A stretch of 30,508 nt of DNA. Source: a virus. Its lineage: Duplodnaviria > Caudoviricetes. The stretch spans positions 1 through 30,508 of the IMG/VR virus record IMGVR_UViG_3300031689_000037. One strand, 5' to 3'. This document shows positions 1-30,508 of the stretch, piece by piece. Positions within the stretch are counted from its first letter, which is position 1, and the number at the start of each line of letters is the position of its first letter. Both the position numbers and the translations under genes were made by a program. The notes below the pieces were generated by a model. The model was not told the origin of the DNA, ran no database searches, and saw only the letters and a program-made list of their open reading frames with translations.

Positions 1-16
1 CAATAATAAATAAAAA

Positions 17-334
17 ATGGATAAGTCAAGAAAAAGAATCTCACAAGATTACGCAAGAAACGCTATTGTAGATGGAGACACCAAGGCAGGTAGATACGAA
101 AAAAAGATGGCAGTAAAAGAAGCTGCTGGAGAAGGACCTTCTATGAAGTCTGAAATTTACATGGCAGGAACTTCTATGGGTTCTGGCAAAATGTCAAAAA
201 GCGGTATTATGCAGTGTGGAAGCTGTATAGGCAAGCATATGAAAGGTAACAGTGGTATTAATATGAGTGCTGACCTTAAGTATATGCCAATTATAGACAG
301 AGAAAAAAATGCAATGAAAAAAGGCGATAGGTAG
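17..334 (+). CDS. Small basic Met/Gly/Ser/Lys-rich phage protein, function unknown
   Basis: 105-aa ORF with an A-rich leader, low complexity (GPSMK, GTSMG, GIMQ, GINM), 1 nt from the next ORF. Confidence 0.7.
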   Translation: MDKSRKRISQDYARNAIVDGDTKAGRYEKKMAVKEAAGEGPSMKSEIYMAGTSMGSGKMSKSGIMQCGSCIGKHMKGNSGINMSADLKYMPIIDREKNAMKKGDR

Positions 335-335
335 T

Positions 336-686
336 ATGGGGTTTAAGTTATCTAATCCACCATATAAGAACGAACCAACCCCAGTCTATGAATTAGACTT
401 GGGGCCTGGCGTTCTTGGGCAGAGTAATAACAACGGCACTATCATAATAAATGATAAGCTAGACCCTAAGTTTCACGATGAGGTTATTGGACATGAAGAA
501 GTTCATATTAATCAAATGGCTAGAGGAGACTTAGATTATGACGACAAGAACATTTACTGGAAGGGAAAGTCTTACTCAAAAAAAAATGCTAAGATAGCTA
601 TGGCTAGTCCTGCAAATTCTCCTTGGGAAAAAGAAGCCTACAGTAAGTCTAAGACTAAATATAAAGATAAAAAATACAATGTCTAA
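336..686 (+). CDS. Small zincin-like metallopeptidase (HExxH)
   Basis: The strand GTIIIN precedes HEEVH (492-506). Downstream PWEKEAY supplies a candidate third zinc ligand (Glu), giving a minimal zincin layout. Confidence 0.7.
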   Translation: MGFKLSNPPYKNEPTPVYELDLGPGVLGQSNNNGTIIINDKLDPKFHDEVIGHEEVHINQMARGDLDYDDKNIYWKGKSYSKKNAKIAMASPANSPWEKEAYSKSKTKYKDKKYNV

Positions 687-1122
687 AAAATTTAAGGATA
701 CAAAGTTAGGTGCATTTTTAGGTAATGCTGCACCACACATATTAGAGGTAGCTGGAGATTTACTTCCAGATGCTGGTGTGTTAGGTATTGTAAAGAACCT
801 CATTGAAAAAGATGATAAAATTAAACCTGAGGATAAGAAGGTAGCTTTAGCAAAGACAAAAGAAATGTATGAGCTAGAAGTTAAAGACAGAGACTCAGCA
901 AGAAGTAGAGAGGTTGAAGTTAAGAAAACAGGTAGTAAGGATATAATGATGATGCTGACAGGTATTGTTGGATTGTTGTCGTTTATGTTTATTATATACG
1001 CAGTAGTTTACGAGGAGGGTGTTTTACACAACGAGCTGTTCGTTCACTTGATGGGTATGGTAGAGGGTGTGGTAATATCTAACATTTTTGCATACTATTA
1101 CGGGTCATCAGCAGAAAAATAG
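679..1122 (+). CDS. Holin (GTA/3TM-holin-like)
   Basis: N-terminal amphipathic segment, DRDSARSRE motif, two C-terminal hydrophobic helices (IMMMLTGIVGLLSFMFIIYAVV; LFVHLMGMVEGVVISNIFAYYYGSS). The YY(F/Y)GSS end is typical of this holin family. Confidence 0.7.
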   Translation: MSKKFKDTKLGAFLGNAAPHILEVAGDLLPDAGVLGIVKNLIEKDDKIKPEDKKVALAKTKEMYELEVKDRDSARSREVEVKKTGSKDIMMMLTGIVGLLSFMFIIYAVVYEEGVLHNELFVHLMGMVEGVVISNIFAYYYGSSAEK

Positions 1123-1170
1123 TAAAAAGTAAGTAATTATAAAAAGAGTAAGAATCAAATTTAATTTAAT

Positions 1171-1410
1171 ATGAACAGAATTACAGATGAAGAGCTAGAG
1201 CTTATCAGAGAGCAACAAACAAAAATTTCTCAAATTAAACAAGACATCGGAACACTAGAACTTAGGAAGCACGAGGTTATGGGCGTAATGCTTGATGTAA
1301 ATCAAGAAGTCGAAGAAACAAAAACCACACTAGAAGAAAAGTATGGTCGTGTAAACATTAACCTTGATGACGGGACTTATACCGAAGTTGAGGAAGAAGA
1401 ATCTAAGTAA
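1171..1410 (+). CDS. Small acidic coiled-coil protein, unknown function
   Basis: 79 aa with heptad-like helices followed by YGRVNINLDDG. Its stop overlaps the next start (TAATG). Confidence 0.75.
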   Translation: MNRITDEELELIREQQTKISQIKQDIGTLELRKHEVMGVMLDVNQEVEETKTTLEEKYGRVNINLDDGTYTEVEEEESK

Positions 1411-1637
1411 TGAGTAGTGTTATAAGAAAAATCAGCATAGGGTCTGATTACAAGAATGAAGCAATGCATTATTCTGTTGGGCAACAAGTATATGGTGGTC
1501 ACGAAATATCTGATATTCTCCTTGACGAGAAAGATAACTCTTATAACATTTATATTCAAAAAAATAAGGAGACATTGCCGTGGAAGAAGTTCAACTCTAA
1601 TATGGCAATATCTGTTGAATATGACTTGCAGTATTAA
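1410..1637 (+). CDS. Small beta-rich hypothetical phage protein
   Basis: 75 aa, translationally coupled on both sides by TAATG overlaps at 1410 and 1637. Confidence 0.75.
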   Translation: MSSVIRKISIGSDYKNEAMHYSVGQQVYGGHEISDILLDEKDNSYNIYIQKNKETLPWKKFNSNMAISVEYDLQY

Positions 1638-2236
1638 TGAAAAGTATTCACGATTTTATCGTAAAACCTATAGAGGGTCGATACAATAATACTGTTAAGG
1701 TTGACGAGGTTGACCTTATAGTCAATACAAGAATTGAGGAATTTAAAAGCGTGAGTAAAGTTGCCGAAGTGGTGGCTTTACCATTAGCTATAAAAACTAA
1801 CATAAAAGTTGGGGATAAAATCATAGTACACCACAACGTATTTAGAAGATTCTATGACATTAGAGGAAACGAAAAGAATAGTAGGAGTTTTATTAAAGAA
1901 GATATGTATGCTTGTTCACCTGAGCAGATATACCTGTATGGAGCAAATAAGACTCATCTTGATTATTGTTTCGTAAAGCCAGTAGAAAACGATAGTATAT
2001 TTTCTTTAACAAAAGAAAAGCCACTTGTAGGATTTCTAAAGTATGGAAACAAAGGACTAACTAACTTAGGGATAAACAAAGGAGACCTTGTTTCGTTTAG
2101 ACCAACATCTGAGTTTGAGTTTGTTATAGATGGAGAATTATTATATTGTATGAAATTAATTAATATCGTTGGTAGTTATGAAGGTAAAGGAGATGAAAGA
2201 GAGTATAATCCTAGCTGGGCAAAAAGCAGTTGTTGA
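1637..2236 (+). CDS. Co-chaperonin GroES-like protein with two tandem GroES-like domains
   Basis: Half 1: DFIVKP...AEVVA...IKVGDKIIV. Half 2: DYCFVKP...GFLKYG...INKGDLVSF...EFVIDGELLYCMKLINIV. Both follow the GroES pattern DRVLVK...G.VVAVG...VKVGD.V...IDGEEY...DIL. Confidence 0.7.
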   Translation: MKSIHDFIVKPIEGRYNNTVKVDEVDLIVNTRIEEFKSVSKVAEVVALPLAIKTNIKVGDKIIVHHNVFRRFYDIRGNEKNSRSFIKEDMYACSPEQIYLYGANKTHLDYCFVKPVENDSIFSLTKEKPLVGFLKYGNKGLTNLGINKGDLVSFRPTSEFEFVIDGELLYCMKLINIVGSYEGKGDEREYNPSWAKSSC

Positions 2237-2459
2237 ACTGATTAAAGTTGCTGAAGAAGCTATTATAGACTCAGGAGATGACATAACAGCAGATAGATTG
2301 AAAAATGCAGCAGCAACTAAAAAACTTGCAATATTTGACGCATTTGAAATACTACAACGCATAGAAAATGAAAAAAATTTGTTAGAAAACAAACCAAAAG
2401 AAGAAACTAAAAAGAAAGAGTTTAGAGGGTTTGCTGAAGGAAGGGCTAATACTAATTAG
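2178..2459 (+). CDS. Putative terminase small subunit
   Basis: Short helical protein directly upstream of TerL. ATG 2178 (MKVKEMK) is preferred over the track's TTG at 2169. Function inferred mainly from position. Confidence 0.55.
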   Translation: MKVKEMKESIILAGQKAVVELIKVAEEAIIDSGDDITADRLKNAAATKKLAIFDAFEILQRIENEKNLLENKPKEETKKKEFRGFAEGRANTN

Positions 2460-2460
2460 T

Positions 2461-4674
2461 ATGTACGAGCAAAGTTTATACAAGGTATTAGACAACTACA
2501 TAAAACCATCTACTCTAAAGAAAAAAAATAATGATAAGTCTTGGAAGTACGGGTACGATGAGGATTTTGATGTTATTGTAATAAGTAAAACAGGTAAGAT
2601 AGGAGAGATTTATGAAATACAAAATCTTAAGATAGCATTACCTGCTGAGTTTGAAACTCATAACTTTAAAGATAAAAAGTGGTCTCATACAGAATATCCA
2701 AAAGAATTAGCTAGAATAAAAACAATCTTTGATTGGAAGGAATACCCTGAAGATTTTAAAGAACAATGGTACGATTATATTGAGAAAGAATTTGAAAGAA
2801 GAGAAAATGGATTTTGGTTTAGTAATAAGGGTAGTTCTACTTACATTACTGGCTCTCATTATATGTACTTGCAATGGTCAAAAATTGACGTTGGACAACC
2901 AGACTTTAGAGAATCAAATAGATTATTCTATATATTCTGGGAAGCTTGCAAGGCAGACACAAGGTGCTTTGGAATGTGTTACCTTAAAAATAGACGGAGT
3001 GGATTCTCCTTTATGTCTTCAGGAGAGACAGTCAACCTTGCTACGATATCAGTTGATTCCAGATATGGAATACTTTCAAAGTCAGGGCCTGATGCAAAGA
3101 AAATGTTTACCGATAAGGTTGTACCAATCTCAGTCAACTATCCGTTCTTCTTTAAGCCCATACAAGATGGTATGGACAGACCAAAGACTGAACTTGCATA
3201 TAGAGTGCCAGCATCAAAGTTTACAAGAAAGAAACTTGACTCTAATGAGCAGCAAGAAGATATCAAAGGGTTGGATACTACTATTGATTGGAAGAATACA
3301 GGTGACAACTCCTATGATGGAGAAAAACTAAAGCTACTTGTACACGATGAATCAGGTAAGTGGGAGAGACCAAGCAACATACTAAACAACTGGAGGGTTA
3401 CAAAAACCTGCTTAAGACTAGGTAGTAGGATAATAGGTAAATGTATGATGGGTTCAACATCTAACGCTTTAGATAAGGGAGGAGAAAACTTTAAAAAACT
3501 TTACTATGCATCAGACGTTACGAGAAGAAACAGCAATGGACAGACTGCTTCAGGACTATATTCTTTGTTCATACCTATGGAATGGAACTACGAGGGATAC
3601 ATTGATTCTTATGGACTACCTGTCTTTGACACTCCAGAAAAAGCGGTTAAAGACCCTTACGGAAATTTAATTAAACTAGGGGTAATAGAGTACTGGGACA
3701 ATGAAGTAGAAGGACTAAAAGGAGACCAGGATGGATTAAATGAATTTTATAGACAGTTTCCAAGAACAGAGCAACACGCTTTTAGAGATGAAGCTAAAGA
3801 ATCTATATTTAATCTAGCAAAAATATACCAACAGATAGACCACAATGAAGGAATGAAGTCTAGTTCATTAGTAACTAAAGGAAACTTTCAGTGGGAGAAT
3901 GGAATTAAAGATACAAGGGTAGTTTTTATGCCAAACTCAAACGGTAGGTTTCATATAACTTGGATTCCTCCTGTTTCTTTACAAAACAGAATTGTCTCTA
4001 AAGGTGGAATAAATTATCCAGGCAATGAGCATTTAGGTGCTTTTGGATGTGACCCTTACGACATATCAGGAACAGTAGACAAGAGAGGTTCTAATGGGTC
4101 CTTACACGGGTTAACAAAATTTAGTATGGAAGATGCTCCAAGTAATCACTTATTTTTAGAGTACATTGCAAGGCCTCAGACAGCAGAGATATTTTTTGAG
4201 GATGTATTAATGGCTTGCGTATTTTACGGTATGCCAATACTAGTAGAGAATAACAAACCAAGACTATTGTATCACTTTAAAAATAGAGGGTATAGAGGAT
4301 ACTCAATGAATAGACCCGATAAAAAGTATACAAGACTATCAGTAACAGAGAGAGAGATTGGTGGAATACCTAACTCTAGTGAGGATATAAAACAGGCACA
4401 CGCTGCTGCAATAGAAACATATATAGAAGAGCTTGTAGGAATATTAGGTGATGATGAAATGGGGGATGTGTACTTTCAAAGAACTCTAGAAGATTGGGCA
4501 AGGTTTAATATAAACAATAGGACATCACACGATGCATCTATAAGCTCAGGATTAGCCATTATGGCTTGTAACAAAAATCGTTACGCACCGATAAACAGGG
4601 TAGCAATAAAAAATATAAATTTAGGGTTTAAGAGATACGACAACTCTGGAAGTTATTCAAAAATAAGAAATTAA
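2461..4674 (+). CDS. terL: Terminase large subunit
   Basis: Walker A-like LKNRRSGFS, Walker B LLVHDESGKW, coupling motif MGST, RNase H-like nuclease acidic motifs GCDPYD and HDASISSGLA. Likely start is ATG 2461 (MYEQSL), just after the TerS stop. Confidence 0.92.
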   Translation: MYEQSLYKVLDNYIKPSTLKKKNNDKSWKYGYDEDFDVIVISKTGKIGEIYEIQNLKIALPAEFETHNFKDKKWSHTEYPKELARIKTIFDWKEYPEDFKEQWYDYIEKEFERRENGFWFSNKGSSTYITGSHYMYLQWSKIDVGQPDFRESNRLFYIFWEACKADTRCFGMCYLKNRRSGFSFMSSGETVNLATISVDSRYGILSKSGPDAKKMFTDKVVPISVNYPFFFKPIQDGMDRPKTELAYRVPASKFTRKKLDSNEQQEDIKGLDTTIDWKNTGDNSYDGEKLKLLVHDESGKWERPSNILNNWRVTKTCLRLGSRIIGKCMMGSTSNALDKGGENFKKLYYASDVTRRNSNGQTASGLYSLFIPMEWNYEGYIDSYGLPVFDTPEKAVKDPYGNLIKLGVIEYWDNEVEGLKGDQDGLNEFYRQFPRTEQHAFRDEAKESIFNLAKIYQQIDHNEGMKSSSLVTKGNFQWENGIKDTRVVFMPNSNGRFHITWIPPVSLQNRIVSKGGINYPGNEHLGAFGCDPYDISGTVDKRGSNGSLHGLTKFSMEDAPSNHLFLEYIARPQTAEIFFEDVLMACVFYGMPILVENNKPRLLYHFKNRGYRGYSMNRPDKKYTRLSVTEREIGGIPNSSEDIKQAHAAAIETYIEELVGILGDDEMGDVYFQRTLEDWARFNINNRTSHDASISSGLAIMACNKNRYAPINRVAIKNINLGFKRYDNSGSYSKIRN

Positions 4675-7080
4675 ATGAACGTAAGCGCAAATCCAAACAG
4701 TGTATTTCCTAGCCAAGTTGTTAGTGACGCAGAAAAATCAAGCCTTGAATATGGAAGGCAAGTTGCCCAAGCTGTAGAATCGGAGTGGTTTAACCAAGGA
4801 GGCTATGGGAATAGATTTGCTACAAATTTTAATCACTTTAATAGTTTAAGATTATACGCAAGGGGAGAACAACCAGTTCAAAAATATAAAGATGAGCTTG
4901 CTATAAACGGAGACCTCTCTTATTTAAATCTAGATTGGAAACCCGTACCTGTAATTTCAAAGTTTGTAGATATCGTTACAAACGGTATGACAGAAAAAAA
5001 ATATGAGATTAGTGCTTACGCACAAGACCCTGAATCAATAAAGAAAAGAACTGACTACGCTTCTGCTTTAATGGAAGATATGGCAGCAAAAGAGCAACTA
5101 TTAAAACTTAAAAACAATTTAGGTATAGATGCTTTCAATACTAGCAATCCAGAAGAATTACCTCAGTCTAAAGAAGAGTTATCTCTTCATATGCAACTTG
5201 ACTATAAGCAATCAATTGAAATAGCAGAAGAAGAGGTTATAAATCAAGTACTTGCTAAAAATAAGTTTGATGAAATAAGAAAAAGATTTAACTACGACTT
5301 AACTGTTATAGGTATAGGGGCTGTCAAAACAACTTGGAATAAAGCTAATGGGGTAAAGGTAGAATACTGCGACCCTGCAAACTTAGTTTACTCATACACT
5401 GAAGACCCTAACTTTGAAGACATATATTATATTGGAGAGGTTAAGGGTGTTACAATACCTGAGCTTAAAAAACAATTCCCTAATATACCTCAAGAAGAAC
5501 TAAAAAGAATTGAGGAGATGCCAGGCAATAGAGACCGTATAACTGGATGGAAAGGATATGATGAAAACACAGTTCAAGTTTTGTATTTTGAGTACAAGAC
5601 TTATAACAATCAAGTATTTAAAATAAAAACAGGACTAAACGGATTAGAAAAAGTTATACAAAAGTCAGACGACTTTAATCCACCTGAAAACGATACATTT
5701 AAAAAAGTATCAAGAAGTATAGAGGTCCTTTATTGTGGGGCTAAAGTTCTTGGAACAAACACTATGTTAAAGTGGGAGTTGTCTGAAAATATGACAAGAC
5801 CTTTTGCTGACACAACTAAGGTTGAGATGAACTATGTTCTTTGTGCGCCAAGAATGTACAACGGAAGGATTGAATCCGTTGTAAGTAAGATTACAGGGTT
5901 TGCCGATATGATTCAAATTACACATTTGAAGCTACAGCAAGTTATGACAAGGATGGTCCCTGACGGAGTTTTCTTAGATGTTGACGGTTTAGCAGAAGTT
6001 GATTTAGGAAACGGAACTAACTACAATCCAGCAGAAGCTCTTAGTATGTACTTCCAGACAGGTAGTGTTTTAGGTAGGTCTATGACACAAGATGGAGAAT
6101 TGAACAGAGGCAAGGTTCCAATTCAAGAGCTTACAAGCTCAAGCGGAGGTGCTAAGATACAGTCTTTAATACAGACATATCAGTACTACTTACAAATGAT
6201 AAGAGATGTTACAGGATTAAACGAGGCGAGAGATGGTTCTGCTCCAGCTAAAGATGCACTCGTAGGACTTCAAAAGATGGCCGCTAATCAATCCAATGTA
6301 GCAACAAGACATATACTTCAAGCAAGTTGTTATTTAACGCTTAGAGCCTGCGAAAATATATCTATGAGAATTGCTGATTCCTTACAGTTTGCTTTAACGG
6401 CTAACTCTCTTAAGAACAGTATTACTATTTTTAATGTAGAAACATTAAAAGAAATATCTAATTTAAATTTACATGACTTTGGAATATTTTTTGAGTTAGA
6501 GCCTGATGATGAGGAGAAAGCGCAATTAGAGCAGAACATTCGAGATGCTTTAAAGATGGGAGGAATAAACCTTGAGGACGCTATTGACATAAGGAGGATA
6601 AAAAATCTTCAACTTGCAAATGAAATGCTTAAGGATAAAACAAAAAAGAAAATTCAACAAGCACAACAAGCACAACAAGCAAATATACAAGCTCAAAGTC
6701 AAGCTAATGCACAAGCATCTGAAGCTGCTGCAATGGCTGAAACTCAAAAGCAACAAGTAATAACAGCAGAAAAAATTAGTATTGAGCAAGCTAAATCTCA
6801 GTTTGAAATAGAAAGAATGCAAGCAGAGGCTGAAATAAAAAGAGGTCTTATGTCTGAAGAGTTTAACTTTAATATGAAACTAGCTCAGATTAGAGCAAAT
6901 GCTGAAATTTCAAAAGAACAAGATATTGAAGATAGAAAAGATAAAAGAATAAAAATACAAGGGACTCAGCAATCTGAACTGATTGACCAAAGAAAAAATA
7001 ACTTATTACCGAAAAACTTTGAAAGTTCAGGTAATGATGTATTAGGGGGAATTGGATTAGACGAGTTTAACCCAAAATAA
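4675..7080 (+). CDS. Portal protein
   Basis: 801 aa abutting terL. Contains LDWKPVPVISKFVDIV and IRDVTGLNEARDGS segments and a Gln/Ala-rich C-terminal coiled coil like the P22-type portal barrel. Confidence 0.88.
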   Translation: MNVSANPNSVFPSQVVSDAEKSSLEYGRQVAQAVESEWFNQGGYGNRFATNFNHFNSLRLYARGEQPVQKYKDELAINGDLSYLNLDWKPVPVISKFVDIVTNGMTEKKYEISAYAQDPESIKKRTDYASALMEDMAAKEQLLKLKNNLGIDAFNTSNPEELPQSKEELSLHMQLDYKQSIEIAEEEVINQVLAKNKFDEIRKRFNYDLTVIGIGAVKTTWNKANGVKVEYCDPANLVYSYTEDPNFEDIYYIGEVKGVTIPELKKQFPNIPQEELKRIEEMPGNRDRITGWKGYDENTVQVLYFEYKTYNNQVFKIKTGLNGLEKVIQKSDDFNPPENDTFKKVSRSIEVLYCGAKVLGTNTMLKWELSENMTRPFADTTKVEMNYVLCAPRMYNGRIESVVSKITGFADMIQITHLKLQQVMTRMVPDGVFLDVDGLAEVDLGNGTNYNPAEALSMYFQTGSVLGRSMTQDGELNRGKVPIQELTSSSGGAKIQSLIQTYQYYLQMIRDVTGLNEARDGSAPAKDALVGLQKMAANQSNVATRHILQASCYLTLRACENISMRIADSLQFALTANSLKNSITIFNVETLKEISNLNLHDFGIFFELEPDDEEKAQLEQNIRDALKMGGINLEDAIDIRRIKNLQLANEMLKDKTKKKIQQAQQAQQANIQAQSQANAQASEAAAMAETQKQQVITAEKISIEQAKSQFEIERMQAEAEIKRGLMSEEFNFNMKLAQIRANAEISKEQDIEDRKDKRIKIQGTQQSELIDQRKNNLLPKNFESSGNDVLGGIGLDEFNPK

Positions 7081-7112
7081 ATAGAATTTTTTAATTTATA
7101 TTATATTATATT

Positions 7113-8309
7113 ATGTCAGAAGAAGTAAAACAAGAAGGAGACTTTAAAATAAAAAGTAAACCTAAAATGAAAAAGTTTAATAAGGAAACCGAAACTATTA
7201 AAGTGGATTTATCCGATAATAAAAAAGTTGAGGAAGAAGTTATTAAAGTTAACTTAAAAGAAGAAGATGCCAATAAAAAGCAAGAAGCAACAAACGTGGC
7301 TACAGATAAACCAGCCGAAATTGTACCAGAAGTGGAAGCAGAAGTATCATCAGGGGAAAGCCCCGTTCAAAATGAGGGGTTTGCTGGCATCCAAGAAATA
7401 ACTGGAGAAGAAGTAAAAGAAGAAGTAATAGAAGTTACTAAAGAAATAAAGGAAGCAATTAGAGATGAACGTGTTTCAGGAAAGCCACTTCCTGAAAATA
7501 TTGAAAAACTTGTTTTATTTATGGAAGAAACAGGTGGCAATGTTGAAGACTATGTTAGATTAAATGCTGACTACAGTAATGCAAATAAAGATACATTATT
7601 AAAAGAGTACTATAAAAAAAGTAAACCGCATCTTGATGATGACGAGATTAATTTCCTTTTAGAAGATAAATTTTCGTATGACGAAGACTTAGATGAAGAA
7701 AGAGATATACGCAAGAAAAAGCTTGCGTTCAAAGAAGAGGTTCAAGAAGCCAAAAACTTTTTAGAAGACTTGAAGGGTAAATATTACGATGAGATTAAGT
7801 TAAGACCAGGCGTAACCCAAGAGCAACAAAAAGCAACGGAGTTCTTTAACCGATACAACGAAGAGAAAAGCTTAAAGAGCCAAAAGCACGACAGGTTTAA
7901 AAAGGCTACATCTGAAATGTTCAACAACGACTTCAAAGGTTTTGATTTCGAGGTTGGAGAAAAAAAATTCAGGTATGGTGTTAATAATCCAACAAGTCTT
8001 GCTGACAAACAATCTGAACTTTCTAACATAATCGGGAAGTTCCTGAATAACAAGGGAGAAATTTCAGACCACAAAGGTTACCACAAAGCTATGTATGCTG
8101 CGTCTAACGTAGACAAGATTGCAGGTCACTTTTATGAGCAAGGTAAAGCCGATGCTGTTAAGGAGGTTGTGAATGGTTCAAAGAATCTATCAGACCAACC
8201 GAGGCAGACTTCTGGTGATAGCGTGTTTATAAATGGGATTAGAGTTAAGTCTGTAAGCGGAGCGGACTCTTCAAAATTAAAAATTAAAAAAACAAACTTT
8301 AAAAATTAA
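7113..8309 (+). CDS. Capsid scaffolding/assembly protein
   Basis: Highly acidic, disordered N-half and helical C-half with a basic tail. Lies between portal and major capsid genes. Confidence 0.7.
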   Translation: MSEEVKQEGDFKIKSKPKMKKFNKETETIKVDLSDNKKVEEEVIKVNLKEEDANKKQEATNVATDKPAEIVPEVEAEVSSGESPVQNEGFAGIQEITGEEVKEEVIEVTKEIKEAIRDERVSGKPLPENIEKLVLFMEETGGNVEDYVRLNADYSNANKDTLLKEYYKKSKPHLDDDEINFLLEDKFSYDEDLDEERDIRKKKLAFKEEVQEAKNFLEDLKGKYYDEIKLRPGVTQEQQKATEFFNRYNEEKSLKSQKHDRFKKATSEMFNNDFKGFDFEVGEKKFRYGVNNPTSLADKQSELSNIIGKFLNNKGEISDHKGYHKAMYAASNVDKIAGHFYEQGKADAVKEVVNGSKNLSDQPRQTSGDSVFINGIRVKSVSGADSSKLKIKKTNFKN

Positions 8310-8315
8310 AAAAAA

Positions 8316-9788
8316 ATGGGACAATTTATTCCAAGCTCAAAGGACCCTCTAGGGGACTTTAATTTAAGTCCGATGCCTACTAAAAGTGCATCACCTTTTA
8401 ATTACATTGATTTTACTGGAGAAACAGGTGGAAACTTTGCACAACAATACCTACCAGAGATTTACGAAGCTGAAGTAGAGCGATACGGAAACAGAACTCT
8501 ATCAGGATTTTTAAGAATGGTAGGTGCTGAAATGCCAATGACTTCTGACCAAGTTGTATGGTCTGAGCAAAACAGATTGCATATTGGGTATAAACTAGCT
8601 ACTGTTACGGTAGCAACTGGCGTTATTGCTTTACCAACGAATGGTGACGATGGAAAGGCTACTAAAAATGCTATCAGAGCAAAAAATACTATTGTATTAC
8701 AAGCTACTGCTGGTACAGGTGTAGGGACAACTATTACTGCTTATGTTAGTGTTGTTGATGGACTTAACGTAACTGTTCTTCCTTATACTGCTGCTAATTT
8801 AGCAGGTGCTGGATTTGCAGATGACTCAATATTTAGCTTATTTGTTTATGGTTCTGAATTTGCTAAAGGAACAAATGGAATGACAGGTTCTTTAGAAGCT
8901 TCTTTCACTCAGTTTAGCAACAAGCCAATTATCATTAAGGACAATTATGAAATTAATGGTTCTGATGCTGCACAAATTGGATGGGTTGAAGTTGCTGCTG
9001 AAGACGGAACAAACGGATACTTATGGTATTTGAAGTCTGAAGGAGAAACAAGATTACGTTTCCAAGATTACTTAGAGATGGCAATGGTAGAAGGTGAGCT
9101 TGCTACAAACGCTGCTGTTAAGACTGCTGTAGGAAATCAAGATTCTGCTGGTACTGAAGGTCTTTTTGCTGCTATTACTGCAAGAGGTAACGTATACCAA
9201 AACTATGCAAGTGGTGCTGGTAAAGATGGTGCTGGACAAAGAAGTGCTTTAGCTGACTTTGATTTAATTCTTCAAAATCTTGACAAGCAAGGAGCTATTG
9301 AAGAGAATATGTTATTCTTAGACAGAGCTACTGCTTTAGACTTTGATGATATGTTAGCTGCACAAAATTCTTACGGAGCGGGTGGTACATCTTACGGTGT
9401 ATTTGAAAACTCTGCGGAAATGGCATTGAACTTAGGATTTGACGGTTTCAGAAGAGGTTCTTATGACTTCTACAAGACTGACTGGAAATACTTAAACGAT
9501 GCTACGACTCGTGGTTTAGTTGACAATATTGAAGGTGTATTAGTTCCTGCTGGAACAAGTACAGTGTACGACCAAATGTTAGGTACTAACATCAGACGAC
9601 CATTCTTACACGTACGTTACAGAGCTTCTGAAGCTGACGATAGAAGAATGAAGTCTTGGATTACAGGTTCTGTAGGTGGTGCTGCAACTAGTGATGAGGA
9701 TGTAATGAGAGTTAACTTTTTATCTGAAAGATGTTTAGTTACTCAAGCTGCTAACAACTTTGTGTTATTCACAAAATCTGCATCATAA
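8316..9788 (+). CDS. Major capsid protein (HK97 fold expected)
   Basis: 490 aa after the scaffold. Contains QQYLPEIYE.E.ERYGNR, WSEQNRLH and FLSERCL segments typical of Bacteroidota podovirus capsids. Codon bias suggests high expression (GCT/ACT/GGT), and a terminator follows. Confidence 0.88.
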   Translation: MGQFIPSSKDPLGDFNLSPMPTKSASPFNYIDFTGETGGNFAQQYLPEIYEAEVERYGNRTLSGFLRMVGAEMPMTSDQVVWSEQNRLHIGYKLATVTVATGVIALPTNGDDGKATKNAIRAKNTIVLQATAGTGVGTTITAYVSVVDGLNVTVLPYTAANLAGAGFADDSIFSLFVYGSEFAKGTNGMTGSLEASFTQFSNKPIIIKDNYEINGSDAAQIGWVEVAAEDGTNGYLWYLKSEGETRLRFQDYLEMAMVEGELATNAAVKTAVGNQDSAGTEGLFAAITARGNVYQNYASGAGKDGAGQRSALADFDLILQNLDKQGAIEENMLFLDRATALDFDDMLAAQNSYGAGGTSYGVFENSAEMALNLGFDGFRRGSYDFYKTDWKYLNDATTRGLVDNIEGVLVPAGTSTVYDQMLGTNIRRPFLHVRYRASEADDRRMKSWITGSVGGAATSDEDVMRVNFLSERCLVTQAANNFVLFTKSAS

Positions 9789-9803
9789 CAGCAATCAATT
9801 ATT

Positions 9804-9848
9804 ACTTGGGGTCGCAAATTGCGGCTCCAAGTTTTATTTATTTTTTTT
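9804..9848 (+). terminator. Intrinsic terminator after the major capsid gene
   Basis: ACTTGGGGTCGCA-AAT-TGCGGCTCCAAGT forms a 13-bp stem with 2 G-U pairs, followed by TTTATTTATTTTTTTT. Confidence 0.85.
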
Positions 9849-9866
9849 ATTAAATTTTATTATATT

Positions 9867-10634
9867 ATGGCTACAAAAGCAAAAGAAAAGACTACCGAAA
9901 ATTGGGAGTCTAAAGACAGGTTGTACTACCTTAAAAATGGGGTATCACCATTGACATTTACATTATCAAGCAAGCATTCACAAAGACATCCATTGATGTA
10001 TTTTGATGAGGAATTAGGTTATGAAAGAGAGCTTAGGTATGCAACAAACCAAGTATCTCCATTTGTTGATAAGCAAACAGGGCCAGCAACATTAGCGCAC
10101 ATTGTTTTTCACAACGGGGTGTTGATGGTTCCTAAACAAAAACAAAATTTACAAAAACTTTTATCATTATATCACCCTCTAAGAAAAAATTTATATGCAG
10201 AGCAAGACGAAGTTGCTGAAGCAGTAAACCAGTTAGAAGATATTGAACTGGAAATTGAAGCATTAAATTTAGCTTTACAATTAGATGTTGACCACGCTGA
10301 GGCAATATTAAGAACTGAATTAGGTAGTGCTGTATCTAAAATGAACAGTAAAGAACTTAAACGAGATTTAATGCTACTTGCTAAAAGCAATCCAGCGTTG
10401 TTTATAAGTCTTGCACACGATGAAAACGTGGAGCTTAGAAGCTTTGGTATTAGAGCAGCGGAATCAGGGATTATTATATTGTCTTCTGACCAAAAAACAT
10501 TCAAGTGGGCCACTAACGGCAAAAAGTTAATGGAAGTTCCATTTGACGAACATCCATACTCAGCATTAGCTAGTTGGTTTAAAACTGACGAGGGGATGTT
10601 AGTATACAAAAGTATAGAGAAAAAATTCTCTTAA
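9867..10634 (+). CDS. Protein downstream of the capsid gene (probable virion/assembly protein), function unknown
   Basis: Start is most likely ATG 9867 (MATKAK, 255 aa). The track's 9819 start lies inside the terminator hairpin. Confidence 0.75.
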   Translation: MATKAKEKTTENWESKDRLYYLKNGVSPLTFTLSSKHSQRHPLMYFDEELGYERELRYATNQVSPFVDKQTGPATLAHIVFHNGVLMVPKQKQNLQKLLSLYHPLRKNLYAEQDEVAEAVNQLEDIELEIEALNLALQLDVDHAEAILRTELGSAVSKMNSKELKRDLMLLAKSNPALFISLAHDENVELRSFGIRAAESGIIILSSDQKTFKWATNGKKLMEVPFDEHPYSALASWFKTDEGMLVYKSIEKKFS

Positions 10635-10644
10635 TATGTAACTA

Positions 10645-10690
10645 TATTTACAGGGGTAGGTCAACTTCGGTTGGCCTATTTTTGTAAATA
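10645..10690 (+). terminator. C(UUCG)G-capped long hairpin / intrinsic terminator
   Basis: TATTTACAGGGGTAGGTCAAC-TTCG-GTTGGCCTATTTTTGTAAATA forms a 21-bp stem with 5 G-U pairs. The core stem is followed by TTTTT. Confidence 0.85.
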
Positions 10691-10705
10691 AAACAAAACA
10701 TCAAT

Positions 10706-11764
10706 ATGGCAATAAATATAAATACGGTATATAAGACTGTGTTGCTAATACTTAACAAAGAGGAAAGAGGCTACGTTACTCCAGATGAGTTTAATAGAAT
10801 TTCTAATCAAGTTCAATTAGAAATATTTGAACAATACGGAGATGACTTAAACCAACAGTTAAGAGTTCCTCAAAGCGATACAGATTACGCAGACAGGATT
10901 GCTAATATTGATGAAAAGATTTCAATATTTAAAACATTTGGTGGCACAACGTATAATGCAAATGTTCCATCTGACACATACTTTGAATTAAAAGAAGCGG
11001 GCAATGACTTGCCAATTTACAGACTAGGGACTGTAACGTACAAAGACCAAGTAGAACTACAAAGACTTCAAAGAATGGAGTTCTACAACATTCAAAAATC
11101 TCCTCTAACAAAATCTACAGAATCATTTCCAACGTACTTACTTGAGAACAATAGGCTTTATGTAAAGCCAAGCACAATAACATCTTTAATAGGTGTTAGT
11201 TACTTAAGAATACCTTCTGAACCTAGATGGGGATACTATGTTGGCAGTGTTGGGCAATACATATACGACAGTAATGCTTATAACATAACATCTATAAATA
11301 CAGGACCTAACTCACTAATAAACAGTTTAATTAGTGGTGTTTCAGATTATCCTACAGATGGAATTTATAGAGGAATTGTTAATTCAACTGCTGGATGGAA
11401 CTCTTTTGGCCCAGGGTCTGGGTTAGATATTTCAATTACAATATCAAATGGGACTGTTTTAAGTATAGGAGTTAATGCACCAGGAATAAACTACCTTCCA
11501 GCAGGAGGTCAACAAATAACTGTATCAGGTTCCGTGTTTAAGAACTCAGCACCATTTCCTGGTTCTGTTGAAATACTTTTACAGGAATCAGACTTTAATG
11601 GTAACAGTACATATGGCTCTACCCAAATTGAACTTGATGTTTCAGAGCAAACTAACTTTATACTTAGAACATTGTTTTATTTTGGTGTTGTTATAAAAGA
11701 CCCACAGATTATACAGGTTGCTGCAAGCCAAGTACAAAGAGATGAAATAAACGAAAAAAGCTAA
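10706..11764 (+). CDS. Tail ring / head-tail adaptor protein with inserted beta domain
   Basis: N-terminal VYKTVLLILNKEERGYVTPDEFN and YLRIP..P.WGY pattern recall crAss-like ring proteins. First gene of the tail block. Confidence 0.62.
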   Translation: MAININTVYKTVLLILNKEERGYVTPDEFNRISNQVQLEIFEQYGDDLNQQLRVPQSDTDYADRIANIDEKISIFKTFGGTTYNANVPSDTYFELKEAGNDLPIYRLGTVTYKDQVELQRLQRMEFYNIQKSPLTKSTESFPTYLLENNRLYVKPSTITSLIGVSYLRIPSEPRWGYYVGSVGQYIYDSNAYNITSINTGPNSLINSLISGVSDYPTDGIYRGIVNSTAGWNSFGPGSGLDISITISNGTVLSIGVNAPGINYLPAGGQQITVSGSVFKNSAPFPGSVEILLQESDFNGNSTYGSTQIELDVSEQTNFILRTLFYFGVVIKDPQIIQVAASQVQRDEINEKS

Positions 11765-11770
11765 TAATAT

Positions 11771-12931
11771 ATGTCAAATCCAAATGGTGGTTTAATCACC
11801 GAAACTAATGCACAATACTACGCTGGACAGCAGTCTTTTGTTGGGGATGGAAGTACACGAATTTTCGTATCTACATTTAATACTAATTTAATTGCAACAG
11901 TAACAGGTGTCTCTAATACAAACTTTTCTGTAACAGTTAATGGAACTCTTGTAACTGATTATACCTTATCTGCAACAGATACAATTACATTTACGGTAGC
12001 ACCTATTAATAATGCAGAGATTATTATTAATCTTATAGAGACTGCAATAGAAGGAAATTACGGAGGGTATCAGTACACATCATTGAATGATGTTATTAAT
12101 AACTTTATGGTTGCTTACGTTGGTGCAGGTAAACTTATACTAAGTGCTAAGAGAACTGACATAATATTTCACGCAAAACGTGGGATGCAAGAATTTAGTT
12201 ATGACACATTAAGAACTATTAAGTCTCAAGAGCTAACCATATCTCCAAGTCTAACTGCGGTTATACCGCAAGACTATGTAAATTACGTTAGATTATCTTG
12301 GATTGATGATTCGGGGGTAAAAAGAATCATATACCCAAACACAAACCTTACGATAAACCCAGCACAAGCTCCTGAGCAAGATTCAACAGGACAGATAGTT
12401 CAAGACAACTTGGAAGAGAACGTAGGTACAGACCCACCACAAACAGTGGAAAGATGGAGAACTGCTGACGATAAAAAAATAACAGGACTATTTAATGCAG
12501 GCTCTGTTGATGCAGGGCTTGACATTGATGGTATTAATATTGGTAGCCTATATTGGGGAGGAGCTTATGGGCAAAGATATGGCTTAGACCCTGTTTTAAC
12601 TCAAAGTAATGGATGGTTTGGAATTGACGAAGTAAGAGGGGTGTTTACATTCTCAAGTAATTTAAAGGGTCGTCTAATCGCTATAGAGTACATCTCAGAT
12701 GGTTTGGCTTACGACTTGGATACTAGAGTCCCAAAGATGATAGAAGACGCTATGTATGCCCATATAAGCCACGCAATTATTTCTACAAGAATTAACCAAC
12801 CTGAGTACATCGTTAATAGATTAAAAAGAGAGAGAAGTGCAAAGCTAAGAAACGCTAAAATAAGATTGTCTAATATTAAACTAGGTGAGCTTACGCAGCT
12901 TATGAGAGGTAAATCTAAATGGATAAAATAA
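11771..12931 (+). CDS. Tail tubular/ring (adaptor) structural protein
   Basis: Contains IFHAKRGMQEFSYD, IPQDYVNYVRLSW, IEYISDGL and terminal RNAKIRLSN...MRGKSKWIK, plus an N-terminal GDGSTR..F Ig-like insert. Directly precedes the nozzle gene. Confidence 0.68.
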   Translation: MSNPNGGLITETNAQYYAGQQSFVGDGSTRIFVSTFNTNLIATVTGVSNTNFSVTVNGTLVTDYTLSATDTITFTVAPINNAEIIINLIETAIEGNYGGYQYTSLNDVINNFMVAYVGAGKLILSAKRTDIIFHAKRGMQEFSYDTLRTIKSQELTISPSLTAVIPQDYVNYVRLSWIDDSGVKRIIYPNTNLTINPAQAPEQDSTGQIVQDNLEENVGTDPPQTVERWRTADDKKITGLFNAGSVDAGLDIDGINIGSLYWGGAYGQRYGLDPVLTQSNGWFGIDEVRGVFTFSSNLKGRLIAIEYISDGLAYDLDTRVPKMIEDAMYAHISHAIISTRINQPEYIVNRLKRERSAKLRNAKIRLSNIKLGELTQLMRGKSKWIK

Positions 12932-12937
12932 TATAAT

Positions 12938-15900
12938 ATGCCAGAAGTTAAAAATATATTTGTCGGGGCTAAGATGAACAAAGACCTTAACCCAAGGATG
13001 ATATCAAACCAAGAATACGTAGACGCAAGAAACGCAGCAATAATAAATTCTGAGGGAAGTAATTCGGGTCTATTACAGAATGTTAGTGGTAACACAATAG
13101 AAACAGATTTTGGACTAACAGGTGTTAATTTAGAAATAATTGGTTTTTACATAGATAGCACAAACAATAGAATTTTTGCTTTTATAACTGACTGGAACGA
13201 CACATCATCTGATGGACTTTCTCGCTACGCTCCATCAACATCAAGTCACTACATTTGCTTATATGACCTTAACTCGTCTCAGGGAACTGTTTTGGTTAGT
13301 GGAAGCTTTTTAAACTTTGCAAAAAATAATAGAATACTTGGTATCAACTTGTTAGAAAACTTACTGTTTTTTACAGACGATAGAAATCAACCAAGAAAAA
13401 TAAATGTAAATAGTGCTATTGAAAACGCTAACGCAAGAGCTGGCGGTGCTACTTATGTTTACTACTTAAAAGAAGAAGATATATCTGTTTCTAGGTACTA
13501 CCCTTGGGAGCCGCTTAGTTTTTTAAAGAACGAAGAAACAGAAGTTCCTTATGCCTTACAATTAAACTCAAATTTAAAAATAATTAATACAGTTAATGTA
13601 ATTGGGGCTGGTGTTGTAGGGTATCCAATAACTGTATATACAGGCTCTGGAAATGGGGCTACTTTGGAAGTTTTTTTTACTAATGAATGGGTTAGTAGAG
13701 TTACTGTAATTACTTCTGGAGGCCAAGGGTTTAAAGAAGGAGATACGGTAACTATATCTAGTATTACAGGTCTTACATTAGAAAATCCTATTGTATTAAA
13801 AGTGTTAAAAGATAACATTCAAAAAGAGTCTACACTTAAAGATGTTACATCTAAAAACCTTCCATTAACTATTACGGCTGTAGCAATAGCCCCTATATCG
13901 TCAACTTCTTTTACAACTGCAATTGCTGTTAACAATAATTTCGTAGGCGCAACAATATCAGTAGTTAATAATAATGGGCAAGAAAGATTTAATGCTTTAT
14001 CAGGTGTAACTATAACTGCGATATCAGCAGATGGAAAAACAATAACGCATACATCAACATCAAATATCTCTCCTACCGACATAGTTACTATTGGGGCAAA
14101 CCCTTATTATAGTAATACATTTAATGGAGATTCTAATTTCACATCTGATAAGTTTATAAGATTTAGCTACAGGTTTAAGTACGACAACAATGAATATTCT
14201 TTATCTGCACCATTCTCTCAGATTGCATTTATACCAAATCAAGATGGTTATTTTTTAGATAAAGTTAGTGTTCCAACTAGAATAGAAGATGATGAAGCAG
14301 AATCAGATGAAAACAATGCGGTAAAAAGTACTATCATTAGCTTTTTTGAAAATAAAATAAATCAAGCTCAGTTAATTATACCCCTGCCAGAAAATATAAC
14401 AGATGGGTTATCTTTGATTAATATTTTAAAGGTTCAAGAAATAGATATTTTATACAAAGAGTCAGACAAAACGTCTATTCAAGTCTTAGATACTATATCT
14501 AATTTAGATTTAAGACTAGAAGAGTTTGACACTATTGCGTACACATATTCATCTCAATCACCTGTAAAAACATTACCAACAAATAATTCTACTAGGGCTT
14601 CTGACAAAACACCTATCAGAGCTAAAGCTCAAGAAGTCGCTGGTAATAGAATAATTTATGGTAATTACCTAGTTAGAACGGCAAGACCAAACTCAATAAA
14701 CTATATCGCTACGACTAGCGAAAAAAATAAATTAGGTATCTTTAATTCTTTTAGTGAGCTAGAGTACCCAAATAGCGTATTAAAACAGAATAGGTCTTAT
14801 AAGGTAGGTATTGTTTTAGCGGATAAATTTGGTAGACAATCGGATGTTATTACGTCCGAAAACTCTACGGTGTATTGTGAGTATAGAAATACTCCAGGAG
14901 ACTTTATAACTAATTCTGCTACTGAAAAAAGCATTTACAGAGGAAGCTCTTTAAAGGTAGACTTCATCTCTAAAATACCAGAGTTGCTAGAAGTTCCAGG
15001 GTATGCAGGATTATATAGTAACACAAATCCTTTAGGTTGGTATACCTACAAGGTTGTTGTTCAGCAAAAGGAACAAGACTACTATAATGTGTTTCTACCA
15101 ACAATCTTAAATAACCATCCTCAAAAAAATACAAATGCTGACGGAGAACCACCAATCCCAGTACCTATAAAATCAGAAAGCACAGCATTTATAACTTTAT
15201 TTTCAGACAACATAAACAAGGTTCCTAGAGACTTAAAAGAAGTTGGGGCGCAAGACTTGCAGTTTTCAAGTTCTGTAAATTTATTCGGCAGGGTTTATAA
15301 CACTACTTTTACTAACTTAATCCCAACATCTAGGCAGTTTATTCCAAATACAACACCTGACAAGGTTACATTAATAGGTACTAGAAATGAAATTGGCTTA
15401 GATGAAATGATAAATGGAGACCCATATAGTGTCTCCCCATTTTATAGTATTCCATCAGTGGGTGTTGGTCCTGTTTTGTCAAGTAAAACAGGTGCAAACC
15501 CATACATTGGAGAAGTTGCAACAACAAAAAGAATAGGTGCAATTGGAGGAGGTGGAGTTTCAACTGATACAGTGAATACTTCCCAAGTTTCCTTTAGTTC
15601 AATAAGGCTTAATGTTTATGAAACAGCTCCAGTAGAATCTAATTTAGATATATTTTACGAAACAGGAACATCGGGTCTAATATCTGAGCTAAATCAATCA
15701 ATAGATACAGTTACAACTCAATTAATTCCAAACTCTATAGATGGGTGGTCTTTTGATTTAAGTGAATCAACCCCTCCTAATACCGTTATAAGTCTAAACT
15801 CTTTTGACATATTAACTGCTCAAGGATTATCTTTGTCTGAAAAATCTTTAAACGATGCAAATATAACTTTAACAGGGAAAATTGTTAATGTTATTAACGG

Positions 15901-16846
15901 TGTTGATAAATCTGTTTTTTCCAATAATCTTTTTGTATTAGAACAAGATAATAGTAAAAAATTTAAAATTAAAACTGGACCAAATGCAAACTTTGTATTT
16001 ATAAGAAATAGTTCTAAGGTTGATAATTGGAAATTTGTCTTTGAGTTTACAATAGTAGATACATCAATAGTAAAATTAGAAAATCAAAAAACATCTGTAA
16101 ATATAATACAAGATTATGGATTAAGTGCATTAAAAAATGTTTTCCCTATTCTTGTAAGTCCAATTACATCAATTGTTAAATATAAATTAGATTGGGTTTG
16201 GCAATATTATATTAATCAAAACAATCAAGGAGATTATAGATGGATAGACCCAAACGGCCAAGATGAATACAGATTAAATTTTGAAATAACTACAACAGCT
16301 TTATTTGGAGGGAATAGCTTAGATTTTACTGATATAGGCGAATTGGTTGTTAAAAATGGAGCAATTAGCAATAATTTGTTTACAGAAGGAATATCTTATA
16401 TTTTAGACTCAATTTGGTTCTGGGATGAATGGAGAACAAGTCCACCTCCACCACAAGCCGATGCCCCCTCTAAATGGGTAGACTTAACAAATCAATCATA
16501 CATACAAAAAATAAGAGATTCTTCAGGAGGAAGTAATATCACAACACCTAGCACTATAGCATATGGGCCTAATACATTTAGGTTAGAACCATTTGGAAAT
16601 AACAATGTTTCAATCCAAGCCTCAAAACCTCTTTTAAAATATATAAACAGAACACAATTTACGCCTGTAGGAGAAACAAAAGATACTGTTTATAAATTAA
16701 TATTTAAAATTAGAGATTCTTCAAATTCAACAACAAATAATTATGGCGCACAAAGCGAAGGGTGGAATAAAATATCTGTATACGTGCGAGTTAATGGGTA
16801 TAATAATAAAATTATAAGAGGCACAGGAACAAGACCTCCACTTTAA
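12938..16846 (+). CDS. Tail nozzle/muzzle ('stabilization protein'), N-terminal part with variable C-terminal extension
   Basis: KMNKDLNPR...EYVDARN, LLFFTDDRNQPRKIN, FIRFSYRFKY..NEYS..APFS, GNRIIYGNY and GIVLADKFGRQSDV are propeller-type motifs of P22 gp10/crAss muzzle-like proteins. Confidence 0.7.
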   Translation: MPEVKNIFVGAKMNKDLNPRMISNQEYVDARNAAIINSEGSNSGLLQNVSGNTIETDFGLTGVNLEIIGFYIDSTNNRIFAFITDWNDTSSDGLSRYAPSTSSHYICLYDLNSSQGTVLVSGSFLNFAKNNRILGINLLENLLFFTDDRNQPRKINVNSAIENANARAGGATYVYYLKEEDISVSRYYPWEPLSFLKNEETEVPYALQLNSNLKIINTVNVIGAGVVGYPITVYTGSGNGATLEVFFTNEWVSRVTVITSGGQGFKEGDTVTISSITGLTLENPIVLKVLKDNIQKESTLKDVTSKNLPLTITAVAIAPISSTSFTTAIAVNNNFVGATISVVNNNGQERFNALSGVTITAISADGKTITHTSTSNISPTDIVTIGANPYYSNTFNGDSNFTSDKFIRFSYRFKYDNNEYSLSAPFSQIAFIPNQDGYFLDKVSVPTRIEDDEAESDENNAVKSTIISFFENKINQAQLIIPLPENITDGLSLINILKVQEIDILYKESDKTSIQVLDTISNLDLRLEEFDTIAYTYSSQSPVKTLPTNNSTRASDKTPIRAKAQEVAGNRIIYGNYLVRTARPNSINYIATTSEKNKLGIFNSFSELEYPNSVLKQNRSYKVGIVLADKFGRQSDVITSENSTVYCEYRNTPGDFITNSATEKSIYRGSSLKVDFISKIPELLEVPGYAGLYSNTNPLGWYTYKVVVQQKEQDYYNVFLPTILNNHPQKNTNADGEPPIPVPIKSESTAFITLFSDNINKVPRDLKEVGAQDLQFSSSVNLFGRVYNTTFTNLIPTSRQFIPNTTPDKVTLIGTRNEIGLDEMINGDPYSVSPFYSIPSVGVGPVLSSKTGANPYIGEVATTKRIGAIGGGGVSTDTVNTSQVSFSSIRLNVYETAPVESNLDIFYETGTSGLISELNQSIDTVTTQLIPNSIDGWSFDLSESTPPNTVISLNSFDILTAQGLSLSEKSLNDANITLTGKIVNVINGVDKSVFSNNLFVLEQDNSKKFKIKTGPNANFVFIRNSSKVDNWKFVFEFTIVDTSIVKLENQKTSVNIIQDYGLSALKNVFPILVSPITSIVKYKLDWVWQYYINQNNQGDYRWIDPNGQDEYRLNFEITTTALFGGNSLDFTDIGELVVKNGAISNNLFTEGISYILDSIWFWDEWRTSPPPPQADAPSKWVDLTNQSYIQKIRDSSGGSNITTPSTIAYGPNTFRLEPFGNNNVSIQASKPLLKYINRTQFTPVGETKDTVYKLIFKIRDSSNSTTNNYGAQSEGWNKISVYVRVNGYNNKIIRGTGTRPPL

Positions 16847-16868
16847 TATGATAAGTTAATATAAAAAA

Positions 16869-18554
16869 ATGGGATTTTTAAAAGAAATATTATACTTTAA
16901 TTCTTTTTTAGTAAAGAAAGTTGTAGAAAATAAACTTAACAACACTGCTGGAAAGGCTACTTGGCCCGCTCTTCCTTGGAATCCAGTGGGGTATCCGAAG
17001 TTTCCTTTGTTAGCATCGGCCAATCATAACGATGTATCTTGGTATATTGAAGAGTCAAGGATAAGGGGTGGATACAACAATAAACAGGTAGATTTTGGAG
17101 CAAAAGCTTATATAACAGAGTCTGAAGATTCTGAGTTAAGGCTTATTAATGGATTAATATACTCTGGAATATACAACTCTAGAACTGGAGTCAACGAAAC
17201 AAATGTTTTTTCTACAGCAGAGAACATAACAAAAGAGGTTGACCCTAGATATGGTGCAATACAAAAGCTTTACACAACAGACACTAACTTAATAATTTTT
17301 CAAGAAGATAAAGTTAGCAATGCTTTAGTTGACAAAGACGCTATTTTTACAGCAGACGGAAATCCTGCACTTACAGCATCACAGCTTGTATTAGGGCAAA
17401 TAAACCAATACTCAGGAGAGTATGGTATAAGTGACAACCCTGAATCTTTTGCTTTTAAAGGTAGTAGGATGTATTTCTCAGACAAAAATAGAGGAGCAAT
17501 AATGAGGCTTTCAAGAGATGGTCTTACAGAAGTAAGTAGTTATGGTATGAGAGACTACTTCCGTGATACGTTATCAAACATATCTGAAAACTTACAAACT
17601 ACTCAAATTGAGTTGACAGTAGAGGCTTTTTTAACAAACACATTGACATTGTCAAATTTAGACGAGGCTAATAACACTTTTGATAGGGTTCAATACGGAA
17701 TGTCTTTGTCTGGGGATGGTATACTTCCAGCAGGGCTATATATTATAAACGTAGATAAAGTAAACAAAACAATAACACTAAGCGATACTATAACATCAAC
17801 TATTAATATAGGCTCTACCGTAATACTTTCTAGCTCCGTAATGGATAGGATTGTGGGTGCGTATGACAACTATTATGATAAGTACGTTGTGTCTATGCAA
17901 AATTGGGAATTAACATCTTACTCTTACGAAACTCTTTCTTTTAACGAAAGCAATAACGGATGGACTAGCTTTTGGGATTACGACCCAAGTTTTGGTGGTA
18001 CACTAAACAACTCTTATTACACAACAAAAGGAGCTTCTTTATGGAAACATTACGATGAGAGTGTAATTAATAATAGAGGGACTTTTTATAAAACGTATTA
18101 TCCAACATCTGTTGAGTTATCATTCAATCCAATGGTGTCTGTATCTAAAAACTTTCAAACAATTAACTACGAAGGGACTAACGGTTGGCAGGTTGATTAT
18201 TTCTTATCAGACCCAACAGAGACATTACTTTTAAACACTTCAAATAACTCATACAAAGACGAATCTTCTTCAATTAAAAGTTATAATGAAGGAGTTTATT
18301 TGGATGCAGGAATTACTCATAGAGTTGGATTTAACTTAAAAGGAAACAAATATTTTGCTAACTTAGTAAACAAAGGAGTTTTATCTAATAATTTAAATAT
18401 TCCTCAAGGTCTTCCAGGACAAGTTTTACCAGGAAATAGTATGAGTGGAATAAAGGGGTTCTACTCTACAGTAAAAATAAGTACAGATAACACAACAGAC
18501 TTAGGTGGTCAAAAGAATTTATTTGCGGTATCATCAAATTTTGTAAAATCTTAA
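16869..18554 (+). CDS. Tail nozzle/muzzle ('stabilization protein'), C-terminal part as a separate gene
   Basis: YGAIQKL...FQEDKV, GEYGISDNPESFA, YFSDKNRGAIMRLSRDGLTEVS, GWTSFWDY and KNFQTINYEG correspond to the C-terminal blades of this family. Confidence 0.7.
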   Translation: MGFLKEILYFNSFLVKKVVENKLNNTAGKATWPALPWNPVGYPKFPLLASANHNDVSWYIEESRIRGGYNNKQVDFGAKAYITESEDSELRLINGLIYSGIYNSRTGVNETNVFSTAENITKEVDPRYGAIQKLYTTDTNLIIFQEDKVSNALVDKDAIFTADGNPALTASQLVLGQINQYSGEYGISDNPESFAFKGSRMYFSDKNRGAIMRLSRDGLTEVSSYGMRDYFRDTLSNISENLQTTQIELTVEAFLTNTLTLSNLDEANNTFDRVQYGMSLSGDGILPAGLYIINVDKVNKTITLSDTITSTINIGSTVILSSSVMDRIVGAYDNYYDKYVVSMQNWELTSYSYETLSFNESNNGWTSFWDYDPSFGGTLNNSYYTTKGASLWKHYDESVINNRGTFYKTYYPTSVELSFNPMVSVSKNFQTINYEGTNGWQVDYFLSDPTETLLLNTSNNSYKDESSSIKSYNEGVYLDAGITHRVGFNLKGNKYFANLVNKGVLSNNLNIPQGLPGQVLPGNSMSGIKGFYSTVKISTDNTTDLGGQKNLFAVSSNFVKS

Positions 18555-18568
18555 AAAAATAAAATAAT

Positions 18569-19162
18569 ATGGCAGCAGCAGCAATAGCATCAGGAGTTGT
18601 AGGTTTAGCGGGAGTTGGAATTAAATTATACAGCTCAATTAAAACTTACGAATCAATGAGAGACCAAGCATCAGACGATGCAGCACACGCAACTCAAATG
18701 CGAGAGAAATTAATTCAATTAGAAAATTCTAGGCAAGATGTAACAAATCCTTTTGCAAATATTGGAGTAGCAACACAGGCTGCCGAGATTCAAATAGAGC
18801 AAACAGACATTGCTTTAGCTAACACCTTAGATGCAATTAGAGCAACTGGCGGTGCGGCTGGTGGTGCTACTGCACTCGCACAAGCTGCATTGCAAAGTAA
18901 AAAAGATGTATCTGCAAATATAGAGCAACAAGAAGCAGCTAATGAAAAAATGAGGGCAGAAGGAGAATTGTATGCTTTCAATGCTAGAGAAAGAAGAGAG
19001 GAGGGTCAGCTTGATAGACAAGCGGATTTAACTGACCAAGCAAATGCTCAAGAAAGAGCATCTAAGAATAATCAAGTACTAGCTCAACAAGCTATAGGAG
19101 ACTTAGCAGCAGAAGGCCTTATGGGAGGAGCTTATGGTTTAAGCTCTATGGGTTCTAAATAA
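18569..19162 (+). CDS. Putative internal virion/ejection (DNA pilot-like) protein
   Basis: Hydrophobic Gly/Ala N-terminus, Ala/Gln-rich coiled coil and GGAAGGATALAQAA segment. First of three genes after the nozzle, matching podovirus ejection modules. Confidence 0.6.
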   Translation: MAAAAIASGVVGLAGVGIKLYSSIKTYESMRDQASDDAAHATQMREKLIQLENSRQDVTNPFANIGVATQAAEIQIEQTDIALANTLDAIRATGGAAGGATALAQAALQSKKDVSANIEQQEAANEKMRAEGELYAFNARERREEGQLDRQADLTDQANAQERASKNNQVLAQQAIGDLAAEGLMGGAYGLSSMGSK

Positions 19163-19177
19163 TAAAAATATAAAAAT

Positions 19178-21508
19178 ATGAGCTATAGAAATCCAAGTTT
19201 AAAAGTAGATACAAGTTTAGGAGATGCTTTTATTAAACAGATAAAAGGTGTAAGTTCAGGCATAAATACAACTATGTCTAAATATGCCAAAATGGCATCA
19301 GAGAATAAACAAAGAAACTTTGAATTAACAAAAAAGATAAATCAATACGAATCAGAAGTTTCCTCAAATGTATCAAAAATTGCTACAGAGAATAAAGTGG
19401 ATGTTGAAAGTTTACTTAGTGGACTTGAGCCAAGAACGAAGGAGTTCAAACAGGCGGCAGCTAGATACAATATGGCAAAAGAATCATACGAAGGTATGGA
19501 GGAAGATGCAATTATAATGAGAGAGTTTGAAAATTTTACAAACTACGGATTAGGTCAGCAACTTGCTGCAAAAGAATTTATTTTCTCAACTTTTAACGAT
19601 GCAATGTTAAAAGGTGGTATGGATGGAAAAGGTGGCTCTATAAGTTCATCTGTTGACCCACAGTTGTTAGCTATGGTTAATGTAGAAAAACCAGGGAGCA
19701 ATATTAAAGCAAGAAATAGTTATGAGGTTGTTGGTAATGATGTGTTTTATGTTACATCTGGTCCAGAAATAGCACGACTAAATAAAGAGATGGGTATAGA
19801 AGGTGACTCCTATAGAGTATCTGCAAAAGAATTACAAGAGCAAACAACAGCTAAAGGAGCAAGTCCTACCAACTTTCATATTTTTAATACAATAGTAGAC
19901 TTAGCAGGTGATGGTAGTGAAAATGGAGTTGGAATTAGTTATCAACTACAACAAGATGAGGTTATAAATAAAGGTGAGTTTACCAAAGAGTACAGTAGAA
20001 ATTACGGAAAACAATTAAGAAGTGAAAAAGTAGAGGGAGGTCAAGATATTTCAATATTGGTTGATAGAACAGCGGTAGATATAGATAATGCAACAGCAGC
20101 GATAACTCCATCCGTAAACGCAACTATGAATACTTGGTTTGGATTTAAAGGACCAGAGCTTTTTGACTACATTAGAACTAATGTAAAAGAAACAAGAGAG
20201 ATTGATGGTAAAAAATACTATGTTCACAAGCCAGTAAAAGGCAGAAATGAAAAAGGAGAAGTAGAGTATGGGGAAGAGATTTTAATGTCTGAAGATGAGC
20301 TTGTTAGGGATTTTGTAAATAATCCAGATGATGGGTATAGCGAAGAGATGAAGGATAAAATAAAGAAAGTAGGAGTCGATGATGCTTTAAAAATTTATGG
20401 AGCTTTAAACAAACCCAAAGAAACAAAGAGTAATGCTCCTGAATATGTGAGAGGAAAGGCAAGAAGCCAAACAGCTAAATCTATATCTGCTGAAGTTCAA
20501 AAAAATAGCGAACTTGCAACTCAAGGAAGGTATAATGAGATGGATTTTTCTATGTTAGAAGGAATAAAAAATGGAAGTGCATTTAGAGTAAGAGATGATA
20601 ATTCTGGAATCGTTGATGTTTATGATAAAAGCGGAAATCAAATAGCACAACTTGATTTAAATGACAAAGCAGAGGTAACAGAAAGGAATTTGCTTAATAT
20701 ATTTGACGAAGGAGCTGCAGGTGTTCTTGATTCAGGAGAAGAAATACCTAAATCTGCTATTATAAAGGACCTTATAAATCCAATAAAAAATGTAGACTCT
20801 GATATATCAGAAGAAGATTTTATGGATAACTTATCAGGTGGTTACTTAAAAAGATTATCTAAGTTAGGTATAGGGTTAGAAGAAACTAATGTTGGAAATG
20901 ATGCTTTACTTTTAACGAAACCAAATGGTGATGAAGTTGAGATTGATTTAGAGAAAGGTGGATGGCAAAATGTGTACGCAAGAGAAATGGAAAGTGCCAT
21001 AAAGATGAGTCCAGAGTATAAAAAGTCTGTTAATGAAGAAAAAAACCCACCTAAAACAGAAGGTGAAAAGCCTAAAACAGAAGGTGAAAAGCCTAAATTG
21101 GGTTTGCTATCATTTTACAATAAACTAAAACAAAGTGAATCATCTAACGACACAACAGCTTCAAGAGTAAATAAAACTGGAGATAGATATGTTGGCGAAT
21201 TGCAGTTTGGCGAGGCGAGATTAAGTGACTACAAAAAAGCTACTGGAAGTTCATTTGATTTAGATGAGTTTCAAGGAAATCCAAGTCTACAAACAAAGGT
21301 TGGACTTTGGCATATTGGGGATATTGATAGATACATAGACCAATTAGGTGACTTAGCAAAGGGGTATGACAAAGATGGATTGAGAGCTATAGCTCACTTA
21401 GGCGGTAAAGGAGGAATGAAGAAGTGGTTGGAATCAAAAGGAAAAGCAAACCCATCAGACGAACTAGGAACATCTTTAACTAAATATTACAAAAAGTTCT
21501 CGAAATAA
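19178..21508 (+). CDS. Internal virion/ejection protein with C-terminal lysozyme-like (lytic transglycosylase-type) domain
   Basis: The last ~130 aa contain catalytic-type SES, YVGELQFG and AIAHLGGKGG...NPSDELGTS, preceded by a Pro/Lys/Glu repeat linker. Confidence 0.7.
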   Translation: MSYRNPSLKVDTSLGDAFIKQIKGVSSGINTTMSKYAKMASENKQRNFELTKKINQYESEVSSNVSKIATENKVDVESLLSGLEPRTKEFKQAAARYNMAKESYEGMEEDAIIMREFENFTNYGLGQQLAAKEFIFSTFNDAMLKGGMDGKGGSISSSVDPQLLAMVNVEKPGSNIKARNSYEVVGNDVFYVTSGPEIARLNKEMGIEGDSYRVSAKELQEQTTAKGASPTNFHIFNTIVDLAGDGSENGVGISYQLQQDEVINKGEFTKEYSRNYGKQLRSEKVEGGQDISILVDRTAVDIDNATAAITPSVNATMNTWFGFKGPELFDYIRTNVKETREIDGKKYYVHKPVKGRNEKGEVEYGEEILMSEDELVRDFVNNPDDGYSEEMKDKIKKVGVDDALKIYGALNKPKETKSNAPEYVRGKARSQTAKSISAEVQKNSELATQGRYNEMDFSMLEGIKNGSAFRVRDDNSGIVDVYDKSGNQIAQLDLNDKAEVTERNLLNIFDEGAAGVLDSGEEIPKSAIIKDLINPIKNVDSDISEEDFMDNLSGGYLKRLSKLGIGLEETNVGNDALLLTKPNGDEVEIDLEKGGWQNVYAREMESAIKMSPEYKKSVNEEKNPPKTEGEKPKTEGEKPKLGLLSFYNKLKQSESSNDTTASRVNKTGDRYVGELQFGEARLSDYKKATGSSFDLDEFQGNPSLQTKVGLWHIGDIDRYIDQLGDLAKGYDKDGLRAIAHLGGKGGMKKWLESKGKANPSDELGTSLTKYYKKFSK
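21050..21097 (+). repeat. 21-bp tandem repeat, 2.3 copies (PKTEGEK linker)
   Basis: CCTAAAACAGAAGGTGAAAAG at 21050-21070 and 21071-21091, plus CCTAAA. Confidence 0.95.
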
Positions 21509-21514
21509 AATATT

Positions 21515-24500
21515 ATGGAAGAAGAAAATTTATTTGAATACGAAGGAGTATCTTACTCAGAAGCTGCTCTTAGGGAGGCGTATCCTGAAACCTTTGATGA
21601 GTACGTCAATCAAGGGGTATTGACAAAAGTAGGAGGTGAAGAGCCTGTTGAAGTTGAAGATGTTAAAGAAGAGTCTTTTTATGAGTATGATGGAGAGTCT
21701 TATCCAGAGTCTTCACTTAGAGACTTATATACAGACTCTTTTGATGACTATGTAGAGCAAGGCGTACTTACAAAAGTAGACGGCCTGGGAAAGCCAATAG
21801 CTGTCGAGGATTCTGCGACAGCAAGAGATATGGATTTAGAATCGGAAGATGGTTTATCGGGGTCACAAGAAGAAGACACTCTTCTTGAAAGAACATTTGG
21901 AAAGAATGAGCTTACTGATAGTCTAGGAGATGTATGGAGGGCAGCGGTGCAAGGTATTTCACAATCAAAAGTCGTAGACCCATCAATGGATTTAATGACT
22001 TCTGGAGCGGATGCTTCGCTTGGCGAAATATATAAATACATAAGAGTAAATGAGGAGTTAAGTAAAAACCAAAAGATTCAAGATGAAATGGCATCATGGG
22101 ATAAAGATGTTGACAAGAATGGTGGAGGAGCTTATGGTATTCTGATGGCAACAATAAATAACCCTGGAATTGCAATACCAGTAATGGTAAGCTCGATGGC
22201 TACAATGGTCGGCTCTCTTCAATCAGAGCAAGCAGTCGCTTCTACTGCCGTAGGTGTAGGGCTTGGTGGTGCTGCTGGGCTTTCTGGTGCAATACTTGCC
22301 CCTGCAACGGTTCCTATAGGAATGGCTGTTGGAGGATTTGCTGCATTATCTGGTACTATGGAGGCGGCATTAACATTCAATGAACTCCTTCAAGAAGAAA
22401 TAGGTGGAGTACTTACTCCTGAAAAAGTTAAGATGGTTTTAAGCGACCCAGAAAAACTTTCTACTTTAAGACAAAAAGCAATTGCGAGAGGTGCTGTAAT
22501 TACTGCTGTAGATTTTATAACAGCAGGGGTCGCAGGTAAACTTACAGGTACTGTTCTTAAAAAGGCAGTACCATTAGGAACAAGCATTGCGTCTAGGGCA
22601 GCTATAAAAACTGCGGGTGTTGCTGGTGGTGTACTAGTAGAGGGTGCTGGTGGAGGCATTGGTGAAGCTAGTGCTAGGGCTGTAATAGGCCAAGAAATGG
22701 ACGCTAAAGATATAGCTCTTGAAGTAATTGGGGAATTTGGTGGAGCAGGAATTAGTGTAGTTCCTGCCGCTTATAATAACTTAAAGATTGTAAGTGGAAG
22801 AGTTGAAGCAAACAAAACCGCTACGGAAGGGGGATATAAAAACGCATCATCCGTATTCGACCCTAACACAGACATTGACGAAACAACTATAACACTTGCG
22901 GCTAACAAAAACACATCAAACCTTGTTGACGAACAAGTAGAAATAGAGGTCGCTAACGGTAGGATGACTCAAGAGGAGTCTAATGCTATAAAAGAGAACT
23001 TTAGAAGCACTCAAGGTGCTGTAAATACAGCCAATAAAATAGATAGACTAACCTCGGAAAATAAGCCAGAGGTGGTAAATCTTTTAATTGAAGAGGCGAA
23101 GTTAAAGAATAAAATAAAAGACGTTGATAACGTTTCGTTAACTAAAACAGAGGCGGTAAGACTTAAAGAAGTACAAGTTAGATTAGAAGAAATTAGCAAC
23201 CCTAAAGAAGAGGCAGTATCAGAGATAGAGACAGAGGAGGAGACTGGTGTTCCACCAACCCCAGAAGAGCCAGCGAGTGTAGAAACTGCACCTGCGGAAG
23301 AAGCAATACCCCAGGAAGAGTTAGAGGAAGTAAGGGGGTCACAAAAAGAAAGAAGAGGTCAAGGTAGTCTCTTAGATAATGTAAACAAAGAAGAAAAAGT
23401 TTATCTAAATGGTAAAGAGGGTAATATAAAGATTGACCCAACAAACGAAAACACCATTATATTTGAATCGAGTGATGAAATAATTGAACTTGGAAATAAA
23501 GACGAGGTAGGTTCTGAGTCTCTTGCTGGATTTGGATTAACTACAATGCCACCTGAAGGTTTGGATGTTCAAACTAAAACTGCGGATTCAGATGTTGTGT
23601 TTATAGATGGTAAAGAGTATAATGTAATAGGTAGAAGTAGAGATAAAAAAGGAAAGGCTGTAATAAAAGTAAAGGAAGTAGTTAGAACTACAGATAAAAA
23701 AACAGGAGAACCTGTAATTAAATCTGGATTACAAAGGAGAATCGTAGGAGCTAAAGCGGAAAGAGTTTTAAAAGATGTTCAACGCAGAAAAGAAAAAAAA
23801 GAAACTCCATTACCTTTAAAAACAGAAGGAAAAGAAGTTACTACTCCTACTAAAAAAGAAAGAAGAGCCGAAAGAGTTGCAGAAAAGAAAAAAGCTAGAG
23901 AGGAGCATGACAAAAAATCATTAGAGGAGTTATCTCAAATTGATGAAGAGTCTCAGAAAAGCATTCAGGAGTTTGAAGAGATGGCTCTCGAAGATGCTGC
24001 TCAAGAATCTAAAAACAAAGACTTAGTTCAAGTTGGAGAAGATATATTTCAAGTAACTAAGAATGACGATGGTTCTTTTGCTGTATCTCAAATGAACGAA
24101 AGTGGCAAACTGATTGGCACTAGAGAAGAAGGAAAGAGAAGTAAGGCTATAGGTGTATTTAAATCTAAGAAGTCAAACCAAGAAAGAAGGGCTTTAGCTA
24201 AAGCAGAAAAGCTTGTAGATGAATTTAAAAAAGAAGAAGCACAAAAAATAGACGATGCTATTAACGAAAGTCTATCTGCAAGACAACAAAAATCAGATGG
24301 GTCGAAACCTGCATTTAACGAAAGAATATCCGCACCTGAGTCAATTGTAACAAAATCATTGCAAGTTTTAAGAAACTCTTACGCTGCTGGAAACTCATTG
24401 GTTCAATCAATAGAAGACGCATTGTCATTTATAGAGGAGCAAGGGTTTTCTGCAAACGAGTTTTATTTCAAAGACTTTGTTGTTGATGTATTGAGTAGTT

Positions 24501-27500
24501 CTAAATCAAAAGAAACTACAAAGGCTACACCAAAGACTAAGGCTGCTCCAACGGAAACTACAAAAGCCACTGGGAAAGAAAGTTTAATTGGTAAGTATGG
24601 TAAGGTTAGAATTAGAAGGCAAGTAGCAAAAGCTAAAAAGGCTTTATCAAAGATTGCTAAGGGTGTCACTATTGAGGTATACGAAACTCAAGATGAGTTT
24701 GAAGCTGCTACCAATGGAGACTCTGTTTCAGGAGGTATTTATGAACCACTAACAAAAACTATAAAGATAAATCTTGAAAAAGCAAACCCAAGAACGGTTG
24801 CACACGAAGTATTCCACGCATTACTACTTAAGGATGGAATAACAAACGCTAGAGCGCAGAAAGTTACATCGGATATGATGGCTGCTGTTCGTAAGGTTGC
24901 GTCTCCAAAGTTACTTAAACAGCTTGATGCATTTGCTGACGAATACAAAAATGAAGGACTTAAATCTGAAGAGAGTATTGCTGAACTTTTTGGCATACTA
25001 GCAGAGAACTACGATTCGTCTCCGCAGTCTGTAAAGGACTTAATAAACGATTGGATAAGAAAGCTTGCTAAGGCTCTTAATGTGCCAGTAGAGGGCATCC
25101 TAGACAGCGACAAGCAGGTACTAGAGTTCTTAGGTGTTGTGTCTGGCAAGGTTGCAAGGGGAGAAGTTATTGAGGAGTCTGATATAGAATTATTAAAGTC
25201 AGTTGAAGGAGAAAGTGGAAGCGAGATAACCGTAAGCACCCGCCAGCAGATTGTAGGAGAGAACGCAGAACTATCTCAAAACGTAAGAGGTAACCTTAGT
25301 GTTGCAAGACAAATGGAAACCGACAATAAAGACGCTAAAACTATTCGTATTGCAACAGGATGGGAACGTGGTGCTGATGGGAAGTGGAGGTATGAGATAG
25401 ATGATATAGCCATCACTGGGGATGTCACGCCTTGGACTGACGAATGGAAAGGTGAGGGGTATATAACTAAATTAAATGATTTAGTAAGTGGAGGGTTGAT
25501 TGAAGCTTACCCACAATTAGAAAAGGTTACTGTTGTTAAGGGACTATCAGGGGCTAACTTTGGAACATTTGGTCAAATGTCTAAAACAAGGGAAGGTTGG
25601 GATATAAATCTTTCAGATAGAATTTTTAATGAGGATGTTGAGTTTGGAAAATCTGTATTAATACACGAAATACAACACATAATACAAGACATTGAGGGTT
25701 TTGCACAAGGTGGTAGTCTGAAATCTGCTAAAGCATTAAAACAGTTTGCCGCAATGCCCCTTGGAATGAAAGCTGTGAGTTTAATGAATAGGATTAAATC
25801 TATTCAGAAAGAGTATGGCGATAATGTTACATTATCATTTGGCTCTCACCCAGAATACAAAGAGTATAAAGGAAAGTTAGATAAATTAAACCAAGAAATA
25901 GACAAAACAGCAGATAAAATAAGAAAGGTAGATGAAAAATTTGACGGGTTATCAAATTTTGAAATATACAAAGCTCTTACAGGAGAAGTAGAAGCAAGGA
26001 ATGTCCAAACAAGAATGAATATGACTCCTGAACAAAGGAGAGAAACAACACTACAAGAAACAGAAGATGTAGCAAGAGAAGACCAGATATTTTTTGAACA
26101 AGAAACCACAACCCCCCAAACCCGTCAGCAGAAAGTTTTTAGAGCTGGAGATTTGGTTGATAAAGCTGAAACAATATATAAGTTTGATGGACCAAGAAGT
26201 ACAGGTCATTTTGGAACAGGGTTTTATTTTTTCGGTAAAAAAGAAGATGCTCAAAAGTACGCTAAAAGAACAGGTACAGATACAACATCACGAATTGTTT
26301 CTGAAGTTGATTTAGATGATTACAATTTAGCTCCTGCCTCTATAGCTCTTCATAAAGCTTTAAAAAATATAAATGACGAATACTCGTCCTTTGAATTTTT
26401 AAAACGTAATTTAAATAGCGAGGTTAGGTCTTATGAAATAGAAAAAGTAGCAAGAACTTTAGGTATTGATTTACCAAGCGATTTGTCTTCTAAGTATGCA
26501 GAGGATATAACTAAAAAACTAAGGAGTAGTAACAATAAAGAGTCTGCATCCACTATTGTGATGAAAGAATTAGGTTTTGATGGAGTAGATGCTACAGGAA
26601 CTGAATTAGATAACTCTACTTACGGAACTGTAGTTTATGATATAAAACCACAAACCCGTCAGCAGAAAGCACAAGATGACTTTACAATACAAGACGTAAT
26701 AGAAGACGCTGAACAAGAAGGTCTTACAAGAAAAGAAACCATAGAGGTCTTACAAGAACTTGGGTTTACTAAGGATGAGATAAGAGGTGCGGTGAAGCCT
26801 GTTAAGGAAAAGGCTAGGTCTGTAGCGTCTGAAACAACAGGCCTATCTACAAGAGAAGCTTTCAAGCAAGGGTTTACAGAGTTCTTTGATGCAATTCAAA
26901 GAGGTAAGAAAATAGCAAGAGTAAAAGCTGCGGAAAACTTAAAAGAAAAGGTAAACAAAGTAAGAGAATCTTTCAAGAAAAGATTACAGAAAGAGAAGGA
27001 TAACAAGGATGCAAGAGCCGCTGTTGTTAAGGATATTCGAGCCATAATAAAAGACTCAGGAATTAGTCAGTTCTCTAAAAGGACTATAAACAAGATAATG
27101 ACAAACGTCAAGAACGCCAATGTGAATAATATGCAGAGGATGGTTGACGAGGTTATGGATGTTGTTAATAGAGACATTGACAGAGAAGTTAAAGATGCAA
27201 GGTATGAGACACTTAAAGCTGCCAGAAAAAAGTTATCAAGACTTGGTGCTTTAAAGGAACTTCAAAAGCCTCTTATGGAGATGTTAAGTATAAACCCTGA
27301 CTATTTATCTAAAGCTGCTTTAAACTTTTACGATAAAGTGGTTGTAAACTTAGCAAACGTAGAGAAGAAGTTTGACAATAGAGCCTCTAGAGAAGACCTT
27401 AAAAAAGCCGCAGATGAGGTTATAAAAGCATTTACAGCTGATAGTATTGCGGCTGAAGAGTTAGCTGGAAAAACAATAAATCCAAACCTTGACTTAACAA

Positions 27501-30340
27501 AAACAAAGGGTGAGAACCTGAAGCAAATGCTAAAGGATAGGCTAATATCTGACTCTGACTTTGAACTTATGACAAGGTTTGAGGACCTTATTGGTAATAC
27601 TGAGGAAGAACTTACATTAGAGGGGTTAGAGCAGAAAGCAAAAGAAAGGAGGGACGCTGCAATAGAAGACTTTGAAGCAGCTATGGATGAAATACCTGCG
27701 TCATTGCCAAACCTTTCAAGAGATGATAAGGAAGCGGTTAGGTTTGCAAATGGTCTAAAAATGAAAGACCTTGAAAGTTTAAGTACTGCACAAATAAAGA
27801 AGCTTACAAGAGGAGTTGAAATGCTTCAGGCAGGATATGTTACCACAGAATTAGTTCAATCAAAAGTACGGGTGGAGGCTAATAGGGATACAACAGAGAC
27901 CCTTATAAGCGAAACAGAGGAAAGAGGAAAACTTGACAAAGCTATATCTAAAGCTAAAGTCTTTGTAACCAATCTTTTTAGAAAGAGAAATAAGAAGATT
28001 ACCTCTATAGAGAATAGAATTAAATCAACTCCACTTACAAATATAGACCAAATACTTAACGCAGGAGCTAAAAAGTTTAAATCGACAAGAATTTATGAAT
28101 CTATATTTAGACCTGTTGGAGCCGCATTCTCAAAAACAGAAGATTTCTTAAAACAAGTAAAGAAAAAACTACAAGTAGCTGAAACCTATTTAGATTTAAA
28201 CGGCAATAAGAGGTATGTTCAAAAAGCTAAGGTAATGATTTACCAAATTCAAAGAGAGTATGAAAGCAACCCAGATAACAATGAGGTAAGTAAAGCTATA
28301 GAGTGGATTAAAGCTACACTTGATGACCCTGAATCAAATATTTCAGATGTAGAGAGAGAAGCGATAGAGAAGATTAGAGACGAGTTTACTGTAAACGGAC
28401 AGATAGATTCTAAAAAGATTTTAGATAGCCTTACGAGTAAGGAGAAGAAGTATATGGCGATTATAGACGAGGGGTATAAGAGCGTAGAGTTTATGGTTGC
28501 TGCTGACGCAAAGATGCAAGGTAAGCTATTTGTTCTTAGAGAGAACTATGTTCACCTACCAAGAGTTACTAAAAGTAAAAATTCAATGAGTGATGATTTG
28601 AAAGAAATATCAAGTAGCTTTACAAATCCAGCACTAAAAAACAAAGCTTTGACACAAAGAGATGGTACAGCACACGCAATATCATTTGACCCTACATTTA
28701 ATGTAAATGCAATAACAAAAAAAGCTGCAATTAGTTACTATATGTACCCAGCAGTCAAAAAAGCTAAAATTACATTAGGAGGCGTCAAGAAGAATGCGCA
28801 AACTGACTTTCAGAAAGAAACGGCAGACGCATTGGAGAGTGTTTTTGATGGAATAGTTAAAAGCCAATATGCTCATTTATCTGCCGATAAAGCTTTTATA
28901 GAGAAAGCTTTAGCGTTTTTAGGTAGAGCAGGTTACCTAGCACAGCTTGCAGGTCCTATTAAGGCGGTAGTTGAATTAGCAACCAACTTAACTCACGCAT
29001 TATTTGTAAATCCAACAGGTTTGATTTCTGGGTTTGACACTTTAAAGATTAACTCTAGGGAGATTATGAATAAAGCTATTGACTATTTGCCAACAACCCA
29101 AAACAATAGGTTGAGTGGAAAGGGAGTTAAAGACAGTAAGGAGGTAGATAGTAGATTAATAAACGACTCCTTAAACATACTTGAACAAGAGGAGATGACT
29201 TCTGAATTTAGAGCTAAAGTAAACACTATATTTAAGTTTGCTAAGAAACCAGCAAGTGCAATAATAAAGTTTAACGAAAACTTGATTTCAAGACCAGACA
29301 CAATTGTAGCCAGGCCTTTGTTTGTTGGTGTTTTTAATAAGTCTTTTGAGAATATAGCACAAGAAAAACCCAACTGGGAGAAGATTGCAAGTGATGAATC
29401 ATACAGAGATAAGTTTAGAGATGCTATTAAGCAAGCTACTGAGGATGGGGATACTGCTGTTGTAGATAACGCTGCTTCTAACAACCCGTTTGATGGTATT
29501 CCTAAAAACGTACTTGATAAAGATGCTACTCCCGTAAAACAAGCACTACAGATGGTGGATAGGTATATGACAAGGTTTAGAACCTTTGAATACTACTCGG
29601 CATTGAAAGGAATACAAGGATTAATGGGTAAAGGTAAACTAACGCCAACTCAAGGGGCAATGCTTTTAGCAGGAACTGTAGCTCGTTTATCTCTGTATAA
29701 GATGGGTATTGATATGGTTTTTACTTTGATATTCTCAATGTTAGGTATAGACAAAGAGGAAGATGAGATAGATTTAGAAAAAGATTTAACCAAAGGAGTG
29801 TTAGGTGCAGTTGCTACACTTGCACTTGGAAGAAGCTTTGGTAATATTGCTCAGATGCCAATAAACTATGGGACTGAGTGGTTAAATAAGGAGTACGGAG
29901 AAGGCATAACAAGGTCAGGAGAGTATAACCAGTATAAGGATGGTCTGGTTTTTTCCAAGATTCCTATGGAGGTTAAACCTCAAGATAATATGGTTGAAAA
30001 AATTGTAACCTCATCACTTGGTTCTTACAGTCCAATGGTTAAAACTTTAACAAGAGGTGGGAAAGTAGCAACAAAAGCTGCAACACTGAAGACCGAAGAA
30101 TCTAGAGATAGAAACTTTGGAGAACTTACAACAAGAATACCTTTTGAGATAGCAGGGAACTTAGGGGTAATTCCAGGGTACAAGAGCCTTAGAAAGATAT
30201 ATTTAAAATATCTTTATGGAGGGATTAAAAATTCAGCAACCTCAAAACAAAATAAAATAAGCAGATTTACAGGTCCAAAAATAAATAATTCTAAAGACAA
30301 AGTAAAATCAAGATTTACAGGTCCAAAAATAAATAAATAA
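21515..30340 (+). CDS. Giant polyvalent virion/ejection protein (2941 aa): N-terminal repeats, hydrophobic helices, zincin, LPD23+zincin, ART-like domain, helical C-terminus
   Basis: HEVFH at 24803 with EESIAE. LPD23-like ARQME...IRIATGWERGADGKWRYEI, then HEIQH at 25664 and GEVEARNVQ. ART-like VFRAG...GTGFYF...AQKYA...GFDGV...VVYD at 26136-26650. Confidence 0.8.
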   Translation: MEEENLFEYEGVSYSEAALREAYPETFDEYVNQGVLTKVGGEEPVEVEDVKEESFYEYDGESYPESSLRDLYTDSFDDYVEQGVLTKVDGLGKPIAVEDSATARDMDLESEDGLSGSQEEDTLLERTFGKNELTDSLGDVWRAAVQGISQSKVVDPSMDLMTSGADASLGEIYKYIRVNEELSKNQKIQDEMASWDKDVDKNGGGAYGILMATINNPGIAIPVMVSSMATMVGSLQSEQAVASTAVGVGLGGAAGLSGAILAPATVPIGMAVGGFAALSGTMEAALTFNELLQEEIGGVLTPEKVKMVLSDPEKLSTLRQKAIARGAVITAVDFITAGVAGKLTGTVLKKAVPLGTSIASRAAIKTAGVAGGVLVEGAGGGIGEASARAVIGQEMDAKDIALEVIGEFGGAGISVVPAAYNNLKIVSGRVEANKTATEGGYKNASSVFDPNTDIDETTITLAANKNTSNLVDEQVEIEVANGRMTQEESNAIKENFRSTQGAVNTANKIDRLTSENKPEVVNLLIEEAKLKNKIKDVDNVSLTKTEAVRLKEVQVRLEEISNPKEEAVSEIETEEETGVPPTPEEPASVETAPAEEAIPQEELEEVRGSQKERRGQGSLLDNVNKEEKVYLNGKEGNIKIDPTNENTIIFESSDEIIELGNKDEVGSESLAGFGLTTMPPEGLDVQTKTADSDVVFIDGKEYNVIGRSRDKKGKAVIKVKEVVRTTDKKTGEPVIKSGLQRRIVGAKAERVLKDVQRRKEKKETPLPLKTEGKEVTTPTKKERRAERVAEKKKAREEHDKKSLEELSQIDEESQKSIQEFEEMALEDAAQESKNKDLVQVGEDIFQVTKNDDGSFAVSQMNESGKLIGTREEGKRSKAIGVFKSKKSNQERRALAKAEKLVDEFKKEEAQKIDDAINESLSARQQKSDGSKPAFNERISAPESIVTKSLQVLRNSYAAGNSLVQSIEDALSFIEEQGFSANEFYFKDFVVDVLSSSKSKETTKATPKTKAAPTETTKATGKESLIGKYGKVRIRRQVAKAKKALSKIAKGVTIEVYETQDEFEAATNGDSVSGGIYEPLTKTIKINLEKANPRTVAHEVFHALLLKDGITNARAQKVTSDMMAAVRKVASPKLLKQLDAFADEYKNEGLKSEESIAELFGILAENYDSSPQSVKDLINDWIRKLAKALNVPVEGILDSDKQVLEFLGVVSGKVARGEVIEESDIELLKSVEGESGSEITVSTRQQIVGENAELSQNVRGNLSVARQMETDNKDAKTIRIATGWERGADGKWRYEIDDIAITGDVTPWTDEWKGEGYITKLNDLVSGGLIEAYPQLEKVTVVKGLSGANFGTFGQMSKTREGWDINLSDRIFNEDVEFGKSVLIHEIQHIIQDIEGFAQGGSLKSAKALKQFAAMPLGMKAVSLMNRIKSIQKEYGDNVTLSFGSHPEYKEYKGKLDKLNQEIDKTADKIRKVDEKFDGLSNFEIYKALTGEVEARNVQTRMNMTPEQRRETTLQETEDVAREDQIFFEQETTTPQTRQQKVFRAGDLVDKAETIYKFDGPRSTGHFGTGFYFFGKKEDAQKYAKRTGTDTTSRIVSEVDLDDYNLAPASIALHKALKNINDEYSSFEFLKRNLNSEVRSYEIEKVARTLGIDLPSDLSSKYAEDITKKLRSSNNKESASTIVMKELGFDGVDATGTELDNSTYGTVVYDIKPQTRQQKAQDDFTIQDVIEDAEQEGLTRKETIEVLQELGFTKDEIRGAVKPVKEKARSVASETTGLSTREAFKQGFTEFFDAIQRGKKIARVKAAENLKEKVNKVRESFKKRLQKEKDNKDARAAVVKDIRAIIKDSGISQFSKRTINKIMTNVKNANVNNMQRMVDEVMDVVNRDIDREVKDARYETLKAARKKLSRLGALKELQKPLMEMLSINPDYLSKAALNFYDKVVVNLANVEKKFDNRASREDLKKAADEVIKAFTADSIAAEELAGKTINPNLDLTKTKGENLKQMLKDRLISDSDFELMTRFEDLIGNTEEELTLEGLEQKAKERRDAAIEDFEAAMDEIPASLPNLSRDDKEAVRFANGLKMKDLESLSTAQIKKLTRGVEMLQAGYVTTELVQSKVRVEANRDTTETLISETEERGKLDKAISKAKVFVTNLFRKRNKKITSIENRIKSTPLTNIDQILNAGAKKFKSTRIYESIFRPVGAAFSKTEDFLKQVKKKLQVAETYLDLNGNKRYVQKAKVMIYQIQREYESNPDNNEVSKAIEWIKATLDDPESNISDVEREAIEKIRDEFTVNGQIDSKKILDSLTSKEKKYMAIIDEGYKSVEFMVAADAKMQGKLFVLRENYVHLPRVTKSKNSMSDDLKEISSSFTNPALKNKALTQRDGTAHAISFDPTFNVNAITKKAAISYYMYPAVKKAKITLGGVKKNAQTDFQKETADALESVFDGIVKSQYAHLSADKAFIEKALAFLGRAGYLAQLAGPIKAVVELATNLTHALFVNPTGLISGFDTLKINSREIMNKAIDYLPTTQNNRLSGKGVKDSKEVDSRLINDSLNILEQEEMTSEFRAKVNTIFKFAKKPASAIIKFNENLISRPDTIVARPLFVGVFNKSFENIAQEKPNWEKIASDESYRDKFRDAIKQATEDGDTAVVDNAASNNPFDGIPKNVLDKDATPVKQALQMVDRYMTRFRTFEYYSALKGIQGLMGKGKLTPTQGAMLLAGTVARLSLYKMGIDMVFTLIFSMLGIDKEEDEIDLEKDLTKGVLGAVATLALGRSFGNIAQMPINYGTEWLNKEYGEGITRSGEYNQYKDGLVFSKIPMEVKPQDNMVEKIVTSSLGSYSPMVKTLTRGGKVATKAATLKTEESRDRNFGELTTRIPFEIAGNLGVIPGYKSLRKIYLKYLYGGIKNSATSKQNKISRFTGPKINNSKDKVKSRFTGPKINK
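26117..26669 (+). repeat. 19-bp perfect in-frame direct repeat flanking the ART-like domain
   Basis: CAAACCCGTCAGCAGAAAG at 26117-26135 and 26651-26669 (534 bp = 178 codons apart). A degenerate third copy, ACCCGCCAGCAGA, is at 25238-25250. Confidence 0.95.
30263..30336 (+). repeat. 26-bp direct repeat at the 3' end of the giant gene
   Basis: AGATTTACAGGTCCAAAAATAAATAA at 30263-30288 and 30311-30336, encoding SRFTGPKIN twice. Confidence 0.95.
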
Positions 30341-30342
30341 CT

Positions 30343-30508
30343 ATGACATACAAAATGAACGGATTGCCACAGATAGGTCGGGAGTTGTCTGCCAAAAAAG
30401 TTTTTAGTAAACAATCAGAATTAATATCCAAAAGAGGACCCATAGATGTAAGAAAAAAAGAAACTCCTAAAACTTTAGAGTCAAAAGTTAACGACTTCTT
30501 AGGTAACC
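30343..30508 (+). CDS. Partial ORF running off the window end (MTYKMNGLPQIGRELSAKK...)
   Basis: ATG 2 nt after the giant gene stop, with A at -3. Frame stays open to the window edge and is not in the ORF track. Confidence 0.65.
   Translation, partial: MTYKMNGLPQIGRELSAKKVFSKQSELISKRGPIDVRKKETPKTLESKVNDFLGN

Follow-up and report, generated by a model that had tools for sequence, protein, structure and literature searches.

A short in-frame repeat encoding R-x-Q bounds exchangeable domain cassettes within one giant phage gene

Among relatives of a 2941-aa phage protein, domain cassettes move as in-frame units that are bounded by a repeated junction encoding the peptide R-x-Q or, for the first slot, by the end of a zincin-like domain. 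The protein is encoded in the window, by which we mean the whole 30,508-nt stretch of viral DNA analysed here (IMG/VR record IMGVR_UViG_3300031689_000037). From sequence comparison we favor a joint explanation, to which we assign a probability of roughly 0.62: cassettes would be exchanged at the R-x-Q repeat by a phage annealase, and the peptide would be kept as a predicted cut site of the zincin. The features of the gene are as follows.

21515..30340, +, 2941-aa protein fitting the phage polyvalent class, last gene of the head/tail module; the Elemovirus homologue is labelled 'structural protein'
24281..24289, +, upstream R-Q-Q in ordinary codons; kept in close relatives, with no swap point in the data seen
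24575..25195, +, zincin-like MPTase; HEVFH at aa 1097 and a downstream EE; fold matches weak
25170..25200, +, zincin C-terminal end (GEVIEESDI); 5' breakpoint for first-slot replacement, where L002/L006 identity ends at 25187
25238..25250, +, repeat copy 1 (T-R-Q-Q); 99% identity to L109 begins exactly here; linker predicted disordered
25241..26122, +, 882-bp cassette with LPD23 and a second HExxH (HEIQH) domain; in slot 1, 2 or 3 in relatives, or absent
26117..26135, +, repeat copy 2; 19-mer in common with copy 3
26123..26656, +, 534-bp cassette with an ART-PolyVal-like domain; weak Pfam match, no obvious catalytic Glu
26651..26669, +, repeat copy 3; L002 identity restarts at 26649 (99.56%)
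26670..30337, +, conserved C-terminal body; phrog_32588 at aa 2146-2906; also present on proteins with another zincin or none

The first-pass annotation had described three direct repeats, in frame and written in codons that this genome seldom uses, and a motif search together with codon counts bore the description out. The sequence ACCCGYCAGCAGA begins at 25238, 26120 and 26654, with spacings of 882 and 534 bp that both preserve the frame. All three copies lie in frame within the open reading frame at 21515-30340, and each encodes T-R-Q-Q, at aa 1242, 1536 and 1714. A perfect 19-mer is common to copy 2 (26117-26135) and copy 3 (26651-26669), and copy 1 deviates at the Y position. Elsewhere in the window, a search allowing as many as 2 mismatches revealed no further copy of ACCCGYCAGCAGA (mean of 0.33 in shuffled sequence). 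Across the 16 open reading frames of the window, arginine is spelled AGA 275 times, CGT 16 times and CGC 4 times, and glutamine is spelled CAA 284 times and CAG 79 times; in the capsid gene, CAG makes up 1 of 17 Gln codons and ACC 0 of 39 Thr codons. Given how the gene itself uses codons, the ACC-CGY-CAG-CAG spelling would arise by chance with a probability of 6e-4 for each copy, the copies not being independent. The fourth RQQ, at 24281, is spelled AGA CAA CAA, as had been claimed. GC content per cassette (37% and 33%, compared with 35-42% for the backbone) was uninformative. Codons that are rare in the genome and placed at domain borders might act as translational pause sites aiding co-translational folding. 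However, common codons occupy the same borders in 36 of 87 loci, usually including the first border, and pausing would leave the breakpoints at the motif unexplained, so that we consider this explanation highly improbable.

Since several conflict-type domains, including a member of the LPD families, are joined in one polypeptide, the protein, with its HExxH zincin, LPD23, weakly ART-like domain and conserved body, fits the phage polyvalent proteins. Of the domain labels given in the first-pass annotation, LPD23 (aa 1248-1299) passes the Pfam cut-off with an E of 9e-14, and the ART-like label is weakly matched, the 178-aa cassette scoring below the ART-PolyVal cut-off (Pfam E 0.021). The same cassette was ART-PolyVal-like by atlas features (0.93), with the family carried by 22-35% of cluster members. 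Its family terminates in YG[ST]V[IV]Y and has no obvious catalytic Glu in the last strand; the family of the 534-bp domain spans 415 clusters at E<=0.001 and often lies within other long proteins bearing other junction peptides. In the zincin, 111 of 111 aligned rows retain the H, E and H residues and both downstream Glu, and the predicted model places three strands before the HExxH helix. A Foldseek search with the zincin returned no match at E<=0.001, the best zincin row of a fold search was PPEP-2 (a weak match, with Z 5.7, rmsd 3.8 and 80 aligned), and the best sequence match, IrrE, was not significant (E 0.016).

The window also carries terminase, portal and virion genes and GroES, its terminase is 44% identical to that of Flavobacterium elemo phages, and the stretch occurs in marine metagenomes; its source is an Elemovirus-related flavobacterial phage. 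By analogy with phi24B, whose polyvalent gp47 was found in virions according to the available part of that report (10.64898/2026.04.10.717836), and from the gene context and the Elemovirus label, the 2941-aa protein is likely packaged and ejected. The 'effector' and 'virion' labels of the first-pass annotation are best read as putative. Two duplications were observed in the protein: a 49-aa tandem duplication at the N-terminus (21519-21632 and 21666-21779, 70% nucleotide identity), also present in close relatives, and one at the C-terminus (30242-30336) in which SRFTGPKIN occurs twice, 16 aa apart, possibly a packaging or processing tag.

Comparison with relatives revealed that domain content changes exactly at the repeat, as the first-pass annotation had proposed, and the invariant domain order that it had named as the opposing outcome is contradicted by the 13 classes of cassette that 27 rows with at least 60% zincin identity, some of them duplicates, arrange in about 14 layouts. 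Across the 894 nt that run from the first repeat to the second, the window and L109 are 99.2% identical, while their zincins are just 63% identical. The flanks of L105 match L109, and L105 has a single repeat copy where L109 has two copies 882 bp apart, which constitutes an exact 882-bp presence/absence. L002 is 94.7% identical to the window up to 25187, carries another cassette in between, and is 99.56% identical from 26649 onward. The 534-bp cassette is present without the 882-bp one in P0003, P0007, P0009 and L025. The expectation that breakpoints would coincide with the repeat thus held for the internal slots but not for the first slot, where the break falls about 50 nt before repeat 1 (~25187). 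The LPD23 cassette in slot 1 joined directly to the body was found in no database relative; L109 does have an LPD23 cassette-to-body junction, but in slot 2. Among 28 scanned cassettes, 3 passed the LPD23 cut-off, 4 passed the ART-PolyVal cut-off and 1 contained NlpC/P60; methyltransferase-like and LRR-like content was also seen, and about half gave no informative match. An 18-mer in L019 and L021 was rejected as a chance occurrence, there being no long open reading frame in that frame. Tandem R-x-Q motifs 9-33 aa apart in L184 (+360/+378), L222, L208, L209, L228, P0046 and P0051 resemble scars of cassette loss.

The same positions emerged as branch points in metagenome contigs. In runs X15 and X18, contigs branched at 25187, 25238, 26123/26131 and 26649; X4 and X10 held the window's form only, and the RNA run X19 was left out as too fragmentary. 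In X15 and X16, two runs of one study, a contig of high abundance passes directly from 24574 to 26123, an allele that lacks this zincin and the LPD23 cassette and retains the ART-like cassette (its upstream part is unseen, and its left anchor is 25 nt long). This allele was absent from viral_contigs, where 2 loci matched, both of them already known. Excised circles and exact 534-bp deletion joints, which the first-pass annotation had suggested looking for, did not appear among the contigs of 8 runs, a form of data that drops rare variants.

To place the breakpoints statistically, we used 134 non-redundant loci out of 254 zincin-bearing open reading frames. Comparing these loci in pairs placed 98 distinct breakpoints in the variable region, 67 at the end of the zincin and 28 upstream, 193 in all; they are pseudo-replicated, the pairs not being independent. 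Both sequences lay within 20 nt of an R-x-Q at 69 of the 98 variable-region breakpoints, compared with 3.9% expected for one side, where x had been widened after the breakpoints were seen; under the prior definition, R[QKF]Q, the figure was 47 out of 165, with 62 of the 165 located at the zincin end. Left ends scatter from -16 to +6 relative to the motif and right ends concentrate at a single position, 14 out of 31 falling just after the Gln codon. In a cluster count over 245 junctions, at least 2 partners were found at 20 upstream ends and at 30 downstream starts, as against 3-10 upstream ends and 1-6 downstream starts in four shifted controls; by our own reading of the counts, about 8 of the 20 multi-partner upstream ends resemble drift of homologous partners. 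A profile of the body start drifted and was dropped.

The first-pass annotation had placed the identity of the repeats at the DNA level, a view that stands within genomes and gives way across the family. Among internal copies within a genome, the codon was shared at 218 of 299 identical core residues (165 expected), while pairs of a first and an internal copy shared it at 99 of 225 (123 expected), with no excess. The dominant spelling per locus was CG-type in 47, AG-type in 36 and mixed in 4 of 87 loci, and at 70 breakpoint sites x was K, Q, E, S, M, L, F or T, with 25 different 9-mers represented. Since synonymous sites vary (36 of 87 loci are mainly AGA-type) and x varies as well, the unit conserved across the family is, as these spellings read, the peptide R-x-Q; judged from both sets of counts, the junction is conserved as DNA and as peptide. 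Internal motifs used CGN in 82 of 155 cases compared with a background of 14%, and the wobble positions of 89 CG-type junctions were T in 90%, G in 92% and G in 81%. The first motif after the zincin was instead spelled AGR in 36 of 41 cases. Because that motif is written in ordinary codons and first-slot swaps break upstream of it, it appears to be kept as peptide, not as DNA.

A possible though tentative extension is that a single 9-bp unit serves a dual code, as protease site freeing the injected domains and as DNA compatibility key, such that phages sharing CGTMAGCAG would trade effector cassettes across deep lineages and the gene would amount to an integrase-free, integron-like array. The spelling label changes 8 times on a quick zincin tree, 5 of these changes being forced by well-supported branches. 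Of 73 pairs with cassette identity of at least 88%, 53 were CG-CG, 7 AG-AG, 12 involved a mixed locus and 1 was AG-CG. The deepest cassette-sharing pairs reduce to about two CG-CG groups versus one AG-CG pair, a comparison confounded by relatedness that hints only weakly at a compatibility key. As to more general roles of the motif, R-x-Q was not enriched in other window proteins, which leaves a general prohead-protease site unsupported. The 9-mer occurs 3-7 times per record, and in G001 solely as the 3 junction copies; a Chi-like hotspot was rejected, as the motif is not scattered genome-wide.

We then considered which machinery might carry out the exchange. An annealase (Erf, Sak or Rad52) adjoins a gene for a RecE-like (exonuclease VIII-like) exonuclease in 4 of 4 scanned records (99 open reading frames of at least 90 aa). 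The window ends short of that region, and a record 99.99% identical to it over the compared stretch encodes Erf. The annealase beside the exonuclease varies between Erf, Sak and Rad52-like (L260:9325-9873; L258:19634-L259:323; L261:3075-3764; L263:8975-9646), which suggests that the annealase is itself swapped. In the available part of PMC3945230, Erf/Exo pairs are described as recombining diverged DNA, and 23-27 bp is given as the minimum for efficient pairing by Red-beta. Within-genome junction pairs had a median perfect run of 8 nt, and 1 of 106 reached at least 23 nt. We propose that related phages gain, lose and reorder domains by rare short-homology recombination at the R-x-Q repeat. The crossovers would take place during co-infection and would be carried out by the phage's own single-strand annealing protein, a dependence suggested by gene content. 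Each crossover would copy the junction DNA, which may be why the rare codons are shared, and only in-frame, motif-flanked products would survive.

The pile-up of right ends at one position and the fixation of the core in rare codons across lineages could point to CGTMAGCAG as the site of a host-encoded or unrecognised site-specific recombinase acting on an integron-like array. However, neither PF00589 nor PF00239 (Tyr/Ser recombinase) was matched in 5 of 5 related records, 1 of them complete, a result that leaves room for a host enzyme. AGA-type junctions are swapped too (for example in L079, L129 and L246), the breakpoint sites comprise at least those 25 different 9-mers and their left ends scatter, and the logo shows no evident inverted arms. 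We regard such a recombinase as improbable.

The second half of the joint explanation concerns the peptide. The 128 proteins that carry a zincin of this clade contain R[KQ]Q 352 times where 88 were expected, a four-fold excess among proteins that are not independent. By comparison, 14 proteins with another zincin clade on a related body had 9 occurrences (8.9 expected), 13 of the 14 having x-x-S-K after the zincin, and 37 proteins without a classified zincin had 31 (24 expected). Neither the zincin nor any cassette remains in P0122, and P0123 carries the other zincin and lacks R-x-Q altogether. Both belong to the close relatives, with bodies 81-86% identical, and the other-clade zincin of P0123 sits after its cassette. 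The first junction is predicted to be disordered (pLDDT <50); an RRQ at aa 1034, directly ahead of the zincin, falls in a predicted helix and was left out of the set of junctions. The covariation of motif and zincin clade, although confounded by linkage and shared ancestry, together with the disordered first junction fits a cut site after Gln. The repeat would thus be retained because R-x-Q is the predicted site at which the zincin cuts after Gln, freeing each domain; cleavage, packaging, ejection and anti-host activity are all predicted. Autoproteolysis by the zincin has been proposed for polyvalent proteins in section 8 of PMC5512222.

Several observations count against the joint explanation. 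The zincin-less allele in X15/X16 keeps its ART-like cassette, the junction homologies are below 23-27 bp, and the fold matches of the zincin are weak. If the exchange is real, the peptide might instead be a linker tag with a role in packaging, unfolding or ejection, or the protein shadow of copied microhomology. The zincin-less allele, in which a motif-flanked cassette persists at high depth, agrees with that possibility, as does the helical R-x-Q before the zincin, and section 8 of PMC5512222 describes N4 vRNAP, ArdC and TraC1 as delivered uncut despite their MPTases. Yet the first motif after the zincin holds to AGR although swaps break upstream of it, which argues that it is selected as a peptide, and the motif differs with the zincin clade on a shared body. 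We therefore judge a mere linker tag or shadow rather unlikely, and retain the predicted cut site as the preferred role.

The protein class and the recombination route are already known; to these the present case contributes base-precise DNA exchange at the junction, branching at the population level and a cultured relative whose protein is laid out alike. The polyvalent proteins of Iyer et al. 2017 (PMC5512222) resemble the one in the window in being giant HExxH MPTase proteins with LPD23 and a mosaic architecture; their ART-PolyVal-type domains are weakly matched by the 534-bp cassette. They differ in that the available part of that account gives no junction motif or mechanism of within-gene exchange, whereas here the junction is defined and exchange is base-precise; cassette recombination is raised there for separate open reading frames in Verrucomicrobium alone. 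Polymorphic toxin systems, as treated in the same part of PMC5512222, likewise replace effector domains at a conserved border of a conserved backbone, but at one C-terminal tip, while here several internal slots are used at once and the window shows neither a silent cassette reservoir nor immunity genes. Relaxed Rad52-like recombination, as described in the accessible text of De Paepe et al. 2014 (PMC3945230), shares with the window's relatives an Erf/Sak/Rad52 protein, an exonuclease and short homologies; here the homologies are mostly 8-22 nt, below 23-27 bp, and are repeated in frame within one gene.

Integron arrays and the R64 shufflon likewise consist of exchangeable modules, varying in number and order, with short repeats as their borders. 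In contrast, no tyrosine recombinase was found in the 5 related records, no attC-like arms are apparent, the repeats are direct and degenerate, the cassettes are in-frame domains of one protein, and there is no fixed crossover, given the 25 9-mers. A cultured parallel is the 3694-aa structural protein of Elemovirus (MT497066.1, QMP84800.1), whose zincin belongs to the same clade at 38% identity. There the zincin lies at 1543 and R-x-Q at 1683, 2079 and 2302, following the zincin, separating two cassettes and preceding the body; it differs in having AGA-type codons, no long DNA repeat and other cassettes. In the literature, taken without supplements and with few subscription journals, we found no account of motif-bounded cassette exchange within polyvalent genes, although the motif may be touched on in the supplements of PMC5512222; the elemo phages go unmentioned in PMC7077304.

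Polyvalent proteins are widespread, and both how their domains are acquired and reordered and whether the zincin cuts have been at issue since 2017. The present case supplies base-precise natural exchange events together with exact candidate cut sites, and since the cultured Elemovirus (Flavobacterium sp. BAL314) has the same layout, both exchange and cleavage are accessible to experiment. Many cassette domains without annotation are marked off by the motif as well, and these are candidate phage counter-defence or takeover proteins.

Three further observations concern the surroundings of the gene. Just upstream, a 776-aa gene (19178-21508) encodes a C-terminal endolysin-like domain (phrog_26675) and is likely an ejected wall hydrolase. 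GroES is encoded in the window at 1637-2236, and GroEL was found in two relatives (L258:8803-10422; L262:12438-13973). Finally, an AT-rich element common to 7086-7133 and 9840-9887 ends at a start codon and may be a late promoter or translation signal; its copy at 9840-9887 places the start of the 9819 open reading frame further downstream than listed.
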